Source: Escherichia phage teqhal. From it: a stretch of 64,000 nt of DNA. The first letter of the stretch is position 1, and the number at the start of each line of letters is the position of its first letter. Where the stretch lies: the sequence record MN895435.1. The stretch is one strand, 5' to 3'. The translations under genes were made by a program, and so were the position numbers. Of this stretch, positions 1 through 64,000 are shown piece by piece. The notes beneath the pieces were generated by a model, which was not told the origin of the DNA, did no database searches, and worked only from the letters and a program-made list of their open reading frames with translations.

Positions 1-1
1 A

Positions 2-244
<243 letters not shown>

Positions 245-263
245 AATAACGCGTGGCGGAAAT

Positions 264-611
264 ATGAATTTTAATTATTACCCTATTCTATTAGAAAAAG
301 ATGAGAAACAGCCAAAGTGGCAGGGTCCTCAGTTTATTAAAGGCGTTTATCAATTAGTAGTTCCTAAAGACAAGATTTATAGTAGTTGTTTCACTGAATC
401 CGCTTGCAGTATTTTCGGTAATAGTTCTCCGTATTGGAATTTTGACATAAAGCTGGATAGAAATATTGATATTTGGTTGAAAGCTATGGATATTGGTAAT
501 ATCACGTTTGATGAGAATAATTATCATATTATTGGTCGTTTTTCCAAACGCGGTAAAGAATTATATTTCACACCTGAAATTGAGAGAAAATTTGATGCTA
601 AACCGTATTGA
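264..611 (+). CDS. hypothetical protein (115 aa) in an insertion between frd and td
   Basis: ATG-initiated ORF in the track; no motif I recognise; sits where T4 frd and td are recalled to overlap. Confidence 0.55.
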   Translation: MNFNYYPILLEKDEKQPKWQGPQFIKGVYQLVVPKDKIYSSCFTESACSIFGNSSPYWNFDIKLDRNIDIWLKAMDIGNITFDENNYHIIGRFSKRGKELYFTPEIERKFDAKPY

Positions 612-656
612 TTATTTAGCTTCATAAAATGTATTATAATTTATATAAGGTACTAA

Positions 657-1517
657 ATGAAACAATACCAAGATTTAATTAAAGACATTTTTGAAAATGG
701 CTATGAAACCGATGACCGAACGGGCACAGGAACAATTGCTCTGTTCGGTACTAAATTGCGTTGGGATTTAACCAAAGGTTTTCCTGCAGTAACAACTAAG
801 AAGCTCGCCTGGAATGCATGCATTGCTGAGCTAATATGGTTTTTATCAGGAAGCACAAATGTTAATGATTTACGATTAATTCAACACGATTCGTTAATCC
901 AAGGCAAAACAGTTTGGGATGAAAATTACGAAAATCAGGCAAAAGATTTAGGATACCATAGCGGTGAACTTGGTCCAATTTATGGAAAACAGTGGCGTGA
1001 TTTTGGCGGTGTAGACCAAATTATAGAAGTTGTTGATCGTATTAAAAAACTGCCAAATGATAGGCGTCAAATTGTTTCTGCGTGGAATCCAGCTGAACTT
1101 AAATATATGGCATTACCTCCTTGTCATATGTTCTATCAGTTTAATGTGCGTAATGGCTATTTAGATTTGCAGTGGTATCAACGTTCGGTAGATGTTTTCC
1201 TCGGTCTTCCATTTAATATTGCATCATATGCTACGTTAGTTCATATTGTAGCTAAGATGTGTAATCTTATTCCGGGAGATTTGATATTTTCTGGTGGTAA
1301 TACTCATATCTATATGAATCACGTAGAACAATGTAAAGAAATTTTGCGTCGTGAACCTATGGATTTATGCGAATTACAATTAAAATTTCCAGATGAATTT
1401 GATGAATGGGACACAGAATCGCAGGTATTTTGGTTGAGTCAATTTGCAAAGCCTCATAATTTTGTTCTTAACAACTATGTATCTCATCTGCCAATTAAAG
1501 GAAAAATGGCGGTATAA
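657..1517 (+). CDS. td: thymidylate synthase, uninterrupted (no group I intron)
   Basis: 286-aa continuous ORF MKQYQDLIKDIFENGYETDDRTGTGT...; classical TS motifs (PPCH, DLIFSGGNTHIY). Confidence 0.95.
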   Translation: MKQYQDLIKDIFENGYETDDRTGTGTIALFGTKLRWDLTKGFPAVTTKKLAWNACIAELIWFLSGSTNVNDLRLIQHDSLIQGKTVWDENYENQAKDLGYHSGELGPIYGKQWRDFGGVDQIIEVVDRIKKLPNDRRQIVSAWNPAELKYMALPPCHMFYQFNVRNGYLDLQWYQRSVDVFLGLPFNIASYATLVHIVAKMCNLIPGDLIFSGGNTHIYMNHVEQCKEILRREPMDLCELQLKFPDEFDEWDTESQVFWLSQFAKPHNFVLNNYVSHLPIKGKMAV

Positions 1518-1540
1518 TTTTAATTTAATTGAGAGGATAT

Positions 1541-1804
1541 ATGATTTTACGATTTAAAGATACTTCTGGTGTCGTTCTTTTTACACTTCCTAATCCAAGC
1601 GAGTTAGAAGTTCCAGGACCAGAACAGCCTATTACCATTTATGGTAAAAAATACTATACTCATAAAATGACTCGTGAGTATTTTGACAATAAAATTTCCA
1701 CAGTTAAAACTTCTTCTGACTGTTACTACGATATTACTGTTTTAACGGAAAAACAATATGAAGAATTATTACCAACCGGGCCGTCTATGCCGGGTAGTGA
1801 ATAA
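1541..1804 (+). CDS. hypothetical protein (87 aa from ATG 1541; track ORF starts at TTG 1529)
   Basis: SD gagagga 1531-1537 then ATG 1541; position matches T4 nrdA.x small ORFs. Confidence 0.55.
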
Positions 1805-2084
1805 ATACAAATCCGACTTTGATGTTAATATTCACCGCGGTACATTTTGGGGAAATTACGTCGGTAAAGATGCTGGCAGCCGGGAGGCTGCCATTGAATT
1901 ATTCAAAAAAGATTTTATACGTCGAATTAAATCCGGAGAAATAACTAAAGCACATTTAGAGCCTTTACGTGGAATGAGGCTAGGATGCACATGTAAACCA
2001 AAGCCGTGTCATGGTGATATAATAGCTCATATAGTTAACCGATTGTTTAAAGACGATTTTCAAGTTGAGGACTTATGCAATTAA
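1758..2084 (+). CDS. hypothetical protein with C-x-C-x-P-x-P-C-H-G-D motif (DUF4326-like, nrdA.1-like)
   Basis: 108-aa ORF; motif [12 protein letters not shown]; stop overlaps nrdA start. Confidence 0.6.
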
Positions 2085-4339
2085 TTAATGTTATCAAAAG
2101 TAGTGGTGTTTCTCAGAGCTTTGACCCACAAAAAATTATTAAAGTTTTATCTTGGGCAGCTGAAGGAACATCGGTAGATCCTTATGAATTATATGAAAAT
2201 ATTAAATCTTATCTCCGTGATGGAATGACAACTGATGATATTCAGACTATTGTCATTAAGGCCGCTGCGAATTCTATTTCGGTTGAAGAGCCTGATTATC
2301 AATATGTAGCTGCACGTTGTCTAATGTTCGCTCTTCGTAAGCATGTTTATGGGCAGTATGAACCACGTTCATTTATTGACCATATTTCTTACTGTGTAAA
2401 TGAAGGTAAATACGACCCTGAATTATTGTCAAAATATTCAGCAGAAGAAATTACATTTTTAGAATCAAAAATTAAGCACGAGCGGGATATGGAATTTACT
2501 TATTCCGGGGCGATGCAATTAAAAGAAAAATATCTAGTTAAAGATAAAACCACTGGTCAAATTTATGAAACTCCACAGTTTGCATTTATGACTATTGGAA
2601 TGGCATTGCATCAAGATGAACCTGTTGATAGATTAAAACACGTTATCCGTTTTTATGAAGCAGTATCTACTCGACAGATTTCATTGCCAACTCCTATTAT
2701 GGCTGGTTGCCGTACTCCGACTCGACAGTTTAGTTCATGTGTTGTTATTGAGGCAGGTGATTCATTAAAGTCTATCAATAAGGCTTCCGCTTCAATTGTT
2801 GAATATATCTCTAAACGCGCTGGAATTGGTATTAACGTTGGTATGATTCGTGCTGAAGGTTCTAAGATTGGCATGGGTGAAGTACGCCATACCGGTGTTA
2901 TTCCTTTTTGGAAACATTTTCAGACTGCTGTTAAATCATGCTCACAGGGTGGAATTCGTGGCGGCGCTGCTACTGCTTATTATCCTATTTGGCATTTGGA
3001 AGTTGAAAATCTTCTCGTTTTGAAAAATAACAAAGGTGTAGAAGAAAACCGCATTCGTCATATGGATTATGGTGTTCAACTGAATGATCTAATGATGGAA
3101 CGTTTTGGAAAGAACGATTACATTACTTTGTTCAGTCCACATGAAATGGGTGGAGAGCTTTATTATTCTTATTTTAAAGACCAAGACCGTTTCCGTGAAT
3201 TATACGAAGCAGCAGAAAAAGACCCTAATATTCGTAAAAAGCGCATTAAAGCCCGTGAACTATTTGAATTGCTCATGACTGAACGCTCAGGAACAGCAAG
3301 GATTTATGTGCAGTTCATTGATAATACGAATAACTATACTCCGTTTATTCGTGAAAAGGCACCTATTCGTCAGAGTAACTTGTGCTGTGAAATTGCTATT
3401 CCAACAAATGATGTGAATAGCCCTGATGCTGAAATTGGATTGTGCACGTTATCTGCATTTGTGTTGGATAACTTCGATTGGCAAGACCAAGATAAAATTA
3501 ATGAATTAGCAGAAGTTCAAGTTCGTGCTCTTGATAATCTTTTGGATTACCAAGGATATCCAGTTCCTGAAGCAGAAAAAGCTAAAAAGCGTCGAAACCT
3601 TGGTGTAGGTGTTACTAACTATGCAGCTTGGCTGGCAAGTAACTTTGCTTCTTATGAAGATGCTAACGATTTAACACATGAACTATTTGAGAGATTACAG
3701 TATGGACTCATTAAAGCATCCATTAAGCTCGCCAAAGAAAAAGGACCTTGTGAATATTATTCAGACACTCGTTGGTCTCGAGGCGAATTACCTATCGACT
3801 GGTACAATAAAAAGATTGACCAAATCGCAGCTCCAAAATACGTTTGTGACTGGTCGTCGCTGCGGGAAGACCTTAAGCTCTTTGGCATCCGTAATAGCAC
3901 ATTATCAGCACTTATGCCATGTGAGTCATCTTCCCAAGTTTCTAACAGTACAAACGGTATCGAGCCTCCACGTGGACCAGTCTCTGTTAAAGAATCAAAA
4001 GAGGGCTCCTTTAATCAAGTCGTGCCCAATATTGAGCATAACATAGACCTCTATGATTATACATGGAAATTAGCTAAGAAAGGTAATAAACCTTATCTTA
4101 CGCAGGTAGCTATTATGCTGAAATGGGTATGTCAATCAGCTTCAGCGAATACATATTATGACCCACAGATTTTTCCAAAAGGAAAGGTTCCAATGTCAAT
4201 AATGATTGATGACCTTTTGTATTTTTGGTATTTTGGCGGAAAAAATTTCTATTATCATAATACCCGTGATGGTTCTGGTACTGATGATTATGAAATAGAA
4301 ACTCCAAAAGCTGAAGATTGTTCATCCTGTAAATTATGA
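2075..4339 (+). CDS. nrdA: aerobic ribonucleoside-diphosphate reductase large subunit
   Basis: 754-aa ORF with ATP-cone N-terminus and class I RNR catalytic core (NLCCEIA..., C-terminal CSSCKL). Confidence 0.95.
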   Translation: MQLINVIKSSGVSQSFDPQKIIKVLSWAAEGTSVDPYELYENIKSYLRDGMTTDDIQTIVIKAAANSISVEEPDYQYVAARCLMFALRKHVYGQYEPRSFIDHISYCVNEGKYDPELLSKYSAEEITFLESKIKHERDMEFTYSGAMQLKEKYLVKDKTTGQIYETPQFAFMTIGMALHQDEPVDRLKHVIRFYEAVSTRQISLPTPIMAGCRTPTRQFSSCVVIEAGDSLKSINKASASIVEYISKRAGIGINVGMIRAEGSKIGMGEVRHTGVIPFWKHFQTAVKSCSQGGIRGGAATAYYPIWHLEVENLLVLKNNKGVEENRIRHMDYGVQLNDLMMERFGKNDYITLFSPHEMGGELYYSYFKDQDRFRELYEAAEKDPNIRKKRIKARELFELLMTERSGTARIYVQFIDNTNNYTPFIREKAPIRQSNLCCEIAIPTNDVNSPDAEIGLCTLSAFVLDNFDWQDQDKINELAEVQVRALDNLLDYQGYPVPEAEKAKKRRNLGVGVTNYAAWLASNFASYEDANDLTHELFERLQYGLIKASIKLAKEKGPCEYYSDTRWSRGELPIDWYNKKIDQIAAPKYVCDWSSLREDLKLFGIRNSTLSALMPCESSSQVSNSTNGIEPPRGPVSVKESKEGSFNQVVPNIEHNIDLYDYTWKLAKKGNKPYLTQVAIMLKWVCQSASANTYYDPQIFPKGKVPMSIMIDDLLYFWYFGGKNFYYHNTRDGSGTDDYEIETPKAEDCSSCKL

Positions 4340-4390
4340 TATAATTTGACTCACGGACGAGTCACCAACTATTAACTAAGCGGAAAATTT

Positions 4391-5569
4391 ATGAGCACAG
4401 TTTTTAATACAAATCCAGTTGATGTTTTAAAAGAACCTATGTTTTTTGGTTCAGGTCTTGGTATTGCGCGTTATGATATTCAACGCCATAAAGTTTTTGA
4501 AGATTTAACCGAAAAGCAATTATCATTTTTCTGGCGTCCTGAAGAAGTAAACTTAATGATGGATGCTGCACAGTTTAATAAGATTCCTCAGTATCAGCAA
4601 AATATTTTTACTAATAATCTGAAGTATCAATCACTTTTGGATAGCATTCAGGGTCGTGCGCCGTCTGCTGTACTTATGTCATTAATTTCAGACCCAAGCC
4701 TTGATACATGGGTTGCTACGTGGACTTTTAGTGAAACTATTCACTCTCGTTCATATACACATATCATGCGAAATCTTTATACTGATCCATCGAAGGTATT
4801 TGATGAGATTGTATTAGATGAAGCTATTATGAAACGTGCTGAATCCATTGGACGTTATTATGATGATGTTCTGACTAAAACTCGTTATTGGGAAAACGCT
4901 AAAGCTGATATCGAATACCAAAAAGAAATTAATGCAGACGAAGATGTTATTGAAGATGCTATTGAGCATGAGACATATTGGAAGCGTGAGCTAATGAAAT
5001 CTCTTTACCTCTGTTTGCATGTAATCAACGCATTGGAAGCTATTCGTTTTTATGTATCTTTCGCATGTACCTTTAACTTCCATAAGAACATGGAAATTAT
5101 GGAAGGCAATGCAAAGATTATGAAGTTCATTGCACGTGATGAGCAGCTTCATCTTAAAGGTACACAATATATTATTCGTCAACTTCAATCTGGTACTGAT
5201 GGCGATGAATGGGTTAAAATTGCTCAAGAGTGTGAACAAGAAGCAGTTGATATTTTCATGGAAGTTAACCGCCAAGAAAAAGATTGGGCAGTTCATTTAT
5301 TTAAAGATGGCGATGTTCCTGGATTAAATACAAATAGCATGTGGAGCTTTATTGATTACTTAACTGTATCTCGTATGAAACAGTGTGGTCTTCCATGCCC
5401 AATTACCGATGCTCCGGTTAAACATCCATATCCTTGGATTCGTGAATATCTTAATTCTGATAATGTTCAATCCGCGCCACAAGAAGTAGAACTGTCATCT
5501 TATCTTGTTGCACAGATTGATAATGATGTTGATGATAAAGTTATGATGAGTTTTAAAAAATACTTTTAA
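4391..5569 (+). CDS. nrdB: ribonucleoside-diphosphate reductase small subunit, uninterrupted (no intron)
   Basis: 392-aa continuous ORF; di-iron R2 fold; only 51 bp after nrdA. Confidence 0.95.
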   Translation: MSTVFNTNPVDVLKEPMFFGSGLGIARYDIQRHKVFEDLTEKQLSFFWRPEEVNLMMDAAQFNKIPQYQQNIFTNNLKYQSLLDSIQGRAPSAVLMSLISDPSLDTWVATWTFSETIHSRSYTHIMRNLYTDPSKVFDEIVLDEAIMKRAESIGRYYDDVLTKTRYWENAKADIEYQKEINADEDVIEDAIEHETYWKRELMKSLYLCLHVINALEAIRFYVSFACTFNFHKNMEIMEGNAKIMKFIARDEQLHLKGTQYIIRQLQSGTDGDEWVKIAQECEQEAVDIFMEVNRQEKDWAVHLFKDGDVPGLNTNSMWSFIDYLTVSRMKQCGLPCPITDAPVKHPYPWIREYLNSDNVQSAPQEVELSSYLVAQIDNDVDDKVMMSFKKYF

Positions 5570-5573
5570 GGAG

Positions 5574-5589
5574 TGGGCCGCAAGGCCCA
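5574..5589 (+). promoter_or_regulatory. hairpin between the Shine-Dalgarno (taaggag 5567-5573) and the denA start codon (split ribosome-binding site)
   Basis: tgggcc-gcaa-ggccca stem-loop followed by ttttatt then ATG 5597. Confidence 0.5.
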
Positions 5590-5596
5590 TTTTATT

Positions 5597-7184
<1,588 letters not shown>

Positions 7185-7187
7185 GCT

Positions 7188-7217
7188 GTTTACAAGTCCC
7201 TCATGTTGTGTTACAGT
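7188..7217 (+). promoter_or_regulatory. early (sigma70-dependent T4-type) promoter, copy A of a duplicated ~60-bp element
   Basis: GTTTAC 7188-7193, spacer, TG-n-TACAGT extended -10; upstream of alc. Confidence 0.6.
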
Positions 7218-7248
7218 AGTCTTACTGACATAACATGAGGACTTTATG

Positions 7249-7752
7249 ATGGATTTACAGCTTATTACTACTGAAATGGTCGTTGAAGCATACGGTGATA
7301 CTACAGATGGGATTTCTGTATTCAAAGGAAATCGTCGAGTTGGATATATCACCGATCTTAAGAAAGATTTAGCTAAGCAAGTCAAGCGGAAAACGACCAT
7401 TAAAGAATATCGAAATCGTCGTCTTGAGCAAGCCCGTGATATGCTTCCTGATGCGGTTGGGGAGATGAAAGTCTTTTTAGAAAATCAACTCGCTAAGTAT
7501 GATTGTGAAGTGTTCATTAATCAGACTCAACCTAATGTTCATATTAACAACTGTAAATGCTATATCATCGTTAATCCTTTGACGGGAAAACATCGTCTTG
7601 GAATTAGTAATCCAAATCGTAGTGCATCGGATATGGCAGAAGATGTTGAGGCATGCTTTAAAATTTCTAAATCTCCAGCTGAACATCATATTTTAATTAA
7701 CGGTCTTTCTCAAGACGATATTATAGAGGTTATTAAAACTTTATGCAATTAA
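7249..7752 (+). CDS. alc: Alc, inhibitor of host transcription on cytosine-containing DNA
   Basis: 167 aa from second ATG (MDLQLITTEM...); position between rnlA and pseT as in T4. Confidence 0.8.
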   Translation: MDLQLITTEMVVEAYGDTTDGISVFKGNRRVGYITDLKKDLAKQVKRKTTIKEYRNRRLEQARDMLPDAVGEMKVFLENQLAKYDCEVFINQTQPNVHINNCKCYIIVNPLTGKHRLGISNPNRSASDMAEDVEACFKISKSPAEHHILINGLSQDDIIEVIKTLCN

Positions 7753-8096
7753 GTAATACGACAGCAGGCTTGTTATTAATTGTAATTGCATTGGGCGGAA
7801 CTTCTTTAATTTTAAAAAATAAAATTGAAAGATTAGAAACGTCTGTTGTAGAAATTACAAAAACGGCCAATGAAAACGCTTTAGCATTAGATAATTTGCG
7901 AATTCAGTATAATTATATTGATGCGATGAATAATAAAAATCGTGAGGCAATTGCTGCTATTGAGCGTGAAAATGAAAAACTGCGCAAAGACGCAAAGAAG
8001 GCGGATGTGGTGGCTCATAAGCCAGGATTGGTTGAAAAACAAATCAACAACTCCTTCAACAAGTTCGCAGAAGACATCCAGGACCTTTCTAAATGA
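7743..8096 (+). CDS. pseT.3: i-spanin-like inner-membrane protein (T4 pseT.3 position)
   Basis: N-terminal TM helix TAGLLLIVIALGGTSLIL then coiled-coil-like region; stop overlaps next ORF start. Confidence 0.7.
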   Translation: MQLSNTTAGLLLIVIALGGTSLILKNKIERLETSVVEITKTANENALALDNLRIQYNYIDAMNNKNREAIAAIERENEKLRKDAKKADVVAHKPGLVEKQINNSFNKFAEDIQDLSK

Positions 8097-8392
8097 TTAG
8101 ACTATCAGCAGTAATATTATCTATTGGTCTTCTAGTTGGTTGTTCGACAAAGCCTCTAGAAGTAAAGAAAGAAACAGTTCATCCTAATTGGCCTGTGCAA
8201 ATAAAGTCATATGACGAAGCTAAACTATCTTGGCAAGTTAAAGTTATCGATGGTAAAGCTTGGGTCGGTATGCCATTTGAAGATTCTCAGGAATTTCGTA
8301 TTTGGCTTAATGATGTAAAACGATATGTACATGATCAGAAAACTATGATATGTTATTATCGCCAAGAGTTAAAAGAGGATAAATGCAAATGA
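8093..8392 (+). CDS. pseT.2: o-spanin-like outer-membrane lipoprotein (T4 pseT.2 position)
   Basis: Signal peptide with lipobox MIRLSAVILSIGLLVGC; 99 aa. Confidence 0.7.
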   Translation: MIRLSAVILSIGLLVGCSTKPLEVKKETVHPNWPVQIKSYDEAKLSWQVKVIDGKAWVGMPFEDSQEFRIWLNDVKRYVHDQKTMICYYRQELKEDKCK

Positions 8393-8613
8393 TTTCATGG
8401 CATCAATTTGAACATCTCAAAGGATTGATTTATGAATCCGAGATGGCTGCAATGATTTATGGACGCCAGATTCAACGATTAGAATCTTTACCTCCAACTA
8501 ATGATGTTTTATTAGCTCAATCACGTGCTAATCTTAAAAATGAATACCAAAATAAGTGGGGTAAAGCATCTAAAGACCTGCATGATTATATTCAATCATT
8601 GGTTGAGAAATAA
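8383..8613 (+). CDS. hypothetical protein (76 aa)
   Basis: ORF with SD aagagga; compact operon spacing. Confidence 0.55.
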   Translation: MQMISWHQFEHLKGLIYESEMAAMIYGRQIQRLESLPPTNDVLLAQSRANLKNEYQNKWGKASKDLHDYIQSLVEK

Positions 8614-8616
8614 TAA

Positions 8617-9841
<1,225 letters not shown>

Positions 9842-9842
<1 letters not shown>

Positions 9843-10039
9843 TGGCGTGGCATCATGAAACTTGGGCTATTATTATTGTAAATAGTGGTTTAGTCGGTAC
9901 TAGTAATGGGCAATTTTGTGTATTCACTAGTGAAATCAGAGCTTGGGAGGAATGTCTTAAATTGAGAGAAAAGAATCCTGATGTTGAACTAACAGTAAAG
10001 AAAACTAAACTGCCTTTACCATGGAAAACTTATGAATAA
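9842..10039 (+). CDS. hypothetical protein (65 aa from ATG 9842; TAATG overlap with pseT)
   Basis: ORF; track start 9812 would overlap pseT by 31 nt. Confidence 0.45.
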
Positions 10040-10232
10040 CATAGAAAAGATTTATCGTCTTTGTGATAAAATTGAAAAAGAAAAGAAATATCTATTTTGT
10101 TTATGGCCTATTGTTGACGGAAGAGTAGGCTTAGATGTTCTTGATTATGAAACAGAAGACAAAGTAGATGGTTCAACTTTTGATAACGCTTTGGATGTTA
10201 TTGATTGGCTTGAAGAAAATTATGTGAGGTAA
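10032..10232 (+). CDS. hypothetical protein (66 aa)
   Basis: ORF in cd-proximal early cluster. Confidence 0.5.
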   Translation: MNNIEKIYRLCDKIEKEKKYLFCLWPIVDGRVGLDVLDYETEDKVDGSTFDNALDVIDWLEENYVR

Positions 10233-10234
10233 AT

Positions 10235-10510
10235 ATGTTTCCGACTTATTCTAAAATCGTAGAAGTAGTGTTTAGTCAAATTATCGCTAATAATATGTTT
10301 GAAAAGCTTGATAACGCAGCCGAACTTCGAATCCATGCTCAAGTGACTCATGTATTAAACACTTTGCTTCCAGACCAGGTGGATTCTGTTGCCATTACGC
10401 TGTATCCAGGTTCCGCGCATATCATTGTCGTATTCGGTCTTGATGCTGAGTTAGTTATCAAAGGCGACATTCGCTTTGAATCTCAAACTGCGGAATTCAA
10501 AGCGATTTAA
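10235..10510 (+). CDS. hypothetical protein (91 aa)
   Basis: ORF with SD gaggt. Confidence 0.55.
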   Translation: MFPTYSKIVEVVFSQIIANNMFEKLDNAAELRIHAQVTHVLNTLLPDQVDSVAITLYPGSAHIIVVFGLDAELVIKGDIRFESQTAEFKAI

Positions 10511-10512
10511 TA

Positions 10513-10542
10513 GTTTACTTTACAGTAGAGTTGTGATATTAT
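10513..10542 (+). promoter_or_regulatory. early promoter
   Basis: GTTTAC 10513-10518, 18-nt spacer, TG-a-TATTAT. Confidence 0.6.
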
Positions 10543-10572
10543 GGCTCTACCAAACAAATGAGGAAATTGAAA

Positions 10573-11100
10573 ATGAGCGAATGGTTTGAAGAAGATAAGG
10601 TTTATCGCTTTAAAGCTGGATATAAAGATATTTTTAATGAAACTTGCGGGGCTAATAAACGAATTGCTCAGTTTATTGGGGAAAATTCATTTAAAGTAAA
10701 AATTGATCCCGCGAAAAATGTTATTAGCATTAAACGTGAAATTGACGATTACTGGTATAAAGCTGTTGATGTAATGGGTGAATGCTATAAAGATAGCCCA
10801 TTATTTTCAATTACTTATATGTCAGAATATTATTTTTTCGAAGAAGTTCAAAAAGATGATTCTGTCAGTAAATTTGAAATTAAAACTGATAAAGAAATTA
10901 AATGGAAAGTAGTAGGTATTACTGGTTGTATGTTTTATATCTATGCTCAAACTGATACGAAGGAAGAAGCTAAAAAGAAAGCTCTAGAATATCTTGAAGA
11001 GTATGAAGAAGGCCCGGTAATGATTACTCAAGATGCTGAATTAGTTTCTGTCAAATTAGTTAAAAACGTTGAAAGTAAGGAGCTGGGATCAACATGCTAA
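10573..11100 (+). CDS. hypothetical protein (175 aa from ATG 10573)
   Basis: SD gaggaaa 10560-10566 then ATG; ORF. Confidence 0.6.
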   Translation: MSEWFEEDKVYRFKAGYKDIFNETCGANKRIAQFIGENSFKVKIDPAKNVISIKREIDDYWYKAVDVMGECYKDSPLFSITYMSEYYFFEEVQKDDSVSKFEIKTDKEIKWKVVGITGCMFYIYAQTDTKEEAKKKALEYLEEYEEGPVMITQDAELVSVKLVKNVESKELGSTC

Positions 11101-11330
11101 GTGAAAAACCGATTACTGTTAAAGAATTCCAAGAAAAAGTTAAGCTATTTGCACAGGAATTGGTAAATAAGGTTTCTGAACGATTTCCTGAAACATCGGT
11201 TCGTGTTATTACCGAAACTCCTCGTTCAGTATTAGTAATTGTGAATCCAGGTGATGGTGATCAAATAACACATCTTAAATTGGATTTTGATGGATTAGTT
11301 GAAGCACAAAGGGTGTATGGCGTACTATGA
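11094..11330 (+). CDS. hypothetical protein (78 aa)
   Basis: ORF, overlapping stop/start junctions. Confidence 0.55.
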   Translation: MLSEKPITVKEFQEKVKLFAQELVNKVSERFPETSVRVITETPRSVLVIVNPGDGDQITHLKLDFDGLVEAQRVYGVL

Positions 11331-11665
11331 TGAATTTAACTGATATAATTGATAATTGTCTTGAAAATGATACTGGCGATCATAGAGCGCTTGACTCTGA
11401 AACAGCACAGTTCATTAGAATAACTTTAATGAATGACACTCTAGTAAATAGTATTCATCCTTCTGTATATGATGCTATTATTGTGACGAAGTATCCAGTT
11501 GAGCTTCACAAAAAGATGGTTGGCGCAATTTTTATTGATAAGAAAAACCGCTTTAAAGACGGACAGAATATAATTAGTTCTGTTATTAAAAGTATAACTA
11601 AACTTCGCCATGAAATTTATCGTGTTGAAACTGCTAAATCTGCTTATCTGGTGATTATGAAATGA
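11327..11665 (+). CDS. hypothetical protein (112 aa)
   Basis: ORF, ATGA-type overlap with cd. Confidence 0.55.
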   Translation: MMNLTDIIDNCLENDTGDHRALDSETAQFIRITLMNDTLVNSIHPSVYDAIIVTKYPVELHKKMVGAIFIDKKNRFKDGQNIISSVIKSITKLRHEIYRVETAKSAYLVIMK

Positions 11666-12243
11666 AAGCGAGTACAGTACTTCAAATTGCATATTTAGTA
11701 TCACAAGAATCAAAATGTTGCTCCTGGAAGGTAGGAGCAGTAATTGAAAAGAATGGACGTATTATTTCTACTGGGTATAATGGTTCACCCGCAGGAGGTG
11801 TGAACTGTTGTGATTATGCCGCTGAGCAAGGTTGGTTGCTGAATAAACCTAAACATACTATCATCCAAGGCCATAAGCCTGAATGCGTATCATTTGGTTC
11901 AACTGATCGCTTTGTCTTGGCGAAAGAACATCGTAGTGCTCACTCGGAATGGTCATCTAAAAATGAAATTCATGCTGAACTAAATGCAATTTTGTTTGCT
12001 GCACGAAATGGTTCTTCTATTGAAGGTGCTACTATGTATGTAACACTTTCTCCATGTCCGGATTGCGCAAAAGCGATAGCTCAATCTGGTATTAAAAAGC
12101 TGGTTTATTGCGAAACATACGATAAAAATAAACCTGGCTGGGATGATATTCTGCGAAATGCAGGTATTGAAGTGTTTAATGTTCCTAAGAAAAACTTGAA
12201 TAAGTTAAACTGGGAAAATATCAACGAATTCTGTGGTGAATAA
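11662..12243 (+). CDS. cd: dCMP deaminase
   Basis: 193 aa; cytidine/dCMP deaminase zinc motifs (HAE...PCxxC: HAELNAILFA, SPCPDCAKAI). Confidence 0.93.
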   Translation: MKASTVLQIAYLVSQESKCCSWKVGAVIEKNGRIISTGYNGSPAGGVNCCDYAAEQGWLLNKPKHTIIQGHKPECVSFGSTDRFVLAKEHRSAHSEWSSKNEIHAELNAILFAARNGSSIEGATMYVTLSPCPDCAKAIAQSGIKKLVYCETYDKNKPGWDDILRNAGIEVFNVPKKNLNKLNWENINEFCGE

Positions 12244-12479
12244 TGAAATTTCGTTTGGTAAAGCTCACAGCAATTAGTTCTTATTCTAACGAGAACATCT
12301 CATTTGCTGTAGAGTATAAGAAATATTTTTTCTCTAAATGGAAACAGTATTATAAAACTGATTGGACTAGTATTGATAGACCATATAGTTGGAAATCTGA
12401 TTTAGAAAAATGCCAAAAATTACTTTCCACCCTTAAAGAACGTGGAACAACTCATATTAAAACTGTGATAGGTAAATAA
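12243..12479 (+). CDS. hypothetical protein (78 aa)
   Basis: ORF. Confidence 0.5.
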   Translation: MKFRLVKLTAISSYSNENISFAVEYKKYFFSKWKQYYKTDWTSIDRPYSWKSDLEKCQKLLSTLKERGTTHIKTVIGK

Positions 12480-12788
12480 ATGAAACTGACAACTGAGCAG
12501 AAAGTAGCAATTCGCGAAATTTTGAAAACTAAATTGTCCATGGGTGTTTCAAACGTAGTTTTTGAAAAGTCTGATGGTACTATTCGTACTATGAAAGGTA
12601 CTCGTGATGCAGACTTTATGCCAACCATGCAAACTGGTAAATTGACTGAATCTACTCGGAAAGAATCTACTGACATGATTCCAGTATTTGATGTTGAACT
12701 TGGTGCATGGCGAGGTTTTTCTATTGACAAATTGATTTCCGTTAATGGTATGAAAGTTGAGCATTTACTCCAATTTATTGGTAAATAA
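12480..12788 (+). CDS. hypothetical protein (102 aa)
   Basis: ORF. Confidence 0.55.
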   Translation: MKLTTEQKVAIREILKTKLSMGVSNVVFEKSDGTIRTMKGTRDADFMPTMQTGKLTESTRKESTDMIPVFDVELGAWRGFSIDKLISVNGMKVEHLLQFIGK

Positions 12789-12814
12789 ATGCTTTAAGAA
12801 TTATTTGTTATTAT
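12788..12814 (+). promoter_or_regulatory. middle promoter (MotA box AATGCTTTA plus -10 TATTAT) upstream of gene 31
   Basis: MotA box 12788-12796, -10-like 12809-12814. Confidence 0.55.
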
Positions 12815-12844
12815 TAATTCATCTGTTAACAAAAAGGAAAAACA

Positions 12845-13180
12845 ATGTCTGAAGTACAACAGCTACCAATTCGTGCTGTCGGTGAATATGTTATTTTAGT
12901 TTCTGAACCTGCACAAGCCGGTGATGAAGAAGTTACAGAATCAGGACTTATTATCGGTAAACGTGTCCAAGGTGAAGTTCCTGAACTGTGTGTAATTCAC
13001 TCTGTCGGTCCTGATGTTCCTGAAGGTTTTTGTGAAGTTGGTGATTTGACTTCTCTTCCAGTTGGTCAAATTCGAAACGTTCCGCATCCTTTTGTAGCTC
13101 TGGGTCTTAAGCAGCCAAAAGAAATTAAACAAAAATTCGTTACCTGTCATTATAAAGCTATTCCGTGTCTTTATAAGTGA
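12845..13180 (+). CDS. 31: co-chaperonin (GroES analogue) for capsid folding
   Basis: 111 aa [22 protein letters not shown]...; matches recalled T4 gp31. Confidence 0.92.
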
Positions 13181-13188
13181 TATAAATA
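13181..13188 (+). promoter_or_regulatory. late promoter motif TATAAATA
   Basis: Exact TATAAATA immediately after gene 31 stop, ~140 bp upstream of rIII. Confidence 0.45.
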
Positions 13189-13327
13189 ATAATATGAATT
13201 GGGTGTCGGAATAATAAGTTAACCGAACAATTCTATGTGGTAGTCTACAACTGAGAGATCTGTCGAAAGAAGATGAAATTCAGAAGAACGTGACTACCGA
13301 GTTTTAATCTCTAACGAGAATTTTTAA

Positions 13328-13576
13328 ATGATTAAACAATTACAACACGCTCTTGAACTGCAACGAAACGCATGGAATAATGGTCACGAAAACTATGGCG
13401 CATCTATTGATGTTGAAGCCGAAGCTCTTGAAATCCTGCGTTATTTCAAACATCTGAATCCTGCTCAAACTGCATTAGCTGCTGAGCTTCAGGAAAAAGA
13501 TGAACTTAAATATGCTAAGCCTTTGGCTTCTGCTGCACGAAAAGCAGTTCGTCACTTTGTGGTAACACTGAAGTAA
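13328..13576 (+). CDS. rIII: lysis inhibition accessory protein rIII
   Basis: 82 aa MIKQLQHALELQRNAWNNGHENYG...; matches recalled T4 RIII. Confidence 0.9.
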   Translation: MIKQLQHALELQRNAWNNGHENYGASIDVEAEALEILRYFKHLNPAQTALAAELQEKDELKYAKPLASAARKAVRHFVVTLK

Positions 13577-13821
13577 TTTATTGGAGATTCACTGCCTTAG
13601 TGTGAGCTAAAATCGAGGAGCCATCGAACTGTCTGATTAATGATTTGCGAATCATTATAGTTTTAAGACCCCGGCAGTTTTATGGTGTACCTCTTGAATG
13701 TGAATGATGACGGGTTTATGGTTATCCTGGTCGTTAAATATTCAAAAACCTATGTTCCCCTTGAGGGCTTGCGCAGGCAATGCCAATAAGTCCTGCATTT
13801 TCATTTAAAAGAGAATTTATA

Positions 13822-13998
13822 ATGGCAAAACAAGCTAAAGCAAAGAAAGCAGTTGAAAAGAAAGTTGGTGATTCTAAACGCGCTGGTTACAAGCGTGGGT
13901 CGAACTCTCGTATCAATCAAACTGTTGAGAAGATCATGCGCCGAGCACGTGCGGTTCTTCGAGATGATGCTTCTCGTTTTGGTAAGCAGAAAGCATAA
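13822..13998 (+). CDS. small lysine/arginine-rich basic protein (58 aa; T4 30.9 position)
   Basis: MAKQAKAKKAVEKKVGDSKRAGYKRGSNSR...; followed directly by a strong terminator. Confidence 0.55.
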   Translation: MAKQAKAKKAVEKKVGDSKRAGYKRGSNSRINQTVEKIMRRARAVLRDDASRFGKQKA

Positions 13999-14002
13999 GT
14001 TG

Positions 14003-14032
14003 AGGACTCCTTCGGGAGTCCTTTTTTATTTT
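14003..14032 (+). terminator. rho-independent terminator
   Basis: aggactcc-ttcg-ggagtcct stem-loop followed by ttttttatttt. Confidence 0.8.
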
Positions 14033-14051
14033 CCAAAGATTGCACAAAGTT

Positions 14052-14081
14052 GTTTACAGTATGGTTCCTTTGTGATAGTAT
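14052..14081 (+). promoter_or_regulatory. early promoter
   Basis: GTTTAC 14052-14057, spacer, TG-a-TAGTAT. Confidence 0.6.
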
Positions 14082-14108
14082 TATCTTACACAAACAAAGG
14101 AGAATAAA

Positions 14109-14441
14109 ATGAAAACGATTAATCTGAACGCTACAGTTAAAACTAAATGCTTCAACGGTAAATATGATGAAACTATGTGGTTCTTAATGGCAGTTGAAGG
14201 TGATATTATTGAAGTAGAAACAACAGAAGGTATGGGAACAGATTTCACCTTTACAATTCAAGTTCATAATTTCTTTACTGGTTGGATTTATGAATTGAAT
14301 ACAGTAATCGTTGGAAAAATTGAACAAAATGAATTAGGCGAATGGCATTATGTTACAGCTCGCCAACGTGCCGAACGCTTAATTGAGAAGATGAAAAAAG
14401 TTGGTAAACTTGACATGCAGCATTGGAAAGTAGTAAAATAA
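14109..14441 (+). CDS. hypothetical protein (110 aa)
   Basis: ORF with SD aaggag. Confidence 0.65.
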   Translation: MKTINLNATVKTKCFNGKYDETMWFLMAVEGDIIEVETTEGMGTDFTFTIQVHNFFTGWIYELNTVIVGKIEQNELGEWHYVTARQRAERLIEKMKKVGKLDMQHWKVVK

Positions 14442-14443
14442 TT

Positions 14444-14472
14444 GTTTACTTTGGTACAGGATATGATATTAT
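14444..14472 (+). promoter_or_regulatory. early promoter overlapping a GGTACAGG/CCTGTACC inverted repeat
   Basis: GTTTAC 14444-14449, spacer, TG-a-TATTAT; inverted repeat 14453-14460 / 14476-14483. Confidence 0.6.
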
Positions 14473-14509
14473 ATACCTGTACCGCAATTAAACATCTCGG
14501 AGAATAAAA

Positions 14510-14875
14510 ATGAACTACATCAACTTTGAACGTAAATATGTTTCTAATGGTATTGCAGGTTCTATTGATACTATTTGCCTTTGGAAACATCAAAATGGAT
14601 CAGTATGCGAAATTGAACAGTATATGACTCCTAACTACGTTTATATGCGATTTGAAAACGGTATCACGGTTTCAATCACGATGGAAGGTTCCAACTTTAA
14701 AATCGCTCTGGATGATGATTTCCGTCAACGCGATTTAGGGACTCATCCTTGCTGGAATGGTGTTAATCGTAAACTCTTAGTTAAAACTTGGATTCGTCAT
14801 ATTCTGAGTAACAAAGCCAAACCTGAGCATCTTGAAGCAATCTTTGATGTAGTTCTTAATGAATTTGATATTTAA
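14510..14875 (+). CDS. hypothetical protein (121 aa)
   Basis: ORF with SD ggag. Confidence 0.65.
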   Translation: MNYINFERKYVSNGIAGSIDTICLWKHQNGSVCEIEQYMTPNYVYMRFENGITVSITMEGSNFKIALDDDFRQRDLGTHPCWNGVNRKLLVKTWIRHILSNKAKPEHLEAIFDVVLNEFDI

Positions 14876-14884
14876 AATAAAATG

Positions 14885-14900
14885 AGGGGCTTTGGCCCCT
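14885..14900 (+). other. intergenic hairpin (aggggc-tttg-gcccct) without U-run
   Basis: Stem-loop directly before SD gagga of the next ORF. Confidence 0.4.
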
Positions 14901-14916
14901 TACTGAGGAAAATGTT

Positions 14917-15204
14917 ATGTTTATGACTACTTATTTTGATACCCGTAAAAACTTCTGCGAAGTAGTTTTCTCAAAGTCGCCTAAAGACCTTCCTGCACAT
15001 TTGCAACCTACTAGCGAATCGATTAAAAACTACGTTGATGTGGTTTGTCCTTTAGAGTTTCGTACTGTAAATGGGCATGATACTTTAGCTATCACTAAAC
15101 TCAATCGCGAAATTGACATTGACCCTTCAATTGCGCGTGAAATTAACATTTCTGATATTGGCGGCGGTAATGTTAAATCGCACGGTTTTCAGATGAGGTT
15201 CTAA
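14917..15204 (+). CDS. hypothetical protein (95 aa)
   Basis: ORF with SD gagga 14905-14909. Confidence 0.6.
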   Translation: MFMTTYFDTRKNFCEVVFSKSPKDLPAHLQPTSESIKNYVDVVCPLEFRTVNGHDTLAITKLNREIDIDPSIAREINISDIGGGNVKSHGFQMRF

Positions 15205-15401
15205 TGAAATTCTTTTTAGGTCAAACTGTTGAATTAAAGGGAGTTGGTATACCTGGATTAATTTCTAAGGTTCTACCTCCATTTAAATGGAGTGGTATTC
15301 AAATAAAAGAGGCTTATATTGTTTCCTGGGTAGATGGAAATGAAGACCTTCGTATGGGTGATGAATTATCTCCTATTTACGGATTAAAGGAACTAGTATG
15401 A
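15204..15401 (+). CDS. hypothetical protein (65 aa)
   Basis: ORF, overlapping junctions. Confidence 0.5.
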   Translation: MKFFLGQTVELKGVGIPGLISKVLPPFKWSGIQIKEAYIVSWVDGNEDLRMGDELSPIYGLKELV

Positions 15402-15604
15402 ATATAATTAATAAGATTTTTGGAATTCAGTACATTAAGGTCACATATAAAGTAACAGATAAAAATCCATATACTGATGAACATGAAGAACCACAAGTTG
15501 AGTCTATTATATTAGAAAAGGACCCTAACTGGCCAGTTGAATTTCGTCTTCCTTGCTATGGTCATTGGGCTGATGTTGAAATTATAAGTATTGAAAATGT
15601 CTGA
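15398..15604 (+). CDS. hypothetical protein (68 aa)
   Basis: ORF. Confidence 0.5.
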   Translation: MNIINKIFGIQYIKVTYKVTDKNPYTDEHEEPQVESIILEKDPNWPVEFRLPCYGHWADVEIISIENV

Positions 15605-16055
15605 GTTAGAGATTAGAAGCAATTTTAGGTGGCCATCATGTGCATTAAGTAATTTCGCCCATTGGCCTTTCGTTATGGATGGTATTCAATTTGGAGGTCT
15701 CGAAGGATTCCTTCAAGGGTGTAAGGTGAAAAATGTTGAACAACAACGTCGTATATTTGGGTTATCCGGTCTTGCCGCCCAACAAGCTGGAAGGTCTTAT
15801 GCAAGAGCTCAGGACCGTGGGACCCTCTTCTGGCTTGGAGTTCCGTTTTCAAGATACTCCCCAGCGTGGAAAGAATTATACACAAATGCATATTTTGAAG
15901 CAGCGATCCAAAACAGGGGCTTTCGTGATGCATTACAAGCCTCGAAAGGAAAAGTTTTGAAGCACAGCATGGCTAGTGGTCTAACAAAAGATGATACAAT
16001 ACTAACCGAAGCTGAATTTATTGATGTGTTAAACCTATTAAGAGACTCTCTATGA
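15597..16055 (+). CDS. 30.3: NADAR / YbiA-like (DUF1768) domain protein, T4 30.3 position
   Basis: 152 aa from ATG 15597; family assignment by recall of the T4 30.3 annotation and sequence resemblance, not verified. Confidence 0.6.
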   Translation: MSELEIRSNFRWPSCALSNFAHWPFVMDGIQFGGLEGFLQGCKVKNVEQQRRIFGLSGLAAQQAGRSYARAQDRGTLFWLGVPFSRYSPAWKELYTNAYFEAAIQNRGFRDALQASKGKVLKHSMASGLTKDDTILTEAEFIDVLNLLRDSL

Positions 16056-16888
16056 AGCCTACTATTTTAACTGATATTGATGGAGTATGTTTAAGCTGGC
16101 AATCAGGACTTCCTTATTTTGCCCAGAAATATAATCTTCCGTTGGAACATATTTTAAAAATGATCCAAGATGAGAAATTTATTTCTCCAGGTAAACTTTT
16201 TAATTGTGATGAAGAACTTGGCGTCAAGTTAATTGAAAAATACAATCGTTCAGATTTTATTCGTTACTTGTCTCCATATAAAGATGCCCTGTGTGTAATT
16301 AACAAATTAAAAGAAGATTATAATTTTGTAGCTGTTACAGCATTGGGTGATTCTATTGACGCTCTGCTGAATCGTCAATTTAATTTGAATGCTCTTTTTC
16401 CTGGTGCCTTCTCAGAAGTATTGATGTGTGGTCATGATTCTTCAAAAGAAGAGTTGTTTAAAAAGGCAAAAGAGAAATATAACGTAATTTGTTATATTGA
16501 CGATCTCGCTCACCACTGCGATCATGCGAGTGAAATATTACGTGTTCCTGTGTATTGGATGGCTCGAGGGGAACGTGACAGTATTCCAAAAACCGCTCAG
16601 CGAGTTTATACATGGAACGATGTAGAGAATAAGCTTTTTTCACCAAAGGAAAATAAAGAAAGTTTTGATAGTGAAAAAGCTATAAAAGATGTAATTGAAA
16701 AGATGATTAAAAATGATTCTTTTCGTTGGAACACTACCTGGAGAACTCCTGGATTTAATCCTTATAATCCATATCATCCATATCAGACACATCCGTTTCA
16801 GACATGGAACTATATTAAACCTGGTGGCATAGAGTATTTGTATAATAGACCTACTAGTGGTGATAATATTTTCCAAGGAGCATTCTAA
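16052..16888 (+). CDS. 30.2: HAD-superfamily nucleotidase-like protein (T4 30.2 position)
   Basis: 278 aa; N-terminal HAD motif I LTDIDGV. Confidence 0.65.
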   Translation: MKPTILTDIDGVCLSWQSGLPYFAQKYNLPLEHILKMIQDEKFISPGKLFNCDEELGVKLIEKYNRSDFIRYLSPYKDALCVINKLKEDYNFVAVTALGDSIDALLNRQFNLNALFPGAFSEVLMCGHDSSKEELFKKAKEKYNVICYIDDLAHHCDHASEILRVPVYWMARGERDSIPKTAQRVYTWNDVENKLFSPKENKESFDSEKAIKDVIEKMIKNDSFRWNTTWRTPGFNPYNPYHPYQTHPFQTWNYIKPGGIEYLYNRPTSGDNIFQGAF

Positions 16889-17157
16889 TGTTTGTTGTTC
16901 ACACTATTTATGAAAATGAAGGTAATACTACACGTGATTACGGTCACGTAAATCAATTTTTTAGATGCAATCCAGAATTCCGAGCTCAAAAAGACGAACG
17001 AATTTTTAAAAAATGTGTAGAGCAAGGTTTCATTTACGTCAAACACTGGATGCAAGGAAATAAAGTTAGAACCACGTACCACAGGTCTTTGACTGAGCTT
17101 AATGATGAATTGATTTATAATAGAGCTGTAAACCAAACTCTAAAGGATGAACAATGA
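16888..17157 (+). CDS. hypothetical protein (89 aa, T4 30.1 position)
   Basis: ORF. Confidence 0.55.
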   Translation: MFVVHTIYENEGNTTRDYGHVNQFFRCNPEFRAQKDERIFKKCVEQGFIYVKHWMQGNKVRTTYHRSLTELNDELIYNRAVNQTLKDEQ

Positions 17158-18617
17158 TTCTTAAAATTCTGAACGAAATAGCATCTATTGGTTCAACTAA
17201 GCAGAAGCAAGCAATTCTTGAAAAGAATAAAGATAATGAATTGCTTAAACGAGTATATCGTCTGACTTATTCTCGTGGGTTGCAGTATTATATCAAGAAA
17301 TGGCCTAAATCTGGTATTGCTACCCAGAGTTTTGGAATGTTGACTCTTACCGATATGCTTGACTTCATTGAATTCACGTTAGCTACTCGGAAATTGACCG
17401 GAAATGCGGCAATTGAGGAATTAACTGGATATATTGCTGACGGTAAAAAAGATGATGTTGAAGTTTTGCGTCGGGTGATGATGCGAGACCTTGAATGCGG
17501 TGCTTCAGTATCTATTGCAAACAAAGTTTGGCCAGGTTTAATTCCTGAACAACCTCAAATGCTTGCAAGTTCTTATGATGAAAAAGGCATTAATAAGAAT
17601 ATCAAATTTCCAGCTTTTGCCCAGTTAAAAGCTGATGGAGCTCGGTGTTTTGCTGAAGTTAGAGGTGATGAATTAGATGATGTTCGTCTTTTATCACGAG
17701 CTGGTAATGAATATCTAGGATTAGACCTTCTCAAAGAAGAGTTAATCAAAATGACCGCTGAAGCCCGCCAGATTCATCCAGAAGGTGTGTTAATTGATGG
17801 CGAATTGGTATACCATGAGCAAGTTAAAAAGGAGCCAGAAGGCCTAGATTTTCTTTTTGATGCTTATCCTGAAATTAGTAAAGCTAAAGAATTCGCCGAA
17901 GTAGCTGAATCACGTACTGCATCTAATGGCATCGCCAATAAATCTTTAAAGGGAACCATTTCTGAAAAAGAAGCACAATGCATGAAGTTTCAGGTCTGGG
18001 ATTATGTCCCGTTGGTAGAAGTATACGGTCTTCCAGCATTTCGCTTGAAATATGATGTACGTTTTTCTAAATTAGAACAAATGACATCAGGCTATGATAA
18101 AGTAATTTTAATTGAAAACCAGGTAGTAAATAACCTAGATGAAGCTAAGGTAATTTATAAAAAGTATATTGACCAAGGTCTTGAAGGTATTATTCTCAAA
18201 AATATCGATGGATTATGGGAAAATGCTCGTTCGAAAAATCTCTATAAATTTAAAGAAGTAATTGATGTTGATTTAAAAATTGTAGGAATTTATCCTCACC
18301 GTAAAGACCCTACTAAAGCAGGTGGATTTATTCTTGAGTCAGAGTGTGGAAAAATTAAGGTAAATGCTGGTTCAGGCTTAAAAGATAAAGCCGGCGTAAA
18401 ATCACATGAACTTGACCGTACTCGCATTATGGAAAACCAAAATTATTATATTGGAAAAATTCTAGAGTGCGAATGCAACGGTTGGTTAAAATCTGATGGC
18501 CGCACTGATTACGTTAAATTATTTCTTCCAATTGCGATTCGTTTGCGTGAAGATAAAACTAAAGCTAATACATTCGAAGATGTATTTGGTGATTTTCATG
18601 AGGTAACTGGTTTATGA
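17154..18617 (+). CDS. 30: ATP-dependent DNA ligase
   Basis: 487 aa MILKILNEIASIGSTKQKQAIL...; adenylation lysine motif KADGAR; matches recalled T4 DNA ligase. Confidence 0.96.
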   Translation: MILKILNEIASIGSTKQKQAILEKNKDNELLKRVYRLTYSRGLQYYIKKWPKSGIATQSFGMLTLTDMLDFIEFTLATRKLTGNAAIEELTGYIADGKKDDVEVLRRVMMRDLECGASVSIANKVWPGLIPEQPQMLASSYDEKGINKNIKFPAFAQLKADGARCFAEVRGDELDDVRLLSRAGNEYLGLDLLKEELIKMTAEARQIHPEGVLIDGELVYHEQVKKEPEGLDFLFDAYPEISKAKEFAEVAESRTASNGIANKSLKGTISEKEAQCMKFQVWDYVPLVEVYGLPAFRLKYDVRFSKLEQMTSGYDKVILIENQVVNNLDEAKVIYKKYIDQGLEGIILKNIDGLWENARSKNLYKFKEVIDVDLKIVGIYPHRKDPTKAGGFILESECGKIKVNAGSGLKDKAGVKSHELDRTRIMENQNYYIGKILECECNGWLKSDGRTDYVKLFLPIAIRLREDKTKANTFEDVFGDFHEVTGL

Positions 18618-18802
18618 AAGCTTACTTAGAAACAGTTGTCGTAGCTCAAAAAGAAGGTGGAGATGTTTCTACTTCTGTATCACAAGTCGTTCTCGAATTT
18701 GTAGATGCATATGCTTATAATAAATTTACAGAAACATTTGATGCCTATGAAAAAGGTCCAAAGTTTGAAATATACCGTACTCTCTTACCACTAGATTATT
18801 AA
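18614..18802 (+). CDS. hypothetical protein (62 aa)
   Basis: ORF overlapping ligase stop. Confidence 0.5.
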   Translation: MKAYLETVVVAQKEGGDVSTSVSQVVLEFVDAYAYNKFTETFDAYEKGPKFEIYRTLLPLDY

Positions 18803-18824
18803 AGGCCTTCGGGCCTTTAATTTT
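18801..18824 (+). terminator. rho-independent terminator-like hairpin
   Basis: aaaggcc-ttcg-ggccttt followed by aatttta. Confidence 0.65.
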
Positions 18825-18831
18825 ATAAATA
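18824..18831 (+). promoter_or_regulatory. late promoter TATAAATA upstream of alt
   Basis: Exact TATAAATA ~22 bp before the alt start. Confidence 0.7.
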
Positions 18832-18854
18832 GAATAAACACTAGAGAGGATATG

Positions 18855-20948
18855 ATGGAACTCATTACAGAATTATTTGACGAAGATACTACTCTTCCGA
18901 TTACAAACTTAAATCCAAAGAAGAAAATACCACAAATTTTTTCAGTTCACGTTGATGATGCAATTGAACAACCAGGCTTTCGTTTATGTACCTATACATC
19001 TGGAGGTGATACTAATCGCGATTTAAAGATGGGCGATAAAATGATGCATATTGTTCCTTTTACATTAACTGCTAAAGGTTCAATTGCTAAATTGAAAGGT
19101 CTTGGTCCAAGCCCAATTAATTATATCAATTCAGTTTTTACTGTTGCAATGCAAACAATGCGTCAGTATAAAATTGATGCCTGTATGCTCCGTATTCTTA
19201 AGTCTAAAACTGCTGGTCAAGCTCGACAAATTCAAGTTATTGCTGATAGACTTATCCGTAGTCGTTCAGGTGGAAGATACGTCCTTCTTAAGGAACTCTG
19301 GGATTATGATAAAAAGTATGCATATATTCTTATACATCGCAAAAATGTATCACTAGAAGACATTCCAGGAGTTCCGGAAATTAGTACCGAGCTCTTTACT
19401 AAGGTTGAATCGAAGGTCGGTGATGTTTATATCAATAAAGATACTGGAGCTCAAGTAACTAAAAATGAGGCAATTGCAGCATCTATTGCACAAGAAAATG
19501 ATAAACGTTCTGACCAAGCTGTAATCGTTAAAGTTAAAATTTCCCGTAGAGCAATTGCACAAAGTCAGTCATTGGAATCTTCTAGATTTGAAAGTGAATT
19601 ATTCCAGAAGTATGAATCTACCGCAGCTAATTTCAATAAACCTGCTACTGCTCCTTTAATTCCCGAAGCAGAAGAAATGAAGCTTGGAATTAATTCATTA
19701 GCTTCTAAAACTAAGGCAGCAAAAATTATTGCCGAAGGAACTGCGAATGAACTTCACTATGACTATAAATTCTTTTCAAAAAGTGAGGTTAATGAAGTTT
19801 CCGAAAAAATTAAAGATGTAATTCTTAATGCGATCAAAAATGAACCAACTACTTCAATAAAATGTTTAGAGAAATACGCAGCAGCTGTCAATCAATTCTT
19901 TGAAAAATATAAAGATAATTGGCTTGATAAACATAATAAAACTCGTAAAGGGCAGCCAGATGAAGTCTGGGAAGAAATAACTAAAAATTCCTGGAACGCA
20001 GCAAAAACTAAATTCCTCAAACGAATGATTTATAGTTTTTCTGGAATTGGTGCAGGCCCAATGATTGATATTACTATTGCCCGCGATGGTTCTAAATATA
20101 CTCCATCACAAAAGCGTGGCATTAGAGAATATTGCGGTTCAGGATATACTGACATCAATAATCTTCTTTTAGGTCGTTACAATCCAGAACGATATGATGT
20201 AATGAGTGAAAAAGAAATTGAATCTGCTATAAATAATTTAGATTCAGCTTTTGAAAATGGTGACCGTATACCAGAAGGCATTACAGTTTATCGTGCTCAA
20301 AGCATGACTGCTCCTATATACGAAGCACTAGTTAAAAATAAAGTGTTCTATTTCAGAAATTTTGTATCTACTTCTTTAACTCCTATCATTTTTGGACGTT
20401 TTGGAATTACACATGCTGGTATTGGTCTTTTAGAACCAGAAGCTCGTAACGAATTAACGGTTGATAAAAATGAAGAAGGAATAACTATTAATCCAAACGA
20501 AATAAGAGCGTATAAAGAAAATCCTGAATACGTTAAAGTTCAAATAGGATGGGCAATTGATGGAGCTCATAAAGTTAATGTTGTATATCCAGGAAGTCTC
20601 GGAATAGCAACAGAAGCTGAAGTTATTCTACCGCGCGGATTGATGGTTAAAGTTAATAAAATAACTGATGCTTCTAATAATGACGGAACCACGTCTAATA
20701 ATACAAAACTCATTCAAGCTGAAGTTATGACCACAGAAGAACTCACCGAATCGGTAATCTATGACGGAGACCATTTAATGGAAACCGGCGAAGTAGTTGC
20801 AATGACAGGTGATATTGAAATAGAAGACAGAGTTGACTTTGCATCATTTGTTTCATCAAATGTTAAACAGAAAGTAGAATCATCTCTTGGAATTATTGCG
20901 TCTTGCATAGATATTACAAACATGCCTTACAAGTTCGTTCAAGGATAA
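18855..20948 (+). CDS. alt: Alt-family ADP-ribosyltransferase (capsid-packaged), copy 1
   Basis: 697 aa from MELITELFDE...; C-terminal R-S-ExE motifs (YRAQ, VSTSL, EAEVILPRG). Confidence 0.85.
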   Translation: MELITELFDEDTTLPITNLNPKKKIPQIFSVHVDDAIEQPGFRLCTYTSGGDTNRDLKMGDKMMHIVPFTLTAKGSIAKLKGLGPSPINYINSVFTVAMQTMRQYKIDACMLRILKSKTAGQARQIQVIADRLIRSRSGGRYVLLKELWDYDKKYAYILIHRKNVSLEDIPGVPEISTELFTKVESKVGDVYINKDTGAQVTKNEAIAASIAQENDKRSDQAVIVKVKISRRAIAQSQSLESSRFESELFQKYESTAANFNKPATAPLIPEAEEMKLGINSLASKTKAAKIIAEGTANELHYDYKFFSKSEVNEVSEKIKDVILNAIKNEPTTSIKCLEKYAAAVNQFFEKYKDNWLDKHNKTRKGQPDEVWEEITKNSWNAAKTKFLKRMIYSFSGIGAGPMIDITIARDGSKYTPSQKRGIREYCGSGYTDINNLLLGRYNPERYDVMSEKEIESAINNLDSAFENGDRIPEGITVYRAQSMTAPIYEALVKNKVFYFRNFVSTSLTPIIFGRFGITHAGIGLLEPEARNELTVDKNEEGITINPNEIRAYKENPEYVKVQIGWAIDGAHKVNVVYPGSLGIATEAEVILPRGLMVKVNKITDASNNDGTTSNNTKLIQAEVMTTEELTESVIYDGDHLMETGEVVAMTGDIEIEDRVDFASFVSSNVKQKVESSLGIIASCIDITNMPYKFVQG

Positions 20949-20951
20949 ATC

Positions 20952-23009
20952 ATGGAACTTATTACAGAATTATTTGACGGCGCTTCGGCGCCGGTTGTTA
21001 ACTTAAATCCTAAGCATAAAATACCACAAATTTTTGCTATTCAAGCCGGCGAAGAAAGTGTGCTTCCTGGATTTAGATTTTGTACATACACCTCTGGCGG
21101 TGATACAAATAAAAACGTTAAGCCAGGCGATAAAATGATGCATATCGTAATGATAGGCGTCAACGAGAAATTATCGCTGGTTAAGCTTAGAAACTTGGGT
21201 GGAAATCCAATTGGCGTCATTAATGCGGTTTTTGATACTGCTCTTCAAACAATGAAGCAGTATAAAATCGACGCATGCTTATTCCGCGTACTAAAAAGTA
21301 AAACAAATGGCGCAGCTCGTCAAATGCAAGTTATTGCTGACCGTTTAGTACGTACTAAAGGAGCAGGTCGATATGTTCTTTTAAAGGAAATCTGGGATTA
21401 TGATAAAAAGTACGCATATATTATGGTTTACCGTAAAAATGCCAAATTAGAAGACATTCCAGGTGTACCTCCTATTTCAACTGAGTTATTCACAAAAGTT
21501 GAATCAAAGGTTGGTGATGTTTATGTAGACGTTAAAACAGGTAATGCTGTTCCTAAAGCTGTTGCTGTTGCTGCTTCTATTGCTTTAGAAAATGATAAGC
21601 GCACGGATCAAGCTGTTATTCAGAAAACTAAAATTAGTCGTCGATTAGCAGCGCAAGCTCAATATTCTACTGTTGATGCTTCACTTCAGGGTGATAGCTT
21701 CGCTGCTAAGAAATATCAAGAGTTTGAATCTAAAGTTCCGGTATATAAAGCAGAAGGACCAATGAACTCTGGCGTTATTCAGATTGGTTCAAACTTTAGC
21801 AAAGGAGCTATCGGTGGTATGAGAAGTGCTTCTCGTTTTAAATCTAGCGATTATGAACTAGAAAGTTTCCGAAATCATATTGCATTAGCCCATGCACGTT
21901 TACGTGATCCATCTATCAAGTTGCAGAGCGATATAACATATCAAGGTTCTCAAGAATATTTAAAGAATAAAGAATTCTTTGATTATAAAACTGATAAAAT
22001 TTTAAGCGATCTTGCTGATATTAATATTTCTAATAGCTTTGATGTTATTAAGAAAATTATCAATGATTTGGTTAAAGGTTCTAAAGCTACGCCAGATGAA
22101 AAGACAGCTATTATTCAATTTGTCATGAATGGCATTTATAAATTGATTAATGAATCTGCTGCTCAGGCATATGAATACGCAAGCACTGAAGTAACTCCAA
22201 AAGGACTGACTCAGGCTGAGTCTGATGTAATTGAAGATTATTGTGCAGATTCATATGTTGAAATGAACTCGTTCCTTTTGGGTAAACCAGATTCTACCCG
22301 TGAAGAATATATGGAACGAGCTATTAAGCACATTGAGACGTTGGATTCTGCATTCGCTAAAGGTTCAGTTCTTCCTCCAGGAACTACGCTTTATCGTGGA
22401 CAAGAAGTTACCTTTAAAACTTTGCGTCATAACATTGAAAACAAAATGTTCTATTTCAAGAACTTCGTATCGACATCGCTTAAACCAAATATCTTCGGTG
22501 AGCATGGTAAAAACTATATGGCTCTAGATGATTCCGGTGCAGTATTTTCTGGCGAAGGAGAAGGTTCTGTTGATGCAGAAGATTTAATGCATATGGGTAG
22601 TCATTCTGCATATGCTAATGAAGATGCTGAAACTAGCGTAGGTATGGTAATTAAAGGGGCTGAGCGAATCAAAGTTATCGTTCCAGGTCATTTATCAGGA
22701 TTTCCATCAGAAGCTGAAGTTATTCTACCACGTGGAATTTTGTTAAAGATTAATAAAGTAAGCACGTACATGATGAAAGAAACTGCTTATAACAAGTATC
22801 TAATCGAAGGCACAATCGTTCCTCCTTCTGACCAATTAGAAGAATCAGTATATGATGGCGACCATTTAATGGAAACTGGTGAAGTTCGTCCAATGGCTGG
22901 ATTTAATCAATTCCTTGTAGAAGAATCAAAAGAAGAGGAAAACGAAGTTTCTCAAATCTTGGCTTCTTTGGTTAACATCAACGGAATGTCTAAAAAGTTC
23001 AAAATGTAG
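20952..23009 (+). CDS. Alt-family ADP-ribosyltransferase paralogue, copy 2
   Basis: 685 aa, same N-terminus MELITELFD and conserved N-terminal ~230 aa; R-S-ExE motifs (YRGQ, VSTSL, EAEVILPRG); divergent middle region. Confidence 0.85.
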   Translation: MELITELFDGASAPVVNLNPKHKIPQIFAIQAGEESVLPGFRFCTYTSGGDTNKNVKPGDKMMHIVMIGVNEKLSLVKLRNLGGNPIGVINAVFDTALQTMKQYKIDACLFRVLKSKTNGAARQMQVIADRLVRTKGAGRYVLLKEIWDYDKKYAYIMVYRKNAKLEDIPGVPPISTELFTKVESKVGDVYVDVKTGNAVPKAVAVAASIALENDKRTDQAVIQKTKISRRLAAQAQYSTVDASLQGDSFAAKKYQEFESKVPVYKAEGPMNSGVIQIGSNFSKGAIGGMRSASRFKSSDYELESFRNHIALAHARLRDPSIKLQSDITYQGSQEYLKNKEFFDYKTDKILSDLADINISNSFDVIKKIINDLVKGSKATPDEKTAIIQFVMNGIYKLINESAAQAYEYASTEVTPKGLTQAESDVIEDYCADSYVEMNSFLLGKPDSTREEYMERAIKHIETLDSAFAKGSVLPPGTTLYRGQEVTFKTLRHNIENKMFYFKNFVSTSLKPNIFGEHGKNYMALDDSGAVFSGEGEGSVDAEDLMHMGSHSAYANEDAETSVGMVIKGAERIKVIVPGHLSGFPSEAEVILPRGILLKINKVSTYMMKETAYNKYLIEGTIVPPSDQLEESVYDGDHLMETGEVRPMAGFNQFLVEESKEEENEVSQILASLVNINGMSKKFKM

Positions 23010-23038
23010 TTTACAAGTTCCTTATGTTGTGTTATAGT
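23008..23038 (+). promoter_or_regulatory. early promoter, copy B of the duplicated ~60-bp element
   Basis: GTTTAC 23008-23013, spacer, TG-t-TATAGT; near-identical to 7188-7245. Confidence 0.6.
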
Positions 23039-23069
23039 AGTCTTACTGACATAACATGAGGAACACAAA

Positions 23070-23360
23070 ATGAAATCTTCTTTGCGCTTTTTAGGTCAAG
23101 AACTTGTAGTTGAAGGCGTTATTCCTGCTGATAACGCTTTTAATGAAGCAGTTTACGATGAATTTATTAAAATTTTTGGAACAGATAAAAAGTTCGGAAT
23201 TTTTCCTTCTGAAAATTTTTCAAAGTCAGAACAGACTGAAAGTATTTTTCAGGGTGTAGTAACAGGTAAATTTGAGTCAGAAGCTCCGGTAAAAATTGAA
23301 GTTTATATTGAAGACAGTTTAGTTGCTTCAGTTGCTGCTTTCATTTCATTCCGTAAATAA
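23070..23360 (+). CDS. hypothetical protein (96 aa)
   Basis: ORF with SD gagga downstream of the early promoter. Confidence 0.6.
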   Translation: MKSSLRFLGQELVVEGVIPADNAFNEAVYDEFIKIFGTDKKFGIFPSENFSKSEQTESIFQGVVTGKFESEAPVKIEVYIEDSLVASVAAFISFRK

Positions 23361-23364
23361 AAAT

Positions 23365-23386
23365 ATGGGGACCGAAAGGTCCCCAT
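23365..23386. terminator. bidirectional terminator hairpin between convergent genes
   Basis: atggggacc-gaaa-ggtccccat; U-run on the minus-strand side. Confidence 0.65.
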
Positions 23387-23388
23387 TG

Positions 23389-24354
23389 TTATATTGCTCC
23401 TAATATTTTACTTTGCGAATTGACAATTCCTGTCATAGTATTAATGTTTGAAATGCTTCCTGCAGTTCCACCTAATCTACTGAGTCGTGAAAGAGAATTA
23501 GATAGTCCAGTAACACCTCCACTATTTCCGAGAACGCTTTGAATACCATTTATAGCAGCAGATTCAAGCCATTCAAGCGCAGCTTGCCTATCAACTGCTC
23601 CAGCCTGCATGACTCTATACGCAAAAGTAACATCAAATGTAGTTATTTGGTTATCTCCATCATATGATAATTCAGGAGCGCTCACTGACATTGGAATGCA
23701 TCCGGTGAACATTACCGCAGTATGAGGTAATCCATTGCGAGAATGAAGATTAACCTGAATATCTGCCTCGACATCTTGTGGCAAAGCACGCAGTCCAGTT
23801 ACTGGGTCTTGAACAGCGTTAACCCAGTCTTGCATTGCACGATAGTTACAAGCTTCTGAATCCATTCTAAATGAAATAACCAAAGGGTCTAATTCTCTCC
23901 CAGTTATACGAATATTAGGAGAGTTGTAGTTCCAGTCAGTTTCATAGGATAATCTATTCTCTGGCATTTTTACAGAGTATATCATCAATCCAGATGAGTT
24001 ATATGCCATGTTAAAGAAGTCAATTAAATATGTACCAACTGTAAATGAGCCTAATAAACTTTGAACTGTACGTTGACTCATGGCACCAATAAGATATTTA
24101 CTAACCCCTGATTTTCTTATCAGTTTTTGTGTGCCAGCTGTAATTAGCGTGGTAATTCCCTGATTAATATCACCTTGAGTTAATCCTAGCCAATCTGAAT
24201 TTAGGCCCAAGTTATTATAAGAAAAGTTGCTAATTGAACTTATCAACGAAGAGCTTTTAGTTGATGGAGTTGTTGCAAAAACGCAGCTAAACATATTATT
24301 ACGTTGGAAATCTGCGTTTATTGCTTGATTATTAAATTCCTCTAAAGAATACAT
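23389..24354 (-). CDS. 54: baseplate tail-tube initiator
   Basis: 321-aa ORF; size and position as T4 gp54. Confidence 0.88.
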   Translation of the reverse strand: MYSLEEFNNQAINADFQRNNMFSCVFATTPSTKSSSLISSISNFSYNNLGLNSDWLGLTQGDINQGITTLITAGTQKLIRKSGVSKYLIGAMSQRTVQSLLGSFTVGTYLIDFFNMAYNSSGLMIYSVKMPENRLSYETDWNYNSPNIRITGRELDPLVISFRMDSEACNYRAMQDWVNAVQDPVTGLRALPQDVEADIQVNLHSRNGLPHTAVMFTGCIPMSVSAPELSYDGDNQITTFDVTFAYRVMQAGAVDRQAALEWLESAAINGIQSVLGNSGGVTGLSNSLSRLSRLGGTAGSISNINTMTGIVNSQSKILGAI

Positions 24355-25448
24355 TAAAAAGTCCCCGCATATAAAGAAGCACGGTTTAACGTGATAATTT
24401 CTCTCATAGTAATCTCGAGAGTAAATGTACTAGGGAGGTTTGGAGCAATAGCTAATCCGTTAAAGTTACCATTAGGTGTTTTGTCAAATCTGATACTCTG
24501 GATTTGACATGGGCCAAATATTTCCGTTTTTCCATCAAACTTAGATGTTGCACCAAAGTTTTTCACCATCCAAATTGTCGGGTTTGAAACTACTAGAACG
24601 TTAGTTAAACTCGATGTCATTTTCTCAAATAGTGTTTTATTTTTAGCTGCGTCTTCCGGAGATAAAGGTTCAATTAACGTAGAACGATACCAATCATCTA
24701 AATACCCCTTTATTTCAGCAGCATATTGAGATTTACCCGTTTCACCGTAAGAAAAATAGTTAAAATATTGATAGATATTAATAATAGCCATTAAATCTTC
24801 TGTTGAACGTGGAGTCAAATCCCATGTAAACACTTTAGTTCTATTTTCAGCACCACCATACATACTTCTGGCTGTCGTATAAATCTGTTCATTATTATCA
24901 GCCATTATACCTTGTGTTATACTTTCCAGTGCCCCAAATACTGCGGTTGAAGCAATATTACTTAGCACTCCAGTAGCAGTACCTCCGCCTCTACTGATAA
25001 GGCTTTCTTGAACATCATTAAATCTATGTGATGATGTATCAACATCAGATTTAGATCTCGGTAAAAGAATGTTTGCGATAGGAGCTTTACTTATTGTTCC
25101 TGAATTATTATTTGATATTAATCCATTTGATAGTTTTGACACTGTACTACTAATAGTGTTTCTGGCTGTACGTAAAATACTCGAAGATGAAGAAGAGTAG
25201 TTAGATCTCATCGATCTAAGACTTCCAGAATCCCTAGATGACATATTGTATGCAGTAAATAATAATCCATTCTTATACAGATCTGTTACCTGGAAGTCCC
25301 CTGTAGTGTCATTACCACTAGCACGCCCAGTTGGAAACTGGGCTGTGTATGTTTTAGTTCCTACTTCTGATTTAGTACTCTGTCCGGCTGAAATTTTCTC
25401 ACCGGACTTTTTAATTAAATCAGCAGTTATTTCTTTAACAATTGCCAT
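24354..25448 (-). CDS. 48: baseplate tail-tube cap
   Basis: 364-aa ORF; size and position as T4 gp48. Confidence 0.88.
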   Translation of the reverse strand: MAIVKEITADLIKKSGEKISAGQSTKSEVGTKTYTAQFPTGRASGNDTTGDFQVTDLYKNGLLFTAYNMSSRDSGSLRSMRSNYSSSSSSILRTARNTISSTVSKLSNGLISNNNSGTISKAPIANILLPRSKSDVDTSSHRFNDVQESLISRGGGTATGVLSNIASTAVFGALESITQGIMADNNEQIYTTARSMYGGAENRTKVFTWDLTPRSTEDLMAIINIYQYFNYFSYGETGKSQYAAEIKGYLDDWYRSTLIEPLSPEDAAKNKTLFEKMTSSLTNVLVVSNPTIWMVKNFGATSKFDGKTEIFGPCQIQSIRFDKTPNGNFNGLAIAPNLPSTFTLEITMREIITLNRASLYAGTF

Positions 25449-25456
25449 ATTATTCC

Positions 25457-27229
25457 TTAATTAACTCCAGTCGCATCAAATACACCAGGAGCAGTCGTGC
25501 TCGTTACGGGTGTCATATTATGAACGACAGTATTTTTCTTAATAACATTATTAGTATTATTGATCGAAGGAGATGCTTGTTGAACAGGAGCTTGCTGTGC
25601 TTTATTCTTTTCTATTACCTGGACTTGTTTTGCTTCTGGTGATTTAGCAGAAGTTTCAGGTTTGGCATTAGGCTGATTTTTCTTGAGCTCTTGATAAGTA
25701 GCATCAATTTTAGAAAATCTAGCAGCAAGTTCTTTTTTAACTGCCGGTGAATTATTTAAATCCGGGTCATCCATTCGTTTTTTAAGGTCTTCATAGGCAG
25801 CTTCAACTGATTTAACCGTTGAGTCTTTACTCATATCAGCTGAATCAGCATATTTTTCAAAACGAATCATCGCGGCACGTGCTTCATTAGCCTTCATTAA
25901 AGCATTTTTTCTTTCTTCAGGTGAAAGCTGCTTTAATTTTTCTTCTTCTGCTGCACGTTCTTCGTCGGTAGTTAGTGCTTCTTTATTATCAACCCCACGA
26001 ATCCAATTAGATGCACGAGTTTTCCAATTAGCAATTTTATCTAATCCTTTTGCTATCGGACCAAGGTCTCCATTCATTCGTTTATCTTGATAATTTGCAA
26101 CTTTTTCTTGGTCTTCTTTATTGAGAGATGCTCCAGTAGAATTTTGGAAATTTTCCAATGCTCTTCCTTCTACTTCATCAGCGGTATCCTTCATACCAGG
26201 AATGACTCGAAGAATTGCAGCAGATAATTTAGCCATACCTAATTGAATAAGCTCTCCTAAATTAAAAAGAACACTTCCGAGTCCTTCTACGATAGCTGCT
26301 GTCAATCCACCCCAATCTCCCGCTTCCCAAAGTTGTTTAATTTTATCAATAGAATCAAAGATGCTCTGTAATAAAGGACCCCAAGTTCCGGTTTCGCTAG
26401 AGAATTTAGTAAAGTCAGTATTAAATAAATCCCAGGCTTTTGAAAATTTATCTGACCAATATTTAAAGTGAACCATCAGCAGATCTATTCCAACAACAAC
26501 AGCCAATATCATTGCAGTCATTTTAGCGGCTTCAATAGCAGCACTGATGGTGTACTTAAATAACATGCTTGATATTTTATCACTAATTGAAATGGATTTC
26601 TTAAATCCAAAATCAACAGTCTTTGTTAATTTATCTAAAGCTTGAGATAATTTTAAGTTAAATGCTTCTTTTTTCTGTTTTTCTTCTGGCGATTCTTGTT
26701 TGGGTTCAACTGGTTGAGGGGTAGGGAAAAAATCAGCGTCAGGATCATTATTAACTGCTTCGGGAGCCGGTAATAAAGGACCCACAGATTCAGCGGTATC
26801 ATCCTCAACGACTTTAACAGGAATAGCGCTTTCAACCGTGGCTAAACTAGTTCCAGTCTGTTGAATTCCAGCTGTCTGAATTTTTTGCTCTAGTAAACTT
26901 GTTAATTTATCTAATTTGCTTCCGAGCGATTCGCCGATTTCTTTATTAATATTATTGCCAATTTCGACAGTTTCAGCAATTAACTCAGAACCAGCAGTAG
27001 TATCACTCACTGCGCTTTCTACATTGTCAATTGCTCCAATTATTTCATTCGATTTTTCTTCGACAGTTTGAGCAATTAATTCAGAAGCAGCTTGAGCATC
27101 ATCCAATTTCGTAGATATATCGTTAAGTCCAGATAAAGTATTAGAAGCGGATTTAGCCGCTTCCTGTGTTGGTTTATTATCTGAAATAACTTTTCTACGC
27201 ATCGTTTGCATTTCTTGTGGCTTTTTCAT
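25457..27229 (-). CDS. 29: baseplate hub / tail length determinator
   Basis: 590-aa ORF; size and position as T4 gp29. Confidence 0.88.
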   Translation of the reverse strand: MKKPQEMQTMRRKVISDNKPTQEAAKSASNTLSGLNDISTKLDDAQAASELIAQTVEEKSNEIIGAIDNVESAVSDTTAGSELIAETVEIGNNINKEIGESLGSKLDKLTSLLEQKIQTAGIQQTGTSLATVESAIPVKVVEDDTAESVGPLLPAPEAVNNDPDADFFPTPQPVEPKQESPEEKQKKEAFNLKLSQALDKLTKTVDFGFKKSISISDKISSMLFKYTISAAIEAAKMTAMILAVVVGIDLLMVHFKYWSDKFSKAWDLFNTDFTKFSSETGTWGPLLQSIFDSIDKIKQLWEAGDWGGLTAAIVEGLGSVLFNLGELIQLGMAKLSAAILRVIPGMKDTADEVEGRALENFQNSTGASLNKEDQEKVANYQDKRMNGDLGPIAKGLDKIANWKTRASNWIRGVDNKEALTTDEERAAEEEKLKQLSPEERKNALMKANEARAAMIRFEKYADSADMSKDSTVKSVEAAYEDLKKRMDDPDLNNSPAVKKELAARFSKIDATYQELKKNQPNAKPETSAKSPEAKQVQVIEKNKAQQAPVQQASPSINNTNNVIKKNTVVHNMTPVTSTTAPGVFDATGVN

Positions 27230-27759
27230 TCAAATAATCCAATAATATTGCCAATTCCAGTTATTGGACCATTAGGGCCAGGAATTGCTAAAGTTGTAAA
27301 AATATCATTTGCCCATTTTAAAACGAATGCTGGCATCTCAAGAAAATTAATTTCTTTAACTTCATCATTGACCTTAAGCAAGCATTTAGACAACATATCG
27401 CTCACCGTTAAAAATTGTTCAAATTTTCCAGGAGGTCTAAAATAAAATGTATTTCCTTGGTATTGAAATTCTAATCTTTGGCACACATAAACATCATTAA
27501 TGTCATAAGTATAGCCATCTATTTCTTTACGAGATTTAATCTTTCCATTAAATTCCAATAAATGAATAGAAACGAAATCAACTTCTGCCGGTGATAAATT
27601 CGGACAAATAGAATCAATAAGAAGTTTTAAATTTTCATCAGGACCTTTAACATCTTTTAAAATGTTATAATGCTTAAGACCCATTTTAGGAATAGAAACT
27701 TCTTTATTGCTTATTGGAAGAACTACTTTCTTCAGTGGTAGTATCAGATTTAAATTCAT
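27226..27759 (-). CDS. 28: baseplate hub distal subunit
   Basis: 177-aa ORF; overlaps the 3' end of gene 27 by 56 nt. Confidence 0.85.
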
Positions 27760-28879
27760 TTTTAACCTTAACTGGGTCTATTGTTTCCAGTTTCGTTGCA
27801 TTAGTGAACATATATAGATGAGTTACTGAATTATTATTGGATAATTCATGGATAACTTCATCAACGTAAAATTCTGTTTTAAATTGGTTTTTACTATCAT
27901 TAAAAATAATTTTAACGCCAGGAGTCAAGTTAAAATTACCGACAGTAGAACATTTAGCATAGCCGTCATATTGTGCCATAGTTTGAAGACGAATAGCTTC
28001 TTCATATCCATTCCTATAAGTCATTTCAGAATAAGCACCTGACCTTGACACTACAATAGAGTTTTCACCCTTTCCTGTAGTAATCATTGGTAATGAAGAA
28101 TCTAAAAATGAATGCGCATAGATAGTAGCGTTTTTCATTGGATCACGTTTGTGAGGATTCGATTTAGTCAACCAAACGAAATCATATGCTAATGGATATT
28201 TTAATTCTTGGACAAATTGACCTATTAAAGATGGCTCACCGACAATCATTGGATATGGTTCTTGATTTATCATCATATCATAGTCCATCATGTTAACTCC
28301 CATGATGTCTTGCCATACAAATACAAATTTGTCGCTTCCTACAGCTAGAGCAACTTCTCTTACATATGACAAATAGTTTTCAAATGTGCTAGTCCATGGA
28401 ATATCAGGAACATAAGCATTTATAGCATTTATTGCTGGAGTTAATAATGTACGGTCTTGATAAATGACACCAAGCATTTCTTTTATAGATTCACCTGCAT
28501 CAGGGAAAAATGGTCTACCAAATTTAAGATTTTCTATAGAATGAATAGTTCCCAATTCAATAGCAATGATGTTATCACCTTTTGAATCTACTGACACGGA
28601 AAAATGCTTACATCCATAAATTCGTGTTTTAACATTATTAATATCATTTGCATTAGCTACAGAAATCTGAATTATTTCATTTCCATCCATTTTTGTATGG
28701 ATGTTTTTAGAATCATAAAATTGCAGCATTCCTTCATTTCGGCCATAAAGAGAATCCCGCATAGTTAATGTAGTAATAGTAGCAGCTAATTCAACAAATC
28801 TATTATTACTCCAAGCGTCGTAGCTATCAAATAATTTAACGCTGAGATTTGGATATCCGGGGCGTTGCAACATACTCAT
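27704..28879 (-). CDS. 27: baseplate hub subunit
   Basis: 391-aa ORF; size and position as T4 gp27. Confidence 0.9.
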
Positions 28880-29628
28880 TATTGTTTATCCTTCTCAATC
28901 AGTTTTAATACGAATCCGCGCTCAGCAGGAATCATTTTCATTATTGAATTTAAGCTATAATTACTTTTTACGAGTGTGTGATTAATTTGATAAAAAGTAA
29001 ATATCTCATCTGGGTTAACTAATAGCTTAAACACGTCTACTATATCAGTGTATTTTTTAATGTACTTATTACAGCATGACATATGTAGAGTTAAATTAAT
29101 AGGATTCATTGCATCGAGAATTTTTTCTAATGTTTCTATCTCGATAGCATCAACAAGTTCTATTTGACTTGATTCACTAATTTCCTTCCAATCATACCAA
29201 ATTTCATCTACTTGGACGGAATGAATATTTTCAGTAATCATCTTTGCTTTATTTTCATAAAACTCAGAAGGAAACTTTAATTTAATTTTAACATTAGCTA
29301 CATCAAAAACAGGTTCCTTTAATTCTTTTTGATATATTTCAAATGGAACTGTCTTTTCTTTTTTACATTTTGGACATACAAATGTGACCGGTACTTTAGT
29401 TTTACCTATTGACCCTACAAATACCTGCAAAAATATAAATGGTTGCCAAGTCTTCGGATAGTCTCCAAAATAATCATCAATTAAATCAGTAATTATTTCT
29501 TTTTGTTCTTGTGGTGACCGATGCTCTATATCGTTTCGAACTAACAAAAAATCTCGATAATCTTCTACCGTAAATGGTTTAAAACGATGAACACCATCTG
29601 GTAATTTACAACGAATAATGTTTGCCAT
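28879..29628 (-). CDS. 51: baseplate hub assembly catalyst
   Basis: 249-aa ORF; size and position as T4 gp51. Confidence 0.88.
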
Positions 29629-29645
29629 AGATGCTCCTTTTATTC

Positions 29646-29653
29646 TATTTATA
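29646..29653 (-). promoter_or_regulatory. late promoter for gene 51 (TATAAATA on minus strand)
   Basis: TATTTATA on plus strand, 18 bp upstream of the gene 51 start. Confidence 0.7.
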
Positions 29654-29657
29654 AATA
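29650..29657 (+). promoter_or_regulatory. late promoter for gene 26 (TATAAATA), overlapping the divergent gene 51 promoter
   Basis: TATTTATAAATA contains both orientations; 21 bp upstream of the gene 26 ATG. Confidence 0.7.
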
Positions 29658-29678
29658 TGATAAATAAAGGAGCTAAAT

Positions 29679-30305
29679 ATGTATGAATACAAATTTGACG
29701 TGAGAGTTGGTTCTAAAATAATCAACTGTCGCGCATTTACTCTTAAAGAATATCTAGAACTTATTACTGCTAAAAAGAACGGTTCAGTAGAAGAGATCGT
29801 TAAAAAGCTAATTAAAGACTGTACAAATGCAAAAGATTTAAACCGCCAAGAATCAGAACTATTGTTGATTCATTTATGGGCGCATTCTCTTGGAGAAGTT
29901 AATCATGAAAACTCCTGGAAGTGCACCTGCGGAACTGAAATACCAACCCATATAAATCTATTACATACACAAATAGATGCACCAGAAGACCTCTGGTATA
30001 CACTGGGTGACATTAAAATTAAATTCCGATACCCTAAAATTTTTGATGATAAAAATATAGCCCACATGATAGTATCATGTATAGAAACGATTCACGCTAA
30101 CGGGGAAAGCATTCCAGTTGAAGACTTAAATGAAAAAGAGTTGGAAGATTTATATTCTATCATCACAGAGTCAGATATTGTAGCTATAAAAGATATGCTT
30201 TTAAAGCCTACTGTTTATTTGGCTGTTCCAATTAAGTGTCCAGAGTGTGGAAAAACTCACGCTCATGTAATAAGAGGGCTCAAAGAATTCTTTGAGCTAT
30301 TGTAA
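29679..30305 (+). CDS. 26: baseplate hub subunit
   Basis: 208-aa ORF; size and position as T4 gp26. Confidence 0.85.
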
Positions 30306-30703
30306 TGGCAAATATTAATAAGCTTTATTCTGACATTGACCCAGAAATGAAAATGGATTGGGACAAAGATGTTTCAAGATCTCTTGGATTAAGGTCAATT
30401 AAAAATAGCCTTTTAGGAATTATTACAACCAGGAAAGGGTCAAGGCCATTTGACCCAGAATTTGGATGCGATTTATCTGATCAGCTTTTTGAGAATATGA
30501 CTCCTCTTACTGCTGATACTGTTGAGCGTAACATTGAAAGCGCAGTAAGAAACTACGAGCCACGTATTGATAAATTAGCAGTTAATGTAATACCGGTTTA
30601 TGATGATTATACTCTAATAGTAGAAATACGCTTTTCAGTCATCGATAACCCTGATGATATTGAGCAGATAAAACTGCAACTGGCTTCTAGTAACAGAGTA
30701 TAA
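30305..30703 (+). CDS. 25: baseplate wedge subunit (gp25, lysozyme-like fold)
   Basis: 132-aa ORF; size and position as T4 gp25. Confidence 0.88.
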   Translation: MANINKLYSDIDPEMKMDWDKDVSRSLGLRSIKNSLLGIITTRKGSRPFDPEFGCDLSDQLFENMTPLTADTVERNIESAVRNYEPRIDKLAVNVIPVYDDYTLIVEIRFSVIDNPDDIEQIKLQLASSNRV

Positions 30704-30729
30704 TGCTTCACGTATAAACGTGGTATAAT
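30702..30729 (+). promoter_or_regulatory. middle promoter (MotA box AATGCTTCA plus -10 TATAAT) upstream of uvsY
   Basis: MotA box 30702-30710, 13-nt gap, TATAAT 30724-30729. Confidence 0.65.
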
Positions 30730-30769
30730 GAATCTAAGTCCATCCAATAACAATTGAATAGAGAACAAT

Positions 30770-31183
30770 ATGAGATTAGAAGATCTTCAAGAAGAATTGA
30801 AGAAAGATGTGTTTATAGATTCGACTAAATTACAGTATGAAGCAGCTAATAATGTGATGTTATATAGTAAATGGCTCAATAAGCATTCAAGTATTAAAAA
30901 GGAAATGCTTAGAATTGAAGCACAGAAAAAAGTTGCTCTTAAAGCTAAATTAGACTACTACTCGGGACGAGGAGATGGTGATGAATTTAGTATGGACCGT
31001 TATGAGAAATCAGAAATGAAGACAGTTCTATCAGCTGATAAGGATGTTTTAAAAGTTGATACTTCATTACAATATTGGGGAATTTTATTGGATTTCTGTA
31101 GCGGAGCTCTTGATGCTATTAAATCACGCGGATTTGCTATTAAGCATATTCAAGACATGCGAGCATTTGAGGCTGGAAAATAA
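30770..31183 (+). CDS. uvsY: recombination mediator UvsY
   Basis: 137-aa ORF MRLEDLQEELKKDVFIDSTKLQYEAANN...; size and position as T4 UvsY. Confidence 0.9.
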   Translation: MRLEDLQEELKKDVFIDSTKLQYEAANNVMLYSKWLNKHSSIKKEMLRIEAQKKVALKAKLDYYSGRGDGDEFSMDRYEKSEMKTVLSADKDVLKVDTSLQYWGILLDFCSGALDAIKSRGFAIKHIQDMRAFEAGK

Positions 31184-31407
31184 TGAAATATAGCATTGAT
31201 GATGCTTTTAATTATGAAGAAGAATTCGAAACGGAAATTCAATTCTTAATGAAAAAGTATAATCTCAAGCGTCAGGATATTCGTATCCTGGCCGACCACC
31301 CATGCGGTGAAGATGTACTTTATGTTAAAGGAAAATTTGCTGGATATCTTGATGAATATTTTTATTCTAAAGATATGGGTATTGATATGCATATGAGAGT
31401 TATATAA
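31183..31407 (+). CDS. hypothetical protein (74 aa, T4 uvsY.-1 position)
   Basis: ORF. Confidence 0.6.
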   Translation: MKYSIDDAFNYEEEFETEIQFLMKKYNLKRQDIRILADHPCGEDVLYVKGKFAGYLDEYFYSKDMGIDMHMRVI

Positions 31408-31410
31408 ATA
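31403..31410 (+). promoter_or_regulatory. late promoter motif TATAAATA
   Basis: Exact TATAAATA 25 bp upstream of the small ORF at 31436. Confidence 0.55.
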
Positions 31411-31435
31411 GATATATAATTTAGAGGAGACAATC

Positions 31436-31603
31436 ATGTCAGATAAGATTTGTGTTGTCTGTAAAACTCCAATCGATTCTGCATTGGTTGTTGAAACAGA
31501 CAAAGGTCCTGTACATCCTGGGCCTTGTTATAATTACATTAAAGAACTACCAGTTTCAGAAAGTTCGGAAGAACAATTAAATGAAACACAACTTTTGCTA
31601 TAG
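31436..31603 (+). CDS. small Cys-rich protein (55 aa, CxxC...PGPC; T4 uvsY.-2 position)
   Basis: Hand-translated MSDKICVVCKTPIDSALVVETDKGPVHPGPCYNY...; SD agaggag 31423-31429; below ORF-track length cut-off. Confidence 0.6.
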   Translation: MSDKICVVCKTPIDSALVVETDKGPVHPGPCYNYIKELPVSESSEEQLNETQLLL

Positions 31604-31626
31604 TGTGACCTTTAGTCTATAGTTTT

Positions 31627-31655
31627 GGCCCTTCCTTTTGGTTGGGCCTTTTTTA
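31627..31655 (+). terminator. rho-independent terminator
   Basis: ggccc...gggcc stem followed by ttttttt. Confidence 0.7.
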
Positions 31656-31657
31656 AT

Positions 31658-31888
31658 TTAAAAGCTTTCTTCTACTTCATCGTCTGAATCTTCTAATTCA
31701 GCTCTTTTTCCTGCCAAAGCATCTCTCACAGAGATGTCATCAGTATCTTTTAATTCAGTTTCTTTAACTCTTTTCTTATAATAAGCTTCAAGTTCTTCTA
31801 GACCTTCTATCGTTTGACAAGAGGCAATTTTACCCATAAATTCATCAATAGAAGCTTCATAAAGAAATTGTTTAAATTCTAGTAACAT
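31658..31888 (-). CDS. uvsW.1: UvsW.1 (76 aa from ATG; track ORF starts at upstream TTG)
   Basis: MLLEFKQFLYEASIDEF...; acidic C-terminus; immediately downstream of uvsW. Confidence 0.8.
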   Translation of the reverse strand: MLLEFKQFLYEASIDEFMGKIASCQTIEGLEELEAYYKKRVKETELKDTDDISVRDALAGKRAELEDSDDEVEESF

Positions 31889-31900
31889 CTTTTTCTCCAA

Positions 31901-31914
31901 AGGGCCGAAGCCCT
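31901..31914 (-). other. hairpin between uvsW stop and uvsW.1 ribosome-binding site
   Basis: agggc-cgaa-gccct. Confidence 0.4.
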
Positions 31915-33422
31915 TATAAATTAACTGTTTTCATTACGTAATTAAATTTTTCATCTGCGTAGCGCTGAATACGATCAATGCCGTGTTTTAAAAGATAGTT
32001 CAAATGAACATATTTCTTTTTCGTATTAGCAGATTTTGGCTTAACACCACAATCATCTATGAGGTCCCAGACTGTTGCTATTGTCTTAGAACCATGCTTA
32101 CGTAATACACGACCGATTGTTTGTAATACAATGATTTTTGATTTAACACCGTGCGCTAAAACAACGTGATGTAGATTTTTAACTGAAATACCAGTAGAAA
32201 ATACACCATAACTAGCTACTATAATTATTCCTTTACCGTTTTCAGCTAAGGTTTTCATTACATTGCGGGTTTCGGTATCAACTTCCCCTGATACGTAATA
32301 AACTTTATCATATTCATTTTTAATTAAATCGAAAATAGCTTTACCATGTGATACATGCTTAAACATGACAAAAGCGTTTTCATCTTTTTGTGCAAGCCTA
32401 ATAGCTAATTTAGCGATCCATTTATTTCTTTTACTGAGCCCAGTAATAATTTTTATTTCTTCTTGGTAAGTTTTTCCCTTTAATTTAGTAGTGAACTCAT
32501 CGGGATAGCGAAGAAAAATACTATTAATTTTTAACTCAGTTACTTGTCCATCTTCCATTAATTTAGAAGTCGTTACTGGCTTAAATATTTCGCCAAACAT
32601 TCCAACATACTGCATGATATTAGCTTTGCCATCACGTAATGAACCAGACAAACCAAATTTAAACATGCAGTTATTTAAACCTGATATGATAGATGAAATA
32701 CTTTTTCCTGTAGCAAGATGACATTCATCATTCATCATCATTCCAAACTGTGAGAACCATTCTTTTGGTTGTTTTACTACAGTTTGCCATGTACCAACAA
32801 CGACTGGTGCATCATTTTTATATTTATCATCTTTTGATGCTCCACCGCCGATTTTCTTTATCATTGCATGACTGAATAAACGATAGTCAACAAAGTCATC
32901 AGCCATCTGAGTTGTCAGAGCAGTTGTTGGAACAATGATAAGAATTTTACCTTCATAATTTTCCAAATAATATCGCGCAAGCAAAGCTTGAATTAAAGAT
33001 TTACCTGCAGATGTTGGAAGATTAAGAATTCTACGACGATTAACTAATCCTTCGAACACTGCATCTTTTTGATACCAGTGTGGTTCAATTCTTTTATTTC
33101 CTGAATAGATTTCTAATTTAGAAAGCCATTCATCAAAATCTTTTCTTGATAATTCTTCTTTTTCGTTAATTTGCGGGTCAATCCAGGCTTTATAGCCAAA
33201 GTTATCACAGAACTTTTTAATTTGCCCGACTAAGCCGAATGGAAGAAGACGATTATAATCTAAAAGACGGATTCGTCCATCCCAGTTGCCATATCTGAAG
33301 CGAGGATTAAACCTATATCCATCGGCCTCAAACGAAAAGAAATCTCTTAATTCGTGGAACGTGCTCTCTTCACAATCGATGCGTACATGGCTGAAGTCGT
33401 GAAAATGTACTTTAATATCCAT
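31914..33422 (-). CDS. uvsW: UvsW DNA/RNA helicase (SF2)
   Basis: 502-aa ORF; Walker A TSAGKS, DECH box (NDECHLATG); matches recalled T4 UvsW. Confidence 0.93.
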   Translation of the reverse strand: MDIKVHFHDFSHVRIDCEESTFHELRDFFSFEADGYRFNPRFRYGNWDGRIRLLDYNRLLPFGLVGQIKKFCDNFGYKAWIDPQINEKEELSRKDFDEWLSKLEIYSGNKRIEPHWYQKDAVFEGLVNRRRILNLPTSAGKSLIQALLARYYLENYEGKILIIVPTTALTTQMADDFVDYRLFSHAMIKKIGGGASKDDKYKNDAPVVVGTWQTVVKQPKEWFSQFGMMMNDECHLATGKSISSIISGLNNCMFKFGLSGSLRDGKANIMQYVGMFGEIFKPVTTSKLMEDGQVTELKINSIFLRYPDEFTTKLKGKTYQEEIKIITGLSKRNKWIAKLAIRLAQKDENAFVMFKHVSHGKAIFDLIKNEYDKVYYVSGEVDTETRNVMKTLAENGKGIIIVASYGVFSTGISVKNLHHVVLAHGVKSKIIVLQTIGRVLRKHGSKTIATVWDLIDDCGVKPKSANTKKKYVHLNYLLKHGIDRIQRYADEKFNYVMKTVNL

Positions 33423-33424
33423 AA

Positions 33425-34042
33425 TTATGCCTTACTAAATTTGCCTTTAGAATCTCTTTTCATGAGACGACCTTTAATAAATCCGTCGGGAATAATACCG
33501 TCTGGTTGTATTAATTTATTTATTGCACCGTTATTGACCCAAAAAGTTCCTGTGGTAGTCGGTTTGACTTTACATCCTTTTCTGGACTTTCTATTAGGAT
33601 GAACCATTCCTTTTACAAATCCTTCTGGAACAAGTTCTCCAGGTTTAATAAAAATATTTTTAGTTCCATTGGTGTAACAAGTTGTACCTAATACCGTGCC
33701 CGGTGAGTTTTCAAATCTCTTAGCGGAAGATTCTTTCATCTTTGCTATAACCTCTGTAGTCATAACAATTCCACCAATTCCACCAGGTTTCATATTATAA
33801 TAATTTTTGCTTTTTATTATTTCAGGAGTTATAATTTCTTCTTCATACATGTACGCTTCTTCGGAAGTTTTAAACTCTTTTAGTATTGTTCTAGAGAAAT
33901 TGTTTTCACCATATTTCTTTATAGCCTGCTGAATTGCCTTACCGGAACCAAGGTAACCATCATTCAAGTCATCAGTAGAGTGTTTTCCTATATACTTTTT
34001 ACCGTTTATTAGATTTGTTGTTTCATATACAAAGTGGTACAT
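33425..34042 (-). CDS. GIY-YIG homing-endonuclease-like protein (seg-like)
   Basis: 205-aa ORF; N-terminal HFVYETTNLINGKKYIGKH matches GIY-(10-11)-YIG spacing. Confidence 0.75.
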   Translation of the reverse strand: MYHFVYETTNLINGKKYIGKHSTDDLNDGYLGSGKAIQQAIKKYGENNFSRTILKEFKTSEEAYMYEEEIITPEIIKSKNYYNMKPGGIGGIVMTTEVIAKMKESSAKRFENSPGTVLGTTCYTNGTKNIFIKPGELVPEGFVKGMVHPNRKSRKGCKVKPTTTGTFWVNNGAINKLIQPDGIIPDGFIKGRLMKRDSKGKFSKA

Positions 34043-34070
34043 ACTATTTTCCGAGTAATAAATATATCTA

Positions 34071-34078
34071 TATTTATA
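34071..34078 (-). promoter_or_regulatory. late promoter (TATAAATA on minus strand) upstream of the seg-like gene
   Basis: TATTTATA on plus strand 29 bp upstream of the minus-strand start. Confidence 0.55.
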
Positions 34079-34091
34079 CTGAGGAAATATT

Positions 34092-34772
34092 ATGATAGAT
34101 AAAGATTATATTGCAGAGCTGAAGGCTCTTGATGATAACAAAGAAGCTAAAGCTAAATTAGCTGAATATGCTGAACAGTTTGGTATAAAGGTCAAAAAGA
34201 ATAAATCTTTTGATAATATCGTTGTTGATATTGAAGAAGCCCTCCAGAAGCTCGCTAGTGAACCTATGCCGGAGACTGATGGGTTATCTATTAAAGACTT
34301 AATTGATGCTGCTGATGCTGCAGAGGGGTTAAAATATGACGATGAAGAAGTCAATCCAGAGGCAGCACTTCTGATTGATTCTCCGGTTAAATCTGACATT
34401 AAAATTGAAGTAGTAGAAATGGATAAAATTCCTGAAAATACCGATGTTTTGATTGAAGATACTCCTTTTGTTGAAGAAAAATTCGAGCAGGCTGTAGCTG
34501 AGATTATTGAATCTGAAAAGCCGTCTGTATTTACTCTTCCGGAAAACTTTAGTCCGAATCTTCAGCTGATTGGAAAAAATCCAGGATTCTGTACCGTTCC
34601 TTGGTGGATTTACCAGTGGATTGCTGAAACTCCGGATTGGAAATCTCACCCAACTAGTTTTGAACACGCGTCGGCGCACCAAACTTTATTTAGCTTAATT
34701 TATTACATTAATCGCGACGGATCAGTTCTAATTCGTGAAACACGTAATTCTTCTTTCGTAACATTAAAATAA
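34092..34772 (+). CDS. inh: Inh, inhibitor of prohead protease gp21
   Basis: 226-aa ORF; size and position (before hoc) as T4 Inh. Confidence 0.8.
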   Translation: MIDKDYIAELKALDDNKEAKAKLAEYAEQFGIKVKKNKSFDNIVVDIEEALQKLASEPMPETDGLSIKDLIDAADAAEGLKYDDEEVNPEAALLIDSPVKSDIKIEVVEMDKIPENTDVLIEDTPFVEEKFEQAVAEIIESEKPSVFTLPENFSPNLQLIGKNPGFCTVPWWIYQWIAETPDWKSHPTSFEHASAHQTLFSLIYYINRDGSVLIRETRNSSFVTLK

Positions 34773-34781
34773 GGATAACTT

Positions 34782-36200
34782 ATGGCTTTTACAGTTGATA
34801 TAACTCCTAAAACACCTACTGGAGTTATAGATCAGACTCAGCAGTTTACTGCTACACCCAGTGGTCAAACTGGAGATGGACCTATTACATATGCTTGGAC
34901 TGTAGACGACGCTCCACAGGAAGAAACGTCAGCAACTTTTAGTTATGTATTAAAAGGACCTGCCGGTCAAAAGACTATTAAAGTAGTTGCAACAAATCAA
35001 GTTGCCGATAGTAGTCCCGAAACAGCTGAAATTAGTACAACTATCACAGTTCAAAATAAGACACAAACGACTACCTTAGCTGTAACTCCTAATAGTCCTC
35101 CGGAAGGAGTAATCGGAACAGCTGTTGAATTTACCGCTGCTTTGGCTTCGCAGCCATCAGGCGCATCTGCTACGTATCAATGGTACGTTGACGGTTCTCC
35201 TGTGAGCGAAGCGACTAGCGCTACATTCAATTACACTCCTGACACAAGCGGAGTTAAAACAATCAAGTGTGTGGCTCAAGTAACCGCGACAGATTATGAT
35301 GCAAAAGAAGTTACTTCTAATGAAGTGTCATTGACTGTTAATAAAAAGACACAGATAACTACTTTGGCAGTAACTCCCGATAGTCCTTCAGCTGGAGTAA
35401 TTGGAACACCAGTTCAATTTACTGCTGCCTTAGCTTCTCAACCTGATGGAGCATCTGCTACGTATCAGTGGTATGTAGATGATTCACAAGTTGGTGGAGA
35501 AACTAACTCTACATTTAGCTATACTCCAACTACAAGTGGAGTAAAAAGAATTAAATGCGTAGCCCAAGTAACTGCTGAAAATTACAATGAAAAGGAAGTT
35601 ACTTCGAATGAAGTATCATTAACAGTTAATAAGAAGACAATGAATCCACAGGTTACATTGACTCCTCCTTCTATTAACGTTCAACAAGATGCTTCGGCTA
35701 CATTTACTGCTAATGTCACTGATGCTCCAGAAGAAGCGCAAATTGCGTATTCATGGAAGAAAGATTCTTCTCCTGTAGAAGGGTCAACTAATGTATATAC
35801 CGTTGATACCTCATCTATTGGAAGTCAAACTATTGAAGTTACTGCAACTGTTACTGCTGCTGATTATGATAGCAAAACTATTACGGCGGAAGGTCAAGTT
35901 CAGGTAACTGGTAAAGTTGCTCCAGAGCCAGAAGGTGAATTACCTTATGTTCATCCTCTTCCACATCGTACTTCAGCTTACATCTGGTGTGGTTGGTGGG
36001 TTATGGATGAAATCCAAAAAATGACCGAAGAAGGTAAAGATTGGAAAACTGACGATCCAGATAGTAAGTACTACTTGCATCGTTACACTCTCCAGAAGAT
36101 GATGAAAGACTATCCAGAAGTTGATGTTCAAGAATCACGTAATGGATACATCATTCATAAAACTGCTTTAGAAACTGGTATCATCTATACCTATCCATAA
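34782..36200 (+). CDS. hoc: Hoc outer capsid decoration protein with four tandem Ig-like domains
   Basis: 472 aa; N- and C-terminal regions match recalled T4 Hoc (376 aa); extra 96-aa Ig-like domain from internal tandem repeat. Confidence 0.9.
   Translation: MAFTVDITPKTPTGVIDQTQQFTATPSGQTGDGPITYAWTVDDAPQEETSATFSYVLKGPAGQKTIKVVATNQVADSSPETAEISTTITVQNKTQTTTLAVTPNSPPEGVIGTAVEFTAALASQPSGASATYQWYVDGSPVSEATSATFNYTPDTSGVKTIKCVAQVTATDYDAKEVTSNEVSLTVNKKTQITTLAVTPDSPSAGVIGTPVQFTAALASQPDGASATYQWYVDDSQVGGETNSTFSYTPTTSGVKRIKCVAQVTAENYNEKEVTSNEVSLTVNKKTMNPQVTLTPPSINVQQDASATFTANVTDAPEEAQIAYSWKKDSSPVEGSTNVYTVDTSSIGSQTIEVTATVTAADYDSKTITAEGQVQVTGKVAPEPEGELPYVHPLPHRTSAYIWCGWWVMDEIQKMTEEGKDWKTDDPDSKYYLHRYTLQKMMKDYPEVDVQESRNGYIIHKTALETGIIYTYP
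35061..35636 (+). repeat. in-frame tandem duplication (2 x 288 bp) encoding two Ig-like domains within hoc
   Basis: aa 94-189 and 190-285 align end to end (TQ[T/I]TTLAVTP...EVSLTVNKK), ~80% aa identity. Confidence 0.85.
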
Positions 36201-36204
36201 TCAT

Positions 36205-36232
36205 AAGGGGCTTCGGCCCCTTTCTTCATTTT
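36205..36232 (+). terminator. rho-independent terminator after hoc
   Basis: ggggc-ttcg-gcccc followed by tttcttcatttt. Confidence 0.75.
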
Positions 36233-36289
36233 GAAAGCACACAAAACACAATCAGAAAATGATGTATATAATGGCACCAACTCGATAAC

Positions 36290-36505
36290 ATGAGATTGAT
36301 TATGAGAACTGAGGTTGTGGTGTTTACTCTTCATGAGTCTGGAAAGTCATTCATTGAAATTGCTCGTGAATTAAACTTACAGGCAAAAGAAGTGGCTGTA
36401 TTATGGGCTCGAGCTATGACTGCTAAGAATAAATTTGAAACTCGAGAAAAAGTTGTCTATAGAAAAAGACATATCAATAAAAAGGTGAAAAATGGAACAG
36501 TATGA
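36290..36505 (+). CDS. hypothetical protein (71 aa, T4 24.3 position)
   Basis: ORF. Confidence 0.55.
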   Translation: MRLIMRTEVVVFTLHESGKSFIEIARELNLQAKEVAVLWARAMTAKNKFETREKVVYRKRHINKKVKNGTV

Positions 36506-36770
36506 TCTTTATGAAAATGAATCTTTTGCTAATCAATTACGTGAAAAAGCATTAAAAAGTAAACAGTTTAAGCTAGAGTGTTTTATTAAAGATTTTTCAG
36601 AACTTGCTAATAAAGCAGCTGAACAAGGTAAAACATATTTTAGTTATTATTGTACTGCTCGCGATAAATTGATTACTGAGGAAATTGGTGATTGGCTGAG
36701 AAAAGAAGGATTTAATTTTAAAGTCAATAGTGATCAGCGTGATGGTGATTGGTTAGAAATTACATTTTGA
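36492..36770 (+). CDS. hypothetical protein (92 aa, T4 24.2 position)
   Basis: ORF. Confidence 0.6.
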   Translation: MEQYDLYENESFANQLREKALKSKQFKLECFIKDFSELANKAAEQGKTYFSYYCTARDKLITEEIGDWLRKEGFNFKVNSDQRDGDWLEITF

Positions 36771-36779
36771 GGATTAATT

Positions 36780-37784
36780 ATGTTTAAAAAGTATAGCAGT
36801 CTTGAAAATCATTACAACTCTAAATTTATTGAAAAACTTTATAGCTTAGGATTGACTGGCGGCGAATGGGTAGCTCGTGAAAAGATTCACGGCACAAATT
36901 TCTCATTGATTATTGAGCGTGATAAAGTAACTTGCGCTAAACGTACTGGACCGATTCTTCCTTCTGAAGATTTCTTCGGTTATGAAATTATTTTAAAGAA
37001 TTACGAAGATTCTATTAAAGCTGTCCAAGAAATTATGGAAACTTCAGCTGTTGTGACTTATCAAGTTTTTGGCGAATTCGCTGGACCTGGCATTCAGAAG
37101 AATGTTGATTATGGCGATAAAGATTTTTATGTATTTGACATTATTGTCACTACCGAAAGTGGTGATGTAACTTATGTTGATGATTACATGATGGAATCGT
37201 TTTGTAATTCATTTGGGTTTAAAATCGCTCCACTTTTGGGTCGTGGTAAATTTGAAGATCTTATTAAACTTCCAAATGATTTGGATTCTGTTATTCCGTC
37301 TTATAATTTTACCGTAGATAATGCAGGTTTAATTGACGCTAACAAATGTGTTTGGAAAGCTGAAGCCAAAGGCGAAGTATTTACCGCTGAAGGATATGTA
37401 TTGAAACCTTGTTATCCTTCTTGGCTGCCTAATCGCAATCGTGTAGCCATCAAATGCAAGAATTCTAAATTTAGTGAAAAGAAAAAGTCTGATAAGCCTA
37501 TTAAAGCTAAAGTTGAACTGTCAGAAGCTGATAACAAATTGGTGGGGATTTTAGCTTGTTACGTTACACTGAACCGAGTAAATAACGTTATTTCTAAAAT
37601 TGGCGAAATTGGTCCAAAGGATTTTGGAAAGGTGATGGGGCTAACTGTTCAAGATATTTTGGAAGAAACTTCTCGTGAAGGTATTACTCTAACTCAAGCG
37701 GATAATCCTTCTTTGATTAAAAAGGAATTAGTTAAAATGGTACAAGATGTACTTCGTCCAGCTTGGATTGAGTTGGTGAGCTAA
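36780..37784 (+). CDS. rnlB: RNA ligase 2
   Basis: 334 aa [24 protein letters not shown]...; adenylation lysine in [10 protein letters not shown]; matches recalled T4 Rnl2. Confidence 0.93.
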
Positions 37785-37787
37785 ATA

Positions 37788-37811
37788 AAAAGGGACCTTT
37801 CGGTCCCTTTG
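37788..37811. terminator. bidirectional terminator between convergent rnlB and gene 24
   Basis: aagggacc-tttc-ggtccctt; U-run on the minus-strand side. Confidence 0.7.
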
Positions 37812-37813
37812 CT

Positions 37814-39097
37814 TTATTCATCAATGATAATTTTTGGTAATTTAACACCTAATAAAACAGACAAATCTGAACGACCCGCCATTTTATCCATGTCTCCACC
37901 ATCAATTATTCTTGCTTCTTTTTCATCTTTTGCTACGGTATAAGGATTTGCTGATAAAGCATATCTAACTAATAAACCGATAGACGGCTGTAAGCTTTCT
38001 GGATCAACAACAACTTTAAATGCACCTACATGTTCAGGGTCATCTAAGTCGAGACCTTCTGTATACGGAGCATAGAAAATTGATCCAACAATTTCTTTTT
38101 CACCGATATTTTCTACTACGCCAACGATTACATAATCTAATGGGCTGTTAGTATCGCAATAAAGTGGTAAACCATTAGCTAAAAACCCATAGGCATTTTG
38201 TGAAAGATATTTATCATCTTCTGGTTTATGTTTTAACCAACCTGATGCAGCAAGAATCGCAGCAGCACGAGCTGAAGCAACACAGAACGTTGCTGTATAA
38301 GTTGATTCTTTTTGGATATGTGAAACCATTTCACATACCATTCGATATAATGAACGACCAGCTTCAGGTGCAGATGCATAACTCAAATCAATGAATCCAG
38401 TATCAGTAATTCCTGTAACTTTATAACGTTTTGATACTGTAATCAAAGACTGCAGAATATCTTTATTGATTTCATCTGCCATTTCAGTTGCAAGCAAATC
38501 TTCCAAGAAATTAGGAGCATCGAATCCATTTGCTTCTAAATCTTGTGCTAATTCAACTGTGATACCAGTTTTAAGTTTGCGAGATTTAACTGCGGTTTGC
38601 CATTTATTAATCTGGAATCTAGCATCCGCAATTTCACTATCAGAACTTTCAAATTTGCTTGTTGACGCTGCGTCAGAAAATAGACGAACCTTTAAAAGAA
38701 CAATTGCAATCTGAAGAGCTAATTCTAAATCGCTTTCTTCAATATCAGCAAATGGAGTATCTTCTAATACTTTATAAACGATATTATTATATTTGAATAA
38801 ATCGCCTTTATTGAGAGTTAATTTAGACTCTTCTGTTAATTCTGTGATTTGTTCTCGGTCTACATATCCAGCTTCGCCAGCATAAGTAGCACCAGTTTTA
38901 AATGTAAATTCGTTGTCTGGGTTAAGGTATTTGATACCATAAAAAGCAGCAACAGGTTGATTAGTTCTTTGCGTTGCTACAATGTCAGAATATATTAATT
39001 TAGTGGTAGCGCGAGTCAAAGCAACGAGATTTGGGCGACCGATTGAGTTGCTATTCGTTGTGGTTGATTCGCGCAGAAGTTCGTTGATTTTAGCCAT
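37814..39097 (-). CDS. 24: head vertex protein
   Basis: 427-aa ORF, paralogous to gp23; size and position as T4 gp24. Confidence 0.92.
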   Translation of the reverse strand: MAKINELLRESTTTNSNSIGRPNLVALTRATTKLIYSDIVATQRTNQPVAAFYGIKYLNPDNEFTFKTGATYAGEAGYVDREQITELTEESKLTLNKGDLFKYNNIVYKVLEDTPFADIEESDLELALQIAIVLLKVRLFSDAASTSKFESSDSEIADARFQINKWQTAVKSRKLKTGITVELAQDLEANGFDAPNFLEDLLATEMADEINKDILQSLITVSKRYKVTGITDTGFIDLSYASAPEAGRSLYRMVCEMVSHIQKESTYTATFCVASARAAAILAASGWLKHKPEDDKYLSQNAYGFLANGLPLYCDTNSPLDYVIVGVVENIGEKEIVGSIFYAPYTEGLDLDDPEHVGAFKVVVDPESLQPSIGLLVRYALSANPYTVAKDEKEARIIDGGDMDKMAGRSDLSVLLGVKLPKIIIDE

Positions 39098-39124
39098 TGC
39101 GCTTTCCTTTTGGTTTATATGATT

Positions 39125-39132
39125 TATTTATA
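39125..39132 (-). promoter_or_regulatory. late promoter for gene 24
   Basis: TATTTATA on plus strand 28 bp upstream of the start. Confidence 0.7.
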
Positions 39133-39148
39133 CCATAAAAACAACTAA

Positions 39149-39167
39149 AGGGACCCGAAGGTCCCTT
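39149..39167 (-). terminator. terminator-like hairpin after gene 23
   Basis: gggacc-cgaa-ggtccc, U-rich tract follows on the minus strand. Confidence 0.6.
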
Positions 39168-39180
39168 AAATCGTCAAAGA

Positions 39181-40746
39181 TTAGATACCTTTAACATATA
39201 CACGGCGGAAGTAAGCGTTTTTACCAAGGCTATTCAGAATAGAAGGCATACCGCTCTGGATGCGAGAAGCCGGAGCCTGAGCAGCGGCTTCTGCAAATGG
39301 GTTGATACCGATACCGTAACGAGTTTTGAATCCCATTACCGGTTGGAAGTTCTTCGGATCGGAACCACGCAGCGGAGTCAGAGCTACATATGGAGCATAG
39401 TAAATACCAGCATCCATTTCGTTCGGACCTTTATAACCTACAGTGAAATAATCCTGTTTAGCATACTGGTCGATATATACACGGTATTTACCACCCAGAA
39501 CACCAGCAAATACTGACTTGGTAGTATCAGTGTTAAAGCCGGTAGCCAGACCTTGTGCAGCATAAGAAATGCCGGTATCAACTGAAGCCAGAACGTTAAC
39601 TACGTTACGGGAAGCGATAATGAAGTTACCTTCACCACGACCGGTCTGACGAGCAATTTCAACTGCTTCTTTGTCAATCTGGAACAACAGAGCTTTAAAG
39701 GATTCACCCGCCCAGCGAGCACCACGAATATCGATTGGGTCCTGGAAGTCAAATACACCAGCTTTAGAACCCGGAGTCAGGGTCATACCAGATTTACCAA
39801 CCTGAGCAGAGTAGTTAATCCAATCAACAACTTCACGGTTGATTTCCAGCATAATTTCGGTAGCCAGAATACCAGACAGTTCAGCATCAGCATCCATACC
39901 ATGAACAGCGCGGAGGTCTTGTGCTAATTCAATAGAGTAAGCAGCTTTCAGCTGGCGAGATTTAGCTTCGATAACTTGTTTATCGATACGGAAGCCCATT
40001 TCATTCCATGGGTTATCGGTAGAACCGTTAAAACCTTCCTGAAGTTCGGCGATAGAAGTAGCCATGCCTTCAGCGATTTCTACCAGTGCACCTGCTTCCA
40101 TTTGTTTCTTAATTTCAGCATCTAATTTAGCTGCATCAGTTGCACCTGAATCAAGTGTTACTTGAGCAGAAGCTTGCAGATATACAGTACCAGTTTCCTG
40201 GAAGAAGTGAGTATAGATATCACCTACTGTAGTTTGTGTGTCAGCAGCCAGAGCCGGGAATTTCTTAGCAGCACCCTGACCAGAGAACATTGCATCTGGA
40301 CCATACATTGGGTGGAATGCTTCTTTAGCGCCGGAAGCGATTGGGTCTTTACCATATACCGCACGAAGTGCGAATACCTGACCAGTCGGGCTGTTCATCG
40401 GCTGAACACCGCAAATATCGAAAGCAATCAGGTTAGGAATAGCACGACGTACCATACCCATAACAGCCGGGCCAATCTGGGTTACTGCGCCAGAAGTCTG
40501 ACCTGCAGCGATGTTGGTAGCATTGTAACCATGGTCACCACCAATTTCAGCTTCTGTTAAGAAAGAACCGAATGCCTGAGCAATTTTTTCGTCTTTATAT
40601 TCCGGAGCTGTCTGGAAATCTTTTTCCTGGTTTTCAAAGATTTTAGCGATAATCGCTTGTTTGCTATTAGCAATTTCCGGTAAACCTTCACCTTCCAGTA
40701 ATGGCTTCCATTTGTTCAAAAGTTCAGCTTTAGTTTTGATAGTCAT
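39181..40746 (-). CDS. 23: major capsid protein
   Basis: 521-aa ORF MTIKTKAELLNKWKPLLEGEGLPEIANSK...; matches recalled T4 gp23. Confidence 0.97.
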   Translation of the reverse strand: MTIKTKAELLNKWKPLLEGEGLPEIANSKQAIIAKIFENQEKDFQTAPEYKDEKIAQAFGSFLTEAEIGGDHGYNATNIAAGQTSGAVTQIGPAVMGMVRRAIPNLIAFDICGVQPMNSPTGQVFALRAVYGKDPIASGAKEAFHPMYGPDAMFSGQGAAKKFPALAADTQTTVGDIYTHFFQETGTVYLQASAQVTLDSGATDAAKLDAEIKKQMEAGALVEIAEGMATSIAELQEGFNGSTDNPWNEMGFRIDKQVIEAKSRQLKAAYSIELAQDLRAVHGMDADAELSGILATEIMLEINREVVDWINYSAQVGKSGMTLTPGSKAGVFDFQDPIDIRGARWAGESFKALLFQIDKEAVEIARQTGRGEGNFIIASRNVVNVLASVDTGISYAAQGLATGFNTDTTKSVFAGVLGGKYRVYIDQYAKQDYFTVGYKGPNEMDAGIYYAPYVALTPLRGSDPKNFQPVMGFKTRYGIGINPFAEAAAQAPASRIQSGMPSILNSLGKNAYFRRVYVKGI

Positions 40747-40764
40747 TTGTGTTAACCTTTAAAA

Positions 40765-41574
40765 TTAGAAACGAGATGCGACTTTCGCATATACACTTAC
40801 AATATCTTCTGCACCTTGTGCAGATTTATCTTCTACAGCTTCAGTGACGAAATTCAGTCCGGCTGCTTCAGTATCAGGAGTATTTATACTCTCAGTAATA
40901 GTGCTTTCATCTTTATTAGATTTCTTCACCATTTCTACGATTGCACTCAATTTACTTGAGAATGCATCTGAATAATCCATACCTTCGACCAGAGCAGAGA
41001 CTTTTTCTTTTTGAGACTCAGTCAGATCTTTAGTACTTTCGCTCAATGCCACTTCACGCTGCACATAATTGATATATGCGTCACGCTTATTGAGTTCTTC
41101 GAACAGACGAGCTGATTCTTCTTTATGTTCTTGCAGCTCTTCTTCCATTTCAGCTACAACATCAACTGATTCTTCTGGAACAACAACGTTGTGTTCAACA
41201 AAGAGCTCTTTTAATCCACCAAGCATGGATTCAAACAGTTCGGCTTTGATGCCTTTATCTACTGCTAATTTATTTTCAGTGAGCCATTCTTTTGCAAGAT
41301 GGTCAAGGAATTTAGAAGCTTGCTCAGCGATTTTCTTCTCAGCTTTTTCTTCTGCTTCTTCTTTATTTTTTTCTACTTCTTCTTCTGCTTTTTCAGCAAT
41401 TTTAGCGATATGAGATTCAGCTAATTTAACGGCGTGCTGCTTGACGGTAGCTTCGAATACAGTGCCGAAAGTTTCTTTTGCTTCCGGAGAAATATTAACT
41501 GATTCGAAAATACTATCAAGAGCAACGGAAGCATCAATTTTCTGCGCTTCGGCAATCAGTTGTTCTTTAAGCAT
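40765..41574 (-). CDS. 22: prohead core scaffold protein
   Basis: 269-aa acidic, helical ORF; size and position as T4 gp22. Confidence 0.92.
   Translation of the reverse strand: MLKEQLIAEAQKIDASVALDSIFESVNISPEAKETFGTVFEATVKQHAVKLAESHIAKIAEKAEEEVEKNKEEAEEKAEKKIAEQASKFLDHLAKEWLTENKLAVDKGIKAELFESMLGGLKELFVEHNVVVPEESVDVVAEMEEELQEHKEESARLFEELNKRDAYINYVQREVALSESTKDLTESQKEKVSALVEGMDYSDAFSSKLSAIVEMVKKSNKDESTITESINTPDTEAAGLNFVTEAVEDKSAQGAEDIVSVYAKVASRF
40881..40888 (-). promoter_or_regulatory. late promoter P23 (inside gene 22, ~135 bp upstream of gene 23)
   Basis: Minus strand reads TATAAATACTCCTGATACTGAAG, matching the recalled T4 gene 23 late promoter. Confidence 0.8.
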
Positions 41575-41601
41575 TTTGTAGTCCTGTTGTTTAGATAATA
41601 A

Positions 41602-41609
41602 TATTTATA
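41602..41609 (-). promoter_or_regulatory. late promoter for gene 22
   Basis: TATTTATA on plus strand 28 bp upstream of gene 22 start, overlapping gene 21 stop. Confidence 0.65.
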
Positions 41610-42243
41610 ACGCTTTTTTCATGGCCTCTGCGAGAGCCATATAGGCGTCATCGGCACTTGTATCGGCTTCCGCCGTCTGTGATTCGGTAATTTCCTTAGG
41701 AGTTACCCATGCATCTGGAGCACTTGGACCCCATACTGCATCAACACCTACAGTTAATTTGAATCCTTCGTTTACGATACGATAACCTTTATTTGTGTCA
41801 GTCAATGAACCTAATCCACGAGAAGAAACTCCTGGAATCCATCCGGCACGAATATTAGCTGCTAATTTATCTCCAGGACCATGGTCACCTTCAATAACAC
41901 GAGCTCGTCCGTATACGTCATTTCCTTTCCACCACATATCTTCTATAATGATAGCGGCTTGCATCGGGTCAACATTAGCGCGTGGAGGATGATTTAATTC
42001 TCCGAGAGCTTGTTTAGTTAAAACTTGCTCATTAATATAGTCTTTTACCGCTTTTTCTAATATACGTTTTGGATAAAGACGTTTATTTCTATTGACGACT
42101 TCCGCTTGCATGAATATTCCTTCGATGTATAAACCAGGTTTTAAGCCTAAGTCTTTTCCATCATGAGATTCAAGCATTGGTACGCCATCAATAATTTCGC
42201 CAGGTTGACCCCAAGTTTCAATTAGTAATTGGGGTTCATTCAT
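41605..42243 (-). CDS. 21: prohead core protease
   Basis: 212-aa ORF; size and position as T4 gp21. Confidence 0.92.
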   Translation of the reverse strand: MNEPQLLIETWGQPGEIIDGVPMLESHDGKDLGLKPGLYIEGIFMQAEVVNRNKRLYPKRILEKAVKDYINEQVLTKQALGELNHPPRANVDPMQAAIIIEDMWWKGNDVYGRARVIEGDHGPGDKLAANIRAGWIPGVSSRGLGSLTDTNKGYRIVNEGFKLTVGVDAVWGPSAPDAWVTPKEITESQTAEADTSADDAYMALAEAMKKAL

Positions 42244-42668
42244 TAGCTTAATCCTAATGCTTTACGGCGTTTAAGAGCTTTTTTACGCTTACGCTGAGCA
42301 CGAGATTGACCTGCTGGATTGGCAATCTTCGTTTTGGTAGCTTTACGAGCAATTTGTCTACGTTTTGCTTTAGACAACCCGGTAGTTTGAAATGCATTAC
42401 GTTCGCGGGTTTTGCGATCTTTAGTGCGAGTAATTTCACCACGGGCAGAAACATGTTTAACGATAAATTCATTTAACGGCATATTTTCATTAATAGAAGC
42501 TAATGCAACCGCTAAATCAGTTTCATCATCAAGCATATTCTCGACAATTGTATTTATATCGTCTTTATTTAAAGCAGAAGACAATTCGTCAAAGCGACCC
42601 TGTGCTTCAGGAATAAGTGCTTCGACATTCTCGAGAACTAATTCATGAGTTTCAGGGATCAGAAGCAT
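42243..42668 (-). CDS. 68: prohead core protein
   Basis: 141-aa ORF; position as T4 gp68. Confidence 0.85.
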
Positions 42669-42906
42669 TATTCATCATCCTCGTCTTCGTCAGAGTCTTT
42701 GTCTTTTTTGTCGTCTTTATCATCACTATCTTCGTCTTCGTCATCATCCTCGTCATCAGGTTCTTCACCTTCGATTAAGAAATTACGAGCGATAGCGATT
42801 TTTTCTTCTTTAATTAAATCAGTCGTTCTTGCAGCCATGGCTTCAGCAAATAATTTACGAGCGGCTACGAGGTCGTTTGATTTAATAGCTTCAATTAAAC
42901 CTTCCA

Positions 42907-42907
<1 letters not shown>
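42668..42907 (-). CDS. 67: prohead core protein (acidic)
   Basis: 79-aa ORF with poly-acidic C-terminus ([16 protein letters not shown]...). Confidence 0.85.
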
Positions 42908-44532
<1,625 letters not shown>

Positions 44533-44541
44533 TTAAGCAGG

Positions 44542-44559
44542 ATGGGGATTTCTCCCCAT
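44542..44559 (-). other. hairpin just downstream of the gene 19 stop
   Basis: atgggga-tttc-tccccat. Confidence 0.5.
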
Positions 44560-44564
44560 TCATT

Positions 44565-45056
44565 TTATTCCCAATAATCGAGAGCAAGAGTTACTTCAAA
44601 GGTTTGGATTTCATTGTTTGAATCCCAATCTAATTGAAGTTCACCCACGTTAGTAGGCCACAGACCTTTAATTTCAATTTCTTTTGTTACTGTTTTAGCG
44701 TCACGAGCATATTGACGAACGATAGCGCTCTTTTTATACTCTGCAGGTTTTCCACCAGTAATTTCGTTTCCTTGACCAGCAGCAATGCTTTGCCAATCAA
44801 CGAACTTCTGGCGAGCATCATGTGCCTCATCGTTCATTACTGTAACAGTCCAGTCATCGAATGTACGATCGCCTGCTACGTTAATTTTACGGTTCATAAA
44901 TCCGACTGGAATTTTTTCTACAATACCAGCTGGTAAAGCAGTGGCTTTACATTGGAACGTAAAATTTTGTCCAAGATAAGAAATTTCTACTTGGAATAAG
45001 TTAGGTCGAGCAAAATCACCAGATTCAAACGCTCGTGTTACATCATCTACAAACAT
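44565..45056 (-). CDS. 19: tail tube protein
   Basis: 163-aa ORF; size and position as T4 gp19. Confidence 0.93.
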   Translation of the reverse strand: MFVDDVTRAFESGDFARPNLFQVEISYLGQNFTFQCKATALPAGIVEKIPVGFMNRKINVAGDRTFDDWTVTVMNDEAHDARQKFVDWQSIAAGQGNEITGGKPAEYKKSAIVRQYARDAKTVTKEIEIKGLWPTNVGELQLDWDSNNEIQTFEVTLALDYWE

Positions 45057-45069
45057 ATTAGCCTCTGTA

Positions 45070-45077
45070 GTATTTAT
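45070..45077 (-). promoter_or_regulatory. late promoter motif (proximal) for gene 19
   Basis: TATTTATA on plus strand, only 14 bp from start. Confidence 0.45.
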
Positions 45078-45129
45078 ATCCCTATGTTTAACCTAGGGCA
45101 TATAGAATTAAAGAATTAAGGATATAGTG

Positions 45130-45137
45130 TATTTATA
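45130..45137 (-). promoter_or_regulatory. late promoter (distal) for gene 19
   Basis: TATTTATA on plus strand directly after the gene 18 3' hairpin. Confidence 0.6.
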
Positions 45138-45138
45138 T

Positions 45139-45156
45139 GGCCTGCCGAAACAGGCC
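45139..45156 (-). other. hairpin after gene 18
   Basis: ggcctg-ccgaaa-caggcc. Confidence 0.5.
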
Positions 45157-45172
45157 TTTAGAATGCACCGTA

Positions 45173-47152
45173 TTAACCTGCAAGACCAGTTAACTCATCG
45201 AAGTCTGCACCAGTAGCAGTTGCGACGAAATTCAAAGTAATATAATTTATACTGCGCGCCGGTTGGATGTAGAATGTTGCAACAAACTCATTTCTATCAA
45301 TTACTGACGGAGTGTTATTTGTTGTATCGCAAACTACACGATATTCATAAATTCCACCGAGAGCTTTAATTCCCTGTAAGTACTGGGCAGTTTCTGTGCG
45401 GAATGATGAACGAGTAAACGCGTTGTTTAATTCGAACAAACGATATTTTGAACTACGTCCGATATTCGTTTTCAACATATTAAACAGACGACGAACGTTA
45501 ATACGATCAAACGGAGAAGGAACAGAAGTAGCTGTTTTATCACCATACAATACGTAACCATCACCACCTGTACCAGTTACCGGGTTGATAGCTTCTTGGT
45601 ATAAACGGTCGCGCTGAGCCTGGCGAGTTTCAATAGCAAGTTTAATAACGTTAAGAATCTGGCCACGATTATAACCAGCTGGAGACATCCAAGTCTGAGA
45701 AACGTTATCGGTTCTCGCGCATAAACCAGCAATATCAGCTGCTAATGGAACCCAACGATTCACATCATTATATTTGTCATACTGATATTTGTAGTTACCA
45801 TCAATTGCTGCATAGGTTGAACTGATATTAAAGTTATTATCAGTGTATGAACCTGCCGCAGTTCTCCAGTTAACTAAATTATCTACTGCACGAGTTACAG
45901 GAATTCCAACTACAGTTTCACGTGGTGGTGAGCACAATACTAAGCAATCTTGACGAGCATCCCCAATTGAAACGACGTGTTTTTGGACAGTAGATGCTGT
46001 TTCTAAAGATTCACCGGCACAAGAACCCGCAATAAACAGTTGAACGTCAACAGATTCACGGTCAGCAAAGAAGTCCCAAGCTTCCATCAAATCTCCTGCT
46101 GTTACTTCAGCATTTGATGATAATCCACCAGACAGAGTTAAAATTCCAGAGAATCCTTCTGGCCAGTTTTGCGCAGTTGCAAAAATATATTCTGAGCCAC
46201 CTTTTGCGAAAAAGTCATCGATATAGATGTTACTGTCGTAAATATCTTTTTCACCGCGCTTAGTTGAAAGAACAACACTTTGAACAATAGCATCATTACG
46301 ACGAACTATAATAGCGTACTGTGAATCAGTTTGTGGTCCATATCCAAACACTGCTTTAGCAGTAGATGCACGAGTACCACCACCTGGATAAATTGGGAGT
46401 AATGCAGAAGCTCCTTTTGCATAGTCAGCTTTAGATACAATTTCAATTTCAATTTTATCGCCTAATTCGCCTGGATAAAGAGCTACTACTCCTGGAATTC
46501 CGTATTTTTCGAGATTTGCTTGAAAGTCAACCGCTGTCATAGCAGCTTCAGCATTTTCAATTTCAGCTAATAAAATACCAGAATCAGTAATAATTTTTCC
46601 AAGAGTTATTACTGCGGCTAAACCAGAGGAAGACGAAGAAATTTCTGCAGTCCAGTTAGAACCTAATGTTGGGTATTCACCGACTTCTTTAGCTTTAGCG
46701 ATAATTTTTGCAGTAGGAATATTAATTTTCTTAATTTTTCCATCTGCGTCTACTTCAGTAATTTTACCTTCAGTTTCAATATCATCTGAAACATATTTGA
46801 CCGTGATTTTATCTCCAACTGCATAGTTACTACCTGGGGTAGAAATTGTGTATTCAATATTACCAGCAATCGGAGATGAGTTTTTAGCGGTATCTCTATC
46901 AACAGCACGAACTACTCGTAAGTCATTTCCGTACTGCAAGAAATTCATCGCAGACATAAAATAATCAGCAGTTTCAGCTGTTGGTTGACCAAAAGTATTA
47001 ACTAAATCTACTTCATTTGTAACCTGTTTAATCTGAAAAGCAGGACCCCACTGGAATTTACCGGCCAAAGCTGCTGTACCAGTAGAGTTATTAACCACGG
47101 TGCTTTGAACCGTAGTTTCTTTGAGCTCAATGCCCGGAGATAATAAAGTCAT
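45173..47152 (-). CDS. 18: tail sheath protein
   Basis: 659-aa ORF; size and position as T4 gp18. Confidence 0.95.
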   Translation of the reverse strand: MTLLSPGIELKETTVQSTVVNNSTGTAALAGKFQWGPAFQIKQVTNEVDLVNTFGQPTAETADYFMSAMNFLQYGNDLRVVRAVDRDTAKNSSPIAGNIEYTISTPGSNYAVGDKITVKYVSDDIETEGKITEVDADGKIKKINIPTAKIIAKAKEVGEYPTLGSNWTAEISSSSSGLAAVITLGKIITDSGILLAEIENAEAAMTAVDFQANLEKYGIPGVVALYPGELGDKIEIEIVSKADYAKGASALLPIYPGGGTRASTAKAVFGYGPQTDSQYAIIVRRNDAIVQSVVLSTKRGEKDIYDSNIYIDDFFAKGGSEYIFATAQNWPEGFSGILTLSGGLSSNAEVTAGDLMEAWDFFADRESVDVQLFIAGSCAGESLETASTVQKHVVSIGDARQDCLVLCSPPRETVVGIPVTRAVDNLVNWRTAAGSYTDNNFNISSTYAAIDGNYKYQYDKYNDVNRWVPLAADIAGLCARTDNVSQTWMSPAGYNRGQILNVIKLAIETRQAQRDRLYQEAINPVTGTGGDGYVLYGDKTATSVPSPFDRINVRRLFNMLKTNIGRSSKYRLFELNNAFTRSSFRTETAQYLQGIKALGGIYEYRVVCDTTNNTPSVIDRNEFVATFYIQPARSINYITLNFVATATGADFDELTGLAG

Positions 47153-47180
47153 TTTTAATCCTCTTTAATATGCTTTAATA

Positions 47181-50321
<3,141 letters not shown>

Positions 50322-50362
50322 GATTTCTCCTAATCTGGGCTTTAATTAGTTTATAATATTTA

Positions 50363-52064
<1,702 letters not shown>

Positions 52065-52076
52065 TTAAAATCCTTT

Positions 52077-52092
52077 GGGGCCTTGCGGCCCC
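52077..52092 (-). other. hairpin between wac stop and gene 13 ribosome-binding site
   Basis: ggggcc-ttgc-ggcccc, no U-run. Confidence 0.45.
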
Positions 52093-52095
52093 ATG

Positions 52096-53559
52096 TTATG
52101 CTGGTGATAAAAAGGTAGAAAGTAATACCCATTCGCCGTCTTTACGAACGTAAGCTTGACCATCTTTTGGAGCTTCAGGAATATAACCGGCTTCTTGGAG
52201 AGCTTGAACATCGTCTTGTAAAGAAGATATATTGCCTTTAGCTGTATTCACTTCTTGTGTAACTGATGCAATGTTAGTTTCGTTAGCTTTTATTGAATTG
52301 GTTAATCCGCGTTCTTCAACAGTTGAACCGTTTGGATTAGTTCCATTTACTAAAGTATTTAACGCTACAACTTGCCCTTTAATTCCTGTGCTGTTATTAC
52401 CAATCTCTACTTGTAGGTTTTGAACATCGTTATTCAAGCCTGAAACAGAAGTTTCAATTGTAGAAACTCGGTTTAAAAGAGACCCAGGAGGAGAAGGTTG
52501 TCCACCGCTAGAATCAGTTCCAACAATTTGGTTTAACCACGAAACATTCGCTCTTAAACCAGATGAAGTGTTTTCACCGACGATTCCATTTAAAGATTCG
52601 ATTGAAGTTGTATTATCTTTGATTTGGCCTTTAATACTCGAAGGAATATCATCTGAACCAATAGAAGTTTCAATAACGGTTAAACGCTGTTTAATACCTC
52701 CACTTTGATTTAGCTCTAAATTAATAGATGCAATATTATCAGTGTTTGTATTAACACTCGTAATAATCGAATTATTTCCTGGATATCCTATTGATGTCTT
52801 AATAGCACTAATGTCAGACTCAACTGTTGTCTGTTTAGTGTCAATTTCATTTAAGCGGCTGTAAATGTTTTGTGAAAAAGACGGTGGTTTCGGTCCAAGC
52901 TCTTCGCGAAGATTACCAACTTCAATGGTCAAAGAACCTACATCAGATTCAATAAATTTTGTTTCTAATTCACTTAAACGTATTCCCTGTGAAGTAATGA
53001 CATCAGTATTATTAATAATGCGATGCTTCATTCCACTACTAGGATTTCCTACAACAGGAAGACCATTAATATCTTGACCAGTGTATTGTCCAAGTTCACG
53101 CTTTATCCACAGTAAATCATTTCTGATCGTTCTGTATACAGAGTTGGCCTCGGAGTTAAATGGACCAATATCAGCAAGAATGTTGTCAACTGTACTATTA
53201 GTTCCATTTAATATTTCTGTATGTTCACTGGTTAGCGTTTTGAGGTCAGAAATATCCTTTTTATTGATACTTATTTGTGCTAAAGCTTCTATATCACCAG
53301 ATACATCTAAGATGCCCTGGATGGTTTTAATATCACTATTTGCGGTTTCTAAAGATGTTTTAAGTATTCCAATGTTTTTATCAAGAACTTCAACATTTCT
53401 TAGTACAGAAACTGTAGGTCTATTCATTGAACCTTCGCTTCCATACTGCGTGTCAGCTCCTAATATTTCTTCGCCGTTTTTAATCCAGGAAATGCGGCTC
53501 TGGCCCTCCGCAGGAGGGCCGTCAACGAATGGTAAGTCATTCAGTACAATATCTGTCAT
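52096..53559 (-). CDS. wac: fibritin (whisker) protein
   Basis: 487-aa ORF; C-terminal foldon [27 protein letters not shown]. Confidence 0.95.
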
Positions 53560-55139
53560 TCTTTTACCTTAATTATGTAGTTTAAAGAAATGTTCCATGG
53601 ACGTGTTTCATTTCCAATTAATTCAGGACGATTTAATGTATATTTGGAATTTCGTTGTGATGCCGGGTCAATTTCGTATCCGTCATTGGTGAAGTATGAA
53701 CGGTTATCCCAGTCAAGTCCTTTACGTGTACCAACAAAATTTGATCTACGGGTATTACCGAATGCTCCAGAATCATCATGCTCACCAAATCCGCCAGCAT
53801 GTTTATGATAAGACATCTGTTGTTTCTGTACTTCACCAACATATCCACCAGTACAACCTACACCTAATCTAGGCTTACCAAACTGGTCATTACCATTAAC
53901 ATTTGGATTTGTTAAGTGAGAGCCACGACCAGAGCCGCGAACAAAAAGACCACGCATATCAGGTAATCCAGGATTTGATGAACTTCCGCCATATCTTGTT
54001 CCAATTCTAGAAGCATATAATGGACAATCTGACGCTGAAACAGTTCCACCGTGGCAAAAACGCCAAGCATCACTAGGAAGACTATCAGCGGCCCACATCA
54101 TAATAGCTCCGACAGGAATAGTTCTATCAATTTCATTTTGTGTTACGACACGCTTACCTTGAATATAACCACCGGTCATGTTAACTGTTCCGGTAATATT
54201 TGCTCCACCTGAAGCTATTGTAAGCGTGTTATTAATGCGGAGTGTTCCATTAATAGTTTGACCGCCTCTTTGATGGATAACGTCAGCATTCCAAGCTAGT
54301 GCTGATGAAGCATCACCTCCACTCTGTGAGCCGGCAGTTGTAGTTAATTTAACTACGCCTCTCATTGACGTTGTAGAACCACGACCATTAAGAGTTGCGC
54401 CAGTAACCGCAACAGAAGCATTATTCGAGTTAACTTCTGATTGTGTTCCTAATTTAATTACGCCTTTATATTCTTCAGTAGCAGATGAATTCATAAACGT
54501 ATAAGGAGAAATTGCATAGCCTTCTCTCAAAGTTCCCTGACGAACCTGCGCTACTGTTGCTAATTGAACAACACCTTGGTCCGATTCAGTAGCTGTGGTT
54601 TCAGAAGGAGCAATTTGCGCAATTAATTTAATAGCTAACTGCTGTGTTTTTAATGGAGTCATTGCAGTAGTATCATCTGCACCAGCTAATGCTTGCGGTA
54701 GAGATGAAATTTTAATAACACCATTCGAGGATTCAGTTGAAACTCGTGTTTCAAACGCATTATTAAGAGCAACAGTAAATTTAGCTGGAGTTATAGAAGA
54801 TTCATTATTAACTCCGGCAATGGCTTCATCATTGGTTGAATATCTTGTTAATCCGTAAACAGTTTCAGTTGCGTTTGGATATGATAATCTTGTTGCCAAC
54901 GTTGCTGGTGTAACTGCTTTGGTATTATTAGTTCCATCTATAACTTCCTGTTCAGTGGCAAGAAATAAAATTCCCTTTGTTGTTGACGATGCATCAGGAA
55001 CTCCATTTACGCCAGCAGGAGAAATGGCTGCTATAGCAGCCTGAACATCAGTAATCTCTTCCGGAAAATTTGTACCAGTTGGATCAAATTTTACATAACG
55101 AGATTCATTAGAAACGTGTTGATATGTATTATTACTCAT
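53556..55139 (-). CDS. 12: short tail fibre
   Basis: 527-aa ORF; position as T4 gp12. Confidence 0.92.
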
Positions 55140-55795
55140 GCTGTTCTCTCAAAATGATAAAATACTGTAGGAGTCTGCTGATTATCTAAAGTTACAGTTT
55201 GTGCGCCTAATAAATTCCATGTACCGTAGCCAGGTTTAGACTCAGAAATAATTTCCTGTGAAATAGTTATTCCATATGTAGAATATGTGCTTAATACATG
55301 TTTTTGATTATCTAAATAAGTAACTTCTAATTTACTACCATCTGTTGGATGGTCTTTATATGAGTTAATAGCAGTAAATGACGCAATAGCTTCTTGAAGG
55401 GCAACACGAACTTTTGCAACAAACTCAATTGCCGTCATTCCAGTAGTTGCTGAAACTGGAAGACCAAATACTAATACCGTAACAGGAGAACCCGGAGGAA
55501 GAGAATCGTCTGTTACAGTTCCAGAAAATGCCCAATAATCGGTTTGAGAAACACCCTCAGGAGAAACACCAGTTTTATTAGTAATAATTGTACCAACGTC
55601 TTTTATAGAAAAATTATGAACATCATTAATAGCTGATTCTACGTTTGGTTCATAAAATCCTTTCGCTAATTGAGAAATTGTCACTGACCCAACTGATTGA
55701 CGATTCATTACATCTATATTACCAGCTTTAGGTCTAAAACCAAGAAAATCGGCTAAGCGGGAAATAACTCCCGCTTTATTATTAAGTAAACTCAT
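55136..55795 (-). CDS. 11: baseplate wedge / short tail fibre connector (219 aa from ATG; track ORF starts at TTG)
   Basis: [20 protein letters not shown]...; TAATG overlap with gene 10 stop. Confidence 0.9.
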
Positions 55796-57603
55796 TATGC
55801 AATCCTTATCCAACGATAAACTGTAATATATGGTTGAATGTTAGTTATTGATGTTGGCGGAGTGTGAGTAGAGTTAGTAGATGCTTTAGCTTCACGGTAT
55901 TTAGTGTAAATTGGACCGGATTCATCTGGATCGTATTGACACCCACCAACAATGACTGATCCATTTTCATCAACTATTAGAACTTCTTCATCTGTTTCAG
56001 TTGCAGGAAGATTAGCATTTTCCAATGTAACAGAAGTAGAACCACCTGTTCCACCTGCAGTATGTGAAGGATTTCCACCCGAATCTAAATCGTTGTTATT
56101 TAGAGCAAAGTTAGGGTCCGAAATATCTTCATTCCATCCAACTAAAACTTTTCCTTGCCCAAATAATTTCCATGAGCCGAATCCCATATATGTAACAGGG
56201 TTGTTTGGATTAACAGCGTTTTCATATATAGTTCCAATAGGATAAATCGTATCAAAGATATTTGAAACAGCATTAAATTCGCGTTGATAAGATTGAACTG
56301 CTTCTACATTTGGCCAACCAATTTTATCAAAGTCTGTTAAATTTACATCACCGGAAATATCTACTCCTGGTCCTTGCGATACATAGAGATTATCAGTTTC
56401 ATCAATAATCTCATCTTTCGTTAATAATGTACCCAAATCATTATTAAACCAGGTGATATTGATAATGTCACCATGCTCAAATACTCTATCGAAATGTAAA
56501 ATTTCCGGTATGCCGTTTTCATCAGTTTCAACTGAATAATCGGTATGAGATTGTTCCCAAGTTCCACCTAAAACAGAGCATTCTACTTCATCGTCTGAAT
56601 CGGCACCAACACAATGAAATAATGGCATTCCAACTGTGCCAGCTAATTCCTGCAAAATTCCATTAAAACGAACCTCAAGAGAGTTAGGATTAATAGGTTC
56701 TCCTGGAATTAATCCAAAAGCAGAAAATGGAATTGATTTCATTGTTGATAAATCAGTAACGTAAATGCTTCCTTCTAAAGAAGTTTTTGACGTTAATTTT
56801 GAATCTAACAATCTAATTTGACGTCTTGTATATGAACTTCTCCACTGCGATACACCATCCATAAATGTTTCAATTTGAACAGTGTCACCAATATTACAAG
56901 GCTGTCTTAATCGAATATTAAATCCATCAAGAGGAACTAGTTCTCCTTCATTTTCGCCCGGAGAGCCAAAATCACTGTTTTCGCTAAACACATCGCCATA
57001 ATACAATTCGTTACCACGATGTTTTACTCTGATGTTATTTACATTATAACTGGTTCCACGGAAAACATCTAAAAAGTCTGTTTGTCCTTGGACTTCGACT
57101 AAAAATTCTTTACGAGCTACATTACTAATGTCTGAACTGGTAATTTTGTCAATTTGTTTATTTTTGACATATTCCCAACGTCCTGGGGCACAATACACTA
57201 GTTCTAAATCGCTGAATTGAACATTAATTTCAACTGGTACTGCAGACCCTTTAATCGTATCTCCGGAAGCAGCTACTAGTGTAACTGGGTTGACGTTCCA
57301 TGTAGCAAATACGTCTCTAGCTCTAATTACCTTGTTGTAATCATTAACTGTGCCCTTTGGAAGATTTATAGTCACTCTTCCAGAAGATGTATTAATAGCG
57401 TACGATTTTCCCCATTCTGCTGTTAATGTTTGTCCTGATGAAGCATTATAAGTTTTCCAGGCACCGGCTGAATATGGAACATCACCATCACCGAGTTCAT
57501 AATAAAGCTCATCAAAGTTTTCATTTATTTTTATACCACCTTTACGCAGGTAGTCACCGGTACCATCATCTACAACATTACCGATATTAATATTTTGTTT
57601 CAT
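55795..57603 (-). CDS. 10: baseplate wedge subunit and tail pin
   Basis: 602-aa ORF; position as T4 gp10. Confidence 0.92.
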
Positions 57604-58469
57604 TATTGAGCCACCCCGATTTTCTGCGTAGCGATAACTTTAACTGCTGCTCTCATACCGACAGTTGAAGAACTTATAGTCGCCGTTACGTAATTTTCTT
57701 TAATACTAAATGCAATATTAGCGATTTCGTCTTCTTCGGTTTCATTCCCAACTCGCATGACAGCATATTCAGAAGAAATTACCTCTGAATTGACAGTATC
57801 CACAAGAATATTTATTTCTGCTGTTTTAATTTTTCTTCCATCTACCGATTGGCATGTAACTAGTAATTTAGCCATATTGTATTCAGTGCGATGAAATAGT
57901 GGAATATCAACTGATCCAGATGTAGAAATATTCCATGTACCTTCAGCTGGTGATTCCTTTTGTCCAAACATACTTTCAATAGAATAATTCCAAACCGACG
58001 TAGAATTATCAGATGAAATACAGCGTAAAGTAACTTTACTATATGGGCTAGTTACTACTAAATTACCTGAAACACCTTTAATTGAATCAATAGCTTGAAT
58101 TGTCAAAGGATTAGTAACTGATATTGATCCGTTAGAATTAATGAATTCAACACAATCGCCGAGTTCGCCTCTTTCAATGATAACTTTAACACCTACGGTA
58201 GAGGTATCAATATCATGCCTAGTGCCAACTTTTACTGGAGTTGCATACTCTGCAATAGAGTGTTTTTGATAATATCCAGTAGCATGGATAATTTGACCAT
58301 CTGCTCCGGTGCCATTTGCTACTGCCATTTTACGTTGATCGCCAAACGCATTATAAATTGCGTTAAAATCACTATTAATTTTATTACCACCGTCGAATAA
58401 GATATCACCAGTAGAAGCGTTACCAATTTCGCCGGTATCAATCAATTTCTTTGGTTCTTGAATGAACAT
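57603..58469 (-). CDS. 9: baseplate wedge, long tail fibre socket
   Basis: 288-aa ORF; position as T4 gp9. Confidence 0.92.
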   Translation of the reverse strand: MFIQEPKKLIDTGEIGNASTGDILFDGGNKINSDFNAIYNAFGDQRKMAVANGTGADGQIIHATGYYQKHSIAEYATPVKVGTRHDIDTSTVGVKVIIERGELGDCVEFINSNGSISVTNPLTIQAIDSIKGVSGNLVVTSPYSKVTLRCISSDNSTSVWNYSIESMFGQKESPAEGTWNISTSGSVDIPLFHRTEYNMAKLLVTCQSVDGRKIKTAEINILVDTVNSEVISSEYAVMRVGNETEEDEIANIAFSIKENYVTATISSSTVGMRAAVKVIATQKIGVAQ

Positions 58470-58493
58470 AGCGGTTTCCTTATGAGTTTATAG

Positions 58494-58501
58494 TATTTAT
58501 A
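58494..58501 (-). promoter_or_regulatory. late promoter for gene 9
   Basis: TATTTATA on plus strand 25 bp upstream of start. Confidence 0.7.
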
Positions 58502-58507
58502 AAGAAA

Positions 58508-58529
58508 AAGGGAGCCCATGGGCTCCCTT
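58508..58529 (-). terminator. rho-independent terminator after gene 8
   Basis: Perfect palindrome GGGAGCCCATGGGCTCCC with U-run on minus strand. Confidence 0.75.
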
Positions 58530-58532
58530 AAT

Positions 58533-59537
58533 TTAAAATGTAAACAGAATATTGATTTCTTCTGTCTGATCCATTGCCATAATAATAGGTGGCCTATTTT
58601 CCATATAAATCATTTCGCCCGAATGCCTCATTAAATCTTCCGGATCATAATAATCCTTTTCAGCTTTAACGTTTGGGTCATTTGGATGAGCTTTAGCTTC
58701 AAGAGGATTCGTGATTATTGATATTTGTCTAAATCCTTTATTTCCTGGCAATGCAGCTTCAGGAAAATAAACTGAATCTAAATATGCTTTAAAACGGATA
58801 GTATTTGCCTTAACACGGTAAATTAATCCAAAATCATCTTGCTGCCAAGTGAGATTATCTTCATATCCCCATCTAGTCGGGTCTTCTTTTAATTCCTCAG
58901 GCCAAGGAACCACGATATATTCATTCGTGCATCTATTTATAGATACATCAGGCGGAATCTCAAATAGATATTCCCAAACATATCCGTCCCCAGGTTCAAT
59001 TGTTCCTTCAGCATCTCCTCGACCTTCAGGAGGAGTCATTGACCTAGCAGAAGGAGTCCATTTTCCACCTAACTTAAGGCATTCATCCTTATCAGTTAAA
59101 GATGCGATTGAACACATTCCGGTATCAGGAACATCTAAACAACGATATACTAACCAGCCTGCGCCTGATTCAGTAGCGTTGTAAGGAGCTGAGTTACACA
59201 CTACAATATCGTTAATTCTAAATGTGTATGGATCCGGATATCTAGTATCTCCCCAATCTCTGCGAGGAATAACAGCATCAAGCATTGATGGAAGAACTTT
59301 TACTGTTCCCATCATATGAGTCCACATGTCAGTTACACCTAATACAGAATCGGTAGGATAAGGTGGGGCAAAGCCCACCTCATTTTCATTTGATGACCAC
59401 GGTTCTGATCTTCCAAATGTGATAAAGATAGTGTTTTTATCCGGACCACTTCCAATTGAATTATAAAAATTCAACATTTTTTCTGTTCTAAATTTTGAAG
59501 TAACTATCGCACGATAGATAACACTTGAATCATTCAT
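58533..59537 (-). CDS. 8: baseplate wedge subunit
   Basis: 334-aa ORF; position as T4 gp8. Confidence 0.92.
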   Translation of the reverse strand: MNDSSVIYRAIVTSKFRTEKMLNFYNSIGSGPDKNTIFITFGRSEPWSSNENEVGFAPPYPTDSVLGVTDMWTHMMGTVKVLPSMLDAVIPRRDWGDTRYPDPYTFRINDIVVCNSAPYNATESGAGWLVYRCLDVPDTGMCSIASLTDKDECLKLGGKWTPSARSMTPPEGRGDAEGTIEPGDGYVWEYLFEIPPDVSINRCTNEYIVVPWPEELKEDPTRWGYEDNLTWQQDDFGLIYRVKANTIRFKAYLDSVYFPEAALPGNKGFRQISIITNPLEAKAHPNDPNVKAEKDYYDPEDLMRHSGEMIYMENRPPIIMAMDQTEEINILFTF

Positions 59538-62500
59538 CTATTTTAACCTGTGTTGGATTTTCAGGGTCTCTTGGATTTCCTATATTATCTTTTAGACGTT
59601 TATTAACTAAATCTCTAAATTGCGCAAATGTTGTTCCAGATGCATCAAATAAAGGACTCATTAATTTACGTCGTTCAGACGGCAATTGACCTTGAAATAT
59701 TGAATTATTATTTTCAGCATTATAGTCATCAGGAAGAGGATATTCTACACCAGCCATTGGGCCAGGCTCATAAATTGCTTCGCCTGTTACCGAATCATGC
59801 TCAATTTCACCAGTTGGAGTCAATTTAGCTACTCTATCAGCATATTCAGTAGGCAATCCAGAATCCCATTTATAGTTTTTGTATTTATTAATTATAGTCT
59901 CTGTGTGTTTAAGAGTTAAACCAACATTAATAAACATCGTTAAAAGGGTAATTGCTATAAATCCAAATCCTACTGGATGAACAAAACGAATAACGTCAGA
60001 TTTCCAACGAGAAGAAGGTAAATTGGATTTAATTTTCATTACATAATATGATCGACTTCTATTAATATAGTCTATATTATTTTGAAGCAAATCCTTTCCT
60101 TTAACTCCACGAATAATTTCGCCTTCAAAACTAGGAAGTCTTTCTGCTTTAACTTCTTGGCCAGCAATTAATCGTCCCAAAAGATTATGAATAGTTACGG
60201 TCCATTGCAATTTACCATTAGAATAGCTTCTTTCTATATAAGTAACATTACATCTTCCTGTAGCTGTATAAATCGTTTGTCCTACTAAGTCTTCAGTCAA
60301 AGAATCAGATTGAACGATTATATCATATTCAGTACCAGCCCCAGATTCAATTTCAATTTCAACCTCTTCATTATAAAGAACTTTAAAAAGAAATTTGTAT
60401 GATGCTTCAATTCCTTTAGTAGAATAAAAATCATAGCTACGTGATTCGAAAAATCTTGCAACAGCATCACGTTTGTCAGCATTTAAATAAATGTTTCTTT
60501 TATATATCTCTGACCACAAATATTCCCATGCATGCTCTTCTCGTGGATATTTGTTACGAATTAAATTTCGTAAATTGTTATACTGAGTTCCATATCCATC
60601 AGAAAGATACTGAATATATGCTTCGCAAAATGCCTCAAAATTCGAATCCTGCAACAAATAAGAATCAGGCATCATTGTGCCAATCAATGGTCTTAAATCA
60701 GGGTCAGCCAATCCACGCTCTTCTTCAGGCGACCAAGGAGTTTCATGCTCTTGGTTTTGTAAAAATGCTTTTAAAAATACTTCAGTTGGCTTCCAAATAA
60801 TTTCGACGGTGTCTCTAACACGATAGTTAAAATCATAGTAAGAAATTATTTCACCGGAGGCTTTATAGAAAAGCATTCCTGATGCATATTTTTTAAATCC
60901 GGTGAACTTAACATTTGGCATTACTATAGTACAATCACCATCATCCCAGTATTCATGAACTAATCTATCTGGTGATGTTTCCGGAATATTTTCTATAACT
61001 TTAGTGTATTTTAAATCAGCATAAACTACTACAGCTCTATCAGAGTTGTTTATCCAACAACGTGTGTTAGATTTTTTAGACCAGTTAAAGAATGGTTCTG
61101 CGTAGTATTTCATTGGTTGAGGAGTAAAAGTCTCCCAATCAGATGTTTCATCTGCTATAAATGCCATCATATGATAATGCTTATCAGCTAGCCATTCACG
61201 AGGAAATTCATATTTGACAGCACCAATTAACTGATATTTTGCTGCAGTTTCAGGGTCATTAACAACATTATCACTTAAAAATTTAAAATTACTCGAAGAC
61301 AGAGAAACTAATTTACCGTCAGTTGACATATTCGCATATCCGGGTTGAATACGTCTTCTTTCTTCTTCGGTATTACCAAAAACTCTTTTCCATGTTTTTT
61401 CGTCATGATTTAAAACATATATTCCTTTATCAGCGGAATCAATTATTTTTGATGTTCTAGGATTAGCATTTAATGTTTCAACTTCACCAATAATAAGAGC
61501 AAAAACTTTATCACCGATAGAATCCATTTTATAACATACTGCTTTAGGATTTCCGGTTATAGTCATGGTATCAGGTTCAAAAAGTCTTTCCGAATATGTT
61601 GGAGATAATGGATCAGAATCTATAGGTGCATTACTCGTTTTTATGTATCTAACTTTGTCTCTGGCGACAACGTAAATGTAATCATCGGTGCAAGTAATAG
61701 CTTCTGCAATGCGGTATACATTCGCTGGCAAAGTCGCGTAAGTGGCAAAAATTTCTACATCAAATCCTAAATGTAACTGGTCGCCAAGTTTAGCAAATGT
61801 TATATCCTGAGAACTAAATCTGACATCATCGGCTGACCATCTAACATCAGTAGATTTGCGGCCATAGAAAATCTTGTCGTATCCTAGAACGTATGTTGTG
61901 TTCGCAGATTGGTAATATACTGTCTTAGATAAAGGATATCCTACACGGTCATTGAAGAGCTTTACAGCTTTCCAAGTTTGTCCTTTATCATTGGATACTT
62001 TAACTACAGGTTGATAGCGCTCAAAAAGATATAGAATTCCTTCTGATTCCATCAAATAAACTCGGTTAATATCCTTACATACTTGCTGAATAGAACCTTG
62101 TATTTCATGATACTCATTTTCACCAATAATAAAATTACTTATTGATGAAACATCAACATACGATGGGCTGAATTGAAATGATTCATTCATCAATGCAGCC
62201 ATTATAGTGTCATTATTAAAATTAACATAATCAGAATTATTAAGAGTAAATTTTTCCTGAATGAATTTATTGGCTAATTGCATTTCAATCATGTTTTGAA
62301 ATGTATAAGCATTTGTAGCAAAAGTTTCAAACTCTTCGGTATAAATCCAATCAGACTGCTCAAAATCTTGCGCAGCTGTAGCTACTCTGATAATGTATGA
62401 TGTCAATGGATCAGCATCATCAAAAAAGAAGCTGTTATTTGCAGTATATCCTAAGTTAATCCATCTGTATTGATTACTCGGGAGATTTTCCCCCGAGTTT

Positions 62501-62628
62501 GTTTTTGTCTCAGCGATTTCTACAAAATAGTAGAAATTAGCACCAACGTCATCCCAGCGTACTTGCACCTGATTTGCGGATAACTTGGAAATTCTGAGAC
62601 TAGTGACTGAAGGTGCTTTTACTGTCAT
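59530..62628 (-). CDS. 7: baseplate wedge initiator
   Basis: 1032-aa ORF; size and position as T4 gp7. Confidence 0.93.
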   Translation of the reverse strand: MTVKAPSVTSLRISKLSANQVQVRWDDVGANFYYFVEIAETKTNSGENLPSNQYRWINLGYTANNSFFFDDADPLTSYIIRVATAAQDFEQSDWIYTEEFETFATNAYTFQNMIEMQLANKFIQEKFTLNNSDYVNFNNDTIMAALMNESFQFSPSYVDVSSISNFIIGENEYHEIQGSIQQVCKDINRVYLMESEGILYLFERYQPVVKVSNDKGQTWKAVKLFNDRVGYPLSKTVYYQSANTTYVLGYDKIFYGRKSTDVRWSADDVRFSSQDITFAKLGDQLHLGFDVEIFATYATLPANVYRIAEAITCTDDYIYVVARDKVRYIKTSNAPIDSDPLSPTYSERLFEPDTMTITGNPKAVCYKMDSIGDKVFALIIGEVETLNANPRTSKIIDSADKGIYVLNHDEKTWKRVFGNTEEERRRIQPGYANMSTDGKLVSLSSSNFKFLSDNVVNDPETAAKYQLIGAVKYEFPREWLADKHYHMMAFIADETSDWETFTPQPMKYYAEPFFNWSKKSNTRCWINNSDRAVVVYADLKYTKVIENIPETSPDRLVHEYWDDGDCTIVMPNVKFTGFKKYASGMLFYKASGEIISYYDFNYRVRDTVEIIWKPTEVFLKAFLQNQEHETPWSPEEERGLADPDLRPLIGTMMPDSYLLQDSNFEAFCEAYIQYLSDGYGTQYNNLRNLIRNKYPREEHAWEYLWSEIYKRNIYLNADKRDAVARFFESRSYDFYSTKGIEASYKFLFKVLYNEEVEIEIESGAGTEYDIIVQSDSLTEDLVGQTIYTATGRCNVTYIERSYSNGKLQWTVTIHNLLGRLIAGQEVKAERLPSFEGEIIRGVKGKDLLQNNIDYINRSRSYYVMKIKSNLPSSRWKSDVIRFVHPVGFGFIAITLLTMFINVGLTLKHTETIINKYKNYKWDSGLPTEYADRVAKLTPTGEIEHDSVTGEAIYEPGPMAGVEYPLPDDYNAENNNSIFQGQLPSERRKLMSPLFDASGTTFAQFRDLVNKRLKDNIGNPRDPENPTQVKIDE

Positions 62629-64000
62629 TGTGATATAGGCTCCAAATCGATAGTTAAGTATTGTGGACGTAAGTCATTTTCAAATACAATCAGTGAACCA
62701 TCACGAGTAAAGATAACATCATCGGTTGGGTCAGAATATAATTCAATAGTCTGAACTTCAAATTTTTCAGATGTTAAATTAATTTTAGCGATATTCCAAT
62801 AAATCATGTCAGCTGGATAATTTATTTCACCGATAACATAGTATTTGTCGCGTCCATCAGAATTTGCTAATTTGTTAAAATCGTTTCCTGTATACGGCTG
62901 AATGTTTTCATTTTCTGTAACATCGCCAGAAGCAAATGGACCAATAATAACTTTACCAATTCCTTTAGAATCTCGGTCTGTTGATACTATACGAACGTCA
63001 TATAATACATCTTCTTCTAAACCAGTATCAGGATTTACAACCTTTCGTCCAGAATTAAATGAAAACGTATTAGATTCCATAGAACGATCTTTTATTTGAT
63101 TATTGTATTTAATACCTGCTTCAGGCGTTTTATAGAAGTTTTGTACTTCACGAACAATTTGAATTGTCGCTGATGAACCAATGATAGAATGATCTGCATC
63201 ATCTACATATGTCAACATCTTAGACTTGGCAAAAGACGAGTTAAAAATTTCTACATCTTCGGTATAATAACGATCAATTTTATCAATTATTTGACCTTCG
63301 AGCCACTGTTCGGATTCTTGCAGCTTATTTAAGGCATATGTGACTTTTAAATTAGTCTTAATAAAAAGATAATTAGGAGAAATAATTGATGGCGTAATAG
63401 GAGCTAAATTATAGTCTTTGAGATAATTTTTAATATCTTCACGTTGCACAGTAGTTAAATACAATCCTGATTTAGGTTTAGCAGCAATAAATGCATACCC
63501 AGGTTTAGTAGAATCAGTGAAAGTCTGAACAGCTTGAATAATAGAACCAAATCTCTCTGAAACGAATGTATCGTAGTCAGTCGCAGTTACGCAGCGTTGC
63601 TGGGTTTCGCGTTTAATAGTACCCAATTCGCGAATACGCTCAATATCTTCTGGATCACCGCCGCCATCTGCTCCGACAAAATCTGGGTCGTCGTTTGGAT
63701 TTTCATTAATATTGATGACAGTTATATTTGTTAATGTATCTGCATATGAAAATCCGACTGCGCCATTCGCATCTGCACCGTTAGTACTGATGTACTCAAT
63801 AACAATCGTAGAGTTCTGGGTAGGTTTAAGACCTCCGATATAATTAGCGGTCAAAGCTCCTTCAGAAGCATTAACAGAAATTTCACCTTCGCCAAAATAG
63901 AATTCAGTGTTTCCATCAATAGTTTCACGCATATAGTAAATCGTTGATGTTGAACCAGCATGAACCATTGACTTTCTCGTCCAGTTAATCCATTCCGCTC
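62625..64000 (-). CDS. 6: baseplate wedge subunit, 3' part (5' end outside window)
   Basis: Open minus-strand frame to window edge (at least 447 aa); position upstream of gene 7. Confidence 0.85.
   Translation of the reverse strand, partial: AEWINWTRKSMVHAGSTSTIYYMRETIDGNTEFYFGEGEISVNASEGALTANYIGGLKPTQNSTIVIEYISTNGADANGAVGFSYADTLTNITVININENPNDDPDFVGADGGGDPEDIERIRELGTIKRETQQRCVTATDYDTFVSERFGSIIQAVQTFTDSTKPGYAFIAAKPKSGLYLTTVQREDIKNYLKDYNLAPITPSIISPNYLFIKTNLKVTYALNKLQESEQWLEGQIIDKIDRYYTEDVEIFNSSFAKSKMLTYVDDADHSIIGSSATIQIVREVQNFYKTPEAGIKYNNQIKDRSMESNTFSFNSGRKVVNPDTGLEEDVLYDVRIVSTDRDSKGIGKVIIGPFASGDVTENENIQPYTGNDFNKLANSDGRDKYYVIGEINYPADMIYWNIAKINLTSEKFEVQTIELYSDPTDDVIFTRDGSLIVFENDLRPQYLTIDLEPISQ

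What the first reader, a model, noticed from the sequence alone, without database searches (positions are those of the whole stretch)
657..5569. Nucleotide-metabolism block lacks the T4 group I introns and the nrdA-nrdB mobile gene
td (657-1517) and nrdB (4391-5569) are single uninterrupted ORFs, and nrdA and nrdB are separated by only 51 bp. T4 as I recall it carries self-splicing introns with homing endonucleases in td and nrdB and a mobE gene between nrdA and nrdB. The phage is therefore a natural intron-minus, homing-site-intact relative, and the td and nrdB exon junctions would be targets for intron homing in a co-infection.
Basis: partly seen in the sequence, partly recalled or inferred. 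Interest (0 to 1): 0.4.

Follow-up and report, generated by a model that had tools for sequence, protein, structure and literature searches.

The report
Ordinary intron-free T4-like td/nrd gene block

Summary
Alignment to T4 NC_000866 shows clean absence of three T4 insertions: the 1017-bp td intron with I-TevI (at 1205|1206), the 700-bp mobE+nrdB.1 block, and the 598-bp nrdB intron with defective I-TevIII (at 5066|5067).

This is not unusual. Phage T2 (AP018813) has the same layout. In the phage collection, junction probes run uninterrupted through the td site in 399/579 matching records, the nrdA-nrdB spacer in 376/511, and the nrdB site in 468/552. About half (16/35) of an evenly spaced sample lacks all three insertions. 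Published reviews already call T4 the outlier.

"Homing-site-intact" is only roughly right. The I-TevI motif CAACG is kept at the right distance, but the site carries 7 synonymous changes, much as T2's does.

For nrdB the proposed mechanism is wrong for a T4 donor. T4's I-TevIII is defunct, and that intron moves in trans through a MobE-dependent nick at nrdB nt 122-126. There the window is T2-type (AAAAG, codon 42 AAG). No cleavage was tested. Verdict: natural, already known, low interest.

The parts
1..244 (+). 3' part of frd (dihydrofolate reductase)
   Evidence: Aligns to the T4 frd 3' end at 94% identity. The closest relative annotates dihydrofolate reductase here.
264..611 (+). 115-aa ORF between frd and td, absent from T4 (where frd and td overlap) and present in T2
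   Evidence: 404 bp are extra relative to T4. Matches phrog_1928, unknown function, E=3e-36, with no Pfam hit. T2 has the same 348-bp ORF. Found in 362 phage records.
657..1517 (+). td, thymidylate synthase, uninterrupted
   Evidence: 286-aa ORF. Pfam PF00303 matched over its full length. Same 861-nt length as spliced T4 td and as T2 td.
1179..1183 (+). CAACG, the I-TevI cleavage motif, at -27..-23 from the empty intron insertion site
   Evidence: Identical to T4 and T2 at the same distance. C1 and G5 are the critical bases, per PMC5009752.
1205..1206 (+). Empty td intron insertion site (td nt 549|550)
   Evidence: The T4 1017-bp intron with I-TevI maps exactly between these bases. There are 7 synonymous differences from T4 within -30..+30.
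1377..1460 (+). Replaced 28-codon patch in td (aa 241-268) relative to T4 and T2
   Evidence: Same length but unrelated sequence, and not a frameshift. The allele is present in 143 records and in the intron-containing phage Maryam.
1541..1804 (+). nrdA.2 homologue (DUF5496)
   Evidence: Pfam PF17600, E=1.5e-59. Annotated at the corresponding position in MZ234018 and T4.
1758..2084 (+). nrdA.1 homologue (DUF4326)
   Evidence: Pfam PF14216. Same position as T4 nrdA.1.
2075..4339 (+). nrdA, class Ia ribonucleotide reductase large subunit
   Evidence: 754 aa with ATP-cone, Ribonuc_red_lgN and Ribonuc_red_lgC domains. Same 2265-nt length as in T4 and T2.
4340..4390 (+). 51-bp nrdA-nrdB spacer, where T4 carries mobE and nrdB.1
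   Evidence: 700 bp of T4 are replaced by 55 bp. T2's 51-bp spacer differs at 5 positions. No terminator-like site was found. Contains the hairpin TGACTC-ACGGAC-GAGTCA at 4347-4364.
4391..5569 (+). nrdB, ribonucleotide reductase small subunit, uninterrupted
   Evidence: 392-aa ORF, Pfam PF00268. Same 1179-nt length as T2 nrdB and 12 nt longer than spliced T4 nrdB.
4512..4516 (-). Position equivalent to the MobE-dependent nick sites mapped in T2 nrdB (nt 122-126, non-coding strand)
   Evidence: The window reads AAAAG with codon 42 = AAG, identical to T2; T4 has CGG. The following FFWRPEE-coding block is identical. Nick mapping comes from PMC2790892.
4870..4990 (+). Hypervariable patch of nrdB (gene nt about 480-600), T2-like, +12 nt relative to T4
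   Evidence: 52-60% identity to T4 per 60-nt bin, against more than 90% elsewhere.
5066..5067 (+). Empty nrdB intron insertion site (nrdB nt 676|677)
   Evidence: The T4 598-bp intron with defective I-TevIII maps here. From -32 to +25 only positions -2 and -5 differ from T4; further differences lie at -33, -35 and -38. The -14/-16 I-TevIII cleavage region (PMC1865063) is identical.
5597..6007 (+). denA (endonuclease II), downstream boundary of the block
   Evidence: GIY-YIG Pfam hit. Annotated as an endonuclease in relatives and as denA in T4.

Best explanation
The window comes from a natural Tequatrovirus (T4-like coliphage). Its frd-td-nrdA-nrdB block is in the common 'empty-site' state: no td group I intron with I-TevI, no free-standing endonuclease gene between nrdA and nrdB, and no nrdB intron. 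The layout matches phage T2 gene for gene. td, nrdA and nrdB are simply expressed as continuous genes.

The consequences in a mixed infection with T4 are inferred from published T4 x T2 work, not shown here. I-TevI would probably cut td at CAACG (1179-1183), and repair would copy the td intron in. MobE would probably cause a nick at nrdB nt 122-126 (4512-4516), and repair would copy in mobE and, by co-conversion over about 550 bp, the endonuclease-dead nrdB intron.
For: Shown here:
- Intact full-length genes.
- Exact, clean absence of the three T4 insertions.
- Layout, gene lengths and 51-bp spacer identical to T2 AP018813, including the extra frd-td ORF.
- 99.0% identity to MZ234018 over 1-9000, and 100% identity to phage teqhad over 1100-5200.
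- Junction probes are contiguous in 399/579 (td), 376/511 (nrdA-nrdB) and 468/552 (nrdB) matching records.
- 16 of 35 evenly sampled Tequatrovirus-level records have no insertion at any of the three sites.
- The td intron is found nearly complete in only 197 records, the nrdB intron in 118, and full T4-type mobE+nrdB.1 in 20.
- Target sites: CAACG is conserved, and all 7 td changes are synonymous. The MobE region is T2-type.
- Maryam and PM105 carry the td intron with a window-type exon-2 flank.

From the literature:
- T4 is the outlier in endonuclease load (PMC2988022).
- I-TevI tolerates sequence variation but needs C1 and G5 of CAACG (PMC5009752).
Against: Nothing contradicts the structural description.

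The predicted recipient behaviour is untested. The td site has 4 substitutions within the 20-bp primary I-TevI binding region. One change (-19 A>G) has no counterpart in T2, and the bases at -22 and -4 also differ from T2's. nrdB nt 129 and 132 differ from T2 next to the nick site.
Confidence: 0.93

Rival explanations
1. The empty sites are homing-resistant ('immune') alleles. Under this reading, the synonymous substitutions around the td insertion site and next to the MobE nick site were selected because they reduce endonuclease binding or cleavage, and that keeps this lineage intron-free.
For: There are 7 substitutions within -30..+30 of the td site, 4 of them in the 20-bp primary binding region, and all are silent. 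Intron-free alleles persist in most relatives even though homing is efficient in the laboratory, a paradox noted in PMC2988022.
Against: The critical CAACG motif is intact at the correct distance. I-TevI is described as generally tolerant of substitutions. T2 carries a comparable set of substitutions (8, six at the same positions), and the literature reports I-TevI-mediated recombination at td in T4 x T2 crosses. Natural intron-containing alleles have the window-type exon-2 flank. The MobE nick pentamer and codon 42 are the susceptible T2 type, not the T4 self-protecting type.
Confidence: 0.06
2. The lineage once carried the introns and/or mobE and lost them precisely, for example by recombination with an intron-free relative. 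On this reading the empty sites are secondary rather than never occupied.
For: Intron presence is patchy among very close relatives. Records 95-97% identical to the window differ in occupancy, so gain and loss events are clearly frequent in this group.
Against: No footprint of former occupancy is visible. The last 21 nt of exon 1 are not the T4 type seen in the intron-containing phages examined here (-6 and -4 differ). The nrdB 5' region lacks the polymorphisms linked to mobE carriage. History cannot be resolved from one sequence. In any case this rival changes the history, not what the locus is.
Confidence: 0.1
3. Artefact: the intron-free state comes from cDNA-derived, engineered or mis-assembled sequence.
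For: None found.
Against: The flanks are about 4-6% diverged from T4 throughout, and the window has its own extra ORFs and variable patches. Hundreds of independently sequenced isolates share the same contiguous junctions. mobE is not an intron, so its absence cannot arise from splicing.
Confidence: 0.01

Closest known systems
Phage T2 frd-td-nrdA-nrdB region (AP018813)
   Same: Same gene order and gene lengths: td 861 nt, nrdA 2265 nt, nrdB 1179 nt. Same 51-bp spacer, same extra 348-bp ORF between frd and td, no introns and no mobE. Same MobE-susceptible AAAAG with codon 42 = AAG, and same exon-2 flank at the td site.
   Different: td is only 88% identical in nucleotides, because the window carries a different 28-codon patch (aa 241-268). 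There are 5 differences in the td site region and 5 in the spacer, plus scattered substitutions in nrdB.
Phage T4 td / nrdA / mobE / nrdB region (NC_000866)
   Same: Orthologous frd, td, nrdA.2, nrdA.1, nrdA, nrdB and denA at about 95-96% nucleotide identity outside the variable patches.
   Different: T4 has the td intron with I-TevI (1017 bp), mobE plus nrdB.1 (700 bp) and the nrdB intron with defective I-TevIII (598 bp). T4 lacks the frd-td ORF. It also has self-protecting polymorphisms at the MobE site, with codon 42 = CGG (PMC2790892).
Phage teqhad (MN895434) and phage vB_EcoM-101117BS1 (MZ234018, Tequatrovirus zeezee23)
   Same: teqhad is 100% identical over window 1100-5200. MZ234018 is 99.0% identical over 1-9000, with identical annotation of uninterrupted td and nrdB.
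   Different: Only minor substitutions. The window appears to be a mosaic of very close relatives rather than identical to one listed record over all 9 kb.
Intron-containing relatives vB_EcoM_Maryam (PQ799574) and vB_EcoM-PM105 (MZ234041)
   Same: The nrdA, 51-bp spacer and nrdB layout is window-like. Maryam shares the window's td C-terminal patch. In both phages the exon-2 flank matches the window's through at least +27.
   Different: They carry the 1016-bp td intron with I-TevI. Their last 21 nt of exon 1 are T4-type. They have a different (207-bp) ORF between frd and td.

Membership tests
T4-type td group I intron with I-TevI | Intron of about 1 kb encoding a GIY-YIG endonuclease, interrupting td at nt 549|550 | tested here: not met
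   td is a continuous 861-nt ORF. The T4 intron maps to an empty junction at 1205|1206.
T4/RB3-type nrdB group I intron with I-TevIII | Intron interrupting nrdB after ...GC(A/G)T, with an HNH endonuclease ORF or its remnant | tested here: not met
   nrdB is a continuous 1179-nt ORF. The T4 598-bp intron maps to an empty junction at 5066|5067.
Free-standing homing endonuclease between nrdA and nrdB (mobE and analogues) | An endonuclease ORF occupying the nrdA-nrdB intergenic region | tested here: not met
   The spacer is 51 bp with no ORF. T4 has 700 bp with mobE and nrdB.1. JLBYU31 has a 732-bp endonuclease gene there.
I-TevI homing site (intron-free td allele) | 5'-CAACG-3' cleavage motif (C1 and G5 critical), 23/25 nt upstream of the insertion site | tested here: met
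   CAACG at 1179-1183, i.e. -27..-23. Requirement taken from PMC5009752 and PMC2988022.
I-TevI homing site (intron-free td allele) | 20-bp primary binding region centred on the insertion site, compatible with I-TevI binding | tested here: inconclusive
   4 substitutions relative to T4 (-6, -4, +3, +6). T2 has 5 in the same region, and intron-containing Maryam and PM105 share the +3, +6 and +18 bases. Binding itself was not measured.
I-TevI homing site (intron-free td allele) | Actual cleavage by I-TevI and intron acquisition | not testable with these tools
   Requires an in vitro cleavage assay or a phage cross.
MobE target (T2-type nrdB 5' region) | Susceptible-type sequence at the nick sites (nt 122-126, codon 42 AAG), followed by the conserved FFWRPEE-coding block | tested here: met
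   AAAAG at 4512-4516 and codon 42 AAG, as in T2. The FFWRPEE block is identical. Within nt 114-131 there is one difference from T2, at nt 129. Criteria from PMC2790892.
I-TevIII homing site (RB3-type donor) | [quoted passage not shown] | tested here: met
   -32..+25 is identical to T4's spliced exon sequence except at -2 and -5. Cleavage positions from PMC1865063. Cleavage was not tested.
Thymidylate synthase / class Ia ribonucleotide reductase genes | Full-length Pfam domain matches above the curated cut-offs | tested here: met
   PF00303 (310 bits). PF02867, PF00317 and PF03477 in NrdA. PF00268 in NrdB.
Genus Tequatrovirus | High nucleotide identity and synteny with classified members | tested here: met
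   97-99% identity over 9 kb to several classified Tequatrovirus genomes. Window-wide synteny with T4 at 93-97%.

The most novel reading that the evidence does not exclude
The most novel reading not excluded: the window's silent substitutions in the I-TevI binding region (-19, -6, -4, +3, +6, +18) and beside the MobE nick site (nrdB nt 129, 132) make these alleles partly resistant to homing. On that reading the widespread empty state would be actively maintained by selection for target-site escape, not merely by lack of exposure.
Probability: 0.07. Interest if true: 0.3.

Novelty: already known. Interest (0 to 1): 0.07.

Why it matters
It matters little beyond correct annotation. Variable occurrence of the td and nrdB introns and of mobE among T-even phages has been documented since the late 1980s: the titles of Pedersen-Lane & Belfort 1987 and Quirk et al. 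1989 appear in the reference list of PMC2988022. Intron-free T2 has served for decades as the standard recipient in homing and marker-exclusion crosses.

The useful outcomes are three. The window is confirmed as a natural, ordinary Tequatrovirus. The predicted endonuclease target positions are given precisely. The nrdB mechanism is corrected: MobE-driven trans homing, not cleavage at the exon junction.

Tried and rejected
1. Rfam scan (gathering thresholds) of the window, with the T4 region as a positive control. It returned no group I intron even in T4, whose introns are split by long ORFs. The scan is uninformative and I did not use it as evidence of absence.
2. Frameshift hypothesis for the 28-aa td difference at aa 241-268. 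Rejected: the other two frames contain stops, and the nucleotide alignment shows a replaced patch of equal length.
3. Sigma-70 promoter and terminator scan of 1-6100. Promoter-like sites are not enriched over shuffles (28 against 24.8±4.1). No terminator-like site falls in the spacer. That is consistent with the statement in PMC2790892 about mobE-less phages, but it is weak evidence. I looked by eye for a MotA-box middle promoter at the nrdA 3' end and found no convincing match.
4. Three primary papers could not be read because they are not held: Sandegren et al. 2005 (PMC1275590), Quirk et al. 1989 (PMC331552) and Bryk et al. 1993 (PMC413435). They are cited only by their titles as listed in PMC2988022.
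5. cDNA, engineered-construct or assembly artefact. Rejected.

Full report
**What is there.** The window is a T4-like coliphage of the genus Tequatrovirus. Bases 1-9000 match hundreds of Tequatrovirus genomes at 95-99% identity. The best is 99.0% to vB_EcoM-101117BS1 (MZ234018). Bases 1100-5200 are 100% identical to phage teqhad (MN895434).

The ORF list gives td at 657-1517 (286 aa), nrdA at 2075-4339 (754 aa) and nrdB at 4391-5569 (392 aa), with a 51-bp gap at 4340-4390. Pfam confirms all three:
- Thymidylat_synt is matched over the entire profile.
- NrdA has the ATP-cone, Ribonuc_red_lgN and Ribonuc_red_lgC domains.
- NrdB matches Ribonuc_red_sm.

**Comparison with T4.** The T4 reference (NC_000866) annotates td as a two-piece join containing I-TevI. 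It annotates nrdB as a two-piece join containing I-TevIII, described there as defective with a deletion in its proximal half. It places mobE and nrdB.1 between nrdA and nrdB.

BLAST of the window against the reverse-complemented T4 region gives collinear blocks broken exactly at those elements:
- 1017 bp of T4 are missing between window 1205|1206.
- 700 bp of T4 (mobE plus nrdB.1) are replaced by 55 bp at window 4336-4390.
- 598 bp of T4 are missing between window 5066|5067.

The exon ends follow the group I rule: U ends exon 1 and G ends the intron at both T4 sites. The deletions are clean, and the spliced T4 genes align codon for codon with the window genes.

**How unusual is it?** It is not unusual. 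Phage T2 (AP018813) has the same layout in every detail: frd, a 348-bp ORF, td of 861 nt, nrdA.2, nrdA.1, nrdA of 2265 nt, a 51-bp spacer, nrdB of 1179 nt, and denA.

Short probes spanning each junction were searched against 50,697 phage records. They are contiguous (≥80% of the probe in one place) in:
- 399 of 579 matching records for the td site;
- 376 of 511 for the nrdA-nrdB spacer;
- 468 of 552 for the nrdB site.

Conversely, a nearly complete T4-type td intron occurs in 197 records, the nrdB intron in 118, and a full T4-type mobE+nrdB.1 block in only 20.

I also took an evenly spaced sample of records matching window 1100-5200. Of the 35 records at Tequatrovirus level, 16 span the same length as the window, meaning no insertion at any of the three sites.

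The literature says the same. The review of T4 mobile elements states that T4 is an oddity with 15 homing endonucleases and that most related genomes have few (PMC2988022). Its reference list includes the 1987 and 1989 papers on variable occurrence of these introns.

**Is it natural?** Yes. The flanks are 4-6% diverged from T4 across the whole 64 kb, with lineage-specific extra ORFs and variable patches. The same junctions recur in hundreds of independent isolates. mobE is not an intron, so its absence cannot come from splicing. The cDNA or engineered-construct rival is excluded.

**The td site as a homing target.** I-TevI recognises about 38 bp. It binds a 20-bp primary region centred on the insertion site and cuts 23/25 nt upstream at CAACG, where C1 and G5 are critical. 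It is otherwise sequence-tolerant (PMC2988022, PMC5009752).

In the window, CAACG is present at 1179-1183, exactly at -27..-23. Within -30..+30 there are seven differences from T4, at -22, -19, -6, -4, +3, +6 and +18. All are synonymous. T2 has eight differences, six at the same positions, and its exon-2 flank is identical to the window's through +27. The literature describes I-TevI-mediated recombination at td in T4 x T2 crosses (PMC2790892).

Two natural intron-containing relatives, Maryam and PM105, give further support. They carry the 1016-bp intron next to an exon-2 flank of the window type, while the last 21 nt of their exon 1 are T4-type. Maryam also shares the window's distinctive td C-terminal patch. 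So the intron does reside and splice in window-like td backgrounds.

'Homing-site-intact' is thus an approximation. The essential motif is intact, the rest is diverged to about the degree seen in T2, and susceptibility is likely but untested.

**The nrdB site.** T4's I-TevIII is non-functional. Wilson & Edgell showed that the T4 nrdB intron is inherited in T4 x T2 crosses only if mobE is intact. They also mapped a MobE-dependent nick to the non-coding strand at nt 122-126 of T2 nrdB. Codon 42 is AAG in all mobE-lacking phages, and the FFWRPEE-coding block follows (PMC2790892).

The window reads AAAAG at 4512-4516, with codon 42 = AAG and an identical FFWRPEE block. It differs from T2 at one position within nt 114-131. 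T4 itself has CGG plus many nearby polymorphisms.

In a T4 co-infection the expected target is therefore about 550 bp upstream of the exon junction. The intron would arrive by co-conversion, which the paper reports can reach up to about 2 kb.

[quoted passage not shown] From -32 to +25 the window differs from T4's spliced exon sequence only at -2 and -5.

**Rivals.**
- *Resistant alleles.* This is not excluded but is disfavoured by the intact CAACG, the T2 precedent, the natural intron-containing alleles, and the susceptible-type MobE site.
- *Secondary precise loss.* This cannot be resolved from one sequence. No donor-type tracts are visible at either site.
- Neither rival changes what the locus is.

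**Limits.** No cleavage, nicking or homing was tested, and none could be. The nrdD intron site lies outside the window. The Rfam scan failed its T4 positive control and was discarded. Three primary papers were not available.

**Verdict.** The arrangement is the common, long-known state of T-even relatives, so it is already known and of low interest.

Noticed in passing
window 1377-1460 (td aa 241-268): A 28-codon stretch near the td C-terminus is replaced by unrelated sequence of the same length relative to T4 and T2 (QLKFPDEFDEWDTESQVFWLSQFAKPHN against VISGLPYKFRYLSTKEQLKYVLKLRPKD). It is not a frameshift. The allele occurs in 143 phage records, including an intron-containing phage.
   Followed up: partly
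window 250-653 (ORF 264-611): The frd-td junction has at least three states. In T4, frd and td overlap with nothing between them. The window and T2 have a 348-bp ORF (phrog_1928, unknown function, 362 records). Maryam and PM105 have a different 207-bp ORF.
   Followed up: partly
window about 4870-4990 (nrdB nt about 480-600): A hypervariable patch in nrdB is only 52-60% identical to T4 and 12 nt longer (T2-like). It lies 80-190 nt upstream of the empty intron site, and the rest of the gene is more than 90% identical.
   Followed up: no
window 4347-4364: The 51-bp nrdA-nrdB spacer contains the hairpin TGACTC-ACGGAC-GAGTCA. Its stem is conserved in T2 although the loop differs by one base. No T-run follows it, and the scan found no terminator-like site there.
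   Followed up: no
window 33425-34042 (- strand): The phage is not free of homing endonucleases. A 205-aa segE homologue (SegE_GIY-YIG, phrog_314 homing endonuclease) sits where T4 has segE.
   Followed up: partly
window 39110-39169: T4 segD, between genes 23 and 24, is absent. 789 bp of T4 correspond to 60 bp here.
   Followed up: no
window 18852-20948 and 20952-23009: There are two adjacent full-length Alt-like ADP-ribosyltransferase genes (698 and 685 aa, both with PF03496). T4 has one alt gene plus the short remnants alt.-1 and alt.-2 of an old duplication.
   Followed up: partly
window 8617-8937 and 10558-11100: Two further ORFs are absent from T4 at these positions: 106 aa (phrog_2364) next to pseT, and 180 aa (phrog_3710) in the cd.2/cd.3 region. 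Both are of unknown function.
   Followed up: no
L007 4437-5168 (phage JLBYU31): A close relative carries a 732-bp putative homing endonuclease gene filling the nrdA-nrdB gap and abutting both genes. It is larger than T4 mobE (426 bp), which shows that different endonuclease genes occupy this hotspot.
   Followed up: no

Follow-up and report, generated by a model that had tools for sequence, protein, structure and literature searches.

Two early promoters lying about 16 kb apart in Escherichia phage teqhal (MN895435.1) resemble each other through their transcribed leaders and Shine-Dalgarno (SD) sequences, well beyond what promoter function requires, and they raise the question of what the shared leader is for and what keeps the two copies alike. 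The stretch analysed, referred to here as the window, comprises 64,000 nucleotides and belongs to a Tequatrovirus, with 97 to 99% identity to many T4-like records. The leader identity is explained by a conserved anti-SD hairpin in which the promoter is embedded, together with gene conversion between the two copies, and this hairpin probably allows only RNA started at its own promoter to be translated, as judged from modeled folds.

The repeat and its neighbors

The repeat is 54 bp long and occurs as two direct copies on the + strand, at 7188 to 7241 and at 23009 to 23062, 15,821 bp apart; the exact pattern match finds 51 of the 54 positions alike, and the three differences are all exchanges between C and T. 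No chance match to it is expected (0 in 100 shuffles), the flanks of the two copies are unrelated sequence, and comparison of the 64-kb window with itself by blastn-short returned just these two copies, with no third or partial one. The pair of near-identical elements in the original prediction is therefore real, but its ends at 7245 and 23066 overshoot the shared segment by a few bases. According to Pfam, copy 1 lies between rnlA (RNA ligase 1; 6024 to 7184, + strand, stop codon at 7182 to 7184) and alc (ALC, PF17527, E = 1e-90; 7249 to 7752, + strand, counted from its second ATG). Copy 2 follows two full-length paralogues of the Alt ADP-ribosyltransferase (698 and 685 aa; 18852 to 20948 and 20952 to 23009, + strand), overlapping the stop codon of the second (23007 to 23009), and precedes the ATG at 23070 of a 96-aa DUF5498 protein (23070 to 23360, + strand; PF17602, E = 2e-63), the alt.-3 homologue by synteny with T4. 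These assignments confirm the neighbors that had been named for both copies. The second Alt paralogue, full-length in the window, is degraded to the alt.-1 and alt.-2 fragments in T4.

Two ATGs stand in tandem within 7246 to 7251 at the start of alc; the first (7246) is ATA in KMB39 and UGKSEcP2, and the second (7249) is kept. The T4 annotation starts alc at the second ATG, from which the SD-AUG spacing is 7 nt, as for alt.-3, and the true start is most likely the one at 7249.

T4 itself has both copies at orthologous sites. A 63-nt query from the repeat matched 997 places in 499 phage records, nearly all of them T4-type, which amounts to two per genome, and both copies are retained in every complete genome among these records. 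An exact-pattern scan found 10 instances in IMG/VR and 6 in metagenome contigs. The original prediction had also envisaged recombination that deletes or inverts the intervening 16 kb. Because the copies are direct repeats, inversion by simple homologous exchange is ruled out. Deletion would remove the genes for DNA ligase (gene 30) and the gp31 co-chaperonin, both essential in T4, and it finds no counterpart in the complete genomes.

An early promoter embedded in a hairpin

Both copies match the consensus of T4-type early promoters (Pe), that is, GTTTAC(A/T), a spacer of 17 +/- 1 bp, TGn, and TAnnnT. The consensus scan places the alc promoter at 7189 to 7217 (+ strand), with the -35 TTTACA at 7189 to 7194 (preceded by G at 7188), a 17-bp spacer, TG at 7209 to 7210, and the -10 TACAGT at 7212 to 7217. 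The alt.-3 promoter occupies 23010 to 23038 (+ strand), with TTTACA at 23010 to 23015, TG at 23030 to 23031, and TATAGT at 23033 to 23038. The -35 and extended -10 motifs expected in both copies were thus recovered as TTTACA, a 17-bp spacer, TGn, and TAYAGT. Judged from promoter geometry, transcription would start at about 7224 (7223 to 7225, 7 nt past the -10) for alc and at about 23045 for alt.-3, both on the + strand. A literature search for T4 start-site maps or a study of the alc promoter gave nothing usable; the two promoters may well be catalogued already in the classic T4 promoter tables.

Each copy is also an inverted repeat that forms a 22-bp hairpin in + strand RNA. The hairpin of copy 1 (7194 to 7244) has a 5' arm consisting of the spacer and the -10 (7194 to 7218), a loop at 7219 to 7222, and a 3' arm consisting of the leader and the SD (7223 to 7244), and that of copy 2 (23017 to 23064) has its 5' arm at 23017 to 23039, its loop at 23040 to 23043, and its 3' arm at 23044 to 23064. 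The SD (GAGGA) lies inside the helix in both copies, at 7237 to 7241 wholly within the 3' arm and at 23058 to 23062 enclosed by the copy 2 hairpin, and the AUG lies outside. The predicted folding energy is -28.8 kcal/mol (z = -5.5) for copy 1 and -25.7 kcal/mol (z = -6.0) for copy 2, and the opposite strands fold more weakly (-22.3 and -15.7 kcal/mol, respectively). The copy 1 hairpin persists when 100 nt of upstream context is folded with it, and the alt.-3 copy has a compensating flank of its own, in which T11 pairs with the A of GAGGAA to give a bulge-free helix. The identity through leader and SD, correctly seen in the original prediction, which missed the inverted repeat, arises mainly because the leader is the 3' arm of a hairpin that has the promoter spacer as its 5' arm. 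Since the -10 itself belongs to the 5' arm, RNA from the cassette's own promoter would lack this arm; the position of the 5' strand upstream of the predicted start follows from geometry if the promoter is used.

An intrinsic terminator, with a GC-rich hairpin followed by a U-run, was considered and rejected: the U-tract is absent after both hairpins, and the terminator scan calls neither. An Rfam search at a permissive E-value returned only sub-threshold noise (best score, 23.5 bits against a threshold of 60).

Predicted accessibility of the ribosome site

The hairpin makes the predicted fate of the SD depend on where the RNA begins. The probability that the SD is unpaired is predicted to be at most 0.07 in read-through RNA, compared with 0.5 to 0.99 in promoter-proximal alc RNA, and opening the region from SD-2 to AUG+2 is predicted to cost 16 to 17 kcal/mol in read-through RNA versus 3 to 5 kcal/mol in promoter-proximal RNA, for both genes and with several 3' ends. 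For the short alt.-3 transcript, the folding model gives weak pairing between the SD and the coding sequence, and the opening cost is still low.

Read-through RNA with both arms is expected at both sites because there are promoters upstream and no predicted + strand terminator in between. The middle promoters PnrdB and PI-TevIII precede denA-rnlA-alc, and the middle promoter P30 precedes 30-alt.1-alt-alt.-3, in each case on the same strand (PMC2988021). The T4 late-promoter consensus TATAAATA occurs on the + strand at 18824 to 18831, 21 nt before the first alt ATG (18852), where it may give late read-through into copy 2. No + strand terminator was predicted after rnlA before the copy 1 hairpin, or between this late-promoter consensus (18824) and 23365. 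T4 omics data list alc and alt.-3 as early RNA and early protein, rnlA as early RNA and late protein, denA and alt as middle RNA and late protein, and alt.-1/alt.-2 as middle RNA (PMC9697503 supplements). The terminator scan found a bidirectional terminator-like hairpin (23365 to 23386, both strands) that would end the alt.-3 transcript; it is a perfect, GC-rich 9-bp hairpin between alt.-3 and a convergent baseplate gene, and it would make the promoter-proximal alt.-3 transcript only about 340 nt long. The sequence TATAAATA is also present on the + strand at 13181 to 13188, directly after the gp31 (Cpn10) ORF and about 140 nt before an 82-aa ORF at 13328 (the rIII position).

We consider it fairly probable that the hairpin-embedded early promoter gates translation by transcript start and that the cassette was copied from alc to alt.-3 and kept alike by conversion. 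The T4-type early promoter would occupy the 5' arm and loop of the hairpin, and the SD-bearing leader would be the 3' arm. Host RNA polymerase starting at about 7224 or 23045 would produce RNA without the 5' arm, its ribosome site would be open, and Alc and Alt.-3 could be made right after infection. RNA entering from upstream, from rnlA or alt, would carry both arms, the hairpin would bury the SD, and these longer, later transcripts would be translated poorly. The synthesis of Alc and Alt.-3 would thereby be confined to the short period in which the early promoters fire. The anatomy, predicted energetics, conservation, and covariation of the cassette are observed features, from which we infer the start site and the block of translation. 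Translational coupling through the upstream stop codon was set aside as an explanation and is kept as a caveat. From the upstream stop codon to the base of the helix there are 10 nt at alc and 8 nt at alt.-3; a ribosome terminating at that codon would reach the outermost pairs only, and it might fray the base of the helix.

Conservation of the alc hairpin across T4-like genera

We compared 24 alc and 20 alt.-3 homologues from IMG/VR, along with SP18, PhAPEC2, and Melville from GenBank. Early promoters occupy orthologous positions in every genus sampled, at alc as well as at alt.-3. Upstream of alc, most genera show GTTTACA, an anti-SD arm in the spacer, the -10, and then a leader arm with the SD. 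The arms differ in sequence yet remain complementary, as in the pairs CCTCATGTT/AACATGAGG, CTCCGTTT/AAACGGAG, CTCCTCAG/CTGAGGAG, CCTCTCATTTT/AAAATGAGAGG, and CCTCGTTTGTT/AACAAACGAGG. In per-sequence duplex calculations on 20 distinct alc leaders, the part that the cassette's own promoter does not transcribe pairs with the SD region of the leader in 14, at -17 to -25.5 kcal/mol and each with a spacer-shuffle p of <= 0.002, which is the floor of the test. The other six, the Mosigvirus-like ones among them, do not sequester the SD. The exceptions to the common layout comprise the VR25/SP18 type, with the 5' arm between the -10 and +1, three leaders in which the hairpin stops immediately upstream of the SD, and the Mosigvirus-like leaders, which have a small spacer hairpin only.

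The 10-bp basal helix of the alc leaders gave a covariation score of 0.765, compared with 0.244 for shuffled sequences (reached in 0 of 500) and 0.08 to 0.18 for slid partners, in an alignment anchored at the pair with the last G of the SD core and so fitted to pairing; 95.5% of its cells pair, and nine of its ten pairs change on both sides. The per-sequence duplex test is independent of this anchored alignment. Unanchored alignment of 20 cross-genus alc leaders (MAFFT and RNAalifold) found no consensus structure because the position of the stem relative to the -35 varies from leader to leader. Outside Tequatrovirus, counts of G-U versus A-C pairs do not discriminate the strand, since the helices are nearly all Watson-Crick.

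Phages of the SP18/VR25 type (SP18 17072 to 17892; L028, L029, and L045) carry a duplicated N-terminal alc fragment, alcb, before the full alca. The promoter and an SD-sequestering local hairpin precede alcb, and the GC-rich stem GGGGTGTACAAGCCCC overlaps the -35.

Origin of the second copy and continuing gene conversion

The hairpin at the early promoter of alt.-3 differs between genera. Within Tequatrovirus, it is of the alc type (-22 to -26 kcal/mol); elsewhere, it is short, involves the spacer only, and leaves the SD free (-4 to -9 kcal/mol). The cassette therefore appears to be ancestral at alc, and the Tequatrovirus alt.-3 copy would have been made from the alc one. The alc cassette of Tequatrovirus is 0.78 to 0.80 identical to that of a JS98-like contig; in the same alignment, unrelated early promoter-plus-leader regions are 0.57 to 0.75 identical, versus 0.86 for the Tequatrovirus pair.

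Among 44 Tequatrovirus instances of the cassette drawn from GenBank records, 12 of the 54 sites vary, and the variation falls on 9 of 25 sites in the 5' arm versus 1 of 19 in the leader arm (Fisher p = 0.027). Of the eight variants at paired positions, five preserve the pairing through G-U or compensation and three break it (C12A, T19C, and G29A); the pair-breaking G29A turns the -10 into a perfect TATAAT. Within Tequatrovirus, the sense folds beat the antisense folds.

The two loci have six polymorphisms in common versus 1.5 expected (p = 2e-4). The linked haplotypes T11-T15-A16 and A29-A32 are found at alc or at alt.-3 depending on the genome, and the rare C19 occurs in both copies of UGKSEcP2. 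The shared polymorphisms and linked haplotypes indicate that the copies undergo continuing ectopic gene conversion, which would keep both alike; what these sequence patterns indicate is conversion, not crossover or mini-circles.

In a JS98-like genome (contig 2706795356; L034 1147 to 1206, L054 about 1140 to 1203), the alc and alt.-3 leaders are identical at 29 of 30 positions from the -10 to the ATG, and the spacers differ, with an anti-SD at alc versus a local hairpin at alt.-3. This suggests a second, separate homogenization, but part of the leader is generic early-leader consensus.

Similar designs at other early promoters

Dyads extend across the promoter at the window's three remaining T4-type early promoters as well. 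One of them (14052 to 14111; TTTACA at 14053 to 14058, -10 TAGTAT at 14076 to 14081) has a spacer segment, TTCCTTTG (14065 to 14072), complementary to its SD region, CAAAGGAG (14095 to 14102), at -11.3 kcal/mol (p of about 0.003 to 0.02). Its design is that of the alc cassette, its sequence is unrelated, and it is followed by an ORF of 110 aa (14109 to 14441, phrog_1507). At the other two (10513 to 10560 and 14444 to 14512), the dyads GTAGAG..CTCTAC and GGTACAGGATAT..ATATACCTGTACC span the -10 and stop short of the SD. The latter dyads, at 10514 and 14445, fit the description of PeSLs better than an anti-SD reading. A PeSL is an intergenic early promoter with an overlapping stem-loop and with the SD and start codon at its 3' end; PeSLs of T4-like phages recur within a genome and serve as sites of recombination, and their stems have been read as terminators or attenuators, with translation not discussed (Arbiol 2010, Comeau 2014).

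Genome-wide, we scanned OZ035784, a 99%-identical relative with 32 early promoters that have an adjacent gene. Complementarity between the spacer and the SD window reached p <= 0.01 at 9 of the 32, and pairing of <= -19 kcal/mol was found in 5 of 32 cognate versus 8 of 992 non-cognate combinations (permutation p = 2e-4); most of the eight non-cognate pairings are between paralogous cassettes. The strong cases include the gene of a RegB-type endoribonuclease (phrog_1323; - strand, 136715), where the early-promoter spacer TTTTCCTCTTGACTG pairs with the gene's own SD region CAGTTAAGAGGAGAA at -21.4 kcal/mol. The regB gene is tightly regulated, and an anti-SD in its promoter is absent from the review of T4 control (PMC3014915). 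A second near-identical cassette pair is also among the strong cases; it lies outside the window, on the - strand of OZ035784 at 72407 and 127232, about 55 kb apart (GTTTACAAGACTGTTCCTCTGTGGTA..CTATCAACTACGGAGGAACA), with the anti-SD in the spacer at -26 and -23 kcal/mol. A third promoter outside the window (- strand, 72913) has its leader in common with this pair and has a local spacer hairpin only.

It is conceivable, and we put it forward tentatively, that the spacer anti-SD is a general device of T4-type phages. Translation would then depend on transcript start, and some of the early proteins (Alc and Alt.-3, the RegB-type nuclease, and others) would be made only during the first minutes of infection despite read-through, the alc cassette being conserved across the Tevenvirinae and copied to alt.-3 in Tequatrovirus.

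Alternative explanations

The cassettes could be PeSLs as published, with a stem-loop that terminates or attenuates upstream transcription and serves as a recombination site and with SD sequestration being incidental, a reading that overlaps with translational gating. The composite anatomy matches the published description, PeSLs have been reported for the PST/T4 pair (Arbiol 2010, Comeau 2014), the shared haplotypes reflect exchange between the two copies, and other early promoters in the window have dyads, of which those at 10514 and 14445 stop short of the SD. However, both hairpins lack the U-tract and escape the terminator scan, and termination needs no SD in the 3' arm, yet 14 of the 20 alc leaders have it there, with covariation; moreover, the PST/T4 stems are described as lying just upstream of the promoter, and translation is never mentioned. 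We therefore regard this reading as unlikely. The PeSL precedent, the shared polymorphisms and linked haplotypes, and the restriction of the alt.-3 cassette to Tequatrovirus do agree with the early suggestion of a portable cassette or recombination substrate, so that the original interpretation of the repeat is partly supported.

Still less probable is that recent duplication or gene conversion of a promoter left the two copies nearly identical without selection for likeness, with a hairpin that matters at alc and an alt.-3 copy selected as a promoter only. The cassette is indeed restricted at alt.-3 to Tequatrovirus, and haplotypes do move between the loci, but neither copy is missing from any complete genome among the 499 records, a compensating flank is peculiar to the alt.-3 copy (T11 with the A of GAGGAA), and variation hardly touches the leader arm (1 of 19 sites, compared with 9 of 25 for the 5' arm). 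The hairpin might instead be an element of RNA processing or stability, such as a site for RNase III or a stem protecting the 3' ends of the rnlA and alt mRNAs, or the leader might be the binding site of a shared regulator. A helix of about 22 bp with small interruptions, and a leader arm conserved far beyond what pairing requires, would suit such roles; yet we know of no trans-acting factor for the leader, there is no Rfam match, and between genera the leader sequences vary and the pairing to the SD is what is conserved, which makes these roles very unlikely as well.

Implications of the proposed translational gating

Gating of this kind, if it operates, would give the early-to-middle switch of T4 an additional, simple control in cis, one that ties the synthesis of a protein to a single class of promoter regardless of later read-through. 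The early shut-off in T4 has been described as not yet fully understood. Some PeSL stem-loops, at least, would then be reinterpreted as translational gates, not terminators, and in phage engineering, putting a gene behind a cassette of this kind would restrict its expression to transcripts from the promoter within the cassette. Were the general-device reading true, it would imply co-regulation of Alc and Alt.-3, and the uncharacterized Alt.-3 might then share a role in shutting off the host. The pair also shows clearly, in a natural setting, how gene conversion can keep two regulatory cassettes alike over a distance of 16 kb.

Comparison with known systems

The alc and alt.-3 cassettes share with T4 early promoters the GTTTAC(A/T) -35, the 17-bp spacer, TGn, and the -10; an ordinary Pe needs no complementarity between spacer and leader, whereas these cassettes have it. 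Both also fit the anatomical definition of PeSLs, including the intergenic position, and the copies recombine, as PeSL copies do, in the form of gene conversion. Unlike PeSLs as described, their stem specifically pairs the spacer with the SD. There are only two copies with this sequence, 16 kb apart, and because the genes between them are essential, excision of a mini-circle would not yield viable phage.

The proposed mechanism resembles that of T4 e, soc, 49, and I-TevI, where the SD lies in a helix, the long transcripts are silent, and the promoter-proximal ones are translated (PMC3014915). As in these genes, the SD of alc and alt.-3 is predicted to be paired in a helix, and the 5' strand of that helix precedes the start of an internal promoter. 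The 2010 review of T4 post-transcriptional control does not include alc, alt.-3, or regB among its hairpin examples (PMC3014915), and as far as we found in the literature examined, the design is known in T4 for late promoters and has not been described for early ones. The late-promoter consensus TATAAATA is absent from both the alc and the alt.-3 elements. The internal promoters of e, soc, 49, and I-TevI are late, and the silenced RNA is early or middle; those of alc and alt.-3 are early and sigma-70-type, and the silenced RNA would be later read-through. Because the internal promoter is early and not late, the temporal logic of the alc and alt.-3 cassettes would be inverted relative to that of e, soc, 49, and I-TevI.

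Follow-up and report, generated by a model that had tools for sequence, protein, structure and literature searches.

A modular, covarying RNA structure in the rIII-30.9 gap of T4-like phages: a possible leader of gene 30.9

The mRNA of bacteriophage T4 gene 32 carries an operator in which a 5' pseudoknot nucleates the binding of gp32, and gp43 and RegA are other translational autoregulators of this phage. Small H-type pseudoknots are also found in the aptamers of the preQ1-I and SAM-II/V class, and T4 itself produces two structured RNAs of about 120-140 nt, rnaC and rnaD (species 1 and 2), whose function is not known. Short intergenic elements of another kind, the PeSL cassettes of T4-type phages, consist of an early promoter plus a stem-loop terminator (Arbiol et al., 2010, PMC2839356; PMC4122927). 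A 2010 review of T4 recorded no riboswitch or trans-acting regulatory RNA that had been functionally characterised in this phage (PMC3014915), and our searches of the open-access literature, which covered the intergenic gap considered here, gp30.9 and T4 small RNAs, found neither the gap nor gp30.9 described.

The window, by which we mean the whole 64-kb stretch of DNA analysed, is identified by its sequence as a T4-type phage: positions 13300-14120 share 99.6% identity with Shigella phage Sf24 and 97-99% with many Tequatrovirus genomes, and the + strand gene order (cd, 31.2, 31.1, 31, rIII, 30.9, 30.8, 30.7) is that of T4. The original prediction described a long gap after rIII with an AT-rich inverted repeat, a small Lys/Arg-rich gene and a strong terminator, and all of these elements are found where it placed them (Table 1); the small gene is T4 gene 30.9, and its product is 100% identical to the T4 and Sf24 proteins. 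The corresponding gap in the T4 genome is unannotated and has a length of 244 nt (130541-130784). Similar sequence is present in 767 INPHARED phage records and its helices covary, so the gap is more than a chance arrangement. The gap is a series of four independently folding sense-strand RNA modules, A, B, C and D. Comparison across loci shows that these are conserved predicted RNA folds, linked to 30.9 in T4-like phages, within what would be the rIII-30.9 mRNA. The suggestion of a long structured leader was thus well placed, as sense-strand folds with compensatory changes lie directly upstream of 30.9 in each of the examined T4-like lineages that possess this gene.

Table 1. Positions of the features of the rIII-30.9 locus in the window.
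Feature	Position	Strand	Remarks
T4 late-promoter motif TATAAATA	13181-13188	+	nearest promoter-like motif upstream, before rIII
rIII coding sequence	13328-13576	+	82 aa; upstream cistron of the same transcript
rIII-30.9 gap	13577-13821	+	245 nt
Module A, small hairpin	13577-13614	+	CAC 13590-13592 / GUG 13600-13602, 7-nt loop; preceded by UUUAUUGGAGAUU
Module B, long hairpin	13615-13701	+	basal stems GAGG/CCUC, GCCAU/AUGGU, AACUGUC/GGCAGUU
Module C, H-type pseudoknot	13702-13755	+	begins GAAUGAUG; covariation in both helices
Module D, d1, small hairpin GUUCCCCUUGAGGGCUUG	13754-13771	+	CCC/GGG stem; sequence nearly invariant among relatives
Module D, d2, hairpin GCAGG/CCUGC	13772-13797	+	conserved loop CAAUGCCAAUAAGU
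Weak hairpin AUUUUC/GAGAAU	13797-13816	+	over the Shine-Dalgarno (SD) region of 30.9
Gene 30.9	13822-13998	+	58-aa basic protein
Intrinsic terminator of the rIII-30.9 unit	14002-14030	+	stem-loop, then U run

Like the gene 32 operator, the gap places an H-type pseudoknot in a T4 mRNA leader upstream of the cistron that would be regulated, and the logic proposed below is again feedback by the encoded nucleic-acid-binding protein, with binding by gp30.9 presumed. Unlike that operator, it has another sequence and another locus, and its pseudoknot is followed by further hairpins and no unstructured A/U-rich tract. Like the aptamers of the preQ1-I and SAM-II/V class, module C combines, within about 45-50 nt, a short stem, a conserved loop and an A-rich linker with a 3' tail pairing to that loop; it differs from them in its longer linker (13-14 nt), the variable length of stem 2, and the lack of a metabolic gene context or evident expression platform. 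The preQ1-I-like topology, an A-rich tail pairing to the loop, is backed by covariation and is an architectural likeness only; the preQ1-I model RF00522 had no match in the window region in an Rfam scan, and the gene downstream of module C encodes gp30.9 and not a protein of queuosine/preQ1 biosynthesis or transport.

In module C of the window, stem 1 is formed by 13709-13714 with 13726-13732, its loop contains GGUUAUC, and stem 2 pairs GGUU (13720-13723) with AACC (13747-13750) across the linker GUUAAAUAUUCAAA. An alignment of 27 distinct copies was used to examine the stem together with the loop-to-3'-tail helix. Paired cells made up 82.2% of the observed alignment, against 67.0% after shuffling and 32-50% with slid partners. 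The covariation score was 0.41; shuffled alignments gave 0.16, with 0 of 500 reaching the observed value, and slid partners gave no more than 0.118. These controls are heuristic, not R-scape statistics, and were applied to related sequences chosen partly by pattern. Both sides change in 8 of the 13 pairs, four per helix. Variants of stem 1 include GAC(G)AGG/CCUGUC, GUGGA/UCCAC and GUC(G)UAG/CUAGAC, while stem 2 occurs as GGUU/AACC, UGUGAG/CUCACA, GUAGU/ACUAC, UUGGUU/AACCAA, UAGUAGUU/AACUACUA and GAUGG/CCAUC, and is 4-9 bp long; there is hardly any variation in the unpaired linker GUUAAAUAU..AAA or in the loop GGUUAUC. These observations are in agreement with the covariance check that the original prediction had proposed across T4-like phages: the gap holds conserved structure, and its helices covary.

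A covariance model built from this alignment, calibrated briefly so that its E-values are rough, gave one match in the 64-kb window at 61 bits, the next best scoring 18 bits. Module C was found in all 37 distinct rIII-30.9 gaps and in every T4-like locus examined with 30.9, including distant loci that were newly fetched, and is kept across lineages in which rIII identity is only about 70-75%. The model detects it in the searched 30.9-bearing loci except L097-L099; in L097, the most distant relative, which the model missed, inspection by eye shows the same topology with wholly different pairing, GCGGG/CCCGC and GGCAGUGG/CCUCUGCU. By the same model it is missing from six more distant T4-like phages, which lack 30.9 and have another gene directly after rIII, and in T4-like phages it was never found away from 30.9. 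A loose pattern scan of IMG/VR returned mostly chance matches, which were filtered with the covariance model; 11 loci were accepted, all of them T4-sized or known T4-like contigs, plus one phi92-like contig.

Modules A and B are accessory and restricted to the T4 group. Module A is present in some relatives only, and its stem, read directly off the sequences, varies between CAC/GUG, CGC/GCG and UGC/GCA. We considered a long-range pairing between UUUAUUGG, with which the gap opens, and CCAAUAAG in the loop of d2, and dropped it because relatives without module A retain the loop. The apical hairpin of module B, AAUGAUU-UGCG-AAUCAUU (13639-13656), is the inverted repeat of the original prediction (AATGATT, 13639-13645, and AATCATT, 13650-13656, with loop TGCG), which turns out to be the tip of a longer hairpin. 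RNAalifold predicts 25 pairs for module B in 14 variants, with almost no breaks and with compensatory changes at five, for example GCCAU/AUGGU in the window vs GCCGU/ACGGU in T4. The module also holds invariant G·U pairs, which on the opposite strand would give A·C, and in PP01 and L034 only its distal part is precisely deleted.

Module D has three parts: the hairpins d1 and d2, which lie between the pseudoknot and the ribosome-binding site of 30.9, and the weak hairpin over the SD region. The consensus of d1 is GUWCCCYUNGAGGGCUUG, with GCC/GGC replacing the CCC/GGG stem in three lineages. The d2 loop AAUGCCAAUAAG is carried on GCAGG/CCUGC in the T4 group and on AACUGG/CCAGUU in L019 and L034, and in relatives the d2 slot is occupied by other hairpins. 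Most variants have only a short and interrupted U run, and a reading of d2 as an attenuator terminator was therefore dropped. A 'G-type' hairpin, of the same family as the d2 of some relatives, also lies upstream of rIII at 13239-13300; this is the only other module copy that BLAST found in the 64-kb window. The original prediction of a weak SD for 30.9 is borne out by GAGAA, 7-11 nt upstream of the AUG. This SD 5-mer has a predicted pairing probability of 0.56 in Sf24 (L001), which matches the window exactly over this segment, and the value exceeds 0.5 in 28 of 37 relatives (mean 0.59). The anti-SD and SD segments covary (UUUUC/GAGAA, CUCC/GGAAG, CCUC/GAGG); the hairpins are weak, at 3-6 bp. 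Pseudoknot C, d1, d2 and the SD-pairing hairpin form a core that is common to all T4-like relatives examined with 30.9.

Around this core, the gap is a mosaic of discrete modules that are swapped, deleted or reordered among relatives. The sample comprised 40 IMG/VR loci retrieved via rIII, 39 via gp30.9, GenBank records, and metagenomic contigs with distant gp30.9 homologues; in it, the rIII-30.9 gap is always there when 30.9 is present, and ranges from 120 to about 400 nt. The order is A-B-C-D in the window and T4 and A-B-E-C-D in G4498, and other relatives show A-B-F-C-D, F-C-D, E-C-d1-G, H-C-A'-E-d1-G and d1-C-hairpin, so that C may precede or follow E, and d1 may precede or follow C. The minimal form, 137 nt in L097, consists of the pseudoknot, d1, d2 and SD hairpin. 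Module E of the relatives is a predicted multi-helix RNA of ~135 nt that includes a GNRA hairpin; compensatory changes affect 18 of the 38 pairs predicted for it, and its apparent kissing loops, read by eye from the sequences, are GAUGG/CCAUC vs CAAUGA/UCAUUG.

The cassette is also found beyond T4-like phages. In 17 phi92-like (Justusliebigvirus) records, an A-D cassette, 96-100% identical among these records, lies in sense orientation inside a tRNA operon, without 30.9; the one copy checked against the window, that of muut, is 99.6% identical to it. One phi92-like variant has gained module F and another C allele, and its attached rIII fragment is frameshifted. A phi92-like copy of the cassette is circularly permuted, which suggests transfer via a circular intermediate. 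Neither the gap nor module E had a BLAST match in 5,426 E. coli genomes; at the sequence level, therefore, they are not mimics derived from the host. A search of window positions 13100-14200 against Rfam 15 (E <= 10) gave no match in 13577-13821 and only sub-threshold terminator-like matches at 13954-14037, and six related loci (29 kb) gave none at E <= 1. Like PeSLs, the modules are short intergenic elements that undergo shuffling, insertion and deletion among related T4-type genomes; unlike PeSLs, they carry no sigma-70-type early promoter, are not terminators, and are conserved as covarying RNA folds. A PeSL-like terminator-promoter pair lies just downstream of the gap, at 14002-14081. The likeness to rnaC and rnaD lies in size and structure, and in the location of the phi92-like cassette, which is also in a tRNA operon; sequence resemblance to the gap was not seen on reading. 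rnaC has a tRNA-like arm, whereas ARAGORN found no tRNA or tmRNA genes and nothing tRNA-like in four related loci that included the longest gaps.

The folds belong to the sense strand. In 36 of 40 distinct gaps, a plain comparison of folding energies favoured the sense over the antisense strand; the mean difference was 6.6 kcal/mol, and the difference for the window's gap was 19.2 kcal/mol, with z-scores of -1.99 (sense) and -0.61 (antisense). The gap is a poor candidate for a coding sequence, in line with the original prediction that it holds no convincing ORF: the longest ORF on its + strand is 35 aa, frames are not conserved, and no conserved open frame could be found among relatives. An in-frame upstream ATG at 13780 is not kept in relatives (L011 has ACG plus stop codons), the gaps of near-identical phages measure 241, 244 and 245 nt, with indels that are not multiples of three and break the frame, and whole segments are inserted or deleted among relatives, with frequent module swaps. 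Gene callers have placed ORFs of 36-102 aa in the gap in some records, and two are annotated in G4498. Neither these annotations nor an older one, '11.1 kDa protein in Gp30-rIII intergenic region', has support from conservation.

The original prediction regarded the gap, the small gene and the terminator as a self-contained unit, and in this respect it is not supported. A scan of 13577-13821 found no sigma-70-like site or late-promoter motif, no convincing MotA-box middle promoter was seen there by eye, and an own promoter for an independent small-RNA gene was not found in the gap. The scan found no terminator-like site in it either, the gap hairpins lacking a U run of 5 of 8. Since the gap has no promoter, it is part of the rIII-30.9 transcript and not self-contained; the structures of minimal relatives, with gaps of 120-137 nt, start at the rIII stop codon. 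The transcription unit is rIII, the leader and 30.9, closed by the terminator. The upstream motif TATAAATA would drive a late rIII-leader-30.9 transcript, and the nearest sigma-70-type promoter-like site is at 14053-14081. The terminator after 30.9 is a strong one: the stem-loop (14002-14023) has a 9-bp stem with 5 G-C pairs and a UUCG loop, is followed by UUUUUUAUUUU, and has a folding energy of -15.4 kcal/mol (z = -3.2); the G4498 record annotates a terminator at the corresponding site. In a T4 time course the RNAs of rIII and 30.9 are both classed as 'early' and the RIII protein as 'middle', and gp30.9 has no class in the proteome data (PMC9697503 supplement).

Homologues of gp30.9 form 94 clusters with uninformative names, only in T4-like phages of enterobacteria; no relative was found among Pfam or PDB sequences, and the PHROG family has no assigned function. 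The protein has an invariant motif, SKRAGYKRxSNKRI, followed by one predicted helix, and in the AlphaFold model (mean pLDDT 67) the basic N-terminal half is disordered and a single helix spans residues 33-53. These predicted features would be compatible with an arginine-rich RNA-binding peptide. The co-occurrence of module C with 30.9 in T4-like phages, together with the basic and largely disordered character of gp30.9, is circumstantial evidence for an autoregulatory operator.

Taken together, these results suggest that the gap most likely controls 30.9 or acts as an RNA in its own right. Among more specific readings we lean, with somewhat less than even confidence, towards a structured leader that acts in cis on 30.9 and to which gp30.9 may bind. 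The folded core would set the output of gp30.9 from a transcript that is also needed for RIII; it may limit ribosome access to the weak, partly paired ribosome-binding site and serve as the binding site of a regulator. The most economical candidate for that regulator would be gp30.9 itself, an arginine/lysine-rich peptide with one helix, and the outcome would be feedback control like that of other T4 translational autoregulators; both the translational control and the identity of the binding partner are what we infer. Against such a leader, variable module order is unexpected if leader geometry matters, the SD hairpins are weak, and the distance of 55-85 nt between the pseudoknot and the AUG is too great for direct ribosome occlusion; in addition, the A-D cassette persists in a tRNA array of phi92-like phages that have no 30.9, and the gp30.9 protein has no class in the proteome time course although its RNA is early (PMC9697503). 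Because module order varies, E is elaborate and the phi92-like cassette stands without 30.9, a serious rival, possible if on the unlikely side, is that one or more stable non-coding RNAs are cut from the rIII-30.9 transcript and act in trans. The small RNA that the original prediction offered as its alternative would likewise require excision from the mRNA. Such an RNA might work by itself or be joined with gp30.9 in a ribonucleoprotein; it could, for example, modulate a host or phage RNA-binding factor or act as a decoy for one, and its adjacency to 30.9 would then reflect shared function rather than cis-control. The modules do behave like autonomous cassettes, with insertions, deletions and changes of order, module E is more elaborate than a typical leader, and the tRNA operon of T4, the kind of place in which phi92-like phages hold the cassette, already yields rnaC and rnaD as two stable RNAs. 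However, the gap has neither an internal promoter nor its own terminator, no processing sites are known, and in T4-like phages module C never occurs apart from 30.9; the phi92-like copies are too similar to that of T4 to show independent purifying selection, and may be neutral passengers renewed by recombination. More doubtful is a further proposal, that a family of structured RNAs, autonomous and horizontally mobile, docks in the rIII-30.9 spacer and acts in trans during infection, with the pseudoknot cassette of the window and the ~135-nt E of relatives among its members, for instance as ribonucleoproteins with gp30.9, decoys or sensors. If this were true, such RNAs would be useful enough to have been captured by the unrelated phi92-like genus in its tRNA operon.

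It is unlikely that the hairpins are primarily elements of mRNA stability or processing, acting as barriers to 3'-5' exonucleases at the end of rIII and as protective 5' structures for a processed 30.9 message. That reading would include cleavage by RegB or RNase E, with GGAG at 13583-13586 and 13617-13620 as sites; two GGAG motifs and several stable hairpins are indeed present, RegB cleaves intergenic GGAG and is blocked by secondary structure (PMC3014915), RIII modulates RegB activation via ribosomal protein S1 (PMC9409239), and the hairpin at 13239-13300 repeats a d2 family at the other end of rIII. A barrier needs a stable helix, however, and not a covarying pseudoknot with an invariant 13-nt linker or a near-invariant d1; moreover, the GGAG motifs of the gap do not match the RegB consensus GGAGRAYARAA, and they sit in modules A and B, which are missing from many relatives. 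A ligand-sensing riboswitch controlling 30.9, made of the H-type pseudoknot of module C and possibly d1 and d2, is highly improbable. Its architecture resembles that of small pseudoknot aptamers: the stem has 5-6 bp, both the loop and the A-rich linker are conserved, a 3' strand pairs with the loop, and the unpaired positions are nearly invariant. But an Rfam match is absent even at E = 10, gp30.9 is not an enzyme or transporter that would hint at a ligand, and the length of stem 2 is not fixed (4-9 bp). Nor was a clear alternative terminator/anti-terminator found, only the short, interrupted U run after d2, and no riboswitch has been characterised in T4 (PMC3014915). We give almost no credence to a gap without RNA function, be it decaying DNA, a recombination patchwork or a protein-coding region. 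The locus is highly plastic, shuffling mediated by mini-circles is documented in T4-type phages (PMC2839356), and there are the gene callers' ORFs of 36-102 aa. Yet compensatory changes preserve the helices, and this covariation largely refutes such a reading; stability differs between the strands, module C is retained where rIII is only about 70-75% identical, and the ORFs are not conserved and suffer frame-breaking indels among near-identical relatives.

T4 is the reference lytic phage, and an unannotated spacer in it holds covarying RNA folds, absent from Rfam, that are present in hundreds of phages. A pseudoknot of about 50 nt with a 58-aa protein makes a small, genetically tractable target for studying the tuning, in T4-like phages, of a gene that accompanies the lysis-inhibition gene rIII. 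The mosaic indicates that, besides genes and promoter cassettes, RNA modules too shuffle between phage genomes and even genera. Two kinds of mis-annotation can be corrected at this locus: the spurious ORFs of the spacer, and the recurring 'glucan branching enzyme' labels on gp30.9 homologues.

The T4-type cassette of modules A to D, the small hairpin, long hairpin, H-type pseudoknot and composite 3' element that occupy the gap between rIII and 30.9, was also found in 17 records of phi92-like phages (Justusliebigvirus), among them phi92, PD06 and muut. The muut copy, which was the phi92-like copy compared, is 99.6% identical to the window. In these phages the cassette lies in the interval between tRNA-Gly and tRNA-Gln, on the same strand as the tRNAs, and is joined at the 30.9 start codon to codons 43-82 of rIII. 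It is flanked on both sides by the direct repeat TTTATTGGAGATT, which includes the first 8 bases of tRNA-Gln. The circularly permuted order of the cassette suggests that it arrived as a mini-circle that integrated at this site. One variant of the phi92-like cassette, A150, has acquired module F, an extra gap module of relatives, together with a different allele of module C, and its rIII fragment is frameshifted.

Features in the window, in related loci and in database records
Feature	Location	Details
phi92-like cassette copy	L044 2292-2625	
phi92-like cassette copy	L090 1501-1837	phage muut, NC_052657
phi92-like cassette copy	L100	
Module E	L002 1409-1556	phage G4498; ~135-nt RNA, unannotated; absent from window
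Long hairpin 5' of rIII	window 13239-13300	directly downstream of late promoter
Arrangement after 30.9	window 14002-14081	stem-loop 14002-14023, then promoter TTTACA-17-TAGTAT 14053-14081
Arrangement after 30.8	window 14410-14480	TTGACA-18-TAAAAT 14410-14439, then TTTACT-16-TATTAT 14445-14472
gp30.9 homologues and gap, database records	H38, H89-H91, P0010	

Module E, a further element of the gap in relatives, is inserted between B and C or at other places, and is present as one copy per record in 404 T4-like phage records. Of the 38 pairs predicted in its fold, 18 are compensatory. It contains a GNRA hairpin, with the stem variants UCGA, UAGA and CUGA, and apparent kissing loops, read by eye from the sequences as GAUGG/CCAUC versus CAAUGA/UCAUUG. 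An Rfam scan returned no match for module E, and two annotated 'hypothetical protein' ORFs overlie it in G4498.

Several GenBank and UniRef entries label the gp30.9 homologue, of 58-68 aa, or else an ORF lying over the gap, as '1,4-alpha-glucan (glycogen) branching enzyme', evidently an annotation error that is spreading through the databases, and in other entries ORFs of 95-102 aa have been called across the non-coding gap.

Six distant T4-like loci without 30.9 were also compared (L035-L038, L040 and L041), and module C was found in none of the six. Five carry a conserved gene of ~103-120 aa, with the motif DSQDAGY..TLETPR, which overlaps rIII or begins 0-9 nt after it; in the exception, L036, ~250 nt separate rIII from the first ORF downstream that reaches 45 aa or more.

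The long hairpin upstream of rIII in the window has a basal stem GGUAGUC/GACUACC, an internal loop UACAAC / AAGAACGUG and a tip capped by GAAA. The 'G-type' d2 hairpin located ahead of 30.9 in other T4-like phages is a member of the same family: over 48 nt the two are 87.5% identical, and the basal stem of the d2 hairpin is GGGAGC/GCUCCC instead. In the window, a small UCUC/GAGA hairpin follows the long hairpin on its 3' side, over the ribosome-binding region of rIII.

Downstream of both 30.9 and 30.8, the window also carries terminator and early promoter arrangements of the PeSL type, cassettes that are shuffled among T4-type phages. The second promoter 3' of 30.8 overlaps a GGTACAGG/CCTGTACC hairpin.

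What the first reader, a model, noticed from the sequence alone, without database searches (positions are those of the whole stretch)
15597..16055. NADAR/YbiA-like domain protein in the 30.x early cluster: candidate counter-defence enzyme
The 152-aa protein at the T4 30.3 position appears to belong to the NADAR/DUF1768 family; I assign this by recall of the T4 annotation and sequence resemblance rather than a profile search. Members of this family are reported to remove ADP-ribose from guanine in DNA, reversing DarT-type toxin modification. It sits among other nucleic-acid repair and modification genes (HAD nucleotidase-like 30.2, DNA ligase, Alt ARTs).
Basis: partly seen in the sequence, partly recalled or inferred. 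Interest (0 to 1): 0.45.

Follow-up and report, generated by a model that had tools for sequence, protein, structure and literature searches.

The report
Known phage anti-DarT enzyme AdfN

Summary
The ORF is real: ATG at 15597, TGA ending at 16055, 152 aa. It overlaps the 30.4 stop and the 30.2 start, in exact T4 synteny. It is 149/152 identical to T4 gp30.3.

A direct Pfam search returns PF08010 (Phage_30_3), not PF08719 (NADAR). Deeper tests still place it in the NADAR superfamily:
- Profile-profile comparison with the YbiA family: 97.3% probability, E = 1.6e-11.
- 20 of 45 family members individually match PF08719.

The active-site residues E36 and K43, and the phage-specific H123, are invariant in about 80 homologs. 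The C-terminal helix that is lost in the defective RB69 allele is present here.

The function is published. T4 gp30.3 hydrolyses guanine-ADP-ribose on DNA in vitro (Cihlova 2024). Renamed AdfN, it is necessary and sufficient to overcome DarTG1, but not DarTG2 (Johannesman 2025).

Verdict: interpretation supported, already known, low interest. The open residue is the unidentified T-even factor that AdfN needs for full activity.

The parts
15597..16055 (+). adfN (T4 gene 30.3 orthologue), 152-aa stand-alone NADAR-superfamily DNA ADP-ribosylglycohydrolase
15702..15704 (+). Codon GAA = E36, ADP-ribose-contacting catalytic glutamate
   Evidence: Invariant in 81/81 homologs. Aligns with YbiA E48. 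E36A impairs AdfN-T4 (PMC11825919).
15723..15725 (+). Codon AAG = K43, catalytic lysine
   Evidence: Invariant in 81/81 homologs. Aligns with YbiA K55. K43A impairs AdfN-T4.
15963..15965 (+). Codon CAC = H123, last-strand histidine that marks the phage (gp30.3) NADAR branch; replaces Glu of the YbiA branch and Asp of DarG1
   Evidence: Invariant in 80/80 complete homologs, while neighbouring position 122 varies freely. Falls at YbiA E125/H126 in hhalign, with the register ambiguous by one residue. Described as the phage hallmark in PMC11543638 and PMC11125620.
16008..16052 (+). Residues 138-152, the C-terminal alpha-helix that is missing from the defective RB69 allele; intact here
   Evidence: DSSP helix 138-151 in the model. 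No frameshift relative to T4. The RB69 truncation of the last 15 residues reduces function.
15597..15604 (+). 8-nt overlap of the adfN start with the 30.4 stop (ATGTCTGA): likely translational coupling
   Evidence: Read directly from the sequence.
16052..16055 (+). ATGA overlap of the adfN stop with the 30.2 start
   Evidence: Read directly from the sequence.
16052..16888 (+). Context, not shown to be part of the system: gene 30.2, a HAD-superfamily phosphatase-like protein with a disordered C-terminal tail
   Evidence: Invariant D8xD10G11, T96, K132, D150D151. Model pLDDT 82.6. 108 HAD matches in the PDB, with 5'(3')-deoxyribonucleotidases giving the lowest rmsd.

Best explanation
The gene is an intact orthologue of T4 adfN (gene 30.3). 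It encodes a small, single-domain enzyme of the NADAR superfamily.

How it works: when a host carrying the DarTG1 toxin-antitoxin defence is infected, the DarT1 toxin attaches ADP-ribose to guanine bases of phage DNA, which blocks replication. AdfN binds the ADP-ribose through E36 and K43, with H123 in the last strand completing the active site. It hydrolyses the N-glycosidic bond between ribose and guanine. This restores unmodified DNA and allows replication.

It acts on the DNA lesion and does not bind the toxin. It does not reverse thymidine ADP-ribosylation by DarT2.

What is shown and what is inferred:
- Shown here: identity, fold, residues, intactness and synteny.
- Shown in the literature for the 98%-identical T4 protein: biochemical activity and the anti-DarTG1 phenotype.
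- Inferred: that the same holds for this phage.
For: - 149/152 identity to T4 gp30.3, with the three differences (H22Q, R107K, M125I) at variable alignment columns.
- Identical synteny with T4.
- PF08010 at 232 bits.
- AlphaFold model pLDDT 93.9, pTM 0.89.
- hhalign to a single YbiA sequence 94.4%, and to the YbiA family 97.3%, E 1.6e-11 over 126 columns.
- The family profile's best PDB sequence hit is YbiA. 20/45 members hit PF08719.
- E36, K43 and H123 are invariant in about 80 homologs spanning 37-99% identity.
- Literature: phage gp30.3 proteins are a NADAR branch with His in the last strand (PMC11543638). T4 gp30.3 removes guanine-ADPr but not thymidine-ADPr in vitro (PMC11125620). Deleting adfN makes T4 and T2 sensitive to DarTG1 by about 4 logs. 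Ectopic AdfN rescues RB69. There is no two-hybrid interaction with DarT1 (PMC11257639 and PMC11825919).
Against: - Nothing was measured for this particular phage.
- Direct hmmscan of this sequence does not hit PF08719 NADAR at E <= 1, so membership rests on profile-profile and fold evidence.
- In my hhalign, H123 pairs with YbiA H126 and K122 with E125. The claimed equivalence of H123 to the catalytic Glu depends on a one-residue register next to a gap, and I could not superpose coordinates.
- In the peer-reviewed paper, E36A and K43A caused only partial loss of rescue.
- AdfN-T4 does not neutralise DarT1 in uninfected cells and barely rescues T5 or Bas25, so the enzyme alone is not the whole mechanism.
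Confidence: 0.93

Rival explanations
1. It is a housekeeping YbiA-type N-glycosidase that acts on small molecules, such as reactive riboflavin-pathway intermediates, rather than on DNA.
For: YbiA is the best sequence-level PDB match and a top structural match. E. coli ybiA is annotated 'N-glycosidase YbiA'.
Against: The YbiA-branch Glu in the last strand is replaced by an invariant His. T4 gp30.3 acts on guanine-ADPr DNA, and its deletion has a DarTG1-specific phenotype. The published phylogeny puts AdfN closest to DarT1-associated NADARs, not to YbiA.
Confidence: 0.02
2. Its main natural target is ADP-ribosylation from a source other than DarT1. Candidates are other guanine-directed DNA ADP-ribosyltransferases, RNA ADP-ribosylating defences, or off-target modification by the phage's own Alt, ModA or ModB enzymes. 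In this view DarTG1 is only one substrate source.
For: The enzyme recognises the lesion and not the toxin. T4 gp30.3 cleaves ScARP-made G-ADPr in vitro. The authors raise versatility themselves. Two full-length Alt ADP-ribosyltransferase paralogues lie 3-7 kb downstream in the same gene string.
Against: There are no data for any other toxin. Proximity to alt is ordinary T4 synteny. In 61 of 80 related loci no 30.2 or ligase homologue lies within 4 kb, so the T-even 30.3-30.2-ligase-alt arrangement is not retained there (alt itself was not searched for in these loci). The DarTG1 phenotype of the deletion is strong, about 4 logs.
Confidence: 0.04
3. This copy is a decayed or inactive allele, like RB69's.
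For: Disrupted alleles exist. RB69 has a +1 T at nt 411. The NR1 record has a +1 T after nt 229. Several database homologs are only 86-126 aa.
Against: The window's gene is full length and in frame. It has all invariant residues and the C-terminal helix, and only three conservative substitutions relative to the functional T4 allele.
Confidence: 0.01

Closest known systems
AdfN (anti-DarT factor NADAR) = bacteriophage T4 gp30.3, NP_049816; Pfam PF08010 Phage_30_3
   Same: 98% identical, same length, same synteny, same catalytic residues E36, K43 and H123, and an intact C-terminal helix. By every test available here it is the same gene.
   Different: Three substitutions (H22 for Q, R107 for K, M125 for I), all at variable positions. 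The activity of this allele has not been measured.
DarG1, the DarT1-associated NADAR antitoxin (BC4488 branch; E. coli C7 NADAR; G. lovleyi NADAR, PDB 8bat)
   Different: AdfN is an orphan, with no adjacent darT: its neighbours are 30.4 and the HAD protein 30.2. It lacks the N-terminal extension. It has His where DarG1 has the catalytic Asp (D171). It cannot act as an antitoxin in uninfected cells.
E. coli YbiA and the YbiA/NADAR family (PF08719; PDB 2b3w); Phytophthora NADAR (PDB 8bau)
   Different: About 17-21% identity. Last-strand Glu is replaced by His. The C-terminal D-x-Y-W-G-D-G-G segment that is invariant in YbiA is absent. YbiA is a LexA-regulon or housekeeping protein that does not protect against DarT1 in vivo.
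Other phage NADARs (NADAR-Bas32, NADAR-Bas60) and AdfA (T4 gp61.2)
   Same: All counter DarTG1.
   Different: The Bas32 and Bas60 NADARs belong to other NADAR clades and work without a T-even infection context. AdfA is a non-enzymatic toxin binder, and it is not encoded in this window.

Membership tests
NADAR superfamily (YbiA fold) | [quoted passage not shown] | tested here: met
NADAR superfamily (YbiA fold) | Detectable sequence homology to bona fide NADAR/YbiA proteins (PF08719) | tested here: met
   Direct hmmscan of this one sequence gives no PF08719 hit at E <= 1. However, hhalign of the family against the YbiA family gives 97.3%, E 1.6e-11. 20/45 family members hit PF08719, best 1.5e-7. 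A YbiA-family HMM hits only this ORF in the window, E 2e-4. Reciprocal PF08010 hits occur on YbiA-family proteins.
NADAR superfamily (YbiA fold) | Conserved ADP-ribose-binding Glu and Lys (E-x-x-x-Q-x-x-K) | tested here: met
   E36 and K43 are present, invariant in 81/81 homologs, and align with YbiA E48 and K55.
NADAR superfamily (YbiA fold) | Guanine-ADP-ribose glycohydrolase activity | not testable with these tools
   Shown in vitro for T4 gp30.3 (PMC11125620; PMC11825919). Not measured for this allele.
Phage NADAR / gp30.3 / AdfN branch (PF08010) | PF08010 match above the gathering score | tested here: met
   232.4 bits against a cut-off of 36, covering profile positions 1-138 of 138.
Phage NADAR / gp30.3 / AdfN branch (PF08010) | Histidine in the last beta-strand in place of the Glu (YbiA) or Asp (DarG1) | tested here: met
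   H123 is invariant in 80/80 complete homologs. It lies in strand 120-123 of the model. Its exact register against YbiA E125/H126 is ambiguous by one residue.
Phage NADAR / gp30.3 / AdfN branch (PF08010) | Orthology to T4 30.3: high identity, same position between 30.4 and 30.2, full length including the C-terminal helix | tested here: met
   149/152 identical. Synteny matches T4. Helix 138-151 is present. No frameshift.
Phage NADAR / gp30.3 / AdfN branch (PF08010) | Confers resistance to DarTG1 during infection | not testable with these tools
   Shown for T4 and T2 by deletion, and for RB69 by complementation.
DarG1 antitoxin (DarT1-associated, BC4488-branch NADAR) | Encoded in an operon with a darT1 toxin gene | tested here: not met
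   The immediate neighbours are the 30.4 and 30.2 (HAD) orthologues. The gene sits in the T4 30.x string.
DarG1 antitoxin (DarT1-associated, BC4488-branch NADAR) | Catalytic Asp in the last strand and an N-terminal extension | tested here: not met
   His at the position. The protein is 152 aa and the NADAR domain starts at about residue 3. 8bat is 219 aa.
YbiA subfamily | Conserved Glu in the last strand (E125 of YbiA) | tested here: not met
   The aligned residues are K122/H123. Position 122 is variable (T, K, S and others).

The most novel reading that the evidence does not exclude
AdfN needs an unidentified T-even-encoded factor for full activity (PMC11825919). That factor might be encoded by its conserved downstream neighbours, so that AdfN, the translationally coupled HAD phosphatase-like gp30.2, and DNA ligase together form a lesion-reversal and repair module for ADP-ribosylated DNA.

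Ligase and gp30.2 are the only gene families that recur next to adfN-like genes outside the close T-even group: 7 and 6 of 66 distant loci respectively. The other 60 or so distant loci have neither, and gp30.2 tracks ligase more tightly than it tracks adfN. The link is therefore weak.
Probability: 0.06. Interest if true: 0.5.

Novelty: already known. Interest (0 to 1): 0.1.

Why it matters
As an annotation it matters modestly. Public records of the closest phages label this gene 'hypothetical protein', including RefSeq T4 itself. It can be named adfN with confidence.

Its intactness predicts that this phage resists DarTG1-type defence. That is useful when choosing phages for hosts that carry DarTG systems.

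It adds no new biology. The NADAR assignment dates from 2012-2023, the biochemistry from 2024, and the counter-defence role from 2024-2025.

The unsolved part is why AdfN-T4 works fully only inside T-even infections. This window offers only weak neighbourhood hints on that.

Tried and rejected
- Direct family searches. Pfam returned PF08010 only. NCBIfam returned nothing. PHROGs returned phrog_652, 'unknown function'. None names NADAR, so I moved to profile-profile and fold tests.
- The family profile against PDB sequences found YbiA only weakly (E 0.01) and missed 8bau and 8bat entirely. A single member, P0073, did no better.
- The sigma-70 promoter and terminator scan of 13100-18900 was uninformative: 22 promoter-like sites against 20.8 expected, and 4 terminator-like sites against 3.4. 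I make no promoter claim. 'Early cluster' rests on general T4 knowledge and was not tested.
- I searched the window for the other anti-DarT1 factor, AdfA (T4 gp61.2). There was no hit (best E 0.5), as expected because the window corresponds to a different part of the T4 map.
- Guilt by association for the unknown potentiating factor: clustering 884 neighbour ORFs from 80 loci found no family linked to adfN in most distant phages.
- I tried to confirm that the near-identical phage KarlGJung (H7) is one of the BASEL phages tested for DarTG1 resistance. The literature search did not settle it, so I make no such claim.
- I considered whether the annotated overlapping gene 30.3' is a second product of the locus. 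I rejected it as a constrained gene.
- I could not superpose model coordinates on 8bau to fix the structural register of H123.

Full report
**Observation.** The window holds a 152-aa ORF on the + strand, from ATG 15597 to the TGA at 16053-16055. Its start overlaps the stop of the upstream ORF by 8 nt (ATGTCTGA). Its stop overlaps the ATG of the downstream ORF (ATGA). The surrounding gene order is identical to that of T4 record NC_000866, read on the opposite strand: dCMP deaminase, 31.2, 31.1, gp31, rIII, 30.9 through 30.4, this ORF, 30.2, 30.1, DNA ligase, alt.1, alt. About 665 phage records carry the region. The closest, vB_Eco_EH2, is 99.1% identical over 2.3 kb, and nearly all annotate the gene as 'hypothetical protein'. 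The protein is 149/152 identical to T4 gp30.3.

**Family assignment.**
- A plain search does not return NADAR. Pfam gives PF08010 'Phage_30_3' (E 1.7e-69, 232 bits against a cut-off of 36) and no PF08719 hit even at E <= 1. NCBIfam gives nothing. PHROGs gives an unnamed family.
- I aligned 45 full-length homologs spanning 35-86% identity (A2). The profile's best hit among all PDB sequences is E. coli YbiA (E 0.01), aligned over the SNFA...EGFLQ..K motif.
- 20 of the 45 members individually match PF08719, best E 1.5e-7.
- hhalign of A2 against the YbiA sequence gives 94.4%. Against a 31-member YbiA-family alignment it gives 97.3%, E 1.6e-11 over 126 columns, which is almost the whole protein.
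- Some YbiA-family proteins carry reciprocal PF08010 hits.
- A YbiA-family HMM run over the six-frame translation of the whole window hits this ORF and nothing else.

**Active site and intactness.**
- E36 and K43 are the residues mutated in the AdfN paper. Both are present, align with YbiA E48 and K55, and are invariant in 81/81 homologs from 80 viral contigs plus the window.
- H123 is invariant in 80/80 complete homologs, while the adjacent position 122 varies freely. The literature describes a His in the last strand as the hallmark of phage 'gp30.3' NADARs, replacing Glu in the YbiA branch and Asp in DarT1-associated NADARs.
- In my hhalign, H123 pairs with YbiA H126 and K122 with E125, next to a one-residue gap. 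The exact equivalence is therefore uncertain by one position, and I could not superpose coordinates.
- The three differences from T4 (H22Q, R107K, M125I) fall in variable columns.
- The C-terminal helix (residues 138-151) is the piece lost in the RB69 frameshift allele. It is intact here, and there is no indel relative to T4.

**What is already known.**
- De Souza and Aravind (cited) and Schuller et al. 2023 (PMC11543638) placed phage gp30.3 proteins in the NADAR superfamily. Schuller et al. showed that NADARs reverse DarT1 guanine ADP-ribosylation.
- Cihlova et al. 2024 (PMC11125620) showed that T4 gp30.3 hydrolyses guanosine-ADPr but not thymidine-ADPr in vitro, yet does not rescue DarT1 toxicity in uninfected cells. 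That paper lists its construct as 'residues 1-208', although T4 gp30.3 has 152 residues. I cannot explain the mismatch.
- Johannesman et al. (preprint PMC11257639; Nat Commun 2025, PMC11825919) mapped DarTG1 resistance to gene 30.3 by phage crosses and renamed it adfN. Deletion sensitises T4 and T2 about 10^4-fold. Ectopic AdfN rescues RB69. AdfN does not bind DarT1 in a two-hybrid assay. It removes ADP-ribose from DNA in vitro. It has no effect on DarTG2.
- The peer-reviewed version softens two preprint claims. E36A, K43A and the RB69-like truncation give partial loss, not total loss. T4-GT7 with unmodified cytosine DNA is still protected, so specificity for hydroxymethylcytosine DNA is not the reason AdfN-T4 works fully only in T-even infections. 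The authors propose an unknown T-even 'potentiating factor'.

**Mechanism.** DarT1, activated on infection, ADP-ribosylates guanine in phage DNA and blocks replication. AdfN binds the ADP-ribose through E36 and K43, with H123 in the last strand, and hydrolyses the ribose-guanine bond, which restores the DNA. Sequence, fold, residues and intactness are shown here. Activity and phenotype are shown in the literature for a 98%-identical protein. Transfer to this phage is an inference, and I hold it at about 0.93.

**Context.**
- gp30.2 (16052-16888) carries the four HAD motifs as invariant columns: D8xD10G11, T96, K132, D150D151. It folds confidently over residues 1-224, with a disordered Pro/Asn/Tyr-rich tail.
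- It matches 108 HAD structures at E <= 1e-3, and the 5'(3')-deoxyribonucleotidases give the lowest rmsd. Pfam does not recognise it.
- Ligase follows at 17154-18617.
- Two tandem full-length Alt-like ADP-ribosyltransferase genes, 41% identical, lie at 18852-20948 and 20952-23009. T4 keeps only fragments of the second, alt.-1 and alt.-2.

**Does the neighbourhood bear on the unknown factor?**
- Among 80 related loci, the 30.3-30.2-ligase arrangement is confined to T-even-like genomes plus a few others: 19 loci have 30.2 and 19 have ligase within 4 kb.
- Clustering 884 neighbouring ORFs shows that ligase and gp30.2 are the only families that recur beside adfN-like genes outside the close group, in 7 and 6 of 66 distant loci. 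No family accompanies adfN in most distant phages.
- Where they co-occur at a distance, 30.2 abuts ligase rather than adfN.
- AdfN therefore behaves as a stand-alone, mobile module. The idea that gp30.2 or ligase is its partner is only a weak lead.

**Verdict.** The thing is already known. The residual value is a confident name for a gene usually left 'hypothetical', a prediction of DarTG1 resistance for this phage, and a few side observations.

Noticed in passing
window 15733-15960 (+), overlapping adfN in another frame: The T4-annotated gene 30.3' (NP_049817, 'internal translation in a different reading frame') is conserved here as a 75-aa ORF but shows no sign of purifying selection. Its ATG is replaced by ACG, ATT or ATC in 8 of 15 relatives, and one relative has an internal stop. 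All 6 window-versus-T4 differences inside it change its amino acids, while 5 of those 6 are silent in adfN. It is probably not a real gene.
   Followed up: yes
window 18852-20948 and 20952-23009 (+): Two tandem full-length Alt-like ADP-ribosyltransferase paralogues (698 and 685 aa, 41% identical). T4 has one alt plus the degenerate fragments alt.-1 and alt.-2 at this place, so this phage keeps the ancestral duplicate intact.
   Followed up: partly
window 16052-16888 (+), gene 30.2: A HAD-superfamily phosphatase-like protein that Pfam and NCBIfam fail to recognise. All four HAD motifs are invariant. The fold is closest to 5'(3')-deoxyribonucleotidases. The C-terminal tail of about 55 residues is disordered and rich in Pro, Asn, Tyr and Trp. 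In distant phages it stays next to DNA ligase rather than next to adfN. Its function is unknown.
   Followed up: partly
L084 (phage vB_Eco_NR1, LR990704) 1198-1657; also proteins P0004-P0007, P0013, P0016, P0017, P0037: The NR1 record has a +1 T insertion after nt 229 of adfN, which shifts the frame at codon 77, and the gene is annotated as a 107-aa fragment. Several other Tequatrovirus records hold 86-126-aa fragments. These are either recurrent natural losses of adfN, as in RB69, which would predict DarTG1 sensitivity, or assembly errors.
   Followed up: partly
loci L009-L015, L051 (RB69-like group) compared with window 14500-18600: Mosaic divergence. AdfN is 84-86% identical and gp30.7 is 91-93% identical to the window's proteins, while the genes between and beside them are far more diverged: gp30.4 39-49%, gp30.1 44-45%, ligase 62-70%. 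This suggests stronger constraint on adfN, or recombinational exchange of it.
   Followed up: no
window 14002-14023 (+) and 14410-14439 (+): A strong terminator-like hairpin (9-bp stem, then a T-run) lies after the 30.9-like ORF. A near-consensus sigma-70-like promoter (TTGACA-18-TAAAAT, 11/12) lies just upstream of the 30.7 orthologue. Together they could delimit the transcription unit that includes adfN. The scan as a whole was not enriched over shuffles.
   Followed up: no
literature: PMC11125620, Methods 4.2: The in vitro study of T4 gp30.3 lists its construct as 'residues 1-208', but T4 gp30.3 and this orthologue are 152 aa. Some metagenomic homologs are 201 aa (P0027, P0028). The mismatch is unexplained.
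   Followed up: no

What the first reader, a model, noticed from the sequence alone, without database searches (positions are those of the whole stretch)
18852..23009. Two tandem Alt-family ADP-ribosyltransferase genes, both with capsid-targeting N-termini
ORFs 18855-20948 and 20952-23009 both begin MELITELFD (consistent with an N-terminal gp21 protease processing signal), share a conserved ~230-aa N-terminal region, and both keep the R / S-T-S / E-x-E catalytic motifs. Their central regions diverge strongly, so both are probably active ARTs packaged into the head and injected, possibly with different host targets. I recall a single alt in T4 and am unsure whether a paralogue sits at this position in T4 itself.
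Basis: partly seen in the sequence, partly recalled or inferred. Interest (0 to 1): 0.6.

Follow-up and report, generated by a model that had tools for sequence, protein, structure and literature searches.

The report
Two tandem Alt ADP-ribosyltransferase genes

Summary
ORF1 (18855-20948, 697 aa) and ORF2 (20952-23009, 685 aa) are tandem paralogues, 41% identical overall. Both match Pfam PF03496. Both keep the catalytic Arg, S-T-S and E-x-E, and both keep the two prohead-protease (gp21) sites mapped by mass spectrometry in T4 Alt.

ORF2 is the intact form of what T4 annotates as alt.-1 and alt.-2. T4 has a 1-nt frameshift and a ~1.69-kb internal deletion there. The intact gene is in about 400 phage records (T2, T6, RB14, RB32 and others), already annotated "Alt-like RNA polymerase ADP-ribosyltransferase" or "alt.-2". 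JS98-like phages hold an orthologue, "altb". ORF2 is under strong purifying selection (dN/dS 0.04-0.06).

- **Host-facing part:** the centre, ART domain and C-terminus group by paralogue type across genera, so the duplication is old.
- **Phage-facing part:** the N-terminal 236 aa group by phage lineage.

The best reading is a second packaged, injected, arginine-specific ART with its own target set. Virion presence, activity and targets are inferred, not shown. I found no experimental study of it. As a sequence feature it is already known. The useful point is that T4, the model phage, lacks an injected enzyme that most T-even phages carry.

The parts
18803..18823 (+). Hairpin AAAGGCC-TTCG-GGCCTTT followed by a T-run, ending the ligase/alt.1 transcript just upstream of alt.
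   Evidence: Read directly from the sequence. The consensus scan did not list it. Nolan 2006 reports a conserved terminator upstream of alt.
18824..18831 (+). T4-type late promoter box TATAAATA, 23 nt before the ORF1 start.
   Evidence: There is no such box directly before ORF2 and no terminator between the two ORFs. Co-transcription of both genes from this promoter is inferred.
18855..20948 (+). alt (ORF1), 697 aa, the T2/T6/RB32-type allele. It has an N-propeptide of aa 1-6 (ITE|), a basic N-domain to about aa 236, a helical centre, an ART domain (R480, S505-T-S507, E587-A-E589) and a C-propeptide after LTE-632.
   Evidence: It is 97-99% identical to Alt of RB32, T6, FL33 and RB14, and 70-72% identical to T4 Alt.
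20952..23009 (+). alt.-2 (ORF2), 685 aa, the second Alt paralogue. It has an N-propeptide of aa 1-6 (ITE|), an N-domain at aa 7-236, a helical centre at aa ~250-470, an ART core at aa ~480-625 (R482, S507-T-S509, E587-A-E589) and a C-propeptide after LEE-631.
   Evidence: It is 97-99% identical to the genes annotated alt.-2 or 'Alt-like' in RB32, T6, RB14, FL33 and SH7.
20952..21299 (+). The part of ORF2 that T4 still retains, as its alt.-1 and alt.-2 ORFs. T4 has a 1-nt deletion in the A-run around 21096-21100.
21300..22989 (+). The ~1.69-kb stretch of ORF2 that is deleted in T4 and in 90 other records with the same junction.
23070..23360 (+). alt.-3 homologue (DUF5498), the downstream neighbour. 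It has its own sigma-70-like promoter at 23010-23038 and a bidirectional terminator at 23365-23386. It is locus context, not part of the ART pair.

Best explanation
The window comes from a Tequatrovirus (T-even) phage. Between DNA ligase (gene 30)/alt.1 and alt.-3/gene 54 it carries the ancestral two-gene form of the alt locus.

ORF1 is alt, the T2/T6-type allele. ORF2 is the intact alt.-2, a second Alt-family NAD+:arginine ADP-ribosyltransferase.

Both genes are most likely transcribed late from the TATAAATA box at 18824-18831. Both proteins are probably built into the prohead core through the shared basic N-terminal domain and short N-propeptide. The prohead protease gp21 would then trim them at ITE-6 and at L-x-E about 55-65 residues from the C-terminus, giving mature proteins of about 70 and 69 kDa. 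These would be ejected with the DNA. In the host each would use its R / S-T-S / E-x-E site to mono-ADP-ribosylate arginines on host proteins.

The two proteins differ almost completely in the helical centre and in the loop just before E-x-E, the substrate-recognition (ARTT) loop of this enzyme class. So they probably modify different host proteins.

Shown here: gene structure, homology, motif and cleavage-site conservation, purifying selection, distribution, and the nature of the T4 remnant. Inferred: transcription, packaging, cleavage, ejection, activity and target difference.
For: - **Family:** both proteins match PF03496, and PHROG 802 'Alt-like RNA polymerase ADP-ribosyltransferase' matches the three ORF2 segments and the ORF1 centre tested. 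ORF1's R and E-x-E align with the catalytic residues of CDTa. The AF2 model of ORF2 hits Vis, C3bot, CDTa, VIP2 and iota Ia by Foldseek, E = 6e-8 to 1e-4.
- **Catalytic residues:** R, S-T-S and E-x-E are invariant in the 23-sequence alignment. A mutant the authors call T4 Alt E577A is catalytically dead (PMC11404850).
- **Processing:** T4 Alt is cut at ITE-6 and LTE-619 (PMC5694885). Both sites are conserved in ORF1, ORF2 and JS98 AltA/AltB. E6 and E631 are invariant. The AF2 model is disordered exactly at aa 1-23 and 629-685. The same arithmetic gives 68.2 kDa for mature T4 Alt, the published value.
- **Selection:** ORF2 against five orthologues gives dN/dS 0.044-0.061 at dS 0.11-0.21, and the ratio is low in all four segments.
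- **Distribution:** the ORF2 centre is found in 401 phage records at >90% identity and in 44 JS98-like records at ~45%. JS98 has alta and altb in the same slot.
- **Age of the duplication:** centre, ART and C-terminal trees group ORF2 with AltB, apart from every other Alt.
- **Expression signals:** late promoter box, RBS, a 3-nt gap and no intervening terminator.
- **T4 remnant:**
Against: - No tool result shows that the ORF2 protein is in virions, is cleaved, is ejected or is enzymatically active.
- I found no proteomic or biochemical paper on it.
- 91 phage records, including T4 and natural isolates, carry the deletion. The gene is therefore dispensable, at least on some hosts.
- There is no late promoter directly in front of ORF2. 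Its expression level relative to ORF1 is unknown.
- The different-targets idea rests only on sequence divergence of the centre and the ARTT loop.
Confidence: 0.8

Rival explanations
1. ORF2 is a decaying or redundant duplicate with no function of its own, on its way to the state seen in T4.
For: T4 and 90 other records carry the same frameshifted and deleted remnant and are viable. Alt itself is non-essential in T4 (PMC5694885; PMC9026906).
Against: - dN/dS is 0.044-0.061 with 47-82 synonymous against 8-16 non-synonymous differences, and it is low in every segment.
- The reading frame is intact in about 400 records.
- The paralogue type is conserved in Dhakavirus at 50% identity, with all motifs kept.
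Confidence: 0.05
2. ORF2 is packaged as a structural or core internal protein but is catalytically silent or has a changed chemistry, for example a non-protein substrate or RNAylation like ModB.
For: - Its Pfam score is lower than ORF1's (73 against 129 bits).
- It gives no sequence hit to any solved ART at E <= 0.01, whereas ORF1 does.
- Alt is described as a core protein as well as an enzyme (PMC11404850).
- ModB shows that T4 ARTs can use NAD-capped RNA (abstract of 10.1101/2021.06.04.446905).
Against: - R482, S507, S509, E587 and E589 are invariant, and E-x-E is the arginine-specific form of the motif.
- The ART segment has dN/dS 0.03-0.09.
- The predicted fold matches active R-S-E ARTs.
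Confidence: 0.1
3. ORF2 is an active ART made late but not packaged, acting inside the producing cell like ModA and ModB rather than being injected.
For: There is no direct virion evidence. ModA and ModB show that T4 ARTs can act without packaging (PMC5512222).
Against: - ORF2 shares the full Alt architecture, which ModA and ModB lack.
- Its first 9 residues are identical to Alt's.
- Its N-domain is 67% identical to Alt's, and both gp21 sites are conserved.
- The N-domain occurs in only 69 protein clusters out of 1.84 billion, always at the N-terminus. Eight of the ten checked carry PF03496, and one further has a degenerate ART tail.
Confidence: 0.05

Closest known systems
Bacteriophage T4 Alt (gpAlt, NP_049811), the head-packaged NAD+:arginine ADP-ribosyltransferase
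   Same: - Same locus, between gene 30/alt.1 and alt.-3/gene 54.
- Same four-part architecture.
- Same N-terminal MELITELFD and ITE-6 site, and same C-terminal L-x-E site.
- Same R / S-T-S / E-x-E motifs.
- ORF1's N-domain is ~100% identical to T4 Alt's, and ORF2's is 67% identical.
   Different: - ORF1 is only 70-72% identical overall. Its centre (33% identity) and ART domain (65-67%) belong to a different allele, with dS 1.0-1.4 there against 0.09 in the N-domain.
- ORF2 is 41-42% identical overall, with an essentially unalignable centre (11-13%) and a different ARTT loop: SGFPSEAE against LAPSNEME.
T4 alt.-1 / alt.-2 (NP_049810, NP_049809); RB32 and RB14 'alt.-2'; T2 and T6 second 'Alt-like RNA polymerase ADP-ribosyltransferase'
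   Same: ORF2 is this gene. It is 97-99% identical to the RB32, T6, RB14, FL33 and SH7 proteins. It is 95-96% identical to the two T4 fragments over aa 1-56 and 62-116.
   Different: T4 keeps only the first ~348 nt, with a 1-nt frameshift, joined to the last ~20 nt. The T4 annotation reads this as 'a duplication of the first part of gene alt'. The comparison here shows it is a full-length paralogue that suffered an internal deletion. The RB32 note 'apparent insertion in alt.-2' has the direction reversed.
JS98 (Dhakavirus) alta / altb
   Same: A tandem pair in the same slot. ORF1 pairs with AltA (48%) and ORF2 with AltB (50%). All motifs and both cleavage sites are kept.
   Different: The N-domains are more alike within each genome (67% and 65%) than between orthologues (45-46%). 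The N-domain has therefore been homogenised or has co-evolved within each lineage.
C3-like and binary-toxin R-S-E ADP-ribosyltransferases (C3bot, Vis, VIP2, iota Ia, CDTa)
   Same: Same catalytic fold and the same R / S-T-S / E-x-E triad.
   Different: - Delivery is by phage head ejection, not secretion or a pore-forming B component.

Membership tests
Alt/VIP2-clade R-S-E ADP-ribosyltransferases (Pfam PF03496 ADPrib_exo_Tox) | Profile match above the curated threshold | tested here: met
   ORF1 scores 129.3 bits and ORF2 73.2 bits against a cut-off of 23.4.
Alt/VIP2-clade R-S-E ADP-ribosyltransferases (Pfam PF03496 ADPrib_exo_Tox) | Catalytic Arg, Ser-Thr-Ser and Glu-x-Glu in the right order and register | tested here: met
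   ORF1 has R480 / S505-T-S507 / E587-A-E589. ORF2 has R482 / S507-T-S509 / E587-A-E589. They are invariant in alignment A1. ORF1's R and E-x-E align with those of CDTa.
Alt/VIP2-clade R-S-E ADP-ribosyltransferases (Pfam PF03496 ADPrib_exo_Tox) | C3/VIP2-type ART fold | tested here: met
   Tested for ORF2 only. The AF2 model (mean pLDDT 73.6; blocks over the ART region 58-92) hits Vis, Certhrax, C3bot, CDTa, VIP2 and Ia at probability 1.0. ORF1 was not modelled.
Alt/VIP2-clade R-S-E ADP-ribosyltransferases (Pfam PF03496 ADPrib_exo_Tox) | NAD+-dependent ADP-ribosylation of arginine | not testable with these tools
   This needs an enzyme assay.
T4 Alt-type head-packaged ejected protein | Full-length Alt architecture, including the Alt-specific N-domain | tested here: met
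   PHROG 802 matches the three consecutive segments of ORF2 and the centre of ORF1 that were scanned. The N-domain profile finds only 69 clusters, and 8 of the 10 checked carry PF03496. Precomputed Pfam lists PF26846 together with PF03496.
T4 Alt-type head-packaged ejected protein | N-terminal propeptide ending in a gp21 site (ITE-6 in T4) | tested here: met
   MELITE| is identical in ORF1, ORF2 and T4. E6 is invariant or nearly so. The T4 site comes from PMC5694885.
T4 Alt-type head-packaged ejected protein | C-terminal propeptide cut at L-x-E (LTE-619 in T4) | tested here: met
   ORF1 has LTE-632 and ORF2 has LEE-631 in the same alignment column. E631 is invariant. The tail at aa 629-685 is disordered in the model.
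T4 Alt-type head-packaged ejected protein | Late expression together with head genes | tested here: inconclusive
   TATAAATA lies 23 nt before ORF1. ORF2 has only an RBS and a 3-nt gap, so co-transcription is inferred. A second TATAAATA lies inside ORF1 at 20228. There are no transcript data.
T4 Alt-type head-packaged ejected protein | Physical presence in virions and ejection into the host | not testable with these tools
   No proteomic report for the second paralogue was found.
T4 alt.-1/alt.-2 locus (orthology) | Same position and near-identity to the T4 fragments | tested here: met
   95-96% amino-acid identity. DNA is collinear up to window 21299 and then resumes at 22990.
GNAT acetyltransferase fold (considered for the N-domain) | Significant fold match plus the acetyl-CoA loop Q/R-x-x-G-x-G/A | tested here: not met
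- Only G120 of the candidate loop is conserved.
- The profile finds no PDB sequence at E <= 10, and Pfam shows no acetyltransferase signal in 24 members.

The most novel reading that the evidence does not exclude
Most natural T-even phages may inject two different arginine ADP-ribosyltransferases, not one. The second, Alt.-2, would have a private target set chosen by its own helical centre and ARTT loop, possibly including host defence proteins. T4 lost it by deletion, so fifty years of 'alteration' biology would describe only half of the injected ART arsenal.

The basic N-terminal 236 aa would be a lineage-homogenised head-delivery module. It stays matched to the phage's own head core while the host-facing cassette is swapped or diverges.
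Probability: 0.5. Interest if true: 0.5.

Novelty: already known. Interest (0 to 1): 0.3.

Why it matters
Alt is the textbook example of an enzyme injected with phage DNA. Nearly everything known about it comes from T4, which turns out to be a deletion variant at this locus. About 400 sequenced relatives, including T2 and T6, encode a second, strongly conserved Alt-type enzyme whose targets have not been reported in the literature I could search.

If it is packaged and active, then host takeover, and possibly counter-defence, by wild T-even phages involves an uncharacterised injected effector. Comparing T4 with T2 or T6, or restoring alt.-2 in T4, is a ready-made experiment.

The split between a phage-facing N-domain and a host-facing centre-plus-ART cassette may also help in engineering T4 head-delivery vectors.

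As a sequence observation it is ordinary and already annotated.

Tried and rejected
- **N-domain as an active GNAT acetyltransferase.** Rejected as unsupported. Only one residue of the would-be CoA loop is conserved, and neither the PDB profile search nor Pfam gives a signal.
- **Recent gene conversion as the cause of N-terminal similarity.** Rejected. Paralogue dS in the N-domain is ~1.5, which is saturated. The lineage-wise grouping therefore reflects older homogenisation or co-evolution.
- **N-domain as a module fused to many other effectors.** Eight of the ten relatives checked for domains carry PF03496. P0183 turned out to be a diverged ART (LYKN, TSCS and NSEIVLPRG motifs). Only P0184 lacks a recognisable ART. 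The BFVD fold hits to other large phage proteins are weak (TM ~0.5, ~13% identity) and were not followed up.
- **Literature.** Searches for any experimental work on alt.-2, AltB or a second Alt in virions found nothing beyond annotation-level remarks.
- **Tool limits.** The afdb50 fold library was unavailable.
Full report
**What is there.** The window is a T-even (Tequatrovirus) genome segment. The order on the + strand is:
- DNA ligase gene 30 (17154-18617)
- alt.1 (18614-18802)
- ORF1 (18855-20948)
- ORF2 (20952-23009)
- an alt.-3 homologue (23070-23360)

On the - strand follow baseplate genes 54 and 48.

The 4.8-kb stretch matches 541 phage records. Of these, 353 cover at least 80% of it, and the best places of 459 of the 541 records are 95-99% identical. 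The best match is T6 at 97.7%.

ORF1 has two in-frame ATGs. The GAGG ends 5 nt before the ATG at 18855, which is also the T4 Alt start, so 18855 is preferred. ORF2 starts 3 nt after the ORF1 stop and has its own AAGGA.

**The observation.** The two proteins are 41% identical over their full length, E = 4e-159. Both start MELITELFD. Identity by segment is 67% (aa 1-236), 13% (centre), 36% (ART domain) and 44% (C-terminal tail).

Both match PF03496 well above threshold, and PHROG 802 'Alt-like RNA polymerase ADP-ribosyltransferase' matches the three ORF2 segments and the ORF1 centre that were scanned.

The catalytic residues are R480 / S505-T-S507 / E587-A-E589 in ORF1 and R482 / S507-T-S509 / E587-A-E589 in ORF2. 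They are invariant among 23 family members and nearly invariant among 56. ORF1's Arg and E-x-E align with the catalytic residues of CDTa.

An AF2 model of ORF2 has mean pLDDT 73.6, with its helical centre at 85-93. It matches Vis, Certhrax, C3bot, CDTa, VIP2 and iota Ia.

**Relation to T4.** T4 (NC_000866) has alt (682 aa) followed by two small ORFs, alt.-1 (61 aa) and alt.-2 (67 aa). Its annotation calls them an old duplication of the first part of alt. These fragments are 95-96% identical to ORF2 residues 1-56 and 62-116, but only 58-62% identical to ORF1.

At the DNA level T4 follows ORF2 up to window position ~21299, with a 1-nt deletion in an A-run that creates the alt.-1 stop. It then jumps to ~22990. 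So T4 carries a full-length paralogue that lost ~1.69 kb. It is not a partial duplication.

The same junction occurs in 91 records, including natural isolates. The intact ORF2 centre occurs in 401 records at >90% identity and in 44 JS98-like records at ~45%. RefSeq already labels the gene 'Alt-like RNA polymerase ADP-ribosyltransferase'. RB32 and RB14 call it alt.-2, and JS98 calls its pair alta and altb. Nolan et al. 2006 noted alt duplications, including a full-length one in phage 44RR (PMC1524935).

**Is ORF2 a working gene?** Against five Tequatrovirus orthologues, dN/dS is 0.044-0.061 at dS 0.11-0.21. It is low in the N-domain, centre, ART domain and C-tail alike. That excludes a decaying copy.

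**Processing signals.** Mass spectrometry showed that gp21 cuts T4 Alt after ITE-6 and after LTE-619, leaving a mature protein of 68.2 kDa (PMC5694885; PMC9026906). ORF1 has ITE-6 and LTE-632. ORF2 has ITE-6 and LEE-631 in the same alignment column. JS98 AltA and AltB have LNE plus LQE and LSE. Glu-6 and Glu-631 are invariant.

The ORF2 model is disordered at residues 1-23 and 629-685, which are the two putative propeptides. Applying the same cuts gives 68.2 kDa for T4 Alt (the published value), 70.1 kDa for ORF1 and 69.1 kDa for ORF2. The mature N-domains are basic (pI 9.5-9.7) and the C-propeptides are acidic (pI 4.2-4.6).

**Expression signals.** After a hairpin, a T4 late-promoter box TATAAATA lies 23 nt upstream of ORF1. 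No terminator lies between the ORFs, and no late box lies directly before ORF2. A second box lies inside ORF1 at 20228. Co-transcription late in infection is an inference.

**Evolution.** The segments give different trees.
- *Centre, ART domain and C-tail:* ORF2 groups with JS98 AltB. ORF1 groups with T4 Alt, JS98 AltA and the single Alts of a Kanagawavirus and a Klebsiella phage. The duplication therefore predates the Tequatrovirus/Dhakavirus split.
- *N-domain:* the grouping follows phage lineage instead. ORF1 and ORF2 are 67% identical and AltA and AltB 65%, while orthologues are only 45-46% identical.

Paralogue dS in the N-domain is saturated at 1.5, so this is not recent gene conversion. 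It reflects older homogenisation or co-evolution with lineage-specific head components.

The first gene is itself a mosaic. Against T4 Alt, dS is 0.09 in the N-domain, 1.0-1.4 across the centre and ART domain, and 0.12 in the tail. SH7 combines a T4-type alt with an intact alt.-2. The picture is a constant phage-facing module with an exchangeable, fast-diverging host-facing cassette.

**Mechanism proposed.** Both proteins would be made late and incorporated into the prohead core by way of the N-terminal region. Gp21 would trim both ends. They would be ejected with the DNA and ADP-ribosylate host arginines.

The centres are essentially unrelated in sequence. The loop before E-x-E also differs: GIATEAE in ORF1, GFPSEAE in ORF2 and APSNEME in T4. 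In C3-like ARTs that loop contributes to substrate choice, which is established knowledge of the family rather than something tested here. So different target sets are likely. All steps after gene structure are inferred.

**Novelty and score.** The feature is real, but it is already annotated in hundreds of genomes and was noted in the literature. I rate it 'already known', interest 0.3. The useful points are these:
- T4 is the exception at this locus.
- The T4 and RB32 annotation notes have the history backwards.
- I found no experimental work on the second injected ART in the searchable library.

Noticed in passing
window 23070-23360 (+), promoter-like site 23010-23038, terminator 23365-23386: This is an alt.-3 homologue (DUF5498/PF17602, 96 aa) with its own sigma-70-like promoter (TTTACA-17-TATAGT with TG). 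In T4, read-through mutations that extend Alt.-3 let the phage escape the CmdTAC ADP-ribosyltransferase defence (PMC11618068).
   Followed up: partly
window 18855-20948 compared with L001 (T4) 5455-7503: The first alt gene is a recombination mosaic. Against T4 Alt, dS is 0.09 for aa 1-238, 1.0-1.4 for aa 239-640 and 0.12 for the tail. By tblastn, the ORF1-type centre is in ~319 records, a Bp7-type in 38, and other types including T4's in 431.
   Followed up: partly
window 18855-19562 and 20952-21659; L004 (JS98) 1693-5907: The N-terminal 236-aa domain groups by phage lineage, with the paralogues as sisters. The centre, ART domain and C-tail group by paralogue type. This points to homogenisation or co-evolution of the phage-facing module.
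   Followed up: yes
L001 (T4) 5030-5200; window 21300-22989: The T4-type 1.69-kb deletion junction is shared by 91 phage records, including natural isolates (Salmonella phage SG1, Escherichia phages ELT1, PD112 and AV121). It is a natural allele, not a laboratory artefact of T4.
   Followed up: yes
window 20952-21671 (N-domain model mcba16ff90c67): Foldseek against viral predicted structures gives weak hits (E 1e-6 to 1e-8, TM ~0.5, ~13% identity) to large uncharacterised proteins of unrelated myoviruses: phiEa2809, Dickeya RC-2014, Vibrio VP-1 and Agrobacterium Atu_ph07. One of these is annotated with a zeta-toxin domain and one with a deaminase domain. This may be a shared head-delivery fold.
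   Followed up: no
proteins P0184 (541 aa) and P0183 (485 aa): P0184 has the Alt N-domain (PHROG 802 positions 4-168, E = 6e-29) but no recognisable ART domain. P0183 has a diverged ART tail in which the catalytic Arg is replaced by Lys and the first Glu of E-x-E is lost (NSE).
   Followed up: partly
window 20228-20235 (+): A second exact TATAAATA late-promoter box lies inside ORF1, 724 nt upstream of ORF2. It could be a chance match or an internal late promoter for ORF2.
   Followed up: no
window 18614-18802 (+): This is an alt.1 homologue (62 aa, PF24647 'Phage_blade', PHROG 1976 of unknown function). Its start overlaps the ligase stop codon (ATGA). One T6 record annotates it, implausibly, as 'siderophore-interacting protein'.
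   Followed up: no
T4 Alt numbering: The catalytically dead mutant is published as Alt E577A (PMC11404850). In the RefSeq T4 protein the E-x-E glutamates are E574 and E576, and residue 577 is Val. The published numbering is probably offset.
   Followed up: partly

Follow-up and report, generated by a model that had tools for sequence, protein, structure and literature searches.

In the phage genome studied here, nearly the same promoter and leader stand upstream of two genes, alc and alt.-3, and the second copy adjoins one of two neighbouring alt genes. This raises the questions of what such a repeated element does, how alt.-3 acquired it, and whether it marks a boundary of the alt duplication, as a preliminary description of the locus had suggested. 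On balance we favour, with some reserve, the reading that the T4-type early promoter and its leader act together as a translational gate, set by where a transcript starts, and that this gate originated at alt.-3 as a 54-nt patch of alc type. The reading draws on sequence comparison and on RNA folding models.

Genome setting

The window (the whole 64,000-nucleotide stretch analysed, from Escherichia phage teqhal, MN895435.1) comes from a T2/T4-like Tequatrovirus. In megablast searches, about 500 Tequatrovirus genomes, T2, T4 and RB51 among them, matched positions 20900-24400 and 5800-8800 at 95-98% identity. T4 early transcription proceeds along the + strand. Gene identities were taken from Pfam and from annotated relatives:

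6024-7184, + strand: rnlA (Pfam T4 RNA ligase 1)
7188-7241, + strand: copy A of the promoter/leader block, between rnlA and alc
7246-7752, + strand: alc (Pfam ALC)
about 18802-18825: terminator-like hairpin just before the late-promoter motif
18824-18831, + strand: late-promoter motif TATAAATA, 20 nt upstream of alt
18852-20948, + strand: alt, a 698-aa ADP-ribosyltransferase (open reading frame, Pfam)
20952-23009, + strand: second alt paralogue, 685 aa, named alt.-2 in RB51 (open reading frame, Pfam, RB51 annotation)
23009-23062, + strand: copy B of the promoter/leader block, between the second alt paralogue and alt.-3
23070-23360, + strand: alt.-3, 96 aa, DUF5498 (open reading frame; Pfam PF17602, E = 2e-63; annotated in RB51 and T4)
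23365-23386, hit on both strands in the terminator scan: bidirectional terminator-like hairpin in the gap between alt.-3 and gene 54
23389-24354: gene 54, convergent to alt.-3

The terminator scan detected no U-tract terminator between alt, its paralogue and alt.-3. The next one is the hairpin at 23365-23386, which is likely the 3' end of all rightward transcripts. Because a late-promoter motif precedes alt and no terminator follows until that hairpin, late alt transcripts should cross copy B, and read-through across the element is what this arrangement predicts. The alt.-3 gene is non-essential and uncharacterised, and mutants with a C-terminal extension of its product escape the CmdTAC defence (PMC11618068).

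A repeat of exactly 54 nucleotides

Copies A and B are identical at 51 of 54 positions, and a pattern spanning both found two matches against 0.00 expected from 100 shuffles. The common block, 54 nt in length, opens with the G of GTTTACA and closes with GAGGA; the sequences on either side of it are unrelated, and its limits are constant across about 15 genomes. The stop codon of the second alt paralogue, TAG at 23007-23009, shares a base with the start of the block. The repeat reported earlier at 23006-23066 is thus real and was placed correctly to within 3-4 bases, as was its overlap with the stop codon, which includes the first base of the block.

A 78-nt query matched two places, and no more, in each of about 500 Tequatrovirus genomes. 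In T4 itself (AF158101), the copies lie at about 123,040-123,093 and 136,283-136,336 and differ at one of the 54 positions, and in one IMG/VR genome they are identical throughout (54/54). Pattern scans retrieved eight stretches from IMG/VR and six from a metagenome collection, all of them near-identical Tequatrovirus sequences.

The promoter motifs and the predicted RNA hairpin

Three features of the block are central to the argument, two in copy B and one in copy A:

23010-23038, + strand: promoter of copy B, with -35 TTTACA (23010-23015), a 17-nt spacer, TGn (23030-23032) and -10 TATAGT (23033-23038)
23017-23064, + strand: RNA hairpin of copy B, with the promoter spacer as 5' arm (23017-23033), a 3' arm at 23048-23064 and the Shine-Dalgarno sequence (SD) GAGG at 23058-23061
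7194-7244, + strand: RNA hairpin of copy A, with the SD GAGG at 7237-7240 in its 3' arm

The motif TTTACA-N17-TATAGT with TGn was the top sigma-70-like site in the interval 18000-25000 (10/12), and both copies have GTTTACA, a 17-base spacer, TGn and TAYAGT. Upstream of alt.-3, GTTTACA-N17-TAnnnT is kept in every genus examined, and the GenBank record MZ726795, from another phage, annotates the same element as a T4 early promoter, quoting the T4 early-promoter consensus, which the block matches. The element is therefore probably an active promoter of the sigma-70/T4-early type, with transcription presumably starting near A23045 in copy B and near 7223 in copy A. The promoter motifs and the annotation of MZ726795 also bear out the earlier view that a duplicated early promoter and leader stands directly upstream of the 96-aa frame at 23070, which is alt.-3. 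Upstream of the -35, where an A/T-rich UP-element region would be expected, only copy B carries an A-rich stretch, CTAAAAAGTTCAAAATGTA; the corresponding sequence of copy A, CCCAGAAGGATACTAAGCT, is not rich in A and T. With the T4 early promoters (GTTTAC-N14-gtggTAttaT; UP/-35/TGn/-10 type; Hinton 2010, PMC2988021), the element shares the -35 GTTTACA, the 17-nt spacer, TGn and the -10 TAYAGT. Unlike their free spacer, that of the element is almost wholly complementary to the leader.

This complementarity is predicted to form a helix of 21 bp, and in copy B the loop and inner stem contain the -10 and the putative start. The sense strand of copy B folds at -25.7 kcal/mol (z = -5.7) and the antisense strand at -15.7 kcal/mol, that is 10 kcal/mol weaker; copy A folds at -26.1 kcal/mol (z = -4.5). 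RNA beginning at the putative +1 has no 5' arm and folds only weakly (-3 to -4 kcal/mol; z close to 0). By partition function, the probability that the SD is unpaired is 0.00 in read-through RNA, and in own-promoter RNA it is 0.53 for copy A and 0.13 for copy B, the SD of which is predicted to be still partly paired through a weak structure of -4 kcal/mol. The folding models thus suggest that the hairpin would mask the SD from translation.

Sequence variation in the arms points to RNA as the level of action. Three variants of the 5' arm occur, CCTCATG, CCTCGTG and CCTTATG, and by way of G-U pairs each of them can still bind CATGAGG. Pairing kept in this manner, together with the weaker antisense fold, argues for a constraint on the sense RNA and not on the DNA. 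In copy B, a C-to-T change (GTTCC) compensates for the locus-specific 3' flank GGAAC (-23.5 vs -19.1).

Rfam gave no match at the gathering score across the whole window, and chance-level matches only at E up to 1. A target of RegB was ruled out, as the Tequatrovirus SD is GAGG and not GGAG. A substrate of RNase III was also considered, given the 21-bp helix; the stems are shorter in other lineages.

Covariation of spacer and leader at alc

If the pairing matters, it should be recognizable where the sequence has diverged, and we therefore compared the alc loci, 24 of which were retrieved from IMG/VR and four from GenBank by a protein-guided approach. At least nine non-Tequatrovirus T-even lineages have GTTTACA, a 17-nt spacer, a -10 and an SD-containing leader complementary to the spacer at alc, and the stem sequences vary by lineage under this same layout. 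Across 14 elements from about ten lineages, the leader pairs with 14-18 of the 18 spacer positions, and the spacer with three or four of the four SD bases. Since the promoter geometry fixes the spacer positions, these are directly comparable between lineages, and at homologous positions the pair types switch among CG, UA, AU and GC across the 14 elements. The duplex between a spacer and its own leader has a mean of -20.1 kcal/mol, against -10.9 kcal/mol for cross-lineage combinations, and the own pair ranks first or second in each row and column of the duplex matrix. The promoter spacer and the ribosome-binding site covary. Covariation was judged from this own-versus-cross matrix and from a per-position pair table anchored on the promoter geometry; RNAalifold, run on a MAFFT alignment of the 14 elements, returned an out-of-register consensus with almost no energy. 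In three further alc lineages (L055, L059 and L066), the hairpin ends just short of the SD.

A putative gate and its known relatives

In the mechanism we propose, the promoter spacer would serve as the 5' arm and the leader, including the SD GAGG, as the 3' arm, with the -10 and the start held in the loop. RNA entering from upstream, either late alt transcripts from the TATAAATA motif at 18824 or early read-through, would carry both arms, fold at about -26 kcal/mol and hide the alt.-3 ribosome-binding site, so that alt.-3 would be left untranslated. RNA from the element's own promoter, beginning at about 23045, would be devoid of the 5' arm and open to translation. In this way the immediate-early transcripts of alt.-3 itself would be the main source of its product, as would those of alc at copy A, downstream of rnlA.

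A comparable logic has been demonstrated by experiment for the T4 genes e, soc, 49 and I-TevI, in which long transcripts pair the SD or the AUG in a helix, and a late promoter in the 5' portion of the structure yields short transcripts that are devoid of the 5' arm and are translated (PMC3014915). As in those gates, the SD is predicted here to sit in a stable helix in the long RNA, and the RNA from the own promoter is without the 5' arm. In the e/soc/49/I-TevI gates, it is a late promoter, TATAAATA, that frees a late gene from its early read-through RNA, whereas here the promoter is of the early sigma-70 type, the element contains no TATAAATA, and the logic is reversed. As its internal promoter is early and not late, the element is better described as a gate-like variant than as a strict member of that family. 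The alc and alt.-3 hairpins are absent from the 2010 review of T4 post-transcriptional control (PMC3014915). A gate in which an early promoter masks a ribosome-binding site appears to be undescribed so far, and an earlier description in the older T4 literature is possible.

The second group of relatives are the PeSL (promoter-early stem-loop) cassettes of T4-type phages (Arbiol et al. 2010, PMC2839356; Comeau et al. 2014, PMC4122927), for which the PST/T4 promoter consensus, matched by the block, is TTTACW-N17-TAYWAT. The element, which is already present in T4, fits this class. The PeSL order of parts is found also here, with the stop codon TAG at 23007-23009, the promoter at 23010-23038, the hairpin at 23017-23064, the SD at 23058-23061 and the ATG at 23070. 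As with PeSLs, which have been implicated in short-homology exchange, the motif is repeated in the genome, with two copies in about 500 genomes. Unlike PeSLs as described, the 3' arm here includes the SD, and the pairing covaries across genera. PeSLs mark hyperplastic regions, in which close relatives differ by insertion, deletion or replacement. Here the flanking gene order is conserved; the cassette itself, however, appears to have been replaced in Tequatrovirus, and a T4 deletion ends 11 nt upstream at a microhomology that is not a PeSL. The two copies flank 15.8 kb that include essential genes, so that they are unlikely to form an excisable mini-circle cassette, again unlike PeSLs. The PeSL papers (PMC2839356, PMC4122927) make no mention of translation and read the stem-loops as terminators and recombination sites.

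This leads to the strongest of the alternatives, which we nevertheless consider unlikely. The hairpin could be a terminator or attenuator of PeSL type, which stops or dampens transcription from upstream or stabilises the upstream 3' end, with the promoter restarting transcription and the SD pairing being incidental. PeSL stem-loops, located between the promoter boxes or overlapping them, have been proposed as terminators, one of them cut lacZ output like a strong terminator (PMC2839356), and WebGeSTer labelled the present hairpin in MZ726795 as a rho-independent terminator. However, the published lacZ assay would not tell termination from masking of the ribosome-binding site. Furthermore, no U-tract follows the stem, the tails being ACUUUAUG and AACACAAAAUG; our terminator scan did not report the element, and a canonical terminator was reported 300 nt downstream, at 23365-23386. 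The SD lies within the 3' arm in 14 of the 14 long-hairpin elements. Against the gate itself stands the geometry of the locus: in an intergenic space of about 60 nt, a hairpin around the -10 tends to reach the SD, so that geometry alone makes its inclusion likely.

Origin of the alt.-3 copy

The gate as we propose it would have a different history at its two loci. We collected 24 non-Tequatrovirus alt.-3 loci from GenBank and IMG/VR, the IMG/VR set being found with a four-sequence Alt.-3 alignment. All 24 have GTTTACA-N17-TAnnnT, and 22 of these loci contain a short palindrome, for example CCACAAGGATGTGG, that is confined to the spacer and makes no pairs with the SD. The remaining two are PM2, with its own different long hairpin, and L070, with a different fold. 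EcS1, Marfa and Gelderlandvirus combine a long hairpin at alc with a short palindrome at alt.-3. As alt.-3 is without SD masking in most other genera, the gate is not essential for this gene.

These distributions are most simply explained by an ancestral long-hairpin cassette at alc, a 54-nt patch of which overwrote the alt.-3 promoter in the ancestor of Tequatrovirus. The transfer would have run from alc to alt.-3, with copy A as the likely donor, and short-homology recombination would have swapped the original alt.-3 promoter for the alc-type patch. The ends of the patch coincide with motifs common to both cassettes, the -35 GTTTACA and the SD ACATGAGGA, and ACATGAGGA recurs exactly or nearly so in the alt.-3 leaders of other genera. 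A second, independent alc/alt.-3 cassette exchange seems visible in a JS98-like genome, in which the two genes share one leader, identical over 30 aligned nt that begin directly behind the -10 and reach the ATG, but differ in spacer type. Similarity between alc and alt.-3 leaders is lineage-specific in six of eight lineages.

Such exchanges also belong to an explanation at the DNA level, in which the element is a cruciform, a recombination hotspot or an operator in the spacer, and ongoing gene conversion preserves the similarity of its copies. PeSLs do recombine into mini-circles in RB49 and phi1 (PMC2839356), the JS98-like exchange, with its 30 identical bases up to the ATG, would be of the same kind, and in pSs-1 a variant, GTAATC, is common to both copies. 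We nevertheless regard this explanation as improbable. Both the G-U pairs and the lower stability of the antisense fold speak for RNA, and the stems change with compensation, unlike a sequence-specific operator. Ongoing gene conversion was tried as an explanation and rejected, since the copies are no more alike within genomes than between them (mean of 2.3 differences between A and B within a genome vs 2.57 between genomes; permutation p = 0.18, 10 genomes), so that a single ancestral transfer suffices. Moreover, a crossover between the direct copies would delete the essential genes 30 and 31.

Relation to the alt duplication

The preliminary description had seen in the position of the element, at the edge of the alt duplication, a possible recombination boundary, and had proposed an alignment of the interval from alt to gene 54 across T4-like phages as a check. 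We carried out this comparison, and the flanking gene content is invariant: a gene for an alt-like ADP-ribosyltransferase, a spacer of about 58 nt, alt.-3 and the convergent gene 54 are the same in eight genera. Nor do the ages agree. The alt paralogues share 41% amino-acid identity, and in SP18 the gene adjoining alt.-3 is named altb and has a different promoter type; the alt duplication therefore seems to predate by far the element, the copies of which are 94% identical. Of the suggested recombination mark, one part survives, in that the element itself is probably a recombinant patch of alc type; it is hardly the boundary of the alt duplication.

The ends of a deletion in the T4 lineage are given by a short direct repeat:

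21291-21299 (left) and 22990-22998 (right), + strand: 9-nt direct repeat CTAAAAAGT, ends of the T4-lineage deletion

The alt.-1/alt.-2 remnant of T4 corresponds to a deletion of 21300-22989 between these repeats, by which most of the paralogue was lost. The right repeat is outside the block, 11 nt upstream. Where alt copy number differs otherwise, the changes are crossovers within the alt genes. It is thus highly improbable that the tandem duplication of alt has its recombination boundary at the element, with a shift in gene content there: it does abut the stop codon of the second paralogue and the T4-type deletion does end just 11 nt upstream, but the flanking genes are invariant in eight genera, the duplication is ancient by its 41% identity and the different promoter type at SP18 altb, and the microhomology of 9 nt at which the deletion in T4 took place lies outside the block.

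Implications

What is apparently new in this analysis, as far as sequence comparison can tell, is a putative early-promoter gate that masks a ribosome-binding site and covaries across genera, and a delimited transfer of its cassette from alc to alt.-3. A broader generalisation is possible, and we offer it tentatively, as something we would not yet expect to hold: the pairing of spacer and SD may be a conserved, so far unlisted early-gene device of the Tevenvirinae, a mirror of the late gates of e and I-TevI, with alc and alt.-3 cassettes having been exchanged repeatedly and independently. Repeated exchange between these two genes would follow if both were selected for one shared expression programme. 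Such a programme, if true, would tie the uncharacterised Alt.-3 to the host-takeover module of Alc and Alt.

T4 is a reference for phage gene regulation, and its listed hairpins that mask ribosome-binding sites all come with late promoters. If the gate holds, promoter spacers can contain a second code, at the RNA level, which would explain the conservation of this spacer. In genome annotation, such hairpins currently receive the label of terminators, possibly wrongly. The 54-nt patch would, in addition, be a well-resolved natural case of what has been proposed for PeSLs, the exchange of cassettes by short homology. For the phage, the gate would be a simple way to restrict proteins to the opening minutes of infection, even if transcripts run across the gene later on. 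The proteins so confined would be Alc, which terminates host transcription, and Alt.-3, which mutates to escape the CmdTAC defence.

Hairpins in early promoters and leaders

Outside Tequatrovirus, a short palindrome lies within the -35/-10 spacer, about 60 nt before the alt.-3 ATG (loci L035-L041 and L070-L086). Its stems vary with compensation (CACA/TGTG, CACC/GGTG, GCAC/GTGC, TCC/GGA) while the GGA in the loop is constant, and a further GGA is found in the Shine-Dalgarno sequence (SD), approximately 35 nt 3' of the palindrome. The arrangement resembles the GGA hairpin sites of the CsrA type. The same type of element also precedes alc in Mosigvirus and in Serratia phage PS2.

Three Gaprivervirus-like genomes of about 170-171 kb (L052, L053, L069) lack the GTTTACA promoter before alc. 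In its place stands a terminator-like hairpin rich in GC, AAGGGGTGTACAAGCCCCTT. Beyond it a second, distinct hairpin of small size, GGTTCCATCAACTACTGATGAGGACC, still encloses the SD.

Two further early-promoter-like sites in the window carry inverted repeats bracketing the -10:

10514-10580, + strand: TTTACT-N17-TATTAT, with GTAGAG/CTCTAC
14445-14510, + strand: TTTACT-N17-TATTAT, with GGTACAGGATAT/ATACCTGTACC

Both inverted repeats stop short of the SD. Upstream of ndd.1 in Mosigvirus Shf125875 (L034, 2291-2351), the -10 and leader TATAGTAGTCCTACTGAAACATGAGGAACACAAAATG are similar to the Tequatrovirus alt.-3 leader, and the -10 is bracketed by a hairpin, GTAGGA/TCCTAC. The locus, however, is a different one, belonging to the rIIB-denB-ndd region.

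Other repeats and insertions

Window 35046-35621: two tandem 288-nt units, 74% identical

The offset from the annotated relative L030 places these units inside hoc, and they presumably represent its repeated Ig-like domains. In the T4-like Escherichia phage Ge15 (PP359696; L031, 9021-10055), genes annotated as the IS-type transposases InsC and InsD sit within the gene 30.x region; an IS may truly have inserted here, or the assembly may be at fault.

Rearrangements of the alt region and of the cassettes

Window 18802-18831: terminator-like hairpin AAAGGCCTTCGGGCCTTT, directly abutting the alt late-promoter motif TATAAATA
Window 21291-21299 and 22990-22998: 9-nt direct repeat CTAAAAAGT

The hairpin and the motif, which lie after alt.1, make up a compact junction of terminator and late promoter, in that order. 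Between the repeat copies the T4 lineage has lost 1.7 kb, and through this deletion the second alt paralogue became alt.-1/alt.-2.

One IMG/VR genome, UViG_2706795356 (170,473 bp), contributed both an alc cassette (L058) and an alt.-3 cassette (L072). Their leader, ACCTTACACAAACATGAGGAGAACATTATG(AA), is identical, while the spacers differ. This leader sharing is an exchange separate from the one in Tequatrovirus, with other end points.
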